DNA of 64,000 nt from an uncultured Bacillota bacterium (GCA_963823655.1 CAWGMK010000010.1:32001-96000), one strand, 5' to 3'; positions 1 through 64,000 are shown, numbered from the stretch's first letter. Notes: generated from the letters alone by a model not told the origin. A program made the numbers and translations.

Positions 1-1441
1 CTCAGCGAGTGCTTCGTGACCGGCTGACCCTTGGCGTCCTTCATGACGTCGGCGTTGCCGTGGTCGGCCGTGATGGCCAGGAGGGCGCCCCTGCCGCCGG
101 CCGCGAGGGAGGCAGCGTCGGCAGCCAGGACCGCGTCGGCCACCCGGCCCAGGCAGCCATCGAGGAACGTGCAGGCCGTCACGGTGGCATCCCAGACGCC
201 GGTGTGGCCGACCATGTCCGGGTTGGCGAAGTTGGCCACGATGAGGTCGTACGCGCCCGACGCCGATGGCCGCCACCAGCTCGTCGGTGACACCGGCCGC
301 GCTCATCTCCGGCTGCAGGTCGTAGGTGGCCACCTTGGGGCTGGGCACGAGCCTGCGCTCCTCGCCCGGCCAGGCCTGCCTCCACGCCGCCGTTGAAGAA
401 GTACGTGACGTGGGCGTACTTCTCCGTCTCGGCCACGTGGAACTGGCGCCAGCCGAGGCCGGAGACGACCTCCGCGAAGCTGGCCACGACCATGGGCGGG
501 TAGGCCACCGCCACGGGCAGGCCGCCCTCGTACTCGGTGAGCGTCACGACGTCCGGGCGGGGCGCGTCGCGCGCCGCGGTCGAAGCGCGAGAAGTCGGCG
601 TCCACGAGGGCGTGGGTCAGCTGCCGCGCCCGGTCGGCCCGGAAGTTGAAGTGGATGACGACGTCGCCGTCGCGCACCCGGCCGTCCACGCCGGCGATCA
701 GCGTGGGCTTCACGAACTCGTCGTTCTCGCCGCGCGCGTAGGCCGCGGCGAGGGCCGCCGAGGCGCTGGCGGCCGGCTCCGTGCTCGAAGCCGCGGCCGT
801 GGACCATGGCCTCGTACCAGGCCTGCGTGCGCTCCCAGCGGTTGTCGCGGTCCATGCCGTAGTAGCGGCCGCCGATCATGGCGAAGCGGGCGCCGGGATG
901 GGCGCCGGCCAGGCGCGCCTCGAAGTCGGGGATGAAGCCGTCCGCGGAGCGGGGCGGCGTGTCACGGCCGTCGAGCAGGCCGTGGACGACGACGTCCTGT
1001 CACGCCCGCCTCGCGGGCCAGCTCCGCGATGGCCACCGCGTGGCGGTCCACGCGAGTGCACGCCGCCGGGCCCGATGAGCCCCACGAGGTGCAGGCGCGA
1101 GCCGCGCTCGGCGACCGTGCGCACCGCGGCCAGCAGCACGGCGTTCTGCGCGGAAGGAGCCGTCGGCGATCTCGGCGTCGATGCGGGGCAGGTCCTGGAG
1201 CACCGGCCGGCCGGCGCCGAGGTTGAGGTGCCCGACCTCGCTGTTGCCCATCTGCCCGTCGGGCAGCCCGACCGCGGCGCCGGAGGCCTCCAGCCGGGCG
1301 TGCGGCCACGTCGCCGAGCAGCGCCCGCCAGCGCGGCATGTCCGCGGCGGCGATGGCGTCCACGGCTGGGTCCGGCCCGATGCCGAAGCCGTCGATGACG
1401 ACGAGGACGATGGGGCACGGTCGTTCGGCCCGCGTGGTCAC
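1..1441 (-). CDS. gpmI: 2,3-bisphosphoglycerate-independent phosphoglycerate mutase (3' end runs off the window; frameshifted)
   Basis: Stitched ORFs give [76 protein letters not shown]. Confidence 0.95.
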
Positions 1442-1530
1442 AGCTGGGTTCTCCCTCTTCAAGATCGCCCGCCGGCGCGGGCGGCCGCCCGGGCGAGCGC
1501 CCGGGCGAGCGGTCAGGCGGCAGGCGGTCG

Positions 1531-2331
1531 CTAGGCGGCGGCGCGGGCGGCGGCGGTGATGCCGGCCCGGGCCACGATGCCGGCCATCTCGTCCGGCTTG
1601 AGGCTGGCGCCGCCCACGAGGGCGCCGTCGATGGCGGCCTCGTCGAGGAACTCGCCGATGGAGGCGCTCGTGACCGAGCCGCCGTAGAGGACGGGCGTGG
1701 CCTCCGCCTGCGCGGGGCTGGTCAGCTCCGCCAGCGTGGCGCGGATGGCGTCCGCCATCTCGGCGGCATCCTTGCCGCTGGCGGTCTTGCCGGTGCCGAT
1801 GGCCCAGACGGGCTCGTAGGCGATGACGAGGTCCGCCGGGACGGCGTGACCCTCGGCCACGATGACCTCCAGCGCGCCGCGCAGCTGGGCCTGGACGGTC
1901 TCGATGGCGCGGCCGCGCCTCGCGCTCCTCGAGCAGCTCGCCGACGCAGAGCATGGGCCGGATGCCGGCCTCCATGAGGCGCACGATCTTGCGGCCGATG
2001 AGCATGTCGGACTCGAGCTGGTCGCGCCGGCGCTCCGAGTGGCCGATGATGCACCAGGTCGACGAGGCCGGCCAGCATGGCGGCCGAGATCTCGCCCGTG
2101 TAGGCACCCTTGGCCTCGGCGTGCACGTTCTGGGCGCCCGACGGCCACGTCCGTGCCGGCCAGGGCCTCTCCGACGGCCGCCAGCGCCACGTACGGCGGG
2201 CAGATGATGCGGGTGACGCCGGCCACGTCCGTGGCGTCGGCGATGGAGCGGGCCAGCGGACCGGCGTCCGCTGGGGAAGTGTTCATCTTCCAGTTGGCAG
2301 TGATGATGACGGGTCGCATGCGGCCCATCAT
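1531..2331 (-). CDS. tpiA: Triosephosphate isomerase (frameshifted)
   Basis: [54 protein letters not shown]. Confidence 0.96.
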
Positions 2332-3119
2332 AGGTCGCCGGGCGGCGACGTGGTGGAGGCGACCGCCTCGAGGCGCTGGAAGGCCCGCTGCACCCGCGCG
2401 CGGCTCAGCCCGAGGCGCTCGGCGAGCTCCGTGAACGACGCCTCCGGGGCGCGCGCGGCGCTCGGCGGCCACGGCGCGCTCGAGGTCCGGCAGCTCGGCG
2501 AGGCGGCCCTCGGCCTCGAGCTGCTCGATGATGGCGATGTGGCGAGCGCTGGAGGCCACGGTGCGCGTCGAGGTTGGCGGTCTCAGCGTTGAGGACGCGG
2601 TTGAGGTGGCCCTGCAGCTGGCGCATGACGAGGCGCGACTCCACCTCCAGGACGCTGGCGCTCGGCGCCGCAGGAGCGCAGGAAGGCCGAGGACGGTGTC
2701 CGTGCGCTTCCAGGTCGCCACCGCCCGACCCCGGCGCAGCCGCCGGGTGGCCGGGAAGCCGAGCCTCGTCGAGCCGTCGGGCCAGCTCGTCGGCCTCCGC
2801 CGGCGGCACCACCAACTCGAGGTGCGGACCCTGCGCGCCCAGGCTCAGCGAGCCCACGGCCAGGAAGCGGCCGCGCAGCCAGGCGGCCCGGCAGTGGCCG
2901 CGCGCCGTGCCCAGTCGAAGACGGCGGCAGGCGTCCTGGCGGCTCGGCGTCCTCGTCGGCCAGGCGCACGGCCAGCCGGGCCACCGCGGGCGAGCGCGCC
3001 CGGCCGCGGGCAGCATCGCCGAGGCCGGCCCGCTCGGCCGTCCGGCAGCAGGCGCGGGGCGGGTCGATGGCCGCCAGCTCGGCACGCACGGCCTCCACGA
3101 GCTCGCTGGAGCTGGCCAC
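2328..3119 (-). CDS. whiA: WhiA-family DNA-binding protein (frameshifted, short)
   Basis: [17 protein letters not shown]-terminus, [31 protein letters not shown]-terminal HTH-like segment; sits after rapZ-yvcK as in the conserved operon. Confidence 0.8.
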
Positions 3120-3135
3120 GCGGCGGTCGCCTGAG

Positions 3136-4472
3136 TCAGGCGCTGCGCACGGGCGCCACCGGCCGGGCCGCGGCGTGCGCGTCCAGCAGCCGCACGAGGG
3201 CCTCCGCCAGGCGCTGCGGGTCGTGGCGGTGGGCGTTCGCAGGGTCCACCAGCCCGCTCAGCACCAGCCGTGGGCGCGCGCCGCCGGCCGGCATGTCGAT
3301 GCGCACCGGCTCGGCCGGGTAGTCCTCCGGCACGCGGGCAGCGTGGTCGTCGTTGGCGAGGATGACGTCGATGAGCTGGCCGACGCCGTGGGCGCGGAGG
3401 GCCGCCAGGTGCTCGGACAGCGTGTAGCCCTCCGTCTCGCCGGGCTGCGTGGCCACGTTGGCGACGTAGACGCGCAGGCCGCGGGCGCCCTCGATGGCCG
3501 AGCGGATGCCCGGCACCAGCAGGCTGGGCAGGAGGCTGGTGTAGAGGCGAGCCCGGGCCCATGACGATGAGGTCGGCGGCGCGGATGGCCTCCGCGGCCT
3601 CCGGGCTGGCCTCCACGCGGGCGGGGCTGAGCCAGACCCGGCGGATGCCGCGCGAGCGCATGATGCGCGACTGGCCCACGAGATGCGAGCCGTCCGCGAG
3701 CTCCGCGTTGAGGCTCAGGGCGACCGGGGCCGCCGGCACGACCTGGCCGCGCACGGCCAGGACGCGGTTGGCCTGGCGCACGCCCTCCTCGAAGTCGCCG
3801 GTGATGTCCACCATGGCCGCGATGAGCAGGTTGCCGAAGGCGTGGCCGGCCAGCCCGGGCTCGCCATCGGTGGCCGGGAAGCGGTACTGCATGAGGCTGT
3901 TCATGGTCGGCTCGGCGTCCGCCAGGGCCGCGATGCAGTTGCGGATGTCGCCCACGGGCGGCACGCCCGAACTCCTCGCGGAGCTTGCCCGACGAGCCGC
4001 CGTCGTCCGCGACCGTGACGATGGCCGTGATGTTGCTGCTGACCTCCTTGAGGCCGCGCAGCAGCGTGGAGAGGCCGGTCCCGCCGCCGATGGCCACGAT
4101 GCGCGGGCCGCGCGCCAGCGAACGCTTCTGGTAGACGAGCTCGACGAGCGGCTCGCGGCGAACCGGGAACGGCTCCAGGAGCACCGCCAGCAGGCGCCAC
4201 AGGCCGAGGCTGAAGACAGCCACGCCGATGGCGATGACCGCCAGCGGCCGCAGGGCGCCGGGCAGGAAGTTCAGGCTGATGACCTCGAAGAGCTGGCCCG
4301 CCAGGCTGTCCGCGGGCACCTCGCGAAAGGCGATGCGGATGGCCAGCGCGCCGGCCGTGGCCAGGATGGTGAGGCCCAGGAACATCACCAGCAGCCAGCG
4401 CTTGATGCCGGTGCCCGGCCGCAGCCAGCGGCGCAGGCGTGCCCAGCTGCCCTGTGCCCCCCGCGACGTCAC
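3136..4472 (-). CDS. yvcK: YvcK/GlmR (UPF0052, CofD-like) gluconeogenesis factor with N-terminal membrane helices
   Basis: IVAIGGGTGLSTLLRGLK, VTVADDGGSSGKLR, PVGDIRNCI, GHAFGNL, ADLIVMGPGS, NVATQPGETEG, RHDP. Confidence 0.92.
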
Positions 4473-5374
4473 CGGCGCTTCTCCAGCTCCCGGTGCCAGA
4501 CCATCACGGGGCCCATGTGCAGGTCGGCCAGCTGGGCGGCCAGTGCCTCCCCGATGGCGACCGAGCGGTGGAAGCCGCCGGTGCAGCCGATGGCGATGGT
4601 GAGGCGCGTCTTGCCCTCCGCGAGGTAGGCCGGGATGAGCGTGGCGAAGAGAGCGTCGAGGTGCTCCAGGAAGGCGGTCGTGATGGGCTGGCCAAGCACG
4701 AACTCACGCACCGGCTCCGTGAGGCCCGAGGAGGCGCGCAGCTCCGGTCGATAGAACGGGTTCTCCATGAAGCGCACGTCGAAGACGAGGTCCGCCTCCA
4801 GGGGCACGCCGTACTTGAAGCCGAAGCTGATGACCTGCAGCGAGAGCTGCTCGGGGCCGGGCTGCGCACCCAGGGCCGCCACGATGCGCTCGCGCAGCTG
4901 CTTGAAGGCCAGGTCCGTCGTGTCGATCGTCGTCTGGGCCATGTCCCGGACCTCGTCGAGCATCTGGCGCTCGCGGGCGATGGCCGACTGGACGCCGTCG
5001 TTCTGCGTGTCCAGGGGATGGCGGTGGCGGGTCTCCGAGTAGCGCCGCACGAGGGCCTCGTCACTGGCCTCCAGGAAGAAGACCTGGGGCACGATGTCGC
5101 GGCCGTGCAGGGCCCCCAGGGCCGCGCCGAGCGAGAGGCGGGCGTCACCCTGGCGCACGTCCAGGACGATGGCCACGCGGTCATAGCGCTCCGGGTCGTC
5201 GGCCACGAGCTCCGCAAGGTCACGCAGCAGCGGGCTGGGGACGTTGTCCACGACCGTGTAGCCGAGGTCCTCGAAGATCTTGCTCGTGGCCGTCTTGCCG
5301 GCGCCCGAGAGTCCCGTGATGATGGCCACGTGCTGGCCGCCCGGGGCGGTCGCGGGCGGCAGCGGCTCAGCCAT
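4469..5374 (-). CDS. rapZ: RNase adapter RapZ (YvcJ)
   Basis: IITGLSGAGKT, VDNVP, RRYSETRHRHPL, SFGFKYGVP..ADLVFDVRF, IAIGCTGGFHRSV; intact ORF. Confidence 0.96.
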   Translation of the reverse strand: MAEPLPPATAPGGQHVAIITGLSGAGKTATSKIFEDLGYTVVDNVPSPLLRDLAELVADDPERYDRVAIVLDVRQGDARLSLGAALGALHGRDIVPQVFFLEASDEALVRRYSETRHRHPLDTQNDGVQSAIARERQMLDEVRDMAQTTIDTTDLAFKQLRERIVAALGAQPGPEQLSLQVISFGFKYGVPLEADLVFDVRFMENPFYRPELRASSGLTEPVREFVLGQPITTAFLEHLDALFATLIPAYLAEGKTRLTIAIGCTGGFHRSVAIGEALAAQLADLHMGPVMVWHRELEKRR

Positions 5375-6173
5375 CGTCGGCCTCAGCCGCGGGCTCCGCC
5401 ACGACCTCACCGCGGTGGCGGCGCGACAGCAGCAGGATGGTGAACTCGAAGAGGGCGTACATCGTGCCCGCCAGCACCAGCGGGCTGACCGGGTCGCCGC
5501 CGGGCGTCACGACCACGGCGAAGACGACCACGCCGACGAGCACGTAGCGGCGCATGGACCGCAGCTGGGTCACGTTCAGGATGCCCAGGCGGTCCAGGAA
5601 GACGAGCAGGATGGGGAACTGCATGACCAACCCGAAGATGAGGAAGATGAAGGTCACGAAGCCGAAGTAGGCCTCCGCGCTGGGCATGGCCACGAGGGTG
5701 CCGTCGATCTGGAAGCTGAGCAGGAAGCCAACCGCGTAGGGCAGCGTGACCCACGCCACGAGCGTGCCGAGCAGGAAGAAGATGACGCTCATGGGGATCC
5801 AGGGCAGGGCCGAGCGTCGCTCGTGGGGCGTGAGACCCGGTGCCACGAAGGCCCAAGCCTGGTAGAGGATGATGGGCAGGGCCAGCAGGAGGCCGACGAT
5901 GATGGCCACCCGCAGGTGCACCATGAAGCCGCCCGAGAGGGTCAGGAAGACGACCTCGCCGTTGGGGATGGGTGACACCAGGAGCTTGATGATGCTTGGC
6001 GCCAGCATGAAGCCCAAGGCCGCGCCGAGGAGCACGGCCAGGATGCTGATGGCGACGCGGCGGCGCAGCTCGGAGAGGTGGTCCACGAGCGGCATCGTGG
6101 CCGGCTCGTGACTGGCTCCCGCCGCATCGATGCCATCGGGGAGACCCTCCCCGGCTTCCATCACGTCGCTCAT
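5367..6173 (-). CDS. tatC: Twin-arginine translocase subunit TatC
   Basis: MPLVDHLSELRRR, YQAWAFVAPGL, FQFP-like MQFP, VVTPGGDP; about six hydrophobic helices. Confidence 0.95.
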   Translation of the reverse strand: MSDVMEAGEGLPDGIDAAGASHEPATMPLVDHLSELRRRVAISILAVLLGAALGFMLAPSIIKLLVSPIPNGEVVFLTLSGGFMVHLRVAIIVGLLLALPIILYQAWAFVAPGLTPHERRSALPWIPMSVIFFLLGTLVAWVTLPYAVGFLLSFQIDGTLVAMPSAEAYFGFVTFIFLIFGLVMQFPILLVFLDRLGILNVTQLRSMRRYVLVGVVVFAVVVTPGGDPVSPLVLAGTMYALFEFTILLLSRRHRGEVVAEPAAEADDG

Positions 6174-6206
6174 CGGGACCTCGCGCCGTCCGCGCTCAAG
6201 GCCCGG

Positions 6207-6578
6207 TCAGGCCCGCGGGGCGTCGTCGGTGGCTGCCGTGCCGGGATGAGGTGCCGGGCTCTGAACCGGCTGCGGTGCAGCCTCGACGGATGCGTCCGCG
6301 AGGGGCGCCGCCGGAGCCGGTGGCTCGGCAGAGGCGGGCGCTGTGACGGGCGTCGGTGACACTGCCGCCGCCGCGACCGGGGCGGGCGCGGGCGAGACCG
6401 TCTTGGCGTCAGCGCTGACGGTCGCCGATTCCGTGATGTCCGTGGAGGCCTTGCGGAACTCCCGGATCGTCTTGCCAACGGCCTGTCCCATCTCCGGGAG
6501 TCGCCGCGGACCGACGACCAGCAGCAGCACAGCCAGGATGATGATGAGCTCAATGGGCCCGATGTTCGGGAGTCCCAT
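6207..6578 (-). CDS. tatA: Twin-arginine translocase TatA/B subunit
   Basis: IGPIELIIILAVLLLVVGPRRLPEMGQAVGKTIREFRK followed by an Ala/Pro-rich tail. Confidence 0.9.
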   Translation of the reverse strand: MGLPNIGPIELIIILAVLLLVVGPRRLPEMGQAVGKTIREFRKASTDITESATVSADAKTVSPAPAPVAAAAVSPTPVTAPASAEPPAPAAPLADASVEAAPQPVQSPAPHPGTAATDDAPRA

Positions 6579-6655
6579 GCGATCCTCCGACGACGTGGGC
6601 TGACGGTTCGAATGCTAGCACCCGGCCCCGGCCGGGGAACGCCGCTCGCCACCCA

Positions 6656-8134
6656 TCAGGGTGGCGGTGGCGCTCCATCGGAAGGGGCGGAGGCCGCGGC
6701 GCCAGGAGCCTGGCTGGCGAGGACACCCTCCGGCACGTCCAGGCCGCCGGTGGCGTCCGGCAGCTGGTCGGCGGGGATGAACCATTCGGGCGGTGAGTCG
6801 CCGTCGATGTTGCCGTCATCGGTGACGGGACGGTCCTCGACGAGCGTGATCTTGCCGTCAGGCGCGATGTCCAGGGTCATGACGCGAACGTCGATGGCCA
6901 CGCCGTCCCGGTGCAGGTAGGCGATCTGGCTGCCATCCGGCGAGACGACGGGCGCGAAGCTGCTGCCGTCATCCGTGAGGAGCACGCGCACGTCTCCGCG
7001 GCGCGGGTCAAGGATGGCGATGTCACGACCGATGCCACGGGTCGCCTCGACCGCCAGCCAGGCGCCATCCGGCGACCAGGATGGGTGCGCGAATCCGGGC
7101 CGCAGCAGCCTGGTCGGACCGGCGGTGCAGTTCCTGCCTGACTGGCAGGTGTGGATGCCGATGCGCGGCACGCCGTCCGTACCCTGGGCGTTGTTGTACG
7201 TGAAGGCGATCTTCGACCCGTCCGGGCTGAAGGCTGGGTCGTTGTGCCCCAGATCGCCATCGGCCGGGGCGGCGACCTTCTCCATGCGGCCGCTGCGGAT
7301 CCCGATGAGGTGCAGCTCCACCGGTCCACTGCCGTCGGGGCCATCACTGGCGACCGCAAGGGTGTCTCCGTCAGGGCTCACATCCGGCTGCAGCACGTGA
7401 CTGAACCAGGTCCCGGCACTGTCCTTGATCAGGGCGTCGTAGACCTCCTCGCGTTCAGAGCCATCAGCCTTCATGCGCCAGACGTCCGTCACGTACAGCG
7501 TGTAGAGGCCGCCGGCCCGAGAATTGGCGGTCGGCCGCCGCGTCGTGCGGATGAAGTAGATGCGCTTGCCGTCGGGTGACCAGGTGGGGCTGGAGTCGGA
7601 CTTGGTGGCGTCGGCATCGGTGAGTCGGCGCAGCTCGCGGCCCGTGGCCGCCCAGATGTCCCCGGCACGGCTGAAGACGATGGTGCCCTCCACGTCCGCC
7701 CGCTGGTCGGGCGGCGGCTCCACGATGTCGGGAAGCGCCGATGCCTGGGGCTCGACCACCACCGGCGCGTCAGTCGCGCCGGCCGCGGCGACGGGCGCGG
7801 GTGTCGCCTCCGGTCCCGGGGAGGGTGCCCCAGAGGCGACGGCAGCCTCCCGTCCGAGATCCACGCTGAGGAAGGTCATGGCCGTCACGCTGCCGACGCC
7901 GACGAGCAGCAGGCCGATGAAGGCCAGCAATGGCGCCAGGACGGGCGAGTTGCGCGGTGGCCTGGAGCGGGGCGGCAGGGGCTCCTGGGCCGGCAGGTAC
8001 GGGGGGCGATAGACGGGCTCCGCGAAGCCGGAGGCCTTCCCCGGGGCTCCCTGCCGGCCGAAGCCGACCGGGGGCAGCTGCGGCGGGTAGGCGCCTGGGC
8101 TTCCCGATGGTTCGCGGGGTGGGCGACCCGTCAC
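6656..8134 (-). CDS. Membrane-anchored TolB-like beta-propeller (PD40 repeats)
   Basis: One TM helix, then repeated PxWSPDG, PAFSPDG and PDVSPDG motifs. Confidence 0.8.
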   Translation of the reverse strand: MTGRPPREPSGSPGAYPPQLPPVGFGRQGAPGKASGFAEPVYRPPYLPAQEPLPPRSRPPRNSPVLAPLLAFIGLLLVGVGSVTAMTFLSVDLGREAAVASGAPSPGPEATPAPVAAAGATDAPVVVEPQASALPDIVEPPPDQRADVEGTIVFSRAGDIWAATGRELRRLTDADATKSDSSPTWSPDGKRIYFIRTTRRPTANSRAGGLYTLYVTDVWRMKADGSEREEVYDALIKDSAGTWFSHVLQPDVSPDGDTLAVASDGPDGSGPVELHLIGIRSGRMEKVAAPADGDLGHNDPAFSPDGSKIAFTYNNAQGTDGVPRIGIHTCQSGRNCTAGPTRLLRPGFAHPSWSPDGAWLAVEATRGIGRDIAILDPRRGDVRVLLTDDGSSFAPVVSPDGSQIAYLHRDGVAIDVRVMTLDIAPDGKITLVEDRPVTDDGNIDGDSPPEWFIPADQLPDATGGLDVPEGVLASQAPGAAASAPSDGAPPPP

Positions 8135-9900
8135 GCCGGGCCACCCTGAGCGGCGATCACGACCGGGCTTCCTGCCGCTGCGGCGGCACGAAGCCTGCCG
8201 AGCGTGCCCGCGGCCGCGACGTCACGGACCTCCAACTGCAGCGTCTCCAGCCCCGCGAAGGTCCGACTGGTGAGGCGCGCCACGACGTCGATCTCAAGAC
8301 CCTCCGTGAGCTGCTCGGCGAGGTCGGCCCGACCGAAGCAGATGCCGTCGACCACCTCTCGTCCTCTGCGCAGCGTGAGCTGGGTGTGGCCGCCGCTTGC
8401 GACGCGGGCACGAACCACGACGAGGCCCGCGACGCCGACGAGCGGAGGCGCCTCAGCGGCGTCCTCCAGCGGTGCCAACTCGCGCAAGAGTACGTAATCC
8501 GCGGCAACTGCGCTCTGGACGAGGTCGATGGCCAGGGTGGGCCTGCGATCGCTGAACGGCTGGGCGGCGGCGAAGTCGGCCAGCCTCGCCCGCAACTCCG
8601 GGACACGCCCTGCGTCCACGTGACAGCCGGCTGCGGCGGGGTGCCCCCCGTGGCGCTCCAGGAGGTCGCGGCAGGCCTGGAACGCGGCTGCGACGTCCAC
8701 CCCACCGGCGCTTCGCGCCGAGCCGCGCCACGGCGTGACGGCCGTGGAGAGCGCCAACACCGGGCGCCCGGTCTCCTCCGCGAGTCGGCCGGCCACGAGC
8801 CCGATGACGCCGACGGGCCAGTCCCCCTCGAGCACGATGAAGGCGTCATCCACGGCAGGGGCCAGGCGCCCGCGTGCGTCCGCCATGGCCGCCGACGTCA
8901 GGTCCCGGCGCTGCACGTTGGCGGCTTCGAGCTGGGCTGCCAGTCCGGCTGCCTCAACGTCATCCCGCGCCAGCAGCAGCGCCGCGGCGACGCCAGGGTC
9001 ACCGATGCGGCCCATGGCGTTGAGGCGCGGCGCAAGGCCGAAGGAGATGTCCTCCGTGGAGAGGTCATCCGTGTCAAGCCGGGCGGCAGCCAGCAGCGCG
9101 GCCAGGCCCGGTCGCGGCGCCTGGCCCAGTCGGCGCAAGCCGAGGCGCACGATGGCCCGGTTCTCACCGGCGATGGGCACCACGTCCGCGACCGACCCGA
9201 TGGCAGCCAGGTCCACCAACGCCAGGGCGGCGTCTGCACCGCCGGGACGATCGGCCATGAGGAGCTGCGCCACCTTGAAGGCGACCCCGGCACCGGATAG
9301 ACGACGGTCCGGATAACGACTCTCCGGCCGCTGCAGGTTCACGAGCGCCAGGGCGTCCGGCCGCTCCGGTCCCAGGACGTGGTGGTCGGTGATGATGACG
9401 TCGATCCCTGCCTGCCGGGCTGCCGCGACCTCCGCGAGGCTGGTGGAACCCGTGTCCACGGTGACGATGAGTCCGTGACCCGCTTCCTGGGCGCGCTCCA
9501 CGGCAGCCATGGAGAGCCCGTGGCCCTCCGCCGTGCGGTGCGGGACGTACGGCTCAGCCTGCATGCCGAGCCAGCGCAGCGCTTCCACCAGGATGGCCAG
9601 CCCGGTCAGGCCATCGGCATCGAAGTCGCCCAGGACGAGGACCGACTCCCCTGCCCGGCGGGCCCGATCGATGCGGGCCTGCACCACGTCCGCGTCCGGC
9701 AGCGAGCGGGGGTCGTGCAGGCCGGCTTCCGGCTCGTCGAAGCGCGAGGCCAGCTCCGCGGCATCCACGGGGCCACGCCGGGAAAGCACGCGTAAGGCGC
9801 GGGCGGAGAGGCCCCGCCGCTGGGCCTCCTCGATGGTGGACGCCGTGAGCACGTGCGGTGGTGGCACGACCCAGTGATAGCGGGGCTGCAGCTCGGTCAT
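8131..9900 (-). CDS. recJ: Single-stranded-DNA-specific exonuclease RecJ
   Basis: GDFDADGLT, VTVDTG, ITDHH (DHH motif), SGAGVAFK, GSVADVVP, APRLNAMGR, GSARS, GGHPAAAG. Confidence 0.95.
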   Translation of the reverse strand: MTELQPRYHWVVPPPHVLTASTIEEAQRRGLSARALRVLSRRGPVDAAELASRFDEPEAGLHDPRSLPDADVVQARIDRARRAGESVLVLGDFDADGLTGLAILVEALRWLGMQAEPYVPHRTAEGHGLSMAAVERAQEAGHGLIVTVDTGSTSLAEVAAARQAGIDVIITDHHVLGPERPDALALVNLQRPESRYPDRRLSGAGVAFKVAQLLMADRPGGADAALALVDLAAIGSVADVVPIAGENRAIVRLGLRRLGQAPRPGLAALLAAARLDTDDLSTEDISFGLAPRLNAMGRIGDPGVAAALLLARDDVEAAGLAAQLEAANVQRRDLTSAAMADARGRLAPAVDDAFIVLEGDWPVGVIGLVAGRLAEETGRPVLALSTAVTPWRGSARSAGGVDVAAAFQACRDLLERHGGHPAAAGCHVDAGRVPELRARLADFAAAQPFSDRRPTLAIDLVQSAVAADYVLLRELAPLEDAAEAPPLVGVAGLVVVRARVASGGHTQLTLRRGREVVDGICFGRADLAEQLTEGLEIDVVARLTSRTFAGLETLQLEVRDVAAAGTLGRLRAAAAAGSPVVIAAQGGPA

Positions 9901-9936
9901 GAGCTGGCAGTCTGAGCCGAGGGACTTCACCCCGGC

Positions 9937-11160
9937 TTAGGCCGGGCTTGCCTTCGCCGGGCTCTTCTTGCCAGCCGCCGCGACCCTCGCCCGGCGGCGG
10001 TCATCCCAGAGGTGCCAGTCGAGGAAGAGCGGCACAGCCACGAAGACGGAGGAGTAGGTGCCCGTGATGACGCCGATGAGCAGCGCCAGGGTGAACGGCC
10101 GGATGGCCTCACCGCCGAAGACGAACAGCGCCAGGAGCGTCAGGACGAGCGTCAGGGAGGTGGTGATGGAGCGACCCAGCGTCTGCGTGATGCTGTGGTT
10201 CACGATCTGGTCCAGCGGGTCGCCCACGTACCGAGCGCGGTTCTCGCGGACCCGGTCGAAGACCACGATCGTGTCGTGCACGGAGAAGCCGATGACGGTC
10301 AGCATGGCCGTCACGAAGAGGGCGTCGATCTGGAGGCCGATGAGCGTGCCCAGGATGGCGAAGATGCCGACCGTGACGATGACGTCGTGGAGCAGCGCGA
10401 TGACCGCCGTGACGCCCATGCGCACGTCGCGGAAGCGGAAGCTGATCCAGGCCATGATGCCCAGCGAGGCGAAGATGATGAGCATGAAGGTCTGCTGGAT
10501 GAGCTCCGCGCTCACGACGGCACCGACCGAGTCCTGCTGACGAACCTCGTCGATGCGCCCGAACTCCTCCTGGAGCGCCGTTGCCAGGGCACCGAATTGG
10601 CCGGTGGTGGGCACGCCGCCTACCGGTCCGTCGGCGGCGTCGCCGGTCGCGGGGACGGCTGATGCGCCTGGCGCGGGGACTGGCGGGGCCGGAGACTGGT
10701 CGGGGGCCGGAGACTGGTCGGGGGCCGGGGACGCATCGGCCGCGAGTGAGGCAGCCGGCGCCGTCGCGGCCGCAGCGGTGGGCTCCACGGGGGCTGCGGA
10801 TGCGGCGGCGGGCGATGCCGATGCGACGGCGGCAGCAGCCGAGCCTTCCACCACCGTGGGCCCCTCCAGGGCCAGCGCCTCCGTCCGGATCAGCACGTAC
10901 TCACGCTCGTCTGACCCCGTGATGGCGACGTCAGAACCCGCCAGGCCCTGCTCCTCCAGGATGGCGCGAACCGCGTTGGGGTCCGGCGCACCGTCCTCGA
11001 AGTGGACCTCCCAGACCGTGCCGCCCGTGTAGGCGATGGAGAACTGCAGGCCCAGGCCGGCGTTGGGGATGAACGTGGAGAACATGAAGAGCAGGCAGAT
11101 GACCGTCAGGACGGCGCTGAAGATGTAGCCGTAGTGGCGCTTGCCGACCCAATCAAACAC
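9937..11160 (-). CDS. secF: Protein translocase subunit SecF
   Basis: SIAYTGGT, ALLHDV, LTVIGFSVHDTIVVFDRVRE, TLGRSITTS, GTYSSVFVA; GTG start overlaps the secD stop. Confidence 0.95.
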   Translation of the reverse strand: MFDWVGKRHYGYIFSAVLTVICLLFMFSTFIPNAGLGLQFSIAYTGGTVWEVHFEDGAPDPNAVRAILEEQGLAGSDVAITGSDEREYVLIRTEALALEGPTVVEGSAAAAVASASPAAASAAPVEPTAAAATAPAASLAADASPAPDQSPAPDQSPAPPVPAPGASAVPATGDAADGPVGGVPTTGQFGALATALQEEFGRIDEVRQQDSVGAVVSAELIQQTFMLIIFASLGIMAWISFRFRDVRMGVTAVIALLHDVIVTVGIFAILGTLIGLQIDALFVTAMLTVIGFSVHDTIVVFDRVRENRARYVGDPLDQIVNHSITQTLGRSITTSLTLVLTLLALFVFGGEAIRPFTLALLIGVITGTYSSVFVAVPLFLDWHLWDDRRRARVAAAGKKSPAKASPA

Positions 11161-12502
11161 GGCCGGGCACCTCCTCGCGGTGGCTCCGCGCATCGGCGGA
11201 GAGACCCGTGTCTGCGATGCCGAAGAGGTGCGCCTGGCGGGCACGCGGCTGCTGCACCACCCAGCGCAGCATCATGCGACTGAGGGTGATGGCCGTGAAC
11301 ATCGAGGTCAGCACGCCGATGATGAGCACGAGCGCGAAGCCTCGCACGACCGACGTCCCGAAGTAGTAGAGGATGAAGGCCGTGATGAGCGTCGAGACGT
11401 TGGAGTCGAGGATGGAGTTCCAAGCCCGGCTGAAGCCGGCCTCGATGGCTGCCGTCAGGTTCTTGCCCGCCCGCAGCTCCTCCTTGGTGCGCTCGAAGAT
11501 GAGGATGTTGGCGTCCACCGCCATGCCCACCGAGAGGATGAAGGCGGCGATGCCGGCCAGCGTCAGCGTCACCCCCAGGAGCCGGAAGAGCGCGTACACG
11601 AAGATCGTGTAGAAGACCAGGGCGACGCAGGCGACCGCGCCGGGGACGCGGTAGTAGATGAGCATGAAGGCGAAGACCAGGGCGATGCCGATGACGCCCG
11701 CCAGCAGCGTCTGCTTCAGGAAGTCGAGGCCGAGCGTGGCCGAGATGCTGCTGAAGCCGACCTCGCGGATCTCGAGCGGCAGCGAGCCGAACTTGAGGAC
11801 CGTGACCAGCGACCGGGCCTCTTCCACCGGGAAGCCGCCCTGGCCCCCGGAGATCTGGGCCCGGCCGCCGAAGCGCGTCGCCTGGATGGTCGGCGCCGAC
11901 ATGACCTGGTCGTCGAGGACGATGGCGAACTGCTCGCCGTAGTGCTGCTCGGCATAGTCGTCGAACAGCCGCGCGCCGGTCTCCTTGAGCTGCAGGTCGA
12001 CCACGATCTCCCGCGTCGTGGGATCCTGGGCGATGGCGGCGCTGGCGATCTCGACGCCCGTGAAGAGCGGCTCGACGTCCAGCATGGCCTCCGGCAGCGG
12101 GCCCTCCGTGACCGTGCCCTGCAGGGCGGCCGGCACGGGCATGAACTCGAGCACGCCGGTGGTGCCGATGAGCTTGCGGATCTCGCCCTCGTCCTCGACG
12201 CCCGGCAGCTCGACCGAGATGCGGTCGGCACCCTGGGTCACGACGATGGGCTCCGCGACGCCTGTCGCGTTGACGCGGCTCTCGATGATCTCGCGCGTCT
12301 GCTCCAGGATGTCACCGGTCACGGCCTGATCGTCCGTGGCGACGACCTGGTACTCGCCGCGCAGGCCGCCGATCAGGTCGAGGCCCAGGCGGGTCTCGAG
12401 CGACTCGCCCTCACCCCCGCCGGGACGCGGGAGGGGGAAGATGGCCACCAGGAGGGCGACCACGAATACGGTCAGCACGATGATGGGAAGCGCGCGTTGC
12501 AT
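11153..12502 (-). CDS. secD: Protein translocase subunit SecD
   Basis: LGLDLIGG, RVNATGVAEP, AIVLDDQVMSAP, GSLPL, GMAVDANILIFER, DSNVSTLI, VRGFA. Confidence 0.96.
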   Translation of the reverse strand: MQRALPIIVLTVFVVALLVAIFPLPRPGGGEGESLETRLGLDLIGGLRGEYQVVATDDQAVTGDILEQTREIIESRVNATGVAEPIVVTQGADRISVELPGVEDEGEIRKLIGTTGVLEFMPVPAALQGTVTEGPLPEAMLDVEPLFTGVEIASAAIAQDPTTREIVVDLQLKETGARLFDDYAEQHYGEQFAIVLDDQVMSAPTIQATRFGGRAQISGGQGGFPVEEARSLVTVLKFGSLPLEIREVGFSSISATLGLDFLKQTLLAGVIGIALVFAFMLIYYRVPGAVACVALVFYTIFVYALFRLLGVTLTLAGIAAFILSVGMAVDANILIFERTKEELRAGKNLTAAIEAGFSRAWNSILDSNVSTLITAFILYYFGTSVVRGFALVLIIGVLTSMFTAITLSRMMLRWVVQQPRARQAHLFGIADTGLSADARSHREEVPGRV

Positions 12503-12599
12503 CGGACGGGACGTTACCAGAGAGAGGCCCGCCGCGTTGGGCGCCGGGCCCGGCCGGGGTGGCGCGGGCCTGGCACGGTCGCCTCCAGGCGAAGCACCC

Positions 12600-14450
12600 T
12601 CAGCCGTCGAGGTGGGCCCGGATGCGCTCCGCCGTGGCCCGGCCGATGCCCGGCACGGCGGCGATCTCGTCCACGCGTCGCGCCCTTCAGGGCGCGGCTC
12701 GACCCGAAGACGCGCAGCAGGGCCCGCTTGCGAGCCGGGCCGACGCCAGCCAGGTCGTCCAGTGCGGAACGTGTGGCGGCCTTGGCACGCACCTGGCGGT
12801 GGTAGGTGATGGCGAAGCGATGCGCCTCGTCGCGCAGCCGCTGTAGCAGGTACAGGGCGCCGGAGCTGGCCGGCAGGACGATGGGCTCGCGCTGTCCAGG
12901 CAGGAAGAGCTCCTCGCGCTCCTTGGCCAGGCCGGCCAGGGGCAGGTCGTGCAGACCGAGCTCGTCGAGGACCTCCCGGGCAGCGCTGACCTGGCCCTTG
13001 CCGCCGTCGATGATGACCAGGTCCGGCAGGCGCCAGCGCAGCTGCTCGGCCGCTCCCTCCTCAGGGGCCAGGGCGCGCCGGAAGCGGCGGCGCAGGACCT
13101 CCTGGTGGCTGGCGAAGTCGTTCTGACCCACGACCTCGCGGATGCGGAAGCGGCGGTACTCACCCGTGCGCGGCTGGCCCTCCTCGAAGACGACCATGCT
13201 GCCCACCGTCGAGGTCCCCTGGATGGTGCTGATGTCGTAGCACTCGATGCGTTCCGGGGGCGCGGCAAGGGCCAGGGCCTCGGCCAGCTCGGCCAGGGCC
13301 CGATCGGTCTTGCCCTGGTCGGCCAGCCAGCGCACCTGCTCGCGGGCCAGGACCTCGGCTGCGTTGCGGGCGGCCAGCTCCATCAGCTGCCGACCCTCAC
13401 CGCGCTGCGGCCGCAGCAGCTCCACCTTGCGGCCCGCGCGGCTGGCCAGGAAGACCTCCAGCTCGCCGGCCTCGGCCAGGTGGAACGGCACCAGCACGCG
13501 CGGCGGGCACGGAGCCGGCGCGGGCGTAGTACTGCTTGACGAAGGCCGCCAGTGCCTCCTCGTCCGTGGCGTCGGCGAGGTTCTCGAGCAGGAAGATGTC
13601 CCGGTTGGTGGTCTTGCCGTCACGGATGGCGAAGAGCTGGACGGCGGCCTCGTTGCCCGACCGCGCGTAGCCCAGTACGTCCAGGACACGCTTGGCGAAG
13701 CCGGCCATCTTCTGGCTCTCCATGGTCCGCTCGATGGCGCGCACCTTGTCGCGCAGGGCGGCCGCACGCTCGAACTCGAGCGCCTCCGAGGCGGCCTCCA
13801 TGTCAGCCCGGAGCGAGCGTGAGACCTGCTCCTGGCGGCCCTCGAGGAAGAGCATGACCTGCTCGATGTCGCGCCGATAGGCGGACCGCTCGATGGCCTC
13901 GACGCAGGGGCCCTGGCAGCGCTTGATGTGGTAGAGCAGGCAGGGCCGCTCGAGGGCGCGCTCCCCTTCCCTGATCTCGATGGTGCAGGTGCGGAAGGGG
14001 AAGATGCGCCGGATGAGGTTCATCGACTCGTCGACGCTGCTGGCCGAGGCGTAGGGGCCGAAGTAGCGGCTGCCGTCGTCGGGCAGCTTGCGGGTGCGCT
14101 CGATGCGCGGGAAGTCGTCGGCCAGCGTGACCTTGATGTAGGGGTAGGACTTGTCGTCCTTGAGGCGCACGTTGAAGCGCGGCTGGTAGCGCTTGATGAG
14201 CGTTGGCCTCCAGCAGGAGCGCCTCGCTGACGGTGTCCGTGAGCGTCGTCTCGACGTCCGCCACCTGGTCGATGGCCGATTCGATGCGCAAGGGGGCGGC
14301 CGAGCGGCCGGCCTGCCAGTACTGGCGCACCCGGTTGCGCAGGCTCTGGGCCTTGCCCACGTAGAGGACGCGGCCGGCGGCGTCCTTGAGCAGGTAGACG
14401 CCGGGCTTGTCGGGCAGGTGCTTGAGGGTCGCCGCGAGCCGTGGGGTCAC
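12600..14450 (-). CDS. uvrC: Excinuclease ABC subunit C (frameshifted)
   Basis: [68 protein letters not shown], HhH motifs. Confidence 0.96.
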
Positions 14451-14514
14451 CCGGGGATGCTAGCGCGGGCGCGCGATGGGCCGTGGTCACGCGACGAGCC
14501 GCGGACGCGAGCCT

Positions 14515-14547
14515 AGCCGTAAGAGAGCCGTAAGAGAGCCGTCAGGG
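14515..14547. promoter_or_regulatory. Three 11-bp direct repeats (AGCCGTAAGAG x2, AGCCGTCAGGG) in the divergent uvrC/helicase promoter region
   Basis: Repeat read directly; the 11-bp period is typical of OmpR/PhoB-type sites (inference). Confidence 0.5.
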
Positions 14548-14568
14548 ACGATCCTCATCATCGCGCCC

Positions 14569-16198
14569 ATGCCTGGAGCGAGCGTCGAGCCTGGCGGATC
14601 TGCCGGCACCCGTGCGTGCGCGGCTGGCACGCCTGGCACCGGACCAGCGCGCCGCGGCCATCGCGGACCGGGGACCCGTCCTGTGCGTGGCTCCCGCGGG
14701 ATCCGGCAAGACGACGACCCTCGTGGCGCGCATCGCCTGGCGAGTCGCCTGCGGCGCCGACCCGGCAACCATCTGCGCCCTGACGTTCAACCGTCGCGCC
14801 GCGCAGGAGCTCCAGGAGCGGGCCGACGCGGCCCTCGGTGAGCTGGGCCAGGCTCCTGGCAGCGTGCGCGTCCGCACCTTCCATGCGCTGGGGCGGGCCA
14901 TCCTCGCGGATGCCGGGGTGGATGTCACTCGCACTCGTCGAGCGCCGCGAGCTGCTGGCGGAGCTGGCCGGCGGACCGCTGCCGGCCGAGGCGCTGCGCT
15001 GGCTGGACGACGCCTTCACCCGCCTCAAGCTGGACCCGGAGCGAGGTCCGCCGGCGGAGGACGCGGCCACCCATGACGCCTTCGCGGAGTACCAGGCCGG
15101 GCTGGCCGCGCGTGGTGCCCTCGACCTCGACGACCTCGTGGCTCGGGCGCTCCCGGCGCTGGTCGATGACACGGCACTCCTGCGGACGCTGGCGCGGCCG
15201 TGCCTCCGTGCTCTTCGTGGATGAGGCCCAGGACCTCGACCGGACACAGCTGGACCTCGCAGTGCTGCTGGCCGGCGAGCGAGCGTGACATCTTCCTCGT
15301 GGGAGACGACGACCAGACCATCTACGCCTGGCGACTGGCAGATGTGCGGAGGGTCCTGGGCCTCGCCGCACGGCTGCCCGGCCTGCGCCGCGTGGACCTC
15401 GAGACCAACCACCGCTGCGCCCCGGAGGTCGTGCGCCGGGCGGCCCGGCTCGTGGCCCACAACCAAGAACGCTTCGACAAGGTCATCCGCTGGTCGCCAG
15501 CCGCACGAGGGCGCGGTCGTGCTCCTTCCGGACAGCGGCGACGAGGTCGCGCGGGCACGCTTCCTGCTGACCTCCTGGGCGAAGGACGGCTGCGACGACG
15601 GGCCGTGCACCCGGGCCATCCTGGCGCGGACGAACGCCGAGCTCGTGCCCTTCGCGGCAGTGGCCCTTGAGCTCGGGCTGCCCTGCCGAGTGGACGATGA
15701 TGGCCTGCTCCTCGATACACCGGGCCTGGGTCGAGGCCATCGACCGCGGCCGCCGACCGGGCCGCCAGCGGAGCGGCGCCGCTGCTGGCCGTCGCGGCGG
15801 CGGTACAGGAGGCGGGGCTCGACGCTCCGGTCGCAGCGGCCCTGCTCTCGTGGGCTGCCCCCTACCGCGGACCTGGGCGCGCTGCGGCGGGACCTCGAGG
15901 ACCGCCTGGCGCAGCGGACGCGCCTGGCCGGGCTGGAGGGCGCGCTCACCCTGGCCACCTTCCACGGCACCAAGGGCCTCGAGTGGGACCACGTCGCCTG
16001 CATCGGTCACGACGAGGGCATCTTCCCGGCCGCGCGGGCCCTGCGGGAGGCGCCGAGCCGCGGCGCGTCCTGGAGGAGGAGCGGCGGCTGGCCTACGTGG
16101 CCTGGACGCGAGCCCGTCGGACGTTGACCATCGTGTACGACCCGGGCGCGCCCTCGCGCTTCCTGCGCGAGGCCTTCGACGGTGCGGAGCTCGCCTGA
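14569..16198 (+). CDS. UvrD/PcrA-like SF1 ATP-dependent helicase, compact form (frameshifted)
   Basis: APAGSGKT, LTFNRRAA, RTFHALG, LFVDEAQD, VGDDDQTIYAWR, LETNHRC, ILARTN, LATFHGTKGLEW, EERRLAYVAWTRAR. Confidence 0.9.
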
Positions 16199-16209
16199 CC
16201 GGTGGCGCG

Positions 16210-16646
16210 CTAGCGAACCTTGCGCAGGTCCACCGAGTAGTCGACCGACGCGCGCAGCTGGATGAGGCCCGCCGCCCAGATCTCGATGGCGCGGGCGAAC
16301 TCGTCGAGAACGGCGTCGTTGGCGATGTCGTAGGGGCCGTCGGTGAGCGTGACCAGCGAGCCCCAGCCCTTGGGGTGGATGCTCGACCGACGACCTCCGT
16401 CGCCAGGCCCAGGCCGCTCGGGTGGAGCCAGCGGAAGCGGAAGGTGCTGCTCGGCTGAGCCGCCAGGACGTCGATCTCGATCTGCTGGCGCGGGAAGACG
16501 AGCACGCTGCGGGCGCCGGGCAGCAGCGAGCCCTGCACCTGGTAGCAGAGCCACTGCGTCATCGTGTCCGGGTCGGACCACATCCGGTAGACACGCTCGG
16601 GCGGAGCGTCCGTGATGCGCTCCAGTCGGACCATCCGTGTGCTCAC
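16210..16646 (-). CDS. SRPBCC/AHSA1-like domain protein (frameshifted)
   Basis: LERITDAPPERVYRMWSDP..QW, FRFRW, C-terminal W..GLIQLRASV. Confidence 0.75.
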
Positions 16647-17206
16647 AGCCCCAGCTCCTCTCCGACGGTCCGAAGACCGGCGATGACGTTCCCGATGTGG
16701 TCCTCGAGCGGCAGGCTGAGCTCATCGGCACCCTTGACGAGCTGGTCGCGGGGCACCTGCCGGGCGAAGCCCTTGTCCTTCATCTTCTTGCGCACCGCCT
16801 CCACGTCGACCTCGTCCAGGCTGCGGTTCGGGCGCACCAGCGCGACGGCGACGACGAAGCCGCTCATCTCGTCGCAAGCGTAGACGGTATGGGCCAGGTC
16901 GCTCGTGCGTGGCTGGCCGGTGTGATCGCCGTGACCCAGGACGGCGTCCACCACGCCTCGGGATAGCCCAGGCGGCGCAGCTCCTCCGCACCCTGCAGCG
17001 GGTGCGTCTCCGGGTACCGCTCGTAGTCGAAGTCGTGGAGAAGGCCGGCCATGCGCCAGCGCTCCAGGTCCGCGCCGGCCAGCACCGAAGTGGTGCTCCG
17101 CATACCAGCCCACGGCCGCCTCCACGGCCAGCCCGTGGCGGCGCAGGCTCTCGCTGCTGGTCCACTCGCAGAGCAGGTCCCAGGCGTCATCGCGGGTGGG
17201 TGACAT
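16643..17206 (-). CDS. HD-domain (HDIG-like) metal-dependent hydrolase (frameshifted)
   Basis: SLRRHGLAVEAA, GLLHDFDYE, ACDEMSGFVVA..LVRP, KKMKDKGFAR. Confidence 0.88.
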   Translation of the reverse strand: MSPTRDDAWDLLCEWTSSESLRRHGLAVEAAVGWYAEHHFGAGRRGPGALAHGRPSPRLRLRAVPGDAPAAGCGGAAPPGLSRGVVDAVLGHGDHTGQPRTSDLAHTVYACDEMSGFVVAVALVRPNRSLDEVDVEAVRKKMKDKGFARQVPRDQLVKGADELSLPLEDHIGNVIAGLRTVGEELGL

Positions 17207-17353
17207 CGTCGGCCTCCTTGGTCGAGGATCACGGCACCGGGCTCGGAAACCGTGGCTCTCCACAGGCTACCCGAAGCGGGATCGCCCCGCGGTCGGCACG
17301 GCCCAGGGTGCCCGGGCCGGGCCGGGCGAGGCCGGGCGGGGCCGGCCGGAGCG

Positions 17354-18052
17354 TCAGTGCGGCTCGTCCACGACCGCCGGCTCGGCGCCCTCGGCGACGG
17401 CCGGTTGGGCGCCCCGCCGACCCCGGCTGCGGATGCGGGCCGACACCTCCTCGCGGTTGTGGCGGAGGAGGTGGATGAACGTCGGCAGGAGGCTCAGCAG
17501 GACCACGACGGCCAGGATGATCAGGAGCCACTGGTCGAGCGCGTCTCCCATGGCCGATCCGAGCGCGTACCCGGCCAGGGGCAGGAGCACGGCCCACAGG
17601 AAGGCGCCGGTGAAGTTGAAGACGGCGAAGCGCCGATAGCGCATCTGGGCCGCGCCCGCCACGATCGGCGCGAACGTGCGCACGAAGGGCATGAAGCGCG
17701 CCACCACGATGGTCTTGCCGCCATGGCGTTCATAGAACTGCTCGGCCGCGAGCAGGTGGCTGCGCCGGAAGAACCGTGATTCCGGTCGCTCGTACAGACG
17801 CCTCCCGAAGCGGTGTCCGAAGGCATAACCGACGGCATCGCCAGTGACGGCCGCGAAGAAGCAGACGGCGATGACGAGCTCGATGGGGAAGGCATCGGGA
17901 CGCGCCGCGGCCAGGACGCCGGCCGTGATGAGGAGGCTGTCACCGGGCAGGAAGAAGCCGAAGAAGAGGCCCGACTCGGCGAAGATGATGGACGCCAGCC
18001 CGAGCACGCCGATGGTCAGCAGGAGCTGCTCGAGATCGACCCCGGGGAGCAT
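17354..18052 (-). CDS. DedA/VTT family membrane protein
   Basis: IFAESGLFFGFFLPGDSLL, GDAVGY, ARFMPFVRTFAP. Confidence 0.93.
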   Translation of the reverse strand: MLPGVDLEQLLLTIGVLGLASIIFAESGLFFGFFLPGDSLLITAGVLAAARPDAFPIELVIAVCFFAAVTGDAVGYAFGHRFGRRLYERPESRFFRRSHLLAAEQFYERHGGKTIVVARFMPFVRTFAPIVAGAAQMRYRRFAVFNFTGAFLWAVLLPLAGYALGSAMGDALDQWLLIILAVVVLLSLLPTFIHLLRHNREEVSARIRSRGRRGAQPAVAEGAEPAVVDEPH

Positions 18053-18234
18053 CAGCGCACGGTCCGCTCAGGAAACCGCGGTGGCAAGAGACGACGACAT
18101 GCCGTGCAGTCTAGGCCAAGCCCCTCGCGACCATGTCAGCGTGGTGATAGCGCAGTTCCCCACTGGCCGCATGGCATGGCCAGGCGCGACCACCGATGGC
18201 AGCCGCGGTCCGGCGTCCAGGACGCTGCCCTCGC

Positions 18235-21200
18235 TCAGGATGCCGCCGCGACGCGCCGACCACGGGTCCGGGTGGACCGAGCCACGCGCGGCTCGTCTTG
18301 GGCCGACTGGCGCCGCCTGGGCGGCTGGGCCGCCTGGGCCGGCTGGGCGGCCGGCCCGGGCGCGGGTCCCGGTCGCGCTCCCCGGAAGGTGACTCCCGAG
18401 AGGGGCACGACGGGCTCACCGCGCAGGACGCGGGCCAGGTACTCGCCGGTCGCCGAGCCGGGCGCGGCCGCGATCTCCTCCGGCGTGCCCTCGGCCACGA
18501 TGCGGCCGCCGCGCGCGCCGCCCTCCGGTCCCAGGTCGATGATCCAGTCGGCCGTCTTGATGACGTCCAGGTTGTGCTCGATGACGATGACCGTGTTGCC
18601 GGTGTCCACGAGCCGATGGAGCACCTGGAGGAGCTTCTCCACGTCCGCGAAGTGGAGGCCGGTGGTGGGCTCGTCGAGGATGTAGACGGTGCGCCCGGTG
18701 GCGCGCCGCGACAGCTCCGTGGCCAGCTTGACGCGCTGCGCCTCACCGCCGGAGAGGGTGGTGGCCGGCTGCCCCAGGCGGATGTAGCCGAGCCCCACGT
18801 CCACGAGCGTCTGGAGCTTGTTGCGGATGGCCGGCACGGCGTGGAAGACCTCCAGCGCCTCCTCCGCGGTCATCGCCAGGACGTCCGCGATGGAGTGGCC
18901 GCGGTAGTGGATCTCCAGCGCCTCGCGGTTGTAGCGCTGCGCCGTGACAGACCTCGCAGGGCACGTAGACGTCCGGCAGGAACTGCATCTCGATCTTCAG
19001 GATGCCGTCGCCCTTGCAGTTCTCGCAGCGGCCGCCCTTCACGTTGAAGCTGAAGCGGCCGGGGCCGTAGCCCCGCACGCGCGACTCCGGCACGCCCGCG
19101 AAGAGCTCGCGGATGGGGCCGAAGAGGCCCGTGTAGGTGGCCGGGTTGGAGCGTGGCGTGCGGCCGATGGGGCTCTGGTCGATGTCGATGACCTTGTCGA
19201 TGGCCTCCGTGCCCTCGAGGGCATCGTGGGCACCCGGCTCCGACGCGCGCGCCGCTGACGCTGCGGGCCAGGGCCCGGTAGAGGACGTCCGTGACGAGCG
19301 TGGACTTGCCCGAGCCCGAGACGCCGGTGACGGCGGTGAAGGTGCCCAGCGGGAAGCGCACGTCGAGGTCCTTGAGGTTGTGCTCCCGAGCGCCGCGCAC
19401 GATGAGGGCCTTGCCGTTGCCGGGGCGCCGCTCGTCCGGCACGGGCACCGTGCGCTCGCCGCGCAGGAAGGCGCCGGTGACCGAGCGCGGCTCCGCGAGG
19501 ATGACCTCGAGGGGGCCGCTGGCGATGACCTCTCCGCCGTGCTCGCCGGCCGCCGGCCCGATGTCCACGACCCAGTCGGCCACCCGGATGGTCTCCTCGT
19601 CGTGCTCCACCACGATGAGCGTGTTGCCGATGTCCCGCAGCCGGATGAGCGTGGCGATGAGCTTGGCGTTGTCCTTCTGGTGCAGGCCGATGGTGGGCTC
19701 GTCGAGGATGTAGAGGACGCCCACCAGGCTGGAGCCGATCTGGGTGGCCAGCCGGATGCGCTGCGCCTCGCCGCCGGAGAGCGTGGCGCTGGTGCGGTCG
19801 ATGGTCAGGTAGTCGAGGCCGACGTCCGCGAGGAAGCCGAGCCGCTCGCCGATCTCCTTGGTGACCAGCCGCGCGATGGTCAGCTCGCGCTCGTTCAGCG
19901 TGTCCGGCGAGGGCGCGCCACCCAGGCCAGCGCCTCGCTCACCGACATGGCCGCGACGTCCGCGATGTGCCGCTCGCCGATGGTCACGCCCAGCGCCTCC
20001 GGCTTGAGCCGCCGCCCGCGCAGGTGGGGCAGGGTCGCTCGACCATGTACTTCTCGAGCTCGGTGCGGATGTACTCCGACTCCGTCTCGCGGTAGCGCCG
20101 CTCGAGGTTGGTGACGATGCCCTCGAAGGTGGCCAGGTAGGAGTTCTCGCCGCGCTCGTGCCGGTAGCGCACCTCGACGCGCTCGCTGCGCTTGGCGAAG
20201 AGCAGGTAGTCGAGCGCCTCCGTGCGGCAGGTCCTCGATGGCGGCGCGGTAGTCCCAGCCGTGGGCGTCCATGATCGGCCTTCGTCGTCTTGAGCCGCCA
20301 GGAGAGCTCCGTGGGCACCGTGCGCCAGGGCGCCATGGCGCCATCCGGGATGGACCGGGAGCGGTCCGGGATGATGCGCTCGACGGAGAACTCCAGGCGG
20401 ATGCCCAGGCCGGTGCAGTCCGGGCAGGCGCCGTGGGGCGAGTTGAAGGAGAAGGAGCGCGGCTCCAGCTCGTCGATGGTCGTGCCGTCGTAGGCGCAGC
20501 TGTAGCTTCTCGCTGTAGCGCTGCTCCTCGAAGGCGCCGGCGTCCGCGGGCGCCACGAGCATGACGCCCTCGCCCAGGCGCAGGGCCGTCTCCACCGAGT
20601 CGGCCAGGCGCGCCGCGTCCGGATCGGGATTGGTCAGCGTCGAAGGGGCGGCCGTCAGCGTCCGCGTGGCGGACGATGAGCCGGTCGACCACGACCTCGA
20701 TGCTGTGGCGCTTGTACTTGTCGAGCGCGGGCGCCTCATCCAGGTCCATGAGCTCGCCGTCCACCCGGACGCGCACGAAGCCCTGGCGCCGGGCGGCGGC
20801 GAAGACGCGCTCACCCTCCGTCTTGCGGTCCTTGATGAGCGGGCCGAGGACCAGGATGCGGGAGCCGTCCGGCAGGGCCCGGATGCGGTCGACGATCTGC
20901 TGCACGCTCATGCGCGCGATCTCACGGCCGCAGCTGCGGGCAGTGCGGGATGGCCGACGCGCGCGAAGAGCAGGCGCAGGTGGTCGTAGATCTCCGTCAC
21001 CGTGCCCACCGTGGAGCGCGGGTTGCGGCTGGCGCCCTTCTGGTCGATGGAGATGGCCGGCGAGAGCCCCTCGATGTGGTCGACGTCCGGCTTCTCCATC
21101 TGGCCCAGGAACTGGCGGGCGTAGGCGGAGAGCGACTCCACGTAGCGGCGCTGGCCCTCCGCGTAGATGGTGTCGAAGGCAAGGCTGGACTTGCCGCTGC

Positions 21201-21306
21201 CGGAGAGGCCGGTGATGACGATCAGCCGGTCACGCGGCAGCTCCACGGTGATGTTCTTGAGGTTGTGCTCGCGCGCGCCGCGAACGATGAGCAGATCCTG
21301 GGGCAC
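18235..21306 (-). CDS. uvrA: Excinuclease ABC subunit A (frameshifted)
   Basis: [82 protein letters not shown]. Confidence 0.97.
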
Positions 21307-21336
21307 CCTCCCAGTGTACCGCAGGCGGGGGCATTT

Positions 21337-21350
21337 GGAACGCGCGTTCG
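21337..21350. promoter_or_regulatory. LexA (SOS) box upstream of uvrA: GGAAC-GCGC-GTTCG
   Basis: Perfect GAAC-N4-GTTC core in the -35 region of a TACACT -10 (21313-21318, minus strand). Confidence 0.85.
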
Positions 21351-21406
21351 AAGTGCGTGTCATCGGCCGAGCCGTCCTGGTACGGCTCCCGCTGCGCGGG
21401 TGCCGC

Positions 21407-22711
21407 CTACTGTCCTGGAGGTGCCCCCTGCCCCGGCACGGGCACCTGCCCTGCAGGCGGCACCACCTCGACCGGCACCAGCACGAGGTCCTGCGCCACG
21501 GCCTTGTCGAAGAAGAGTCGGAAGAGGTCTCGCACGATGGAGGCCACCGGCAGTGCCACGATGGCCCCGATGATGCCGCCCAGCGCGAAGCCGATGGCGA
21601 TGAGCACGAGCACGGACGCGCCCGTGAAGTTGATCATCTTGCCCTCGAAGGTGGGCACCAGGATGGAGCCCTCGATGTTGAAGGCGATGAAGTAGTAGAC
21701 GCTCACCAGCACGATCGCCGCCGGCCCGGAGGCGAGGGCCAGGATGAGTGCCGGGATGTAGCTGATGATGGGGCCGATCTGCGGATCAGCTCCATGACGA
21801 ACGCGACGAGCCCCAGCAGGACGGCGTACTGCATGAGCAGTGGCGAGTCGGTCAGGGCACCGATGACCAGCATGCCCAGGGTGATGATGACGAACATGAT
21901 CGAGCCGACGAAGAGCTCGGCCTTGAAGTACTGGGCGACGTTGCCGACGGTGATGGTCAGGATGCGGCTGACATCGTCCCTCCACGGCTCCGGGACGCGC
22001 TCGTAGAACGTCGCGGACATGCGCGGCTGGTCCTTGAGCAGGTAGAAGAGGAAGAATGGCAGCAGGAACCAGGCGAAGAGCCCACCGAGGAAGCTCAGGG
22101 CGCTGCCGATGATGCCACTGGCGACCGTCTCCTCGTCCACGGCCGCGGCATTGTCCTGGGCAGAGGCGATGATGGCGTCGATGGCTGAGCGCAGCTCGGG
22201 CGGCAGGTCGAGGCTTTCGTACCAGGCGCTCAGGTCCTCGAGGTAGGTCGGCAGGTTCTCCATGAAGGCGATGCCCTGCTCGACGATGATGATGACCACC
22301 GTGAACAGGACGATGAGCGCCCCGAAGATCGTGACCGCGACGACGGCGATGGCGGCCAGCCAGCGTGGCCAGCCATGTCGCACGAGCCAGCCGACGACCG
22401 GGACGAGGAAGAACGCCAGTGCCGCGCCGACCCCGAAGACGAAGAGGGCGCTGGCCGACAGGACGAAGACGATGACGGAGAGGACGCCCAGCAGGAGAGC
22501 GATGAGGAAGGGTCGACTCGGGGCCTGGGAGGGTCGGAAGGCAGCGCGCATGCCGGGTGGCGTGGTCGCTGTCGCGGCCATCACACCGGTGTCCGCGCCG
22601 GCCTGCGGGGCGACGGGCTCGCTCCGCCCGACGGTGGGCTCGGCCGAGGCGGCCTCGGCCGAGGTCGCGTCGACCGGCCCGGGTGGCTCCTGGCCTCGCC
22701 GCTACGTCCAC
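21407..22711 (-). CDS. AI-2E/PerM family transporter (frameshifted)
   Basis: [50 protein letters not shown]. Confidence 0.88.
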
Positions 22712-22744
22712 GGGGCGAGGCTAGCACAGGCCTCAGGTCGAACG

Positions 22745-23230
22745 GAGCCATTCCTGCTTCCAGTGCCGGAGTCGCGAGACCACGGCGGAGTCGTCGCCCT
22801 GAAGTCACGGTCTGCGGTCCGGCGCGAGGCGTCATCGACCTCGTCATCGAGGACATGAACGAACCCGCCGTCGTCGCCTGCGAGGCACAGTCGCAGCTCC
22901 GTCGGCTCGAACAGCAGATCCCGCTGGGCCACCATGAAGGCCGATGCTCTGGCCGAGGCCCGCGACCCCGCGGAACGTGACGACGGGGCCGCCGGTCATG
23001 CCGCCGTCTCGCGCCTGCTGCGCTGCGTTCGACCCAGGCGAATCGCCACGTCGTGACCGAGTTCCGCGAACTGCTGGCTGTGGCGTACCCGGGCGCGCTA
23101 CGTGGACCTCGTCGCTGCCATCACCGGCACGGCGCCGTGGCCAGGCCCCGGCCTCTTGTGGTGCGAGGTGGATGGGCAGGGGGCGCGCATCCTCGAGCGG
23201 CCGCCGCGTGGTGTCCGCCTGGGACGATAG
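22745..23230 (+). pseudogene. 5'-truncated PD-(D/E)XK-like domain remnant, apparently related to the HTH-nuclease family at 49.4 kb
   Basis: Stitched frames: PEVTVCGPARGVIDLVIED..VVACEAQSQLRRLEQQ..SRLL..NRHVVTEFRELLAVAYP..PWPGPGLLW..RPPRGVRLGR*; no HTH or start codon upstream. Confidence 0.5.
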
Positions 23231-23275
23231 GGGTGCCACATCATCGAGGTGGTGGTGCCGCCGCGGTCGCGCCGG

Positions 23276-23540
23276 CGCTGGCGGCCGGATGGGGCTGATC
23301 CATCGATCATCCCCGGCGGGTACGGGGCGGGCGGCGGGCGGCGGGCCGTCGCTGGCGGCCAGATGGGCGATCCATCGATCATCCCCGGCGGGTATGGCGT
23401 GCGGGCGGCGGGCGTCGCGCTGGCGAACCGCGCCAGATGGGCGATCAATCGATCGTCCCCGTCGGGGCCCGATAGGCAGGCGGCGGCGGCACCCTGGACG
23501 CGTAGCCGCTGTGGATGAGCGATGGATCGATCATCGGGCC
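23276..23540. repeat. Degenerate ~72-74 bp tandem repeat (3 copies plus an inverted partial copy), core GATCCATCGATCATCCCCGGCGGGTA
   Basis: Cores start at 23297, 23369 and 23443; an inverted GATGGATCGATC is at ~23521. Confidence 0.8.
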
Positions 23541-25942
23541 CGGTCAGCGTCACCCCGGCGCCCCGCGGCTGCTTCAGCGGCGACGCTGGGCCGCGTGCCG
23601 GTCCGCTTGATGACGTTGGGCGTGACGCGGCGGTCCCAGGTGGGTCGGTCGACCCAGCGCGCCATCCAGCCCTCGTCGAGGTCCTCGTGCGAGTCCTTGA
23701 GGCCCGGGAAGACGTCCGCGGCGGTGCCTTCGTCGATGTCCAGCGGCTCCTCGCCGGCCGGCAGGACCGTGACCGCGGTGACCTCCAGCGCCGACTCGCT
23801 CGCCATCGTGGCGGTGCCCCTGCCGCTGCCCGGCCCTGCGGGCGCGCGGCCCGCTCCGAGGGGCGGGCGCTGGCCGTCGCCCGTCGCGCATCGGCATGCC
23901 CCGGCGGCCGCCCGCTCGGCCGCGCTTGCAGCACGGCCACCGAGGCGTCCTCCTCGAGCACCCGCCGGCGGATGTCCTGGATCTCGTCGCGCAGCGCAGC
24001 CGCCCGCTCGAACTCGAGCTGCTTGGCGGCCGAGCGCATCTCCGCCTCCAGCTGCGAGACGAGCTTCTCCACCTGAGCCTGGCTGAGCTCCGTGAGCTCC
24101 CTCGAGTCAGCGCCCGAAGGCACCCGGCGCCTGGGCCACGGCAGCGAGGCGGTCGTTGATGTCCCGGATCTCCTTGACGATGGTCGTCGGCGTGATGCCG
24201 TGCTCGATGTTGTAGGCCTCCTGGACGGCGCGGCGACGGTTCGTCTCCTCGATGGCGACCTGCATCGACTCGGTGACGCGGTCGGCGTACATGACGACCT
24301 CGCCGCCGATGTTGCGCGCGGCACGGCCGATGACCTGGATGAGCGACCAGGCGCTGCGCAGGAAGCCCTCCTTGTCCGCGTCCAGGATGGCCACCAGCGT
24401 GACCTCCGGCAGGTCGATGCCCTCCCGCAGGAGGTTGATGCCGACCAGCACGTCGTAGACGCCCAGGCGCAGGTCGCGCAGGATCTGGACCCGCTCCAGG
24501 GTGTCCACCTCGCTGTGCAGGTAGCTGACGCGGATGCCCATCTCGTGGAGGTAGTCGGCGAGGTCCTCCGCCATGCGCTTGGTGAGCGTGGTGACGAGGA
24601 CGCGCTCGTGCCGCTCCACGCGCTCCCGGATGCGGTCGATGAGGTCGTCGATCTGGCCCTCCGTGGGCCGCACCTCGATGGTCGGGTCGACGATGCCCGT
24701 GGGCCGGATGAGCTGCTCCACGATGCGCTCCGAGCGCTGCAGCTCCCACGCCCCGGGCGTGGCGCTCATGTGCACGACCTGGCCGAGGTGCGCCTCGAAC
24801 TCCTCGAAGGTGAGCGGCCGATTGTCCAGCGCCGATGGCAGCCGGAAGCCGAACTCGACGAGGATCTCCTTGCGCGTGCGGTCGTTCTTGTACATGCCCG
24901 CCACCTGGGGGATGGTCATGTGGCTCTCGTCGACGACCAGCAGCCAGTCCGGCGGGAAGTAGTCGAGCAGCGTCCAGGGACGCGAGCCGGGCTCGCGGCG
25001 GGCGAGGTGGCGCGAGTAGTTCTCGATGCCGGAGCAGAAGCCCAGCTCGCGCATCATCTCCAGGTCGAAGGTGGTGCGCTGCCGGAGCCGCTCCGCCTCC
25101 AGGATCATGCCCTTCTGCTCGAGCTCCGCGACGCGCTCCTCCGCCTCCACCTCGATGTCCGCGATGGCCGCCACCAGCTTCTCCTGCGGGCGTGACGTAA
25201 TGGGAGGCCGGGTAGACGTTCAGCTCCGTTGCGCTCGGCGAGGACCTCGCCGGTGAGCGGGTCGACCTCCGTGACGCGCTCCACCTCGTCACCGAAGAAC
25301 TCGACCCGCGCGATGAAGTCGTCATAGGCGGGCTGCAGCTCCAGGGTGTCGCCGCGGACGCGGAACTTCGCCCGGCTGAGGGCCTGGTCGTTGCGCTGCG
25401 TACTGCAGGTCCACCAGCTGGCGCAGCACGCCGTCCCGGCGGTAGCGGCCGCCCGACGCGCAGGCGCAGGACCGTGGCGCCGTAGTCCACGGGCGCGCCG
25501 AGGCCGTAGATGCACGAGACGCTGGCCACGATGATGACGTCGCGCCGCTCGAACAGGGCCCGCGTGGCGGCGTGGCGCAGCTTGTCGATCTCCTCGTTCC
25601 GGGAGGAGTCCTTCTCGATGTAGGTGTCGCTGCGGGGCAGGTAGGCCTCCGGCTGGTAGTAGTCGAAGTAGCTGACGAAGTACTCCACGGCGTTGTCCGG
25701 GAAGAAATCGCGGAACTCGCTGTAGAGCTGGGCCGCCAGCGTCTTGTTGTGCGCCAGCACGAGCGTGGGCTTGTTGACGCTGCGCGATGACCTCCGAGAC
25801 CGTGTAGCGTCTTGCCCGTGCCGGTGGCGCCCAGGAGCACCTGGTGCTTGCGTCCGTCGCGGATGCCGGCCACGAGCTGCTCGATGGCCTGGGGCTGGTC
25901 ACCCGTGGGCTTGAAGGGCGCCACCAACTGGAAGTCGGCCAT
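23531..25942 (-). CDS. uvrB: Excinuclease ABC subunit B with extended C-terminal tail (frameshifted)
   Basis: [81 protein letters not shown]. Confidence 0.97.
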
Positions 25943-25972
25943 GCCCGCATGATAGCGCCTCAAGCCCCAAAC

Positions 25973-25986
25973 CGAACACGCGTTCA
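25973..25986. promoter_or_regulatory. LexA (SOS) box upstream of uvrB: CGAAC-ACGC-GTTCA
   Basis: Perfect GAAC-N4-GTTC core upstream of a TATCAT -10 (25949-25954, minus strand). Confidence 0.85.
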
Positions 25987-26209
25987 TGGGCGGCCGCACC
26001 CCAGGGGCTGGCAGGAAGGTGCGGTCCGCGGTGGTCTGCCTCGGCGCGGACGGGTGCGGGGTAGAAAAGAGTCCTACCGACCCGGACCCGATGGGTCCAT
26101 GGCAGGCCGACACCCATGCACGGATGCTGGCCGATGCACGGACGGGGCCGTCACGCCCAGGCGCTGACCGTCCGGTCGCTCGCGAGCCGCGCAACAGGAG
26201 CCTGCCGCC

Positions 26210-27170
26210 ATGGAGATGGAGTTCAAGGACAACAGCCGGCGACGGACGCTGGTGCTGGTGATCGGTGTGCTGCTGGCCCTTGCGGCCGGCGCTGCCGCGT
26301 TCATGCTCAGCAGCCAGGGGCAGGAGGAGCCTGAGGCAGCCTTCCCCACGCGCGAGGTCGTCGTGGCGGCAGAGGCGATCCCCGCCCGAGCCACCATCGA
26401 GAGCCTGCAGTTGGCGCTTCGCCCCGTTCCGGTCGATGACACCACGGCATCCGCCTTCACCGACCGAGACCAGGTCGTCGGGCCAGGTCGCGGCCATCCC
26501 CATCCTGCAGTTCCAGCCCATCACGCCCAACATGCTCGCCGGGGCTGCATCGGGCCAGGTGGCCATCCTCAAGGCGGACGAGACCGTGTCGCCCGACTCG
26601 CCCGTCCTGCGGGCGGTCAGCCTGACCGTCCCGGCCGACCGCGCTGTGGCCGGCCTGGTCGCCGTGGGCCAGCACGTGGACCTCATCGCCACGATCCCCA
26701 TCACGGTCGCCGGACCCGTGGACCCAGAGACCGGCGAACCGCTGACCATCGATCCCGAGACAGGCGAGCCAGTGCCCTTCGTGGAGGGCACGACCACCAA
26801 GCTCATGTGGCTCGACGTCGAGATCCTCGGCCGCGCGGAGGCATCCGACGCGTACATCGTGCGCGCGGACCTGCAGACGTCCGAGGAGATCGCGCACGCC
26901 CAGACACAGGGCGCGGAGTTCACCATGGTGCTGCGACCGGACGAGGACACGCGGGACATCGACCGCAGCACCTACGGCGAGACCACGGACACGCTCCTGA
27001 CCCGCTACAACTTCCGCGTCCCGCAGAAGATCGACGGCCTGGAGTACCCGCAGCCCCTGGCCTTCCCGAGCCCCTTCCCGAACGAACCCTACCTCTCCCC
27101 CGCGCCGGAGCCGTCGCCCAGCCCTGAGAGTGCCCTCATCGTGGCCCCCACGGAGTCGCCCGCGCCCTAG
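26210..27170 (+). CDS. cpaB: Flp pilus assembly CpaB/RcpC-like protein (SAF domain; one frameshift)
   Basis: N-terminal [12 protein letters not shown] (SAF), [28 protein letters not shown]; AGGAG ribosome-binding site. Confidence 0.75.
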
Positions 27171-27857
27171 CGGCGCTCCACCGGGCCCCACGGCAGCCCG
27201 GCGAACCTCGGCGCGAGCACATCCGCGAGTGCGTCCTCGACGCACTCGCGGATCGATTCCCGGGAGCCGGACGCGTCGATGCGCCGGTCGGCGTGGGGCG
27301 CCAGGCGCTCCGCGAGATCGGGGCCCTGCGCGGCCAGGCGTCGCTCGATGTCAGCAGCGTCCATGCCCCGGAGCGCGAGCCGCTGGCGCTGGACCCCCGC
27401 CGGGCAGTCGATGAGCCAGACCTCGTGGCAACGCGCGGCGAGACCGCTCTCGACGAGCTTGATGGCCTCGATGACGACGAAGGGGTCGCCGTCGCGGCGG
27501 CCCGCTTCGAGGCGAGCCTCGATCGCGCGCCCGGACGGCCGGGTGGACGATGGCCTCCAGGTCGCGGAGGGCCGCGGCGTCGGCGAAGACGAGCGTCGCC
27601 AGGGCCGCCCGGTCGAGCATGCCGGGCGGCTCGGAAGACGGCCTCGCCGAAGCGCGCGTGGATGGCCTCCAGGGTCGGCTGGCCGGGCGCCGTGACCTCG
27701 CGCGCGAGCGCGTCGGCGTCGATGACGACGCCACCGAGCTCGGCCAGCATGCCCGCCACGGTGGACTTGCCGCAGCCGATGGGCCCGGTGAGCCCGATGA
27801 CGACCGGCCGGTCGTCCTGGTCGCCCGTCTTCTCGATGTCCGCGACCCTCCCCTCGT

Positions 27858-27861
<4 letters not shown>
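27167..27861 (-). CDS. coaE: Dephospho-CoA kinase (frameshifted)
   Basis: [47 protein letters not shown]. Confidence 0.93.
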
Positions 27862-29939
<2,078 letters not shown>

Positions 29940-29992
29940 GTACCTAAGTGTCCCCGATTCGGCGGCGCCGACGTGGGGGCGCGTGGCCCTGG

Positions 29993-30981
29993 TCAGTCGG
30001 CCGGGTCCGGCCCTCCCAGGTCCGACCAGTTGCGGCCCCGACGTCCCACCTGCCGCGCGCTGGCCGCCAGCGCAGCGGTCGTGCCACGGCGGTCAGCCGC
30101 CGGCAGGCGCTGGCACCACGAGCAGAAGTGGGTGCCGCGCTGAGCCAGCACGAGGCGCCGGATGGGCCGCCCGCACCGATGACAGGGCAGCCCCGTGCGC
30201 TGGTAGACGTCGAGGTGCTCCTGCATCCGGCCGTCACCCTCCGGCGCGGTGTAGTCGTCGACCGACGAGCCGCGCCGCGCCACGGCCTCGCCGAGCACGC
30301 CCCGGATGGCATCGTAGAGGCGGCGCTCGTCGGCCGGCCCCAGCGTCCCCACCGAGCGCAGCGGGTGGAGGCGCGCACGCCAGAGGGCCTCGTCGGCGTA
30401 GATGTTGCCCACGCCCGCCAGGAACGACTGGTCCACGATGACCGACTTGAGCCGCCCCCGGCGGGCACGCAGGCGGGCCCGGAAGCGGCGCAGCGTGAAG
30501 GCTTCGTCCAGCGGCTCCGGCCCATGCCGAGCGAAGAGTCCGCCCACGTCCCCGGCGCCCACGACCTCGCCGTCGGGGCCGCGCCGGTAGAGCCCCACCC
30601 GGCCGAACTTGCGCACGTCGCGGAAGAGCAGCCAGCGCGGCACCATCGGTCCGGCCGCCGCCGGCCACCGGACCCGGCCCGAGCGTCAGCCGCAGGTGCA
30701 CGTGGCGGTCGTGCCGCGTGCCCTCCGGCAGCACGAAGAGCTGGCCGGTCATCTTGACCTGGATGGCCAGCACGGACCCGTCATCGAGGTCGATGACGAG
30801 CCACTTGGCGCGCCGCGTGACACCCCGGCACGCGTGCGGCCCACGAGGCCCTCGCGGAAGCTCTCGGGCGACGGGTGGCGGATGACCGGTCGCCAGTCCC
30901 ACCAGACGCCGGTGATGGTGGCCCCGACGAGAGTGGCGCGAGGTCGCGCGCCATCGTCTCGACCTCGGGCAGCTCCGGCAT
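29993..30981 (-). CDS. mutM: Formamidopyrimidine-DNA glycosylase Fpg/MutM (frameshifted)
   Basis: MPELPEVET, RRAKWL, KMTG, DVRKFG, AGVGNIYADE, C-terminal CxxC..CxxCQ zinc finger. Confidence 0.95.
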
Positions 30982-30987
30982 GCGCGG

Positions 30988-33955
30988 TCAGGCACGCTCC
31001 AGCGGGCGTCATGGACTCCCAGTCGGTGCCCACCTTGATGTCCACGTCGAGCGGCACGTCGAGCTTGAGCGCGCCCTCCATGACCTCGCGCACGATGGGC
31101 GCCAGGCCGGCCACCTCGGCGCGCGGCACCTCCAGCAGCACCTCGTCGTGGACCGAGAGCAGCATCCGCGCCGGAGACCGCTCCGCGGCCAGCCGCTCGT
31201 GGAGGCGGATGAGCGCGATCTTCATGATGTCCGCGGCCGTGCCCTGGATGGGCATGTTGATGGCCATGCGCTCCCCGGCGCTGCGCAGCTGGGCGTTGCG
31301 CGACTGCAGCTCGGGGATCGAGCGGCGCCGGCCCAGCAGCGTCTCCACGTAGCCCTGCTCGCGGGCCAGTCTCACGCATGTGCAGCATGTAGTAGGCGAT
31401 GCCGCTGTAGGCGCCGAAGTAGGACTCGATGAACTCGCGCGCCTCCTCCCGGGGGATGCCCGCCCGCGTCGCCAGCCCGTAGTCGCTCATGCCGTAGGCG
31501 AGGCCGAAGTTGACCATCTTGGCCATGGAGCGCTCGTCGGCGCGTGACGTCCGCGGGGTCCTTCTTGCAGCACGCGCGCGGCGGTCTGGCGATGGATGTC
31601 GGCGTGCTGCTCGAAGGCCTCGCGGAGGTGGGCGTCGCCCGAGACGTGGGCCAGGACGCGCAGCTCGATCTGGCTGTAGTCGGCGGCCAGCAGCACGAGG
31701 TCCTCGCCCCCGGCCACGAAGGCGCTGCGGATGCGCCGCCCGAGCTCCGTGCGGATGGGGATGTTCTGGAGGTTGGGGTCGGCCGAGGAGAGCCGCCCGG
31801 TGGCCGCCACGGCCTGCTGGAAGCGTGGTGTGCAGGCGGCCGGTGCGTCGGGTCGATGAGGAGCGGCAGGGCCTCGACGTAGGTGGAGCGGAGCTTGGTG
31901 TAGATGCGCCAGTCGAGCAGCATGCGGGATCATGGGGTGGGCCGCGCGCAGCTCCTCGAGCACCTGGGCATCGGTCGAGTAGCCGGTCTTGGTGCGCTTG
32001 CCGCGCGGCAGGTCCAGCTCGTAGAAGAGGACCTGCTCGAGCTGCTTGGGGCTGCCCAGGTTGAACTCGTGGCCGACCGATGCGTAGATGTCCTCGGCCA
32101 GGCGGTCGATGGCCTCGCGGAACGTGCCCGCCAGCGCGGCCAGGGCGGCGCGGTCGAGGGCCACGCCGGTGGCCTCCATGTCGGCCAGGACCGGGCTCCA
32201 GGGGCAGCTCCAGCTCGTCGAGGATGCGCCGCAGCGCCGGGCTCGGCCTCGAGGACGCCGACGAGCGCGCCCTGCGCGGCGCCGGCGGCGGCCGCCTCGA
32301 CGGCCGCCTGCGTCCGCGGCGTCGCAGCTCGCCCGGCCGCGGGCAGGGCGACGTCCAGCCGCTCCGCGCAGATGTCCGCCAGCGACTGGCTGCGCAGGGC
32401 CGCGTTGAGGATGTAGGCGGCCACCTGCGTGTCGAAGGCGACCGCGCGGCAGGATGCCCGCCGAGGCGCTCAGCGAGCTCGCTCGCGGTCGGGTCGCGCC
32501 GCGACAGCTCCCAGACCAGCAGCGGCTTGACCTCGTGACCGACGAGCGGCCGACCGGCGGCCATGAGCGCCGCCCCGAAGGCCGTGGCGGCCTCGCCCGA
32601 GGCGGCCACGAGGCGGCCGTCGGCGCCGGCCACGGCGAGGCCCATGAGCGTGCCGCGGCGCGGGCGCGGGTCGTCGAACACGGCGCCCACGACGAGCTCC
32701 GGCTGGGACGCCAGCCAGCCAGCCAGGTCGCCCGCGTACGGCTCGACGCTGGATGGGTCGGCCAGCAGCGCTCGCAGGCGCGCCACCGGGACTCCGCCCG
32801 CTGGGCCCGGGGCGCGTGTCGGCGCACCGCCGCGGTCGATCGGGCGACCACGGAGTCCTGGACATCCGTGGCAGGCTCCGTCTCCGGCCCATCGAAGAGG
32901 CCCGGCGAGGCAGCCCCTGGCGGCTGGCAGCGGGCGGCAGGGGCGGCCACGGCCCCGAAGTCGAGGGTCAGCTGCAGGCCGCTGCCCTCCGCCGGCGCCC
33001 GCGGCGCCGGCCGTTGCCGAGCCCGGCCGGGGACCATGGCGGCCAGCATGGGCTCGTCGGGCTCAGCATCGGCGCGACCGGCGTCGGCCGCCTGGCCCGG
33101 CAGTCGGTCGACGAGCGAGCGGAACTCGTACTCGCGGAAGAGGCGCACGACCTCCGAGCGGTCGTAGTCGCCCAGCCGGGCGCCCTCGAGGTCCAGCGCG
33201 ATGGGCGCCAGGCGGTCGATGGTCACCAGCTCGCGCCAGAGCAGCACGTCGTCGCGGTGGTCCCGGAGCTTGTCGCGCAGCTTGTCCGGCCGGACCTCGT
33301 CGAGCCGGGCGAAGATGCCCTCCAGCGAGCCGAAGTCCACGAGCAGCTTGGCGGCCGTCTTGTCGCCCACGCCCGGGATGCCCGGGATGTTGTCGGTCGA
33401 ATCGCCCTTGAGCGCCTTGAAGTCGATCATCTGGCCGGGGTCGAGGCCGTAGCGCTCGTGGATGCGGGCGGGGTCGTAGATGACGGTCGACTGGACGCCC
33501 AGGCGGGTCGTCATGAGCTTGGTCCGCTCGGTGACCAGCTGCAGCATGTCCAGGTCGCCGGAGACGATGATGGTCTCCAGGTCGCGCAGCTCGGCCTGCC
33601 GGGAGAGCGAGCCGATGAGGTCGTCCGCCTCGTAGCCGGGCAGCTCGTAGATGGGGATGCCGAAGGCCGCCAGCGTCTCGCGGACGATGGGGAACTGGTC
33701 GCGCAGGTCGTCCGGCGTGGGGCGGCGCGTGGCCTTGTAGCCCTCGTAGCGGTCGGCGCGGAACGAGCGGCCCACGTCGAAGCAGCACATGACGTGGTCC
33801 GGCTTCATGTCCGCGAAGCCGCGCAGGACGATGGACCAGAAGCCGAAGGCGGCGTTGACGAGCTGGCCCTTGCTGGTGGTCAGCGGCGTCTCGAGCAGCG
33901 CGAAATAGGCCCGGTAGATGAGGCTGTGGGCGTCGAGGAGCATGAGCCGTTCCAC
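30988..33955 (-). CDS. polA: DNA polymerase I (frameshifted)
   Basis: LLDAHSLIYRAYFA, GYEADD, GDSTDNIPG, FNLGSPKQL, TGRLSSADPNLQNIP, ADYSQIELR, AKMVNFGLAYG, NMPIQGTAADI, SVHDE. Confidence 0.97.
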
Positions 33956-34057
33956 TGCCCGCGAGTGTAGCCCTCGGCCGGGGCCCGCCCGAGGGTCCGC
34001 GCCGCCCGTGGGTGCCAACGCCCGGCGGCCCGACGGCCGGCGAGCCGTGGATCGCAG

Positions 34058-35074
34058 CTAGCGCAGCAGCGGGTCCGCCGCCCGGCGCGACAGCCAGGTG
34101 AGCAGCAGCAGGACGCCGCCGACCACGGCCAGCAGGACGCCGATGCCGAGGAGGACCGACTCGAGCGAGCGGATCCCCACGCGTCGAGCTCGGTCGAGCC
34201 TGCGGCTGCGGGCGTGGCGCCATCGGTGACGGCCTCCTCGACCGCCAGCGGCTTCGAGGCGGTGCTTCGGCAGCCCCCGCCTGTGAGGGCGCGGCCGCGC
34301 CGGCGAGTGGCTGGCTGACATCGGCCGCATCCGTGCCCGGCTCGTCGACCAGGGCCTTGGCCTGCAGGGTCTCGTCATCCTGGGTGGCAGCCAGGTCGTC
34401 CCGGGACACGTCCCTGCTGCCTCGGCTGTCAGCCGCGCCGACGCGCTCCTCGGCCGTGCGCCTCCGCGGCACTGAAGGCCTCGACCTCGGCGGCGTTGCG
34501 CTCCGAGGCGGCCAGGTCGCTCGTCTCGGACGTCGCGGCTGAGGCCAGCAGCCAGCTGGCGCATCGGCGCGGCAGCCGCGTCGTCGACCGGTGGCGGCAG
34601 ACGATGCCATCGGCGGCGCCTGCATCTGCATGGTGAGGGCCGGGCTGGCGGCTGGGTCCGCCGGGACCAGGGCCGCATCATCAGCTGGCCACACGGCGCC
34701 GGCGACCATGAAGAGGAGGCCCACCGAGAGGATGCCTGCCGCGGCCGGGCGCAGGGCGCCCGCCTGCGGCACGGAGAGGCGACGCAGGAAGCGCTGCACC
34801 GCTGAGCCGCGCAACTCGCGCCGCGTGCTCGGGGTCGATGCGGAAGTCGCGTCGTCGCGGAGGCAGCGGCTCCCAGGCCACGGCGGCGGAGATGGCCCGC
34901 AGGTCGGCCGCCAGCGAGGCGCAGGCGGCGCAGCGAGCCACGAGGTGCGCCGCCTCATGCTGCTGGTCGGCGGTCAGGGGGTCGCCCGCGGCCAGCTGCG
35001 CGATGAGCAGGGGGTCGTGCTGCCCGTGGTCGCACGGGCGGCGGCGCGGGCGTCGGGACTGGCATGTCTCTCAT
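34058..35074 (-). CDS. Putative zinc-finger anti-sigma factor (HxxxxxCxxC), membrane-anchored with Ala-rich extracytoplasmic region (frameshifted)
   Basis: HDPLLIA..HLVARCAACA..RRRDFRI, a central TM and a C-terminal TM; directly downstream of the ECF sigma. Confidence 0.65.
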
Positions 35075-35083
35075 CAGACGCCC

Positions 35084-35681
35084 CTAGCCACGGAAGAGTT
35101 CCATGGCCGGTCCGAGCCGCTCCCGCAGCGCTGACGCGGCCGCGATGGATGCGGGACTTGACGGTGCCCACGCTGACGCCCGTCAGCTCGGCGATCTCGG
35201 CGTAGTCGTAGCCCTGCACGTCGAAGAGGACGATGGCGGTGCGCTGGTCCTCGGTGATGCCGTCCATGGCCTGGGCCAGCGCGGCACGCTGCCGGGCCAG
35301 CAGCGCGACCTGCTCAGGCCCCTCCGACTCCGGGGCCGGCGGCTGCCAGGCCTCGTCCTCCCACTCCGGGTAGGGGTCCGCGGGGCGGCGCTTGCGCTTG
35401 CGCAGGATGTCCTTGGCGGCGTTGAGGGCGATGCGCGTCAGCCAGGCCCGGAAGGACGGCCCGCTGAAGCGCTCCAGGTTGCGGTAGGCGCTGAAGAACG
35501 CTTCCTGGACGGCATCCTCGGCGATGTCCCGGTCCCGCACGATGCGCAGGGTCATGCCGTAGAGATAGTCCTGGTAGAGGCCCACGAGCTGGTCGAAGGC
35601 CGCGAGCTGGCCCGCCAGAGCCTCGGCTACGAGCGCCCGGTCACGGGCATTCTCGGGCGCCCGCGTTGCATCCCCGCTCAG
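35084..35681 (-). CDS. ECF sigma-70 family RNA polymerase sigma factor (start approximate)
   Basis: AEDAVQEAFFSAYRN, FRAWLTRIALN, YAEIAELTGVSVGTVKSRIHRGR. Confidence 0.93.
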
Positions 35682-36739
35682 AGCCAGCCGCGATTCCGGA
35701 AGAAGGCCACCATGCCGACGAGGATGATGGCCATGGCCAGGACGATGACCCAGAAGGCGGTGGACGTCTGCTCACCCGGGAAGAGGACGTTCATGCCGAA
35801 GATGCTGGCCACGAGGGTCAGCGGCAGGACGATGACGCTGAAGGAGGTCAGGACCCGCAGGATGTCGTTGACGTTGTGCGAGAGGACCGACTCGTTCGTG
35901 GACTCCAGGCCCTCGATGACCTCCTTGTAGTTCTCCAGGGTGTCCCAGATGCGCTCCGAGGCGTCGATGACGTCGTCGAAGTAGACGTCCAGCTCTTCCG
36001 GCGTGGTGATGTCCATGGCTCGCTCGAGGTCGCGGAAGGCCACGCGCTGGGGGCGCACGATGCGCCGGAAGTTGATGATCTGCTGCTTGAGGTTGGAGAT
36101 GTCGCGCACGACCTCCTCGGAACGGCCCTCGAAGATGTCGTCCTCGATCTTCTCGAGCTTCTGGCCCATCTTGCGCAGCATGGGGAACGAGGCGTCCACC
36201 GCGTGGTCGACGATCTTGTAGAGCAGGAAGGCGGCGCCCTTCTCGAAGTAGCCCTCGCGGACCTCCTCGCTCTCCTGGCAGCGCGCGAAGAGGCTGTCGA
36301 TGGGCTCCAGGTCCGCGTTGGGCATGGTGATGACGTAGTCGGCGCCGACGAAGAGGTCCAGCTCGACGACGTTGAGCCGCTCGCGGTCGCGGTCGAAGCG
36401 CGGGAACTGCAGGACCACGAAGAAGTAGTCGTCGTAGCGGTCCACCTTGGGGCGCTGGTTGCGCGAGTAGATGTCCTCGTAGTCGAGCGGGTGGAACTGG
36501 AAGCGCTCCTCCAGCCAATCCTGGTCCGCCTGGCGGGGCTTGGGGATGTGGATCCAGCGGATGCCGCTGCTGGTGACGATCGACGGGTCAGCCTGGGGCT
36601 CCTCAGGCAGCGCCAGCGTGGTCCGGCCACGGCGCACGGGGCGCACGGGCAGACGGGGCGGGCGGATGACGGGCACGTCAGGCCGCTCCCGGGAGATCGC
36701 GGGAGGCGCAGCCCACGTTTCGGTCGCGGTTCCGGTCAC
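35678..36739 (-). CDS. corA: CorA-family Mg2+/Co2+ transporter
   Basis: FHPLDYED..QRPK, C-terminal two TMs with LPLTLVASIFGMN (GMN signature). Confidence 0.93.
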   Translation of the reverse strand: MTGTATETWAAPPAISRERPDVPVIRPPRLPVRPVRRGRTTLALPEEPQADPSIVTSSGIRWIHIPKPRQADQDWLEERFQFHPLDYEDIYSRNQRPKVDRYDDYFFVVLQFPRFDRDRERLNVVELDLFVGADYVITMPNADLEPIDSLFARCQESEEVREGYFEKGAAFLLYKIVDHAVDASFPMLRKMGQKLEKIEDDIFEGRSEEVVRDISNLKQQIINFRRIVRPQRVAFRDLERAMDITTPEELDVYFDDVIDASERIWDTLENYKEVIEGLESTNESVLSHNVNDILRVLTSFSVIVLPLTLVASIFGMNVLFPGEQTSTAFWVIVLAMAIILVGMVAFFRNRGWL

Positions 36740-36871
36740 TCACGACGACATCCTCCGGAGACCATCGGCAAAGCTGGCGTTTCGCGAGTCTACACCGGCC
36801 GCGGGACCGGACCGCCGCCGCTCCGCCAGCCGAAGCAGGAGCCGATCTGGAGACCTTCGGCGCCCGGGCGG

Positions 36872-37448
36872 TCAGCCCTTGGGACCGATGAACTCGTCGA
36901 GGATGGCGACGCTCCGACGGTGGGCGATGGAAACGTCATAGCGGCGGTTGGGCCGACACTCCACGCCGATCATCCCGCACACGTGGACGAAGATCCCCAT
37001 GATGTCCGCGGAGCGGTTCGTGAAGAAGTAGCGAGGGTACTCGTACCGCGTGCCGATGCGGTTCCGGACGCGGTTCGTGACCCGACAGCCGTCGGAGTGG
37101 ATAAGACCCTTGACCAGCTCCCGCGGGTACGACTCGACGAGGTCCCACTGCCAGGGTTCGAGCTCGATCCTGCGGAGGTGCTTGGGGCCCGGGCCGACCT
37201 GTGGGAAGACGCACGGCCAGTGCTTCCAGTAGCAGTTGATATCCACGCAGCCGATGCGGCTCACGACGCCGGGCTTCTTGCCGGTGACCTCGGCGATGGC
37301 CGCCTTGCAGCTGCTCGATGAGCCCCGGGTACCGGCTGTCCTGTGAGATGCGGAGCCTCCACACATCGCGGGCACCACGCGAGATGACACCATCACCCAG
37401 ATAGAGACCCAGCAGATACACATACGCACGATCGAGGCCACGAGTCAT
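36872..37448 (-). CDS. Free-standing double-LAGLIDADG-motif endonuclease-like protein (one frameshift near 37310)
   Basis: Motif 1 YVYLLGLYLGDG, motif 2 LVKGLIHSDG; also KHWPCVFPQ.GPG.KH and YPRYFFTNRS. Confidence 0.75.
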
Positions 37449-37512
37449 CGATGCAGAGCGTTGGCTCAGGTGGCACAGCCCGGCACCGGGGCCGCGACTC
37501 GGACTGATCGCT

Positions 37513-37598
37513 TGGTGCGGCGGGTGGGATTCGAACCCACACGTCCTTTCGGACAATGGATTTTGAGGCCATCGCGTCAGCCGTTGCGCCACCGCCGC
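37513..37598 (-). tRNA. tRNA-Leu(CAA)
   Basis: GCGGCGG acceptor stem, CTCAAAA anticodon loop, long variable arm, GGTTCGAATCC T-loop, encoded CCA. Confidence 0.95.
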
Positions 37599-37607
37599 AG
37601 GGCCTCC

Positions 37608-37651
37608 ACTATAGCGGAGGCTGATGGGGCGAGTAATAGAACATCTATTCG
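37608..37651 (-). promoter_or_regulatory. tRNA-Leu promoter (-10 TATAGT, weak -35 TTACTC) with adjacent LexA-like box CGAAT-AGAT-GTTCT
   Basis: TATAGT at 37608-37613, 17-nt spacer, box at 37638-37651 with one mismatch to GAAC-N4-GTTC. Confidence 0.6.
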
Positions 37652-37825
37652 ATTCCGGCAAGTGGCTTTCCGAGCCAGACCCAGCCGTCCTCAGGCGTTG
37701 GCCGCGTGGCTGTGTGGGGCTCGACTGCCACCTTCGCCCCACCGTGCCGAACGGCTAGCGGCCGCAGGACGGCGCGCGCATACTGCGCCGCATCGACCGC
37801 AGGGTCGTCGCATGGAGGCTGACCC

Positions 37826-38209
37826 ATGACGCGCGTGCTCGTCGTCCACCACGACATCGACCTGGCTGACCAGGAGGTCGACTCCCTGAGGCGGATGGGC
37901 TACGAGCCCGTGGAGTGCTCGGGTCCATCCGGCTACTCCTGCCCCGTCCTGCGTGGCGAGCACTGCCCGGCCGTCCAGGACGCGGACGTGCTCGTCTACG
38001 ACGTCTGGTCGACGATGGAATCGGGCAGCGGTCGTTCCCTCATCGAGGGCCTGCGAGAGCTCCATCCGGATATCCCCATCGTGCTCACGGCCCCTGGCAT
38101 GGAGCTCGACTGGGTGGAGGTGGAAGGCGCCCACAAGGTCGTGCCGCTGGTGGGCATCCCCACCGCAGAGAAGCTGGACGCGGCCATCAAGGAGGCCCTG
38201 GCCAGGTAG
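37826..38209 (+). CDS. Atypical stand-alone receiver (CheY-like) domain protein with a Cys-rich insertion
   Basis: RVLVVHHD, CSGPSGYSCPVLRGEHCP, DADVLVYD, HPDIPIVLT; GGAGG ribosome-binding site. Confidence 0.6.
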   Translation: MTRVLVVHHDIDLADQEVDSLRRMGYEPVECSGPSGYSCPVLRGEHCPAVQDADVLVYDVWSTMESGSGRSLIEGLRELHPDIPIVLTAPGMELDWVEVEGAHKVVPLVGIPTAEKLDAAIKEALAR

Positions 38210-38406
38210 GGTCGCTCCCCCTGCGGGGCGCCGGCCGAGCGACGGACCAGCCCGGGTTCAGTTGAAGAGGCGGCCCAGCCAGCGCCAGCGCGCGACCTCG
38301 GGGAGCTTCGCATCGATTCGCGCACTGCGGCCCGGGAGCTCCCCGTCAAGGATCGATCGATCGGCTGCGGGTGCCGGGGACGCGACTCGGTGTGCGTCAT
38401 GGCGGC

Positions 38407-39230
38407 TCAGGTCACCCTGCCAGCGCCGGCCAGGTGGGCCGCCATCCAATCCACGCCGAAGCCAACGAGGTCCGCGGCGTCGATGAGCTCGCTGTTGGCC
38501 GCGCCGACCGGTCCGACGCTGGCCCGCCCGAGGGACAGGTAGTCCGCCAGGATGTCAGCGAAGTAGTCCCGTCCCGGCAGGTAATCCACGATCCCGTGCT
38601 GTCATCGAGGCAGTCCACGACGCGGACCTCGCTGCCCCAGGCCGTGCGGACACGGCGGTAGCGGCGCACACGTCGCTTGGGCTCGATCGGCGCAAGGTAC
38701 TCGGCGTAGTGCAGGAGCGTCGTGGTGGCTGGGTCGGCACCGAGGCGCAGGACCCGGCCACGAGCCTGAAGCAGCTCCTCGAGGGGGGAGCCGGGTCCGA
38801 AGTAGTCGTCCCATGGCACCGTGGCGAGCCAGCGCTCGGCGAGCCGCCCGGCTGCCCCGAAGCGGCCCTCCGGATGATCGCTCACGCGCGTCCCGGGTCG
38901 GCGACGGAAGACCTCGGCCAGGGCGCCGACCTCGGGGTCGGCGGGCGTCGTCGTGGCATCGAAGGGCTCGGCGTCCGCGAGCAGCGCGGGTCGCTCAGCC
39001 TCGGACCGCTCGTTCACCCACGCCCACTCGTCGGCGGCTCCCAGCACCATGAGCATCGTGCCCTGCGGGCCGATGGCCTCGAGGATGGCGTCGATGACAC
39101 CCTCGGCGCCGCCCTCGACCGGGCCGATCCGCCGCAGGGAGGCATGCACCATGAGCGCATCGCCCGTCACCACGCCGAGCGCACGCAGGTCGCGTGCCAG
39201 GGCGCCGGGCGGACGCACGTGGGTCGGCAT
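38407..39230 (-). CDS. AAC(3)-family (Antibiotic_NAT) N-acetyltransferase (one frameshift)
   Basis: DLRALGV..GDALMVHASLRRIGPVEGG, PFDA, SDHPEGRF, VLRLGA..TTLLHYAEYLA, VGAANSELIDA. Confidence 0.88.
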
Positions 39231-39288
39231 GCCGGAACGATACGACGCACGACCCGAGGTCCTCGCCGCCCCGCTAGGATTCGACGCG

Positions 39289-39997
39289 ATGCGCCCGCAC
39301 GTGCTCGTGAACATGGCCGTCAGCGCCGATGGCAAGATCGACTCGCGAGAGCGTCGCGGTGCACGGATCTCCGGCACGGCCGACACGGCACGGGTGGATC
39401 GCCTTCGCGCCGCCGCGGATGCCGTGATGGTCGGGGGTCGCACGCTGCTGGGCGAGGACCCCCGCCTGACCGTGCGCGACGCGGCCCTGAGCGGCGGCCG
39501 CCAGGCGGCCGGTCGCACGGCGCAGCCGGCCAAGGTCGGCGTGACCTCGCGCATCGGACAGCCCGGGGGGGATGCCCCTGCCCTGCCCTTCCCGAGCCAC
39601 TTCCTGAGTGACGGCGGCGCGACCGTCTTCGTGGCCACCACGCGCGCCACGGACGCCGAGGCCCGAGAGTGGCTCAGCGGCCCAGGGCGTCAGCCTCATC
39701 GTCCACGAGGGAACGCGCGTGGACCTCGCTCGGCTCCTGGACGAGCTCGGTGAGCAGGGCATCGCGCAGCTCATGGTCGAGGGCGGGGGCACCCTCGTCG
39801 CCGCGCTCCTGGAGGCCGGGCTGGTGGACGAGCTGCAGCTGGCCGTGGCTCCCCTCCTGCTCGGGGGTGAAGACGCCCCGACACCCGTGGGTGGGCCGGG
39901 CTGGCCGCTGGCCGGGGCCGTCCACCTCACCCTCCTGGGCACCGAGATCGATGAGGATGACGACGTGATCCTGCGCTATGGCATCGGGCGGGGCTGA
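39289..39997 (+). CDS. RibD C-terminal pyrimidine reductase family protein (one frameshift)
   Basis: RPHVLVNMAVSADGKI, ADAVMVGGRT..EDPRL, LMVEGGGTL, LVDELQLAVAP. Confidence 0.9.
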
Positions 39998-40001
39998 CCT
40001 C

Positions 40002-42695
40002 ATGGCTGACGCCGATCCGGCCCCGAGCCCGGAGTCGCCACCCGGGCGCGCGGCCCCCGACCTTGACGCCGACACGCCTGTCGACCTGCCGCCCACCCTG
40101 CCCAGCGGCCTGAGCGAGGAGGAGGCCGCCGATCGGCGCGCCCGAGGCCTCGGCAACGTGGCTCCTCCGGCCACCACGCGCACGTACACGGCCATCGTCC
40201 GCGAGAACGTCTTCACCTTCGTCAACAACGTCCTCTTCCTGATGGGCCTTGCCCTGGTCCTCGTGGGCCGGCCCTTCGACGCCTTCGTCTCCCTTGCCGT
40301 CATCAGCACCAACATCCTGGTCGGCATCGTCCAGGAGGTGCGCGCCAAGCAGACGCTGGACCGCATCGCCCTGCTCACACGGCCGACGGCCAAGGTCGTG
40401 CGCGACGGCGACGTGCGCGAGGTGCGACCGGAGGAGCTCGTCGTCGGCGACCTCATCGCCGTCGAGGCCGGCGACCAGATCGTCGTGGACGGCCGATTGG
40501 CGGAGGGCCGCATCGAGGTCGACGAGTCACAGCTCACCGGGGAGTCGGACCTGGTGCCGAAGCGGCCGGGCGACCGGGTCTTCTCAGGCAGCTACCCGAC
40601 CTCCGGGCGGGGCCGCTACGTGGCGGAGACGGTCGGCGAGGCCAGCCTGGCCGGCCGCATCACGACCGGGGCGCGCACGTTCCGACGCACGTTGACGCCA
40701 TTGCAGCGCGAGATCCAGACCGTCATCCGGGTGACGCTGGCCATCGTGCTGTACCTGCAGCTGCTGCTCGTCGTCAAGAACGTCCTGCTTGACGTGCCGC
40801 TCGACGAGGCCGTCATCGAGGCCACCGTCCTGGTCGGCCTCATCCCCAACGGCCTCTTCGTGTCCATCGCCATCGCCTACGCCCTGGCGGCCGTGCGCAT
40901 GACCCGCTACGGCGCGCTGGTGCAGCAGGCCAACGCGGTCGAATCGCTCAGCCACGTGGACATGCTCTGCGTGGACAAGACGGGCACGCTCACGGCCAAC
41001 CAGCTGGAGCTTGAGCAGATCGTGCCGCTGGAGGGCGAGGAGGCCAGCGCGCGCGCGGCCGTGGCGCTCATGGTCGCCAGCAGCGCCGCCCTCAACAAGA
41101 CCAGCGAGGCCATCGCCGCCGCCGTGCCGGTGGCGGGTCGCGCGCCGATCGAGGAAGCGCCGTTCTCGTCAGCCCGCAAGTGGAGCGCGGTCAGCCTGCC
41201 GCCTGGCGATGAGCCCGATGCCGCGCCGGGCGGCACGTACGCCATGGGCGCGCCGACCTTCCTGCAGCGCTATCTCGCGGTGAGCGATGCGGAGTGGCGC
41301 AACATCGAGGGTCTCGTGGCCCACCACGCCGCACAGGGCATGCGGGTCCTGCTGGCCGCCTGGAGCCCGGATGCGACGACCTTGGTCGACGAGGGCGATG
41401 CCTCCGTCCTGCCGGCTGACTCACGGCCCTACGCGCTCATCGTCCTGCGGGACGTCCTGCGCCAGGACGCGGCCGAGACCCTGCGGCGCTTCCGTGACAT
41501 GGGCGTGGACGTGCGCGTCATCTCCGGCGACGACCCGGACACGGTGGCCACGCTGGCGCGCCAGGCCGGCCTGGACACGAGCCGGGGCGTGGTCTCCGGT
41601 CCCGAGCTGGAGGCCATGGACGACGACCGTTTCAGCAGCGTCGCCGAGCGGACGGCTGTCTTCGGCCGCATCACGCCCGCAGCTCAAGGAGCGGCTCGTG
41701 GGCACCTTCCGCGAGCAGGGGCACTACGTGGCCATGACCGGGGACGGCGTCAACGACGTGCTCTCGCTGAAGCGCTCCAACCTGGCCATCGCCATGGGCA
41801 GCGGCAGCCAGGCGACGCGCGGCGTGGCGGACCTCATCCTCATCGACGATGGCTTCTCGGCCCTGGCCTCGGCCATCGGCGAGGGCCAGCGCATCCTCAA
41901 CGGGATGCAGGACATCCTGCGCGTCTTCCTGACCCGCATCCTGTCGCTGGGCATGCTCATCGTCTCCGCCCTGGTCATCGGCTTCTTCCCGGTCGACCTG
42001 CGCAACGCCTCGGTCATCACGCTCTTCACGGTCGGCATCCCCACCGCCCTGCTGGCCATCTGGGCACGGCCCGGTCGCCTGCCCCGGGAGACGCTCCAGC
42101 AGACGCTGGCGCGCTTCGTCGTGCCCCCGGCGGCCGTGGCCTCCTTCCTGGGCCTCCTGGTGGCCGCGGTCGTGCTGCTCATGGCCGAGGCGGACCGCGA
42201 CGCCGGCCTCGTCGAAGCGGCGAGCGTGGAGCCCCTGGCTCGCACGGCCGTGACGGCCTTCCTCGTCAGCGTCGGCCTGCTGCTGCTGCTCTTCGTGGAG
42301 CCGCCGACCGATCGTCTCGCGGTCATCGAGCCCGTCTCGCCGGACAGGCGGCCGAGCCTGGCTGGCGCTGATCCTGGCGATCGCCTTCGCCATCGTGCTG
42401 GTCGTGCCGCCCCTGCGGGCCTTCTTCAATCTGCACCCCCTGGGTCCGCGCGAGGTGCTCGTCGTGCTCGTCGGCCCTGGCGGCGTGGGCGGCCCTCGTG
42501 TGGGTCTTCTGGCGGGGGCGCTTCGTGGACCGCTTCCTGGGCGTCGCCCCACCGGCGACCCCTCGAGGCGCCCGGTGCCACCGGAACGGCTACGAGCGCA
42601 CGAGCGGGGAACCGGCGCGACGTAGACTGCGTCATAGCGCGGCGACGGGATCGTGGGCGACTGCGCACGACTCCGCACAGTCCAATGACGCATGA
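40002..42695 (+). CDS. P-type ATPase, CtpE-like (frameshifted; stop uncertain, about 42600-42695)
   Basis: DESQLTGES, CVDKTGTLT, FSSARKWS, ISGDD, MTGDGVND; the TM4 motif reads IPNGL. Confidence 0.92.
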
Positions 42696-42708
42696 GGAGG
42701 TCGATCGC

Positions 42709-43886
42709 ATGACCAAGACCCGGACCCTGCTCGGCTCGCTGGCGGCGTGCGCGCTGCTGGCCTCGATGGCCACGTCGGCCTTCGCGGCGGGCGATGAGCC
42801 TGACGCCATCCCCATCGAAGGCGCAGAGGGCATCCCCTGGCAGCTCGTGGAGCAGTCCGTCGACGGCACCATGACCGCCGTGCCGGACGGCGTCGTCGTG
42901 ACCCTCCTGCTGGAGGACGGCGCGGGCGGCGGCAACGGCGGCTGCAACAACTACTTCGGCGAGTACACGCTGGAGGGCACGAGCCTGACCTTCGGCCCGA
43001 TCGGCTCGACGATGATGCTCTGCGAAGGGCCTGCCAGCGAGGTCGAGGCCGCCTACCTCGCCAACCTGGCCAGCGTCGCGACCTGGGCGAACACCGGTGG
43101 CTCGCTCGTGCTGGGTGGCGCGGATGGCCAGCCCATCCTGAACTTCCTGCCGGCGGCCACGGAGCCGGCAGCCAGCATCGAGGGCATCACGTGGCTGCTG
43201 ACCAGTCAGGCGGTCGACGGCCAGCTGGCGGCGCTGCCGTCCGGCGACCCGCCGATCGTCGTTTCGCTGCTGCTGGACGAGGGCCGCGCCGGCGGGCGCC
43301 GGCGGCTGCAACAACTACTTCGCCAGCTACACGCTGGACGGCTCCAGCCTGGTCTTCGGCCCCATCGGCGCCACCCAGATGTTCTGCGAGGGACCGGCCG
43401 GCGAGGTCGAGACGGCCTACCTGGCCAACCTCGCCACGGTGGCCTCCTGGGCCTCTGATGGCTCGACCCTGAGCCTCGCCGATGCGAGCGGCACGATCGT
43501 CCTGGAGTACGCCATGGCGCCCGAGGCCAGCATCCTGGGCGGCTGGGTCGCGAGCGGCCTCAACAACGGGGCCAACGCGGTCGTGACCTCGGACACCACG
43601 CCGCTGGTGACCGCCGTCTTCGATGCCGAAGGCCGCCTGACCGGCTTCGACGGCTGCAACGACTACTTCACCGACTACACGCATCGACGGCGACCAGATC
43701 AGCATCTCGGACGCCATCGGCTCGACGCGCATGGCCTGCGAGTCGGACGCCCTGTCCGAGCAGTCGCAGCAGTACTACGCGGCACTCCTGGCCGCCACGA
43801 CCTGGTCGGTGAGCCCGGACGGCATGCTCGAGCTGCGTGATGGCGAGGGCGCCCTGCAGGTGAGCTTCACGGCTGCCATGGGCTGA
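42709..43886 (+). CDS. Secreted protein with three META/HslJ domains (frameshifted)
   Basis: Signal peptide; three GCN(N/D)YF..IG(S/A)TxM(x)CE repeats; GAGGAGG ribosome-binding site. Confidence 0.85.
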
Positions 43887-44072
43887 CCCCCAGTCGCGGG
43901 CGACGCGATGGGCGCTGGCCCGACACGCTCGATGGACGAGGCGCTCTCCTGGCGAGGGCGCCTCGTGCTGTCAGCGGCCTCGCGGCTCGGGCGCAGCAGC
44001 CGGGAGCGCGCTACGATCGATGGCCAGCAGGGGGCGTCGTCGCAGGGGCCCAGACGAGCACAGGAGGTGGCG

Positions 44073-44788
44073 ATGACGCCGACACGACACGATCACGACC
44101 AGGGCGCGCTCGGACAGGCTGCCCCGGCCGAGCCGCCGACCACGCGGCGCCACGTGCTGCGGTCGGGCGGGGCCGCGGCCCTGGCCAGCCTGCTCGGGGT
44201 GGTGGGCCTGGCCTCCGTGACCTCGGCCAAGAACGGCGATCCGCTGCGTGTCGGCGACAAGTCGAGCGCCACCAAGCCCACTCAGCTCGAGTCGTCCAAG
44301 GGGCCGGCGCTGCAGGTGAAGATCAGCGGCAGCGGCGAGGGTGTCGGCGTGCGCGGCTCGGCCAGCTCGGCCAAGGGCGTCGGGCGTGCAGGGCGAGGCC
44401 ACCTCTGAGAAGGGCACCTCCATCGGCGTGCAGGGCCTCGTCGAAGTCACCCGAGGGCATCGCCGGCCAGTTCGTGGCGAAGGGCGGCGGCAGCGCCGTG
44501 GAGGCGCTGGCATCGGAGAAGGACGGGGTCGCCCTGCGCACCAAGGGTCGCCTGGAGCTGGGCGGCCGATCGGGCATCGCCTCCGTCTCGGGCGGGGCGG
44601 AGTTCGTCATCCCCGTGGCCGGCGGCCTCTCCGAGCGATCGCTCGTGCTGGCCACGCTGCAGGAGCACTTCCCCGGCGTGCACGTCGAGTCGGCCAGCGT
44701 CCTGGACGCGGAAGGAGGGCTCGTCGTGGTCCGCCTCAACCAGGCGGTGCCGGAGCCCGCCAAGGTCGGCTGGCTCGTCCTCGACTGA
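44073..44788 (+). CDS. Tat-signal exported hypothetical protein with GVxG repeats (frameshifted)
   Basis: TTRRHVLR plus a hydrophobic stretch and VTSA cleavage-like site; GVRG/GVQG repeats; AGGAGG ribosome-binding site. Confidence 0.6.
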
Positions 44789-47700
44789 TCAGGCCAGCTG
44801 CAGTCGCAGCAGGTCCCCGAAGCGCCGGCGCACGTCGGCCAGCAGCTCGGCGTCGTAGGCGACGCCCACGCCGAGGCGCATCTCCTGCGTGCGCCCGGCA
44901 CCTGCCGGGACGTGGAGCACCACCGGGGTCTGTCCCGGGCGCGACTTGATGAGCGTCCGCAGCTCGCCGAAGGCGGCCACGATGCGCTCGTTCGGGGCGC
45001 TGCCGAAGCGGACGTGAAGCACCTGCCCCGGGCCCGCCTCCATCGCCACGCTGGCAGCCGTGGCCTCGGCGACGATGACGGACCCGACCTCGTCGGGCAA
45101 CGGGGGCTCCTCGTCACGGTCTTGAGCCAGGCTGCGGAAGGCCGGAGGCTCCAGCTGGCCCGGAGAGCGGCTCGGGCGGCCCGTCGTCCGGGCCGCCCGC
45201 GGCGGGCAGGTCCCAGCCAGCCGAAGCCGCGGGCGCGGGCGCTGCCACCGGCCGATGCTCCGTGGTCGGGCCGCGGCACGGCCGCCGGACGTCGCGGCGG
45301 TGGCGCCCCGATGGTGACGACCAGGGTGCCCTGCGGCTGGCTGCCGCGCAGGGGTGAGACGCGCGGGATGGTGATGACCTGAGGCGACGCGCTCGCCGCG
45401 GCCCCCAACGGATCGACTGCCTGGATCCACGGGGCGACCGCATCGGACCCTGACCGAGCGATCGCCACGGGCACCTCAGCGCTGCCAGCGACCGCTGCGG
45501 GCCGGGTCACGGCCACCGCCGTGCGGGCGCCGTCCGTCCTTCGGCGCGTTCCGCCTGGCCGTTCGCGCGCTCCGGCCACTCCGACGCGGCCCCCGGCGTC
45601 CCCGGTCGCCCGCCGCCACCGCCTGCGCGAAGGCCTCCGGGCCCAGGGCCAGCGCCTCATCCCAGGTCCACACGGAGTCGGCCAGGACCACGGTCTCGTC
45701 GCCCTTGTGGTCGACCCGACCGGCCACGAGCAGCACGCGCGTCCTCGCGCCACGTGTCGCCGGTCTCCGCGTAGGTCCGCGGGAAGACGACGACGTCCAC
45801 GCTGCCCTGCAGGTCCTCCAGCGTCACGACGGCCATCGACTCGCGGTTCCGGGTGATGACACGGCGGATGCCCACGGCCATGCCGCCCACCACGACGCGC
45901 TGCTGGTCGAGCGGCTCGCCCACGTCGGCCGACCAGGCGTCGACGTACCTGGCCATCTCGGCAGCCAGCTCGCCCAGGGGGTGGTCGGAGAGGTAGAGGC
46001 CCGAGCAGCTCCTTCTCCCAGCGCAGCCGCTCGCGCGAGGGTGCCTCCGTGCGCACGGGCAGGGGCCGCTCGAGGCTCGCCTCGTCGTCCCCGAACATGT
46101 CGAAGAGCGAGCCCTGCCCGGTCTCGCGATCGCGGGCGCTGGGCCTGGCCGTGGGCCATGGCGTCGTCGAGGCCGTCGAGCAGCTGCGCGGGATGGCCCA
46201 GCGAGCGCAGGGCATCGACCTTGATGAGCGACTCCAGGACGCGCTTGTTGACGAGGCGCAGGTCGATGCGGGCGCAGAGGTCGGCCAGCGAGGTGAACTC
46301 GCCACCCGCCTCGCGGGCGTCGATGATCGACTGGATGGCCCCTCGCCGACGTTCTTGATGGCCAGCAGGCCGAAGCGGATGGAGTCGCCCTCCACGGTGA
46401 AGTCGAGGTGGCTGACGCGGACGTCCGGGCCCGAGCACCTCGATGCCCAGGCGGCGGCACTCGGCGATGGCGCCGGCCACCTTCTCCGTGTTGTCGCGGA
46501 AGGCCGACAGGACGCTGGTCATGTACTCGACCGGGTAGTTGGCCTTCAGGTAGGCGGTCTGGTAGGCGATGAGGCCGTAGCAGGTGGCGTGGGCCTTGTT
46601 GAAGCCGTAGCGCTCGAAGGGCTCGAAGGCCTTGAAGACGGCGTCGATGACCTGGGCGTCCACGCCGCGCTCGGCCGCCTGGCGCACGAACTTGTCCTTC
46701 TGGGCGCGCAGCACCGACGACTTCTTCTTGCGGATGGCATAGCCCAGGGTGTCCGCCTCCGGCCCGGTGAAGCCGCCCAGGGCGATGGCCGCGGCCATGA
46801 TGTCCTCCTGGTAGACGAAGATGCCGTAGGTCTTCTCCAGGTAGGGCTTCAGGAGCGGGTGCAGGTAGGTGACCTTCTCCTGGCCGTGCTTGCGCCGGAT
46901 GTAGGAGGGGATGTTGTCCATGGGCCCCGGCCGGAAGAGGGCCACCATGGCCGCCAGGTCGTAGACGGAGGTCGGCCGCAGCTCCTTGATGTAGCGGCGC
47001 ATGCCCGCCGACTCGAGCTGGAAGACGCCCGTCGTCTCGCCGCTGGAGAGCAGCTCGAAGGTCGTCGCGTCGTCGAGGGGGATGCGCTCGAGGTCGATGC
47101 GCACCCCGCTGTGCTGCTCGATGAGGTCCACGGCCTGGCGCAGGATGGTCAGGTTGGAGAGGCCCAGGAAGTCGAACTTGAGCAGGCCCAGGGCCTCCAC
47201 GCCGTGCATCTCGTACTGCGTCATGAGGGCGTCCGAGTTGGTGGCCCGCTGGAGGGGCATCAGCTCGGTCAGCGGGTCGCGGCTGATGACGACGCCGGCG
47301 GCGTGCGTGGAGGCGTTGCGCGAGACGCCCTCCAGCTGGCGCGCGATGTCCACGAGCTTGTGGATGCCCTGGTCGCTCTCGACCATCTCGCGGAACGGCG
47401 GGGCGACCTTGAGCGCCTCCTCGAGCGTGATGCCCAGCTGCGTGGGGATGGCCTTGGCGATGCGGTCCACCTCGCCGTAGCCGTAGCCCATGACGCGGCC
47501 CACGTCGCGCACGGCGGCGCGCGCCAGCATCGTGCCGAAGGTGATGATCTGGGCCACGTGGTCCTGCCCGTACTTGCGGGTGACGTAGTTGATGACCTCG
47601 TCGCGGCGGGCGTCCTCGAAGTCGACGTCGATGTCCGGCATCGTCACGCGGTCGGGGTTGAGGAAGCGCTCGAAGGGCAGCTCGTAGGCGATGGGGTCGA

Positions 47701-48837
47701 CCGGCGTGATGCCCAGGGTGTAGGTGACGATGGAGCCGGGGGCCGAACCGCGGCAGGTGGTGGCGATGCCCTGCTCGCGGGCGAAGCGCGTGAAGTCGGC
47801 CACGATGAGGAAGTAGGCCGCGTAGCCCATGGAGATGATGACGCCGAGCTCGTAGTCGAGGCGCTGGCGGAGGGCCTCGGTGACGGTGCCGTAGCGGCGC
47901 TCCAGGCCGCGCTCGCACTCGGTCCGCAGCCAGGTCTCCACGGTGTAGCCGTCGGGCACGGGGAAGTGCGGCAGGCGCAGCTCGCCGAAGGTCATCTGCA
48001 GGTCGGTCATCTCGGCCACGCGCCTGCGTGTTCAGTGAGCGCGCGCGGCACGGTCGGGGAAGAGCGCCTCCATCTCCGCGGCCGTCTTGAGGTAGAACTC
48101 CTGCGTCTCGAAGCGCAGCCGGTTGGGCGTGTCGAGGTTGGAGCCGGTGCCCACGCAGAGCAGCACGTCGTGGGCCTCGTGCTGCTCCCGGCGGACGTAG
48201 TGCAGGTCGTTGGTGACGACGAGCTCCGTGCCGGTCTCCGCCGACAGGCGCAGGAGCTTGGGGTTGAGGGCGCGCTGCTCGGGCAGGCCGTGGTCCTGGA
48301 GCTCCAGGAAGAAGCCGTCCGGGCCGAGGATGTCGCGATACTCGCCGGTGACGCGGCGCGCCGCGTCCCAGTCGTCCACCTCGAGGGCCTTGGCGACCTC
48401 GCCGCCGAGGCAGGCGGAGAGGCCGATGAGCCCTGCGCTGTGGCGGGCGCAGCAGCTCGCGGTCGAGGCGCGGCTTGTAGTAGTAGCCGTCGAGGTGCGC
48501 CGCCGTGATGATGCGGCAGAGGTTCTGGTAGCCCGTCCAGTCCCGGGCCAGCAGCGACGAGGTGGAAGGGCTGCGCGTCGGCCTTGCCCTCGCGGTCGGT
48601 CATGCTGCGGCGGGCCACGTAGGCCTCCACGCCGATGATGGGCTTGATGCCCTTGGCCGTGCAGGCCTGGTAGAAGGCCACCGCGCCGTACAGGGCGCCG
48701 TGGTCGGTGATGGCCAGGGCGTCGAAGCCGTGGGCGGACGCCTCGCTGACGAGGTCGTTGATGCGCCCGAGGCCGTCGAGCAGGCTGAACTCCGAGTGCA
48801 GGTGCAGGTGGACGAAGTCGTTCGGGGCGATGGGCAC
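44789..48837 (-). CDS. dnaE: DNA polymerase III alpha subunit (frameshifted)
   Basis: [74 protein letters not shown] clamp motif, OB-fold. Confidence 0.97.
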
Positions 48838-48863
48838 GCAGCGATGGTAGCGGCCGAGGCCTC

Positions 48864-48968
48864 GGGGCGGGCGGGGGCGTCGGGGCGCGGGGCGGGGCGG
48901 GGGCGCGGGGCGTGGGGCGCGGGCGCGGGGCGCGGGGCGCGGGGCGCGGCTGGCGCGGGCTGGCCCGG
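48864..48968 (+). repeat. G-run microsatellite (GGGGCGC)n directly upstream of the dnaE promoter
   Basis: More than ten runs of G3-G5 read directly. Confidence 0.8.
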
Positions 48969-49455
48969 GCGGTCCTCGATGATCGACGGGCTGGCGCCCT
49001 GCCGGACTCTGACGCGTCAGGACAGTATCGGCCGAGCGCGCCTGCTCAACGGTCGACATTGCGCCCAAGTTCATGTCCATCGCGGGTCTTCTCGGCCATT
49101 CGGTGCGTGTGACGCCAAGCGCAGCCGATCACAGCGCAGCCGTGGCCCCTCGCAGAGCGCAGATCGGCCGATAGTGTCCTGGGAGGAGAGACGCGGGGAC
49201 CGGGCCACGGGGGCGTCCGTGGGCCGCGGCCGGGGCCGTGGGACCGCTCGCGGTTTGGCCCGCTCCGCTCTGCGGATCACGTCCCGGCACCACCACGACA
49301 GGGTCGTGACGACATCCTCTGGTCGCGACGGGTCGTTGGCCGCAGCCCCGAGCCCCTTCGGCTCGCTGACTGGCGCGCCTGGAGACGCGGCTCAGGCAAA
49401 GCGCAGATAAGTCCGAGCGATGTCCTGGATCAGTGGGCATCCTCAGGACCTCGCC

Positions 49456-50139
49456 ATGCCGGCCAGGGTCCGACGGGTCGATCGAGGGTCTCAGAACGGG
49501 CGTCACCTGCTTGGCACGCTCGCGACCGAGCTTCGAGTCGCCCGTCGCGAGGCTGGCCTGAGCCAGACGAGCGTCGGCCGCGCCGCGGGGATCAGCGGCG
49601 GCCACGTTGCGCGTCTTGAACGCGGAGAGGTGAGCGGCGCTTCGGTCATGCTCTACTCGCGACTGTTCGCCGTGCTTGGACTGCGCCTGAGCGCGCGCGC
49701 CTATCCGGATGGTGCACCGGTGCGGGACGTCGCCCATCTCCAGCTCCTCGCACGGTTCCGGGCCACGCTGCCGCCGACCATCAGGCTGCGGACGGAAGTC
49801 CCGCTGCGACTCGACCGCGACCTGCGGGCGTGGGATGGCGAGCTGGAAGTCGTCGGCGGCGTGGAAGCCTCCGGAGCGGGGCGTCGCAGTACATGCAAGC
49901 TTGAGGCGGAGACAGTCCTCTACGACCTCCAGTCGCAGGAACGCCGGGTCGCCCTGAAGATGGCCGATGACCGCGTCGACCGCGTCATCCTCCTGGTGGC
50001 AGACACCCATCGCAATCGGCGAGTCCTCCGGGAGTTCCGCGAGCAGCTGATGGCTCGCTTCCCGCTCGGCACCGCGGCAGTCATGCGCGAGCTGCGAGCG
50101 GGTCGATTGCCCGGGCGAAGCGGGATCGTCATCCGCTGA
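49456..50139 (+). CDS. XRE HTH fused to a putative PD-(D/E)XK (DUF559/Vsr-like) domain
   Basis: LRVARREAGLSQTSVGRAAGIS..VARLERG (HTH); TEVPL..RAWD..KLEAET..LK; RVILLVADTHRNR. Confidence 0.7.
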   Translation: MPARVRRVDRGSQNGRHLLGTLATELRVARREAGLSQTSVGRAAGISGGHVARLERGEVSGASVMLYSRLFAVLGLRLSARAYPDGAPVRDVAHLQLLARFRATLPPTIRLRTEVPLRLDRDLRAWDGELEVVGGVEASGAGRRSTCKLEAETVLYDLQSQERRVALKMADDRVDRVILLVADTHRNRRVLREFREQLMARFPLGTAAVMRELRAGRLPGRSGIVIR

Positions 50140-50212
50140 CAGGTGGAGGGCGAGCTGCGAGCGGGTCGATTGCCCGAGCGAAGCGGGATCGTCATCCGCT
50201 GACACGTGGAGG
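50087..50212 (+). repeat. 63-bp tandem duplication of the gene's 3' end, including its stop codon (2 mismatches)
   Basis: Copies start at 50087 and 50150. Confidence 0.9.
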
Positions 50213-50249
50213 ACGAGCCGCGGCGGCCGGCCCGGGACCCGTCGGTGAT

Positions 50250-50400
50250 CGAGGTGATGTCGAGCTCGCCGGCCACGAGACCGGTCAGGTGCTGCCTGCG
50301 GCGCTGGTCCTTGGCGGTCATCGTGACGGTCGCCCTCATGTCCCGGAGGCTGACAAGTCACGGACCGGTCAGCACTGCCAGATTCTGCGGAGCAACGACA
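50250..50400 (-). mobile_element. Probable IS remnant (ISNCY/IS1202-like left end and first ~28 codons of a transposase)
   Basis: Minus strand begins TGTCGTTGCTC at 50400; the ORF at 50339 (MRATVTMTAKDQRRRQHLTGLVAGEL) resembles ISNCY transposase N-termini and then degenerates. Confidence 0.45.
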
Positions 50401-50648
50401 CCGAATGGCCGATTCGCTCGCAGGTCGTAGAATCCCGGTTCGCTGCCCTGCCGTGGTGGGCAGCACCCCAGGGAGGGCATGCCCTTGCTCCCGCCTCCTC
50501 CGCGAGAGCCCAGTCGATGCGCCGATCCAGCGAGCCCGACCCCGCGCGCCTCAGACCCGCGCGCCTCAGACATGTACCTGGCGCGCCGTGCCCGTCCTCA
50601 GGTACCGGGAGTGGTCGCCGCGCCGTCAGCCCGGCAGGGGCAGCACAG

Positions 50649-52642
50649 GTGGCAACCCTCCCGCGACGGCAGACACCTCATCGACAGCAGGCCGCCGCGG
50701 CCCTGGTGATGGTCGTCGTCATGCTCTTCGGCAGCTGGGCGTTCGCGTCGCCGCCGTGGCCCAGGACGCTGTCGCCGGTGCCGCACGTCGTCGGCCGCCG
50801 GAAGGGGCGGCCATCGACCTGATCCAGGGCGAACGGTCTCCGGGTGGGGTCCCGCTGGCAGCTGCCTACGACGCCGAACGTGCCCGCTGCACGGTCATCA
50901 GCCCGGATCCGGTGGCCGGCACGATCGTCGAGCCGGCGCCACGCCGTCAGCTATGTGCTCAGCGCCGGGCCGCCGCCGCAGTCACGGCAGCCGGCGCCGG
51001 AGCCCTGCCCGACCCCAAAGCCCTCCCCGACCCCAAAGCCGTCGCCCACGCCCAAGCCGCCGCCCACCCCAAAGCCGACGCCCTGGCCGACGCCTCCGGG
51101 GGTCAAGGGCGTGGACGTCTCCCATTGGAACGGCGCGCCCGACTTCGGGACGCTGCGCGGAAACGGCATGGAGTTCGTGTTCTCGAAGGCGTCACAGGGC
51201 ACGTGGCTCCAGGACGAGACCTTCCTGCGTAACACGCAGGCGGCCCGCGCGGCCGGCATGCTGCCGGGCGCCTACCACTTCTTCGACTACAACAAGGGCG
51301 GCAAGGAGCAGGCCAGACACTTCCTGGCCACGGTGCAGAACTCGACTGGCCTCGGCGGACTGCTACCCCTCGTCGTGGACGTGGAGACGCTCAAGTCGCT
51401 CGGAACGCCGAACCCCGCCCTGGCGCGCACCCGCCTGCACACGCTCCTGGACGAGCTCTACCGACAGACGGGCCGCTACCCGATGATCTACACGAGTCGC
51501 GAGATGTGGAAGCGCGTCGTCGGCGAGCCGGATGACTTCGGCGCCTATCCGCTGTGGGTGGCCTGCTGGAAGTGCGACAACATCCACCTGCCGCGCGGCT
51601 GGTCGGGCTGGGATTTCTGGCAGGTCGGCCCGTTCCGTTCCCGGGCATGTCGAACCTGGACGGCAACACCTACCGCTCGAGTGCGCAGAAGCTGCGCAAG
51701 GAAGTGCAGCGCGACATGCGCCTCAACAAGGGCGCCGAGTGGTCGGCGAGCACGACCGCCCTGGCCGACCTGTCGCGCTACGACGGCACGGACGTGCGGG
51801 TCGCCCTGGAGGACGGCGGCTTCGGCCCGTGGGCGCCATTTCAGCACCCCTTCCCGGTGCAGCTCGGCGATCAGCAGGGACCCCGCAGCGTCCTGCTGCA
51901 GCTGCGCAGCTACCGCGGCGTCCCGTCGCCGGTCATCAGCGACGCCATCCAGCTCGACTCCGTGCCACCGAAGGTCAAGGGGCCGTGGGTCTCGCTGGTC
52001 TCCGGCGGGCAGCTCAAGCCGAGACGCAGACCGGGTGCCGGTGACGGCCAAGATCGAGGCCACTGACGCCACGTCCGGCCTCGAATCGTCGCGCGTCGAG
52101 GCCAGCCTGCGGGCCGCGTCGGGCCAGTCGCACGCGCCAGGCCCAGGCGGCAGAGCTCGCCATGAACATCGACCGCACGGGCTGCACGATCACCGGCATC
52201 GCTACCGACAAGGTCGGCCTCACTGGCAGCTCGTCGCTCGGCCCGCGCATCCAGCTTCGGGACGTGCGCGAGCGCTCCCGTGACTTCAGCTTCAAGGGTG
52301 ACTGGAAGACGGCCAGGATGAACGAGCGCGATCGGCCGGACGCTCACGCAGGCCTCCGAGCGCGGGGCCCGGATGCGGCTGCCGTTCGAGGGCGCGCAGT
52401 ACGCCATCGTGACGCGACGCGGACCATCCGGCGGCCAGCTCGACGTCCTCGTCGATGGCAAGCGGGTCACGACCCTCGACCTCTACGCGAAGAAGTCGGA
52501 CAGCCGGCGCATCGTCCACGTCGGCAGCGTGCCCAGGCGCAAGCACGTCCTGGAGCTGCGCCCGACCGGGACGAGCGACCCGGCCTCGACGGGCACGACC
52601 GTCTGGCTGGACGCGGTCCTGGTGCTCGACCGGCAGAAGTAG
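50649..52642 (+). CDS. Secreted GH25 muramidase: signal peptide, PASTA-like domain, PTPKP linker, GH25, beta-rich C-terminal domains (frameshifted)
   Basis: GVDVSHWNG, KASQG, GAYHFF, LVVDVE (DxE), PMIYT, LWVA, WDFWQ, LDGN. Confidence 0.85.
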
Positions 52643-52680
52643 CGCCGACGCGAGGCGGGGCGGCGGCCGACGCTCCCCGG

Positions 52681-53832
52681 TCAGTCCTGGAAGCTGACGA
52701 CCCGGCGAGCCCCGTCACGGCGGCGCATGGCCGCGAAGGCCGCCTCGATGTCCTCGAGGCGGATCGACTCGCTGATGAGGCGCCCCAGGGGCAGTCGGCC
52801 CGCGACCGCATCAGCCGCGATCCGGGGAAAGTCGCGTGCCGGGAGACAGGAGCCGTAGTTGGAGCCGAGCAGGCGCTTGCCGTCCTCCACGAAGCGATAG
52901 ACGTCGATGGCAGCGGTGGCGTCCATCGCGGTCATGCCCACCAGCGTGACCGTGCCGCCGGGCCGGACCGCGCGCAGCGAGAGCTCCACGGTGTCCGTCA
53001 GGCCGATGCACTCGAGCACGTGGTCGGGACCACCTGACGCCATCCCGGACGCCAGGGCCATGACCTCGTCCGGCATCACGGTGACCGTCGCCCCGAGCGA
53101 GCGCGCCTGCTCCAGCTTGGCCGGCTCCACATCCACCGCGATGATGGAAGCAGCCCCGGCGTCCACGGCCGCCATCAACGCCGCCAGGCCCACGCCGCCC
53201 AGACCGACGACGACGACCGACTCCCCTGCCCTCACAGCCGCCGTGTTGCGCACCGCCCCGACGCCGGTGGTGGCCGCGCAGCCGATGAGGGCGGCCACGC
53301 CGGGCGGCGTCCGGGGATCGATCGGGATGGCCGCCTCGGCCGCGACGACCTGACGAGTGGAGAACGTGCCGATCCCCGAGTAGACCCCGAGCCCGGACCC
53401 ATCCGGGCGGTGAAGGCGCATGGACGCCGGGTCGAGCCTGTGGCCCGAGCCCCGCGGTGCGGCACAGAGCCACGCCTCGCCACGAAGGCAGGCCGGACAC
53501 ACCGCGCACGGTGCGGTCCAGGCGAGCGTGACGAGGTCACCGACCCGGAGGCCACCCGCCTCGAGCGGTGCGTCGGGCGGGCGCTCGGTCACGCCATCCC
53601 CGAGCTCCTCGACGATGCCGGCACCCTCGTGCCCGAGGACGACGTCAGCCGGGCGACGCCACTCGCCATCGACGACATGGAGGTCCGAGTGGCACACGCC
53701 GGAGGCGACCATCCGCACGCGAACCTCGCGTGGGCCGGGCGGGTCGAGCCACAGGTCCTCCAGCGTGGGTGGCCTGTCCGGGCCGTGGTAGACCAGGCCA
53801 CGGACGGGCGTTCGGTTCGGGTCCTGGCTCAC
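52681..53832 (-). CDS. Zn-dependent alcohol dehydrogenase (class III-like MDR)
   Basis: SGVCHSD, GHEGAG, CxxCxxC..C, GCAATTG, GLGGVG. Confidence 0.93.
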   Translation of the reverse strand: MSQDPNRTPVRGLVYHGPDRPPTLEDLWLDPPGPREVRVRMVASGVCHSDLHVVDGEWRRPADVVLGHEGAGIVEELGDGVTERPPDAPLEAGGLRVGDLVTLAWTAPCAVCPACLRGEAWLCAAPRGSGHRLDPASMRLHRPDGSGLGVYSGIGTFSTRQVVAAEAAIPIDPRTPPGVAALIGCAATTGVGAVRNTAAVRAGESVVVVGLGGVGLAALMAAVDAGAASIIAVDVEPAKLEQARSLGATVTVMPDEVMALASGMASGGPDHVLECIGLTDTVELSLRAVRPGGTVTLVGMTAMDATAAIDVYRFVEDGKRLLGSNYGSCLPARDFPRIAADAVAGRLPLGRLISESIRLEDIEAAFAAMRRRDGARRVVSFQD

Positions 53833-54660
53833 GGGCGGCTCTCCTCGTGGGGCGGAGGGGGTTCCTCGTCGGGCGCAGCGGCCGCTTCCACTGGCGCCTG
53901 GGCCGTGGCCACTGGCGCTGCGGCCGCTTCCACTGGCGCTGCGGCCACGTCCACTGCCCCGGTCTCGAGCAGCCAGGGTCGATCGTTGAAGGCCTCCGAG
54001 AGGGTCCGCCCGAACCAGCCCGGCGGCTCGCGCTCCGGCGACGCCGACCAGCATCGCCTCCAGCCGCTCCTGGACGACGTCGGTCATCGCCCGGGCACCG
54101 GCCTTGCCGCGAGCGAAGCCGTCGCGGATGGACCGGCTCGCCGATGCGGACGTCCACGCGGCTGCCGAAGTGCACCCAACGGGTGCCGATGATGGCCGTG
54201 GGCACGATGGGCGCGCGAGCCATCATGGCGAAGTGCGCCAGGCCCGTCTCGAGCGGCAGGATGCGGCCCTCGTGGTCGCTGAGGCGGCCCTCGCCGGCGA
54301 TGGCCAGGCAGGCGCCGGTCCGCAGCACGGCCACGGCGCGGCGCGTGGTGTCGATGACGTCCTGTGCCGCGGGCTTGAAGGGCACGCCGCGCCGCGTCCA
54401 GGTGATGACGTGGTTGCGGATGCCCGTGCCCATGTCCTGCTCGCGCGGACCGAAGATGTAGAGCAGGCGCTCGCGGTCCGGCCACGTCGCCGCCAGGACG
54501 ACGGGATCGAGCCACGAGGGGTGGTTGAAGCAGATGATGTAGGGGCCGCCGGGCGGCAGCTGCTCGGCGCCGCGGACGCTGGTGCGCACGTAGGCGCTCA
54601 CGAGCGCCTTGAGGACGAGGCGGACGGCGTGGTAGCGGAGCGGTCCGGGGCTCGTTGTGC
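53829..54660 (-). CDS. Lysophospholipid (PlsC-like) acyltransferase (start uncertain; frameshifted)
   Basis: NHPSWLD (HxxxxD), AGEGRL, GLAHFA..APIVP. Confidence 0.85.
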
Positions 54661-54705
54661 TCGGCCGGCTCGACCGTGCGTCAGGCGCTCGGCGACGCTC
54701 GGCGC

Positions 54706-55770
54706 CTAGATGCGCAGCGCGCCGGCGCGGGTGACGATGGCGGCATCGCGGCCCAGGAGCGCCGCGGGCGGCAGCTCCACGCTCGGCGCGACGCCCGAAT
54801 CGAGCCGGTCGGCCTCCTCGATGAAGAGCGGCACGAGGCCCGGGTCGAACTGCTGGCCGGCGTGCTTGCGCAGCTCGTCGAAGGCCTCGTCCACGGAGCG
54901 GGCGGCGCGGTAGGGGCGGCCGCGCACGATGGCGTCGAAGGCGTCGGCGAGGGCCACGATGCGGGCACCCAGGGGGATCTGCTCGCCCTTCAGGCCATCC
55001 GGGTAGCCGCTGCCGTCCCAGCGCTCGTGGTGGTGGCGGATGATGGGCGTGAAGTCGCGCGACATGCGCAGCGGGTCGCAGATGCGCTCCCCGATCTCGG
55101 GGTGCTCGCGCATGATGCGGAACTCCTCGTCCGTGAGCGGGCCTGGCTTGTGGAGGACGTGCTCCGCGATGCCGATCTTGCCGATGTCGTGGAGCAGCGC
55201 GCCGTAGGCGACGCCCTCCAGCTCGCCGTCGCGCAGGCCGACGTAGGCGGCCAGGCGGGCCGAGCGGTAGGCCAGGTAGCGGCAGTGGTCCTTGAGCCCG
55301 AGGTCCTTGGCCTCGACCGCGTTGGCCAGGGCGACCACGATGTCGTGGGCCTGCTCCATGCGCCGGATGACCTCGCGCGTCCGATACGAGCTGCGCAGGC
55401 GAGCCAGGAGCTCGACCTGCTGGAAGGGCTTGGTGACGAAGTCGTCGGCGCCCGCGTCCAGGGCGGCCACCATGTCCGAGGTGGACGTGTGGGCCGTGAG
55501 CACGATGATGGGCAGCGTCACGGTGCGGTGGTCGGCCCGCAGCCGCCGGCAGATCTCCAGCCCGTCCATGCCAGGCAGGGTGAGGTCCAGGATGACCATG
55601 TCCGGCTGGTGCTCGGCCACGGCGCGCAGCCCGTTGACGCCATCCGCCACGGCGATGACGCTGTAGCCGGCGTCCTCCAGGATGCGGCCCAGGACACGCC
55701 TGACGGCCGCGTCATCCTCGATGACTGCCACGCGGGGACGCACCGTGCCCCGGTGGGCGGTGTGGTCCAA
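54706..55770 (-). CDS. Response regulator with HD-GYP (c-di-GMP phosphodiesterase) output domain
   Basis: REC: IEDD, ILDLTLPGMDG, KPF; HD-GYP: LHDIGK, HHERWDGSGYP, ADAFDA, QFDP; TTG start after GGAGGGAG. Confidence 0.93.
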   Translation of the reverse strand: MDHTAHRGTVRPRVAVIEDDAAVRRVLGRILEDAGYSVIAVADGVNGLRAVAEHQPDMVILDLTLPGMDGLEICRRLRADHRTVTLPIIVLTAHTSTSDMVAALDAGADDFVTKPFQQVELLARLRSSYRTREVIRRMEQAHDIVVALANAVEAKDLGLKDHCRYLAYRSARLAAYVGLRDGELEGVAYGALLHDIGKIGIAEHVLHKPGPLTDEEFRIMREHPEIGERICDPLRMSRDFTPIIRHHHERWDGSGYPDGLKGEQIPLGARIVALADAFDAIVRGRPYRAARSVDEAFDELRKHAGQQFDPGLVPLFIEEADRLDSGVAPSVELPPAALLGRDAAIVTRAGALRI

Positions 55771-55951
55771 GAGTCTCCCTCCACAGCGCCACGACGACTT
55801 GACGCGGGTCGGGCTGGAGTATACCCGCCGGTGCGTTCTGTCACCGGCTTCAGGCGCGGTGTCATCGGCTGTCCCGATGGCCGCGGTCGCCTCGGCACGG
55901 GTGGTGACGCGACGCACGGGCCTTCTGCGATCAGGTGGTAGCGTGACGACC

Positions 55952-56850
55952 ATGAGCGGTCGCGATCTCGGTCGTGCGTTCCGGGCGCACCCGCTGGCGG
56001 TCGCGGCGAGGCTGGCCATGGCGCTGTGCATGGCGCTGGCGGTGCTGACCGTCGGGTCCGTGTCGCTCTGTCGCGGTGCCGGGGTCGCTGGCCGGGCGGC
56101 GCGCCAGCGGTCGCCCTGGCGCAGGGCAAGCCCCCGCTCGACGATCCGGCCGTCCCGGTGCGCATCACCGTGCCCGCCCTCGGCATCGACCTGCCGGTGG
56201 TCTCGAGCGAGCGCACCGTGCCCGGCAACGTGCGCGACTACCCGCTCTGTGACGTGGCCCAGTACTGGGACATCTACGACCTGCCCGGTGCCCCGGGCAC
56301 GACCTGGATCTACGCCCATGCCCAGCCGGGCATGTTCCTGCCGCTGCTGCTGAACGCGGAGGCCACGTCGGGCGAGGGACTGCTGGGTCAGATGGTGACG
56401 CTGCAGCTGAAGGACGGACGCCTGCTGCGCTACCGCATCGTGGAGGTCAAGCAGCACGCCTACAACCGCCGCCTCGCGCTGCGCGCCCGCCCCAGCCAGC
56501 AGCGACTCATCCTGCAGACGAGCGAGGGGCCACCGGGCACCATCCCCAAGCTGCAGGTGGCCGCCAACCTCATCGGCGCCACGTGGACGGATGAGCCAGC
56601 CGCCCAAGGCCCAGCCACGCGCCTGCTGGCAGCCACGGCCGAAGCCGACCGACCGGGCGGCAAGGCGGGGCGCACGGGCGCCGCGAAGCCGACACCGCAG
56701 CCGTCGCCCACGACCATGGCGGCCGGTGGCACCACCGACGCAGCCTCCCTCGCCCTGGGTGGCGGCGCGGTCCTCATCGGCGCCACGCTGGTAGCGATCT
56801 ACATGGTCAGACGGCCCGCTCCCGACCGACGGCAACCACCCCGCCGATAG
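55952..56850 (+). CDS. Sortase-fold protein with atypical catalytic motif (LILQTS) and C-terminal TM (frameshifted)
   Basis: N-terminal signal/TM, PVRITVPALGIDLPV, PGAPGTTWIYAH, YRIVEV, RLILQTSEGP..PKLQVAA. Confidence 0.75.
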
Positions 56851-56898
56851 AGCGGCCTGGGAGGACAGGCGGCAGCGACGATCGCCGCGGTTCGATCG

Positions 56899-57300
56899 TT
56901 ATCGCCCACGACGTCTTCGGTGCCAGGGCTCGAGTCGATAGGTCCGAATCAGGAACTGGTCGAAGAATGGGACAGTGAAATCCGCCAAGCCCAAGGCAGG
57001 CGAGTAGATCAGGCCTTTTTCGATCAGGCTCCCCCTGACAGTGCCGACCTCAGCGCTCGAACCGAGCCCCAGCTTCGATGCGATGGCGCCCGACCGTCGG
57101 GACTCCGGGGCGAGTTCAGCCATGGCTCGCAGGTATGAGATCTCGCGAGGTTGTGTCACGCGTGCCATGCGCCCCTTGAAGAACGACTCATCGAGCTCAG
57201 CCTCAAGCAGTGGAACCGTGGCGGCAACGTCGTCGGTGCTGATCGGCGAATGGTCCGCCACGTTCCAGACCCTGCTCCCGAACTCCTGGATGATGTCCAT
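56899..57300 (-). pseudogene. C-terminal fragment of an AAA+ ATP-binding protein (helical and winged-helix part; no Walker motifs)
   Basis: QEFGSRVW..ELDESFF..YLRAMAEL..RGSLIEKGLIYSP..DFTVPFFDQFL; lower GC than the flanks. Confidence 0.6.
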
Positions 57301-57441
57301 CGAGGCCTCTTTGCTGTGTTCACTGGTGTTTACAACCACCGTGTAAACCAAGATGAACGCTGTCAAGGATGCTGGACAGATCGACGGCCGGATCCTTCGC
57401 GGGATCCGGCCGTCGCTTGTGGTGGCGGAGGTTGGCGTGGG

Positions 57442-60400
57442 CTACGTCCTGGCCAGTCGATGCCGACGGATGAGCCATGCGCCGCTGACGATCATCATGG
57501 CCGCGACGAGGACGATGAAGGCCCAGCCCGTCGGGCCCCCAAGGAATCCACCTGACGTCGACGCGGCCTCGGTCGCGAGGAGTGTGTCCGTGGACGGCTG
57601 CTTGTCGCCGTCACCTGCGCCACCGCCGCTTCCGCTCTCGTCATCGCCAGCGCCGCCATCCCGGACGGGGACGATGCGGATGAAGGCCTGGGCAGTCGCG
57701 GAGATGACCGTGACCGCTGTATCGCGGAACTCTCCAGCCAGCAGGGCCTCCTCGTCGTCAGTGACCGTGACGGTCACGGTGTTCACGTGACGGTCGCCAG
57801 CCTGCCCGGTGACGAAGGCCGTGAACTGGCATTCGTATGTCGCGCCGGCGGCGATGAGGTCGCCGACCGAGTTCGCGCACGTGTTGTTCGTGAGATCCCG
57901 ATTGCGTGGGTCATCCAGGTCGCCCAGCAGGTCGTCGCTCAGGGCCACGATGCCGAGGCTCTCGGGAACGAGGTTCTGGATGGTGATGGTGAAGGTCACG
58001 TCGCCACCCGGCTCTTCCAGCCTGGTCACGGACGGGGTCTTGGTGACCGCGATGGCAGGCACGATATCCGTGATCGTCACCGTCGCGTCGTCAGACGCGA
58101 CGGCCTGGCGACCCTCGAGCGTGGCGGCCCTGGCCGTGACCACGTCGGTCTCGACCGTCCCGCCGACCCCACCCACGAATGCGGTGAAGGCGCAGGCGTA
58201 GGTCGCTCCAGGCGCCAGTGACTGCGGCACGGCGCACGTCCCCTTGCCGTTCACGTCGCCGTGGACGTTGTCCACCAGGCTCGTGAGCGAGACGGCCACA
58301 TTGCCGGTGTTGGTGACGCTGACGGCGAAAGAGACGTCCCCGCCCGGCTCGGGGACGGAGCCCGGAGTGGCGGTCTTGGTGACGGAGATCGTGGGGGTCG
58401 AGCGGATCTTGAACGTGGCCGTGGCCGCGTTGTCAGCCGGATCCGGGTCAGTGGTCTGGCTCGAGACGGTGGCGCTGTTGGAGACGGTCGTCAGGTCGAG
58501 GTAGGTGCCGGGTACGACGGTGGCGTTGACCGTGATGGTGGCGTCGACGCCGACCGGGTGGCTGGCGATCGTGCAGGTGAGCGTGTTACCGACGATCGGC
58601 GCGCAGGTGTATGGCCCGTCATCGACGACGGTGACGCCCTGGAGCTGCGCTGGGAACGTGTCACTGAGGGTGGCGTCGGCTGCGTCGGAGGGACCGGCGT
58701 TGGAGACGCTCAGGGTGTAGGTGACGCTGCCGCCCGAGACGGTCTCGGCCGGGGTGACGCTCTTGGTGACCGAGAGGTCGGCGACCGCTCCCACCTCCAC
58801 CGACGCCGTGTCGCTGTTGGGCAGGGCGTCGGGGACCTGTGGGGTGCGCGCCGCCACCGTGGCCGTGTTGGGGATCGACCGCGCCGTCAGGGAGGCCCAC
58901 CGGCACGACCGCGGTCAAGGTGACCGTGGCCGTCGAGCCGGCCGCCATCGTGGCGGCGTCGCAGGTCAGCACGAACTGGGTGCCGGGGGGCGCCAGCGTG
59001 CAGCCGAGCGACGGCGGCGTCACCGTGCCAAGCGTGACCTGGGTGAAGACAGCCGGGAACGAGTCGGTCACCACGACCCCGCTGGCATCGCTTGGGCCCG
59101 CGTTGGTCACCGTCAGCGTGTAGGTGATCGTCTGGCCGGCGGCGACAGCCACCGGGTCCGGGTTGCCATCCTGCCCCTGCACCTGTTTGACGATGCCGAG
59201 GTCGGCCTGGGCGACCAGCGGGGTGTCGGCGCAGGCGACGTTGTTCGATGAGTCGCTGATCGCGGCTGCGGCCGTCAGCGTGGGGGCGACCTGACGGCAC
59301 GTTGGATCGGGCGGTGCTGGATCGTCGGGGTGATCGAGGACCGCGAGGTTGGGGTAGCCGGCTCCCGGGTCGGGGGCCGTGCTCGCGTCGGCACGAGCCC
59401 GCAGCACCACCGTCGCCGTGGCACCGGCGGGCAGCGCCGCCGCCGGGATGGTGCAGGTGATGGTCTGGCCACTCGGCGCGGCGCAGGTCACGCTGGCCGT
59501 CGATGCCGTCGTGTCGAGCGGCGTAGGTGCGAACGAGAAGCCGGTCGGCAAGGTGTCGGTCACGGTGGCATCGCCAACCACCCCGCTCGTGCCGAGGTTC
59601 TCAACCGTGATCGTGTACGGGAAGGCCGCTCCACCGGCCACGGCCGGTGTGGTGTCCGTGCCGTCGCGGAAGACCTTGGTCAGAGCCAGGTCGAACGTCT
59701 TCAGGTAGGCGACATCGGCGTTGTCGGTCTGGACGGGGTCGCTGGTGAGACCCGACACCGTGGCGCTGTTCGGGAACGGCGCCGTCGCAGTGACCGGGTC
59801 CGCCGCCGTAGCGGTGAACACGATCGAGCCCGCCGACCCGACCGCCAGCGTGGCGGCCCGGCAGGTGACCGGGACATCGAGCGGCTCGCCGGCCGCGGCC
59901 GTCCCGCCGCCGGCCCGGTCACAGGTCAACCCGGCCGGTGCGCTGACGAAGAGCACGGGCGTCACCAGGTCGCTGGCCAGCGGGTCGATGACGGTCACGC
60001 TCTGCGCCACCGACGGCCCGTTGTTCGTCACCCGCAGGGTGAACGTCACGGGCTGAGCGGGAATGATCCCTTCCGCCGTGGCGGGCGTCTGGGCGTCGTT
60101 CGGCGTCGTGCCGCCCGGGCCGGTCGCCAGCTTCGGTGACCGAGAGGTCGGCGGATGTGGCCACGGTGGTCGTGGTGGTCGCGCTGTCGTTGGCAGCGTT
60201 CGGATCGCTGGTCGCCGCGGAGACGGTGGCCGTGTTGCTGATGACCGTGCCGGCGGCGACACTCGCCCCGACCTGGACGATGAGCGTGAAGGTCTGGGTG
60301 GCACCGGCGGCCAGGCTGGCGATCGTGCAGGTGACGGTGCCGTTGCCCCCCACGGCGGGCGTCGTGCAGCTGAAGCCTGCGGGCGCGGTGAGCGAGACGA

Positions 60401-63039
60401 AGGTCGTGCCCGCGGGCAGGGTGTCGGTCAGGCTCACGCTCTGGGCGGCGTTGGGACCGGCGTTGGCGACGGTGATGGTGTAGGTGAGGTTCGCGCCGGC
60501 GATGACCGGGTCGGGACTGTCGGTCTTGGTGATCGAGAGGTCGGCGGAGGTGGCCACGGTGGTGGTGTCGGTGGCGGTGTTGTTGGCCGGGGTCGGGTCG
60601 GTGGTCGAGCTCGAGACGGTGGCCGTGTTGGCCTGAGGGCCCGCCGGGGTCGAGGCTGGCACCGTGTAGGTGACGACCAGCGTCGTGGTGGCACCGGCCA
60701 GGATGGGCCCGAGGGCACAGTCGAAGCTCGGACCGCCTCCGACGTCGGTGCAGGCGGCGGGCAGCGAGGTGCGCGTGAAACCGGCCGGCCAGGTGTCGGA
60801 GAGGCTCACCGCTTGGGCATTCGAAGGTCCGTTATTGATGACGGTGATGGTGTAGGTGCGCGTGGCGCCGTCACCGGCGGTCACGGTGGCGACTCCGTCG
60901 CTCTTGGTGACGGAGAGGTCGGCGGACGTGGCCACGGTATTGGTGTCGGTGGCGGTGTTGTTCGACGCGTTCGGGTCGCTGGTCGAGCTCGAGACGGTGG
61001 CCGTGTTGGCCTGAGGGCCCGCCGGGGTCGAGGCTGGCACCGTGTAGGTGACGACCAGCGTCGTGGTGGCACCGGCCAGGATGGGCCCGAGGGCACAGTC
61101 GAAGCTCGGACCGCCTCCGACGTCGGTGCAGGCCGCGGGCAGCGAGGTGCGCGTGAAACCGGCCGGCCAGGTGTCGGAGAGGCTCACGCCGGTCGCCGTG
61201 CTGGGCCCCGCGTTGCGCACCGTGATGGTGAAGGTGCGGGTCAGGCCGTCACCGGCGGTCACGGTCGTGACCCCGTCGCTCTTGGTGACCGAGAGGTCGG
61301 CGGATGTGGCCACGGTGGTCGTGGTGGTCGCGCTGTCGTTGGCAGCGTTCGGATCGCTGGTCGCCGCGGAGACGGTGGCCGTGTTGCTGATGACCGTGCC
61401 GGCGGCGACACTCGCCCCGACCTGGACGATGAGCGTGAAGGTCTGGGTGGCACCGGCGGCCAGGCTGGCGATCGTGCAGGTGACGGTGCCGTTGCCCCCC
61501 ACGGCGGGCGTCGTGCAGCTGAAGCCTGCGGGCGCGGCGAGCGAGACGAAGGTCGTGCCCGCGGGCAGGGTGTCGGTCAGGCTCACGCTCTGGGCGGCGT
61601 TGGGACCGGCGTTGGCGACGGTGATGGTGTAGGTGAGGTTCGCGCCGGCGATGACCGGGTCGGGACTGTCGGTCTTGGTGACCGAGAGGTCGGCGCGGAG
61701 CGCCGGATCCAACAGCAGGGTCACAGGCGACGCCGTGCACGACGAGCCGTTGCCCGTGCAGGTGCGTGTGTCGGAGGATTGTGGGACCGAGCTGTAACCC
61801 GGAGCTGATGCCGTCAACGTGACCGTCGCCGGACCGCGCCCGGGGTACGTGACGCTGACCGAGAAGCCCCCGGTGGCGTTGGTGCTGGTCCCCCCACCCG
61901 TATACGACACGGTGGGAGAGTTGTTGCAGCCCGTGCACGTGGCCGTGACGGTTGCGCCGGCGATGAGTGGGGTGCCTGTCGGATAGGTTGCGACCGAGCC
62001 GGTGATCGTGACATTCGATTGCGGCGTGATGATGAGGTCCTCGGCGGCCATCTTGCTGGCGCTGACAGACATGTCATCCGCCGGTCCGACCTGCGCCGTC
62101 GGCTGACCGACTGCGTCCGTGGTCGACTCCGCGGCCGCACCCATGTCAGCCGCCGGCGCTTCGTGGGGAGTCGCGTCGAACACGCTCTTGCCGGCCGTGG
62201 CACCGCCTTGTTCGCGCTGTGCGACGGCGTCACTCGCAGCCGCTGAACGTGCGGCACTGATGGTCAACTCAGCCTTGGCAGTCAACTTGTCGAGCGTGGC
62301 TACGACCTCGGTGGCGCCGATGACGGCCACGGCGGCGAGGCGCACGTCGTTGGCGTCTGGCGCTTCGAACGAGGCGACACCCTCATCCCTGACCGACCAA
62401 CGGACGTCCGTGGCTGGCGAGCATGCGTCGGACTGGCCGGGCTCCTGGTCGGACCCGGGTCCGGCGCCATCGCCGGACGTGGTGCAGAGCCAGGCCGAGA
62501 GCTTGGCCACATCACCCACGACCAGGTCGAGCTTGCGCGGCTGGGAGTCGATGACGAGCTTGCGCTCGGGCTCGGCGGGGGCGACGTCGGGCGCAGGCTC
62601 GACTGGAGCCTGCTCGGCCTTGGGCTCGGCGGCCGGCTCCCGGTCGGGCGCCGTGTCGGGCTTCTGTTCCTTATCGGCCTTCGGTCCCTGTGCCCTGGGC
62701 TCGGGCGCCGGTTCCTGCGTCGTGGGCTCGGGCGCGGCCTCCTGGGCGGGCGCAGCCTGGGGCTCGGGCTCGGACGTTGGGCGGATCGGCGGGAGCCGGT
62801 GCGGGCTCCGAAGCCTGGACCTCCGCGGCAGGGGCGGGCTCCTCGGCGGCCACCTCGGGCTCGGGTGCCGGCGATGGCTCGGCAGCGACAGGCTGGGCAG
62901 AGGCGTCCGCCTCCGCATCCTGGGCGATGACCAGCGCCGGGGTCAGCAACAGCGACGACGTCAGCAGGATGACCTGCAGGACGGCCAGCAGGGCGGCCAG
63001 GCGGTGGACGCGCGGGGACACGGAGGTGCTCGGAGCCAA
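57442..63039 (-). CDS. Large cell-surface protein (~1860 aa) with tandem DUF11-type Ig-like repeats and a C-terminal QPSTDT-TM-basic tail (frameshifted)
   Basis: Signal peptide, Pro/Glu-rich linker, many ADLSVTK..TYTITV.NAGP..LTDTLP..NTATVS..DP..N repeats. Confidence 0.88.
60131..61673 (-). repeat. Near-identical internal domain repeats in A-B-B-A order (393, 378, 378, 393+1 bp)
   Basis: DLS(V/I)TK boundaries at 61674, 61281, 60903, 60525 and 60131. Confidence 0.9.
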
Positions 63040-63253
63040 ATCGCTTCTCCCGTGGAAACCAGCGGTCATCGACGCTGGTGGATGATGACAGACGGAGCGA
63101 ACCGTACCAAGAAAGCCCCGCACGGTTCGCTGCTGGCGCGAGACGATACTCGAGCCACGGCGCTTTCCGCACCGGGCCTGATAGTCCACCGGAGCCGTAG
63201 TACTTTCCCGAGCCCGCGGTCCGCGACGCCTCAGGCCCTCCACCGAGGCCCCG

Positions 63254-63295
63254 AAAAGCCGACGGCCGGGTCCCTGGTGGGAGCCCGGCCGTCGG
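63254..63295 (-). terminator. Intrinsic terminator after the upstream surface-protein gene
   Basis: 12-bp stem CCGACGGCCGGG/CCCGGCCGTCGG followed by CTTTT on the minus strand. Confidence 0.7.
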
Positions 63296-63316
63296 GAGTG
63301 TCGCGATGGATGCTGG

Positions 63317-64000
63317 CTAGATCTCGGAGGTGCGGACCCTCCGGATGACCCAGCCCGCGGACAGGATGACCGTGGCCGACATCAGGATCGATGAGGATCC
63401 AGTTCATCGGGCTGTCGAGCGGACCGCTCGCGGCCGACACGGTGTCGGTCGGGATGAGCGTGTCCGTGGGAGGCTGGCCACCGCCGCCACCGCCACCACC
63501 AGCACCGCCGATCCAACCGATCTCCTCATCATCCTCGGCGCAGACCCTGTCGGACTGGCTCTGGGAGGGACCGGCCACGGCACAGGCCGTGAAAGTATTG
63601 ACGTGCGGGATGGTGTCCTGCGGCGGATCGGCGACCACTTCCGGCTCGACGAAGAACGTCGCTTCGAACTGGCACGAGGCACCCGCCGGCAGCGTCACGC
63701 CGACCTGGCAGTCCGCATCACCCTGGAGGGCTCCGAAGTCGGAGTCGACGAGTGACACGATGCTGACCGGGACCTTCGACGTGTTGGTCACGGTGAAGGT
63801 GAAGGTGACGTCCTCACCCTCGATGTCGGCGATGGGCGTGTCGGCCGTCTTCACGACCGCCAGCTTGATGGCCGGGATGTCGAGGTCGTCGCAGACCTCA
63901 GGGGTCTGGTCGGAGTCGGCGCAGGCGGTGTTCAGGACATCGCCCTTGTCGAGGTCGGCCTGGGTGATGGTGTGGCTGCCGGTGCAGGTGATGCTGGCAC
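63317..64000 (-). CDS. C-terminal part of a second Ig-repeat surface protein with a QPPTDT-TM-basic tail (5' part outside the window)
   Basis: VVKTAD..VTFTFTVTN..SLVDSDFG domain, Gly8 linker, QPPTDTL, stitched WILILMSATVILSAGWVIRRVRTSEI*. Confidence 0.85.

Follow-up and report, generated by a model that had tools for sequence, protein, structure and literature searches.

The window, by which we mean the whole 64,000-nt stretch of DNA analyzed, probably encodes a dedicated sortase-type sorting system with a Ser nucleophile and xPxTD[T/M] sorting signals. We put the probability of this reading at about 0.6; its catalysis, scissile bond, and acceptor are what we infer from the observations below. 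The sortase-fold gene adjoins the minus-strand genes of two giant surface proteins, A and B. The anchoring tag on both surface proteins is uncatalogued and matches the adjacent enzyme, suggesting that a classic mode of surface attachment exists here in an undescribed version. To our knowledge, every described sortase uses a cysteine nucleophile. A literature search for a Ser sortase or a tail system of this kind found no paper.

The enzyme gene and the residues discussed are as follows:

55952..56850, plus strand: serine-variant sortase gene (ORF 56026-56850; frame broken near 55963-56065 and at 56599/56654)
56248..56250, plus strand: Cys75 (TGT), in the family-specific insert YPLCDVAQYW
56317..56319, plus strand: His98 (CAT), in TWIYAHAQ, at the sortase catalytic His position (alignment to a class-F-like sortase)
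56521..56523, plus strand: Ser166 (AGC), in LILQTSEGP, at the sortase nucleophile Cys position (alignments to SrtA and the class-F-like sortase)
56548..56550, plus strand: Lys175 (AAG), in IPKLQV, at the sortase Arg position on strand beta8 (SrtA alignment)

The encoded protein starts with an N-terminal membrane anchor and ends with a C-terminal TM helix and RRP tail; in between lie the sortase domain and, after it, a Pro/Thr-rich linker. Foldseek and VIA-align both identify the eight-stranded sortase beta-barrel. The best Foldseek matches are all sortases (E 2e-7, TM 0.70 on target). For an intact homologue with 90% identity, the model aligns with S. pyogenes SrtA over 139 residues with a Z of 15.7 and an rmsd of 3.1 (VIA-align), and 130 chains reach Z>=8 against this model, SrtC, SrtE, and SrtF among them. 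At the sequence level, the resemblance to sortase models is weak, and we counted this against our best explanation. The window ORF scores 27.8 bits with Pfam Sortase (PF04203, MEROPS C60), barely over the cut-off of 26.6, and related family members score 22-40 bits. With the class F model NF033748 the enzyme scores 18.9 bits, below the cut-off of 166. Sequence matches to sortases in the PDB have E values of 0.05-0.7.

In the alignment with SrtA, 'LvLqTSeGppGTvpkLqvaA' lies against 'LTLVTCTDPEATERIIVHA'. In the class-F-like sortase ('MTLQTC') of a related genome, 'LQTC' pairs with 'LQTS' and 'FGHAH' with 'YAHAQ'. The window enzyme keeps the catalytic His after strand beta4. It has Ser where the TLxTC strand carries the catalytic Cys, and Lys175 where the conserved Arg starts strand beta8. 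An earlier note on this DNA had read the same three positions, namely a sortase-fold ORF with its His kept (TWIYAH), Ser at the Cys of TLxTC, and PKLQV at the Arg, and the codons and alignments agree with it on all three.

Conservation was followed in two sets. The first takes in the domain copies of the window and of 78 Limnocylindria loci; the second is the best 150 of 558 cluster representatives, for which per-column totals vary. Ser occupies the 166 position in 84/84 copies of the first set, and His98 is present in 85/85. The Lys175 position of this set (n=84) reads K 73, R 5, N 2, I 2, and V 2. Among the best 150 of the 558 representatives, the 166 position is Ser in 135/140 (Gly 3, Pro 1, Cys 1), His98 is found in 143/147, and Lys175 in 123/138. 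Lys175 is therefore common and not invariant, with V, R, E, N, or I seen instead. The conservation of QTSxG, which the earlier note had made a check on its reading, is borne out, and its Ser-His-Lys variant is supported, with the qualification that the Lys varies in some members. The Ser166 codon is AGC in 78 of the 84 copies, AGT in 5, and TCG in 1. AGY, which is one base from TGY (Cys), makes up 83/84 of the nucleophile Ser codons versus 38% of all 1,048 Ser codons in the same domains. This indicates strong selection.

The substitution of Ser for Cys and of Lys for Arg would also be in keeping with a pseudo-enzyme, that is, a sortase fold without catalysis serving as a binder, chaperone, or membrane scaffold, with the tail as a plain membrane anchor. 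The weak sequence matches to sortase models fit such a protein, and the few members with Gly or Pro at the site suggest that the fold tolerates the loss. In a pseudo-enzyme, former catalytic positions usually drift. Here, however, sequence identity is only 31-44%, and the most conserved columns are Q-T-S, His, and G-x-x-G-T, with the Ser codon held at AGY. Four members have neither Ser nor Cys at the site; Lys175 is lost in 4/4 of these and His98 in 2/4, and Cys75 is kept. The loss of Lys175 and often of His98 where Ser is absent indicates that Ser, His, and Lys behave as one unit, as joint selection would lead one to expect. Ser-type genes are also the only sortase-fold genes in 7/10 genomes (PF04203 scan), the tail-bearing G002 and G005 included, and occur in 113/121 genomes of the family sample. 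We therefore consider a pseudo-enzyme distinctly unlikely.

The family has two further conserved cysteines. Cys75 is present in 85/85 copies (loci plus window) and in 145/145 among the best 150 of the 558 representatives. A second Cys, in 'PRAC', lies about 35 residues after QTS in 112/116 domain copies, and the four exceptions resemble frameshifted gene calls; in the window this Cys is garbled near 56599-56654. Both are invariant in 37/37 aligned sequences, and in the predicted model isolated beta-bridges occur at both (residues 104 and 227). The pair is likely a structural disulfide. Cys75 could instead be the nucleophile of an active sortase in which the Cys has moved to the insert and Ser166 plays a supporting part. 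Cys75 is indeed more constant than Ser166 among the best 150 of the 558 representatives and is retained in members without Ser, and the insert appears to lie next to the substrate-groove side, judging from known sortase structures. However, two nearly invariant cysteines at modeled isolated bridges are the disulfide pattern of an exported protein. Furthermore, P0245, the single relative with Cys at the nucleophile site (best 150 of 558), retains both other Cys in addition to this canonical nucleophile. A role for Cys75 as the nucleophile is highly improbable.

The presumed substrates of the Ser enzyme are encoded on the opposite strand:

57442..63069, minus strand: surface protein A, about 1,850 aa (ORFs and domain matches; the start, near 63006-63069, is approximate)
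57442..57621, minus strand: sorting-signal-like tail of protein A, in which a Gly-rich linker precedes QPSTDTL (57580-57600) and about 19 aa of spacer lead to a TM helix and RRHRLART (sequence)
63317..64000, minus strand: 3' part of surface protein B, at least 769 aa, which runs off the window (ORFs and domain matches)

Both are DUF11/DUF7507 repeat proteins. From its signal peptide, protein A continues through an acidic Pro-rich region and DUF11 repeats to an isopeptide-type domain and DUF7507 repeats. In protein B, the DUF7507 repeats run up to G8-QPPTDTL (63456-63476), after which a spacer leads to the TM helix and RRVRTSEI (63320-63403). A hydrophobic helix and then a basic tail are found at the extreme C-terminus of each, and an LPxTG-like motif is absent from both C-termini. 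SpaA-like, isopeptide, and DUF11 domains, all typical of sortase cargo, occur in the substrates.

In a set of 28 tails, all share the Thr of the motif (28/28), and at least 90% have Arg-Arg. T-D-[T/M] forms the core of the signal; Pro occupies -1 or -2 (QKPTDM shifts the Pro by one place), and the first motif position varies (Q, K, S, T, L, M). The spacer between motif and helix is about 20-25 residues in the window's clade (see below), often with a second TD[TS]. None of the 28 tails matches a curated CTERM model significantly; the best E value is 8.5e-4, with the LPXTG anchor. This model (TIGR01167) weakly matches 10/28 tails, and MYXO-CTERM (10) and GVDTG_CTERM (4) do so similarly.

The window is an error-prone assembly in which one-base indels split the sortase and surface-protein genes. 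The source is an uncultured bacterium of freshwater and soil. As assembled, the N-terminal TM segment (from 55952) and the sortase domain (from 56026) are in different frames, and a compensated double frameshift at about 56599-56654 corrupts 'PKAQPRACWQPRPKPTD' in the sortase ORF. Protein A is in four ORF pieces (breaks near 62771, 60134, and ~58870), and the TM helix and RRVR tail of protein B are out of frame with QPPTDTL. In short-read contigs of three independent DNA runs, the window is found to differ by one-base indels at 55963, 55994, 55998, 56065, 56599, and 56654. An indel at 60134 is seen in contigs of two runs, and indels at 62771 and 63390 in contigs of one run. The contigs lack the frameshifts of the window, so the population carries intact genes. 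A near-identical locus, L003 (97.6% identity; 7 kb with 36 gap openings), has the tail of protein B in a single frame.

As for the Ser codon itself, a misread TGC at 56521, which the earlier note had named as fatal to its reading, is not seen among the rows listed for the three runs, which show no change at 56521-56523. The two surface proteins it had described, in which a spacer separates a Gly-rich linker and QP[S/P]TDTL from a TM helix with an RRxR tail and LPxTG is lacking, are likewise found at the same coordinates. The recognition of PxTD that it had proposed is supported with one qualification. The tails do track the enzyme clade, in the same loci and the same genomes as set out below, but their core is not strictly PxTD.

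The enzyme of the window falls in one clade with 100% support (clade 1). A tail-bearing gene adjoins the enzyme gene in 22/22 clade-1 loci with enough downstream flank, and in the window as well; five of the 22 (L002, L005, L015, L016, and L023) were left out of tail-profile building. This recurrence indicates that the shared tail is not due to chance. A second clade of nine enzymes adjoins an unrelated 'HIYNFE..SPATDT' protein with the same tail type in a different gene order. Over all 79 places with a family member, 41 have no tail-bearing neighbor. The divergent neighbor of the sortase gene is also constant, as it is found in 23/23 clade-1 places (22 loci plus the window):

54706..55875, minus strand: response regulator with an HD-GYP-type domain (Pfam Response_reg 5e-33, HD_5 1e-37)

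The clade-1 places have a common left flank and are orthologous. The adjacency is therefore one inherited arrangement and not 23 independent cases.

This shared flank leaves room for a tail processed elsewhere, either by an unlinked enzyme (for instance, a protease of the rhomboid, CPBP, or exosortase-like type) or by a Cys sortase encoded elsewhere, with the neighborhood being inherited synteny. Cys sortases do occur in some genomes (two in G003, one in G094, and one partial gene in G180), and the tails weakly match several CTERM models. However, none of these matches is significant, and tail and enzyme stay paired despite surface-protein ORFs that range from 138 to 2,469 aa and differ in domains. 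The second clade is paired with its own unrelated protein. The tail occurs in 2/121 genomes of one family, and the same two are the only ones with a full-length clade-1 enzyme; the tail adjoins the enzyme gene in both, and tail and enzyme are jointly missing from the other 119. One of the two, G180, has a further sortase-like gene with an unreadable nucleophile region. The PF04203 scan found no Cys sortase in the tail-bearing G002 and G005, so that the earlier note's worry, PxTDT tails tracking with a Cys sortase elsewhere, does not hold there. No TD-type tail was found in G001 and G004, though both carry Ser-type enzymes. We regard processing by an unlinked enzyme as unlikely.

We propose the following scheme for the Ser-sortase reading. 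After export via their signal peptides, proteins A and B would stay in the membrane through the TM helix and Arg-rich tail at their C-termini. The groove that binds LPXTG in sortases would, in the membrane-anchored Ser sortase, take up x-P-x-T-D-[T/M] from the tail. Ser166 would attack the bond after Thr, a position that we assign by analogy with the T-G bond; His98 would activate Ser166, and Lys175, standing in for the Arg, would assist. The acyl-enzyme ester would then be resolved by a cell-envelope amine or, less likely, by water, with Cys75 and the 'PRAC' Cys forming a structural disulfide. PBP transpeptidases were found in 3/3 genomes tested, which makes the wall available as an acceptor. 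Sortase A engineered to carry Ser in place of its Cys is essentially inactive; for the enzyme to be active here, other changes would have to compensate.

A wider reading, on which we are evenly divided, is that in Limnocylindria the Cys sortase has been replaced wholesale by a Ser-His sortase lineage. This lineage would have diversified into sub-clades that each have their own non-LPXTG signal, and the clade of the window would read x-P-x-T-D-[T/M] on giant adhesins and anchor these covalently to the envelope. If this is true, it would be the first serine sortase system seen in nature and an independent Cys-to-Ser nucleophile switch inside a transpeptidase superfamily. It would also offer ligases that are insensitive to oxidation and bring new specificities.

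Among known enzymes, the class F/E sortases of Actinomycetota and Chloroflexota (PF04203, NF033748; 'TLQTC') share the beta-barrel fold (Z 13.8-15.1 to SrtE and SrtF structures), the His position, and an 'LQT-x' nucleophile strand, which aligns with 'MTLQTC' of the class-F-like sortase. Both have an N-terminal membrane anchor and known or inferred targets in which a motif is accompanied by a TM helix and a basic tail. The window enzyme differs in having Ser instead of Cys, mostly Lys instead of Arg, and the YPLCDVAQYW insert and C-terminal Cys, likely joined in a disulfide. Its signal is x-P-x-T-D-[T/M] rather than LPXTG or LAXTG.

Like LPXTG-type signals (TIGR01167), the tails are tripartite, with a hydrophobic helix between a short Pro/Thr motif and a basic end. 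LPxTD is among the sortase anchor motifs listed in the methods section of PMC9210967. In the tails described here, unlike LPXTG, the Leu at position 1 is not conserved, Asp takes the place of Gly, the Pro may shift by one, and in the window's clade the long spacer with its frequent second TD[TS] separates motif and helix.

The arrangement also resembles that of the pilus-specific class C and the class B sortases, which are dedicated enzymes beside few substrates. The enzyme gene likewise abuts its presumed substrates, and tail-bearing proteins number only one to three per genome (two matches in G005, one in G002, three in G180), with SpaA-like and isopeptide domains among the substrates. Class C sortases have a C-terminal TM helix, as does the window enzyme; nucleophile and motif are different. 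Penicillin-binding proteins are Ser-nucleophile transpeptidases in which a Ser acyl-enzyme ester is resolved by an amine. Their fold and active-site architecture are unrelated to those of the window enzyme, and the likeness is a functional analogy only. By that analogy, Ser transpeptidation on peptidoglycan would be chemically feasible.

The window region has a GC content of about 70%, and its enzyme ORF places a serine where sortases carry their nucleophilic cysteine. The features of the locus are as follows; clade 1 is the enzyme clade that holds the window's enzyme and those of the homologous loci L002-L023.

54706-55875, minus strand: response-regulator/HD-GYP gene, divergently oriented next to the enzyme gene at each of the 23 clade-1 places (the window plus 22 loci)
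56026-56850, plus strand: enzyme ORF, 274 aa; Pfam Sortase 27.8 bits against a cut-off of 26.6, a marginal match
56899-57366, minus strand: 155-aa ORF lying between protein A and the enzyme gene, matched by neither Pfam nor NCBIfam, in a stretch of lower GC (64.5%, 57000-57999)
57442-63069, minus strand: protein A; C-terminus, ending at 57442, GDGDK-QPSTDTL-LATEAASTSGGFLGGPTGW-AFIVLVAAMMIVSGAWLI-RRHRLART
63317-64000, minus strand: protein B; C-terminus GGGGGGGG-QPPTDTL-IPTDTVSAASGPLDSP..., then in another frame ILMSATVILSAGWVI-RRVRTSEI

The enzyme ORF carries the motifs TWIYAHAQ, LILQTSEGPPGT, and IPKLQV, and the codon at the nucleophile position (56521-56523) is AGC. The NCBIfam class F sortase model scores 18.9 bits, below its cut-off of 166. 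The AlphaFold model of the ORF has a mean pLDDT of 77 (core above 85), and its top Foldseek matches are exclusively sortases, led by S. pyogenes SrtA (E 2e-7, TM 0.70) and followed by SrtE and SrtC. The model of P0001, an intact homologue with 90% identity (pLDDT 80.5, core 89-98), aligns with SrtA over 139 residues (Z 15.7, rmsd 3.1) and reaches Z of at least 8 with 130 chains of classes A, C, E, and F.

The family profile, searched against PDB sequences, pairs LvLqTSeGppGTvpkLqvaA with LTLVTCTDPEATERIIVHA of S. agalactiae SrtA, a weak match (E 0.5). In hhalign with a class-F-like sortase of a related genome, LQTS is aligned with LQTC and IYAHAQ with LFGHAH; YPLCDVAQYW is an insertion relative to that sortase. 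In both models, the serine lies at the end of one beta strand and the histidine after another. The catalytic residues of solved sortases occupy the same strand positions. Because these three comparisons agree, Ser166 is the equivalent of the nucleophile cysteine, His98 of the catalytic histidine, and Lys175 of the arginine. A Ser-His-Asp triad involving Asp76 was rejected, as this residue is variable (D 90, N 39, G 10, and others among the best 150 of 558 cluster representatives); Asn68 is likewise variable.

A protein search, in which 8,000 candidates were scored, yielded 365 relatives; the few that are named are annotated as sortases of Limnocylindrales or Chloroflexota MAGs. From species-representative genomes, a scan gave 118 relatives, nearly all from Chloroflexota, Chloroflexia, or Limnocylindria MAGs by record title (one is Dormiibacterota), and 78 loci were kept. 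In the 89 domain copies from these loci and the window, the nucleophile column holds Ser in 84/84 (5 gaps), and His98 and Cys75 are each conserved in 85/85. Lys175 is present in 73/84, with R 5, N 2, I 2, and V 2 in the remainder. A HMMER search over 1.84 billion cluster representatives returned 558 clusters at E≤1e-3, of which 132 reach E≤1e-30. Among the best 150 of the 558, the nucleophile column reads Ser 135, Gly 3, Pro 1, and Cys 1 (13 gaps), while His98 is found in 143/147 and Cys75 in 145/145. The earlier note, which proposed a Ser-His-Lys variant, had suggested testing whether QTSxGP is conserved in homologues; QTSxG is conserved, and serine at the cysteine position is, judged from these columns, a fixed trait of the family. 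The members with Gly or Pro (P0187, P0239, P0241, and P0263) have lost Lys175 in four of four cases and His98 in two, and have kept Cys75 in all four. They are likely degenerate, inactive copies. As Ser, His, and Lys are lost together in them, the three residues appear to behave as one functional unit.

Codon usage points the same way. The Ser166 column (n=84) contains AGC 78 times, AGT 5 times, and TCG once; the AGY share among all 1,048 serine codons of the same domains is 38%. By the argument from the two serine codon classes, in which AGY is one transversion away from TGY (Cys), this restriction to AGY indicates strong selection on the residue ever since Cys gave way to Ser. Tandem pairs of Ser-sortase domains are found in single proteins (P0065, P0070, P0074, P0081, and P0110; loci L029, L069, and L073), each domain with its own QTS, His, and Cys pair.

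Of 116 domain copies, 112 have the second Cys of this pair, in PRxC about 35 residues past QTS; the other four are Arg-rich after EGP and look like frameshifted gene calls. The protein ends 0-4 residues beyond this Cys in most members, and both Cys are invariant in an alignment of 37 sequences. In the model of P0001, the chain is confident as far as the second Cys (block pLDDT 93), and isolated beta-bridges are seen at residues 104 (Cys of PLCD) and 227 (Arg of PRAC). Cys75 and the PRxC Cys probably form a disulfide, as alignment and model suggest. It is very unlikely that Cys75 is a relocated nucleophile, since P0245, the one relative with a Cys nucleophile (LVLQTCETWS) among the best 150 of 558 clusters, keeps both of these Cys alongside the canonical one.

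Several reading frames of the window are broken. The N-terminal TM segment of the enzyme (from 55952) lies in a different frame from the domain, a compensated double frameshift past the sortase domain garbles about 20 residues, protein A is spread over four separate ORFs, and the helix of protein B is out of frame. Three DNA runs, each from a different study, provided contigs that were compared with the window over 55900-64000. Single-base indels were observed at 55963, 55994, 55998, 56065, 56599, and 56654 in all three runs, at 60134 in two, and at 62771 and 63390 in one; further single-base indels against the run contigs are at 63089, 63245, and 63249. These indels explain why the frames of the enzyme and both surface proteins are broken. 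L003, a related long-read MAG locus (97.6% identity, 36 gap openings in 7 kb), has the tail of protein B in one frame. The enzyme and surface-protein genes are intact, and the window is an error-prone assembly. The possibility that reads might carry Cys (TGC) at 56521 had been raised earlier; there is no change at 56521-56523 among the rows listed, and contigs of the three runs span the site. This is a comparison of contigs rather than of raw reads, and the case for serine rests on the homologues.

The first ~109.5 kb of the contig, which hold the window, have a GC content of ~70%, compared to ~53% beyond ~109500. The bin (G000, 2.3 Mb) has 12 further contigs, at 45-56%; taken together with the remainder of the window's contig, they span 45-58%. 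The block holding the window resembles a chimeric join, or else a stretch of foreign DNA, within the bin of another organism. The bin contains the window's enzyme and its two tails and no further ones; being mostly another organism, it is unusable for co-occurrence within its own genome. Metatranscriptome contigs from one run lie at 57394-57567, 57713-57865, 59225-59396, and 63409-63626 and none on the enzyme gene; their word share is small, and DNA carry-over is possible.

Proteins A and B are large repeat proteins encoded on the minus strand, pointing toward the enzyme gene. They contain DUF11 and/or DUF7507 repeats, and A additionally has an isopeptide-type domain. As the earlier note had claimed, the sequence read at both C-termini shares QP[S/P]TDTL, a TM helix, and RRxR, and no LPxTG-like motif was found at the C-terminus of either protein. 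Stop-to-stop ORFs of the loci were screened for a C-terminal helix and a basic tail, and x-P-x-T-D-[T/M] tails recur beside enzyme genes. Weak tail matches in L092, L093, L096, L097, and L099-L104 were rejected as ordinary membrane proteins or other frames. In an alignment of 28 tails, Thr is invariant, Arg-Arg is near-invariant, and the motif column reads [Q/K/L/S/T/M]-[P/K]-[P/S/A/E/D]-T-[D/N/A]-[T/M]. The best curated model on these tails is the LPXTG anchor, which matches weakly and in 10/28 (E 8.5e-4); by these profile scores, the tails are captured by no curated model. LPxTD is among the sortase motifs in the methods of PMC9210967, so an Asp after Thr is, by that motif list, not unheard of in signals of Cys sortases.

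In the clade-1 tails (L003-L022; window 57540-57600), the motif is often doubled (PPTDMLLVTDT, QPPTDTLIPTDT), and a conserved G-G-x-x-G-x-P-x-x-W lies between motif and helix, giving a spacer far longer than that of LPXTG signals. The enzyme itself has a C-terminal anchor (56700-56850, plus strand; also in L002-L020), in which a semi-conserved P-[hydrophobic or T]-D-[A/T]-[M/T/A]-x-L precedes a TM helix and an RRP tail. It reads GGTTDAASL in the window and EPLDAMTL or GTTDTMTL in homologues. This motif is loosely like the T-D-[T/M]-L of the substrates and may serve as a pseudo-signal or as a site of self-processing.

The tail profile was run over six frames of the loci. In 22/22 loci (L002-L023), and in the window, a tail-bearing gene converges on the enzyme gene; L002, L005, L015, L016, and L023 were matched though absent from the profile, and some are split by frameshifts. 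L001, with a flank of only ~130 bases, is outside this tally. A quick tree was built from 83 rows, without six short domain copies; in it, 24 enzymes group together as a single clade (SH-aLRT support 100%). The adjacency in clade 1 appears inherited rather than independent, because the 23 places have a common left flank, which includes the response-regulator/HD-GYP gene. The product of this gene is likely a c-di-GMP phosphodiesterase, and the gene may tie adhesin display to c-di-GMP signalling. A gap of ~590 bases separates the enzyme gene from protein A in the window and L003. Among the other clade-1 loci it is mostly ~80-150 bases, and the longer gap suggests a small insertion or gene remnant. 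Nine enzymes fall in another clade (support 93), where the enzyme gene is directly downstream of an unrelated protein without a Pfam match, which ends in HIYNFE-x-SPATDT, a helix, and LRRR. As read from these sequences, this is a second, differently arranged enzyme-tail pairing. At 41/79 places there is no tail-bearing neighbour, and those enzymes are in housekeeping surroundings. Through this locus, one enzyme clade and the TD-type tail are linked both physically and in their phyletic distribution.

Co-occurrence of the tails with Ser or with Cys sortases, a test proposed in the earlier note, was followed across genomes. Among 121 genomes from the taxonomic family of G005 (the unpublished G212 enters only these tallies), the enzyme family is present in 113. 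The clade-1 tail profile matches two, G005 and G180, and only these have a full-length clade-1 enzyme (381.7 and 358.1 bits, respectively), with the tail <300 bases from the enzyme gene. The class-wide sample has the tail in 1/151 genomes, which is the query genome, and the phylum-wide sample has the enzyme family in 4/151, each of the four also belonging to the family-level sample. The Ser family is thus confined to a lineage in which almost every genome has it, and the clade-1 cassette is sparse. G005 has two TD-type tails (the neighbour and a 1,994-aa ORF ending MPPTDML...), G002 has one, and G180 has three matches; none was found in G001 and G004. In a PF04203 scan of 10 genomes, exclusively Ser-family genes were detected in G001, G002, G004, G005, G186, G188, and G227; sequences were read for G001-G005, and the status of G186, G188, and G227 is from coordinates coinciding with family matches. 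G003 has two Cys sortases (LALQAC and MTLQTC) and two Ser types, G094 has one class-F-like Cys sortase, and G180 has one extra gene, partial and frameshifted, with an unreadable nucleophile region. Tails are present and Cys sortases absent in G002 and G005. Cys sortases are not required, and the tails track with clade 1.

We give a probability of roughly 60% to a dedicated sortase-type module, whose chemistry is drawn by analogy. The surface proteins would be exported and then retained by the helix and the Arg tail, and the enzyme would recognise x-P-x-T-D-[T/M]. Ser166, assisted by His98, would attack after Thr, and an envelope amine or water would resolve the ester intermediate. Peptidoglycan is a plausible acceptor, given 3-5 PBP transpeptidase genes per genome in G001, G002, and G005. 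The main counter-argument is that Cys-to-Ser mutants of sortase A are nearly dead; an active Ser enzyme would thus need compensating features. Penicillin-binding proteins show that Ser acyl-enzymes are feasible in transpeptidation. The proposed chemistry, modelled on these proteins and on sortases, would go beyond the fold, residue mapping, conservation, gene linkage, and co-occurrence documented here.

If true, the module would account for the display of large adhesins in a widespread uncultured soil and freshwater class of Chloroflexota, assign an enzyme to C-terminal tails unrecognised by curated signal libraries, and offer new enzymes and recognition motifs for protein ligation. In the full-text literature (subscription journals outside scope), we found nothing on serine sortases or Limnocylindria sortases, and the phrases 'serine sortase', 'Ser-sortase', and 'cysteine-less sortase' are absent. 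The reviews and abstracts consulted describe sortases throughout as cysteine transpeptidases, and a lineage with Ser fixed at the nucleophile site would alter that definition. Often, no other sortase-fold gene accompanies the Ser-type gene in its genome, and the gene is physically paired with proteins bearing a matching variant signal.
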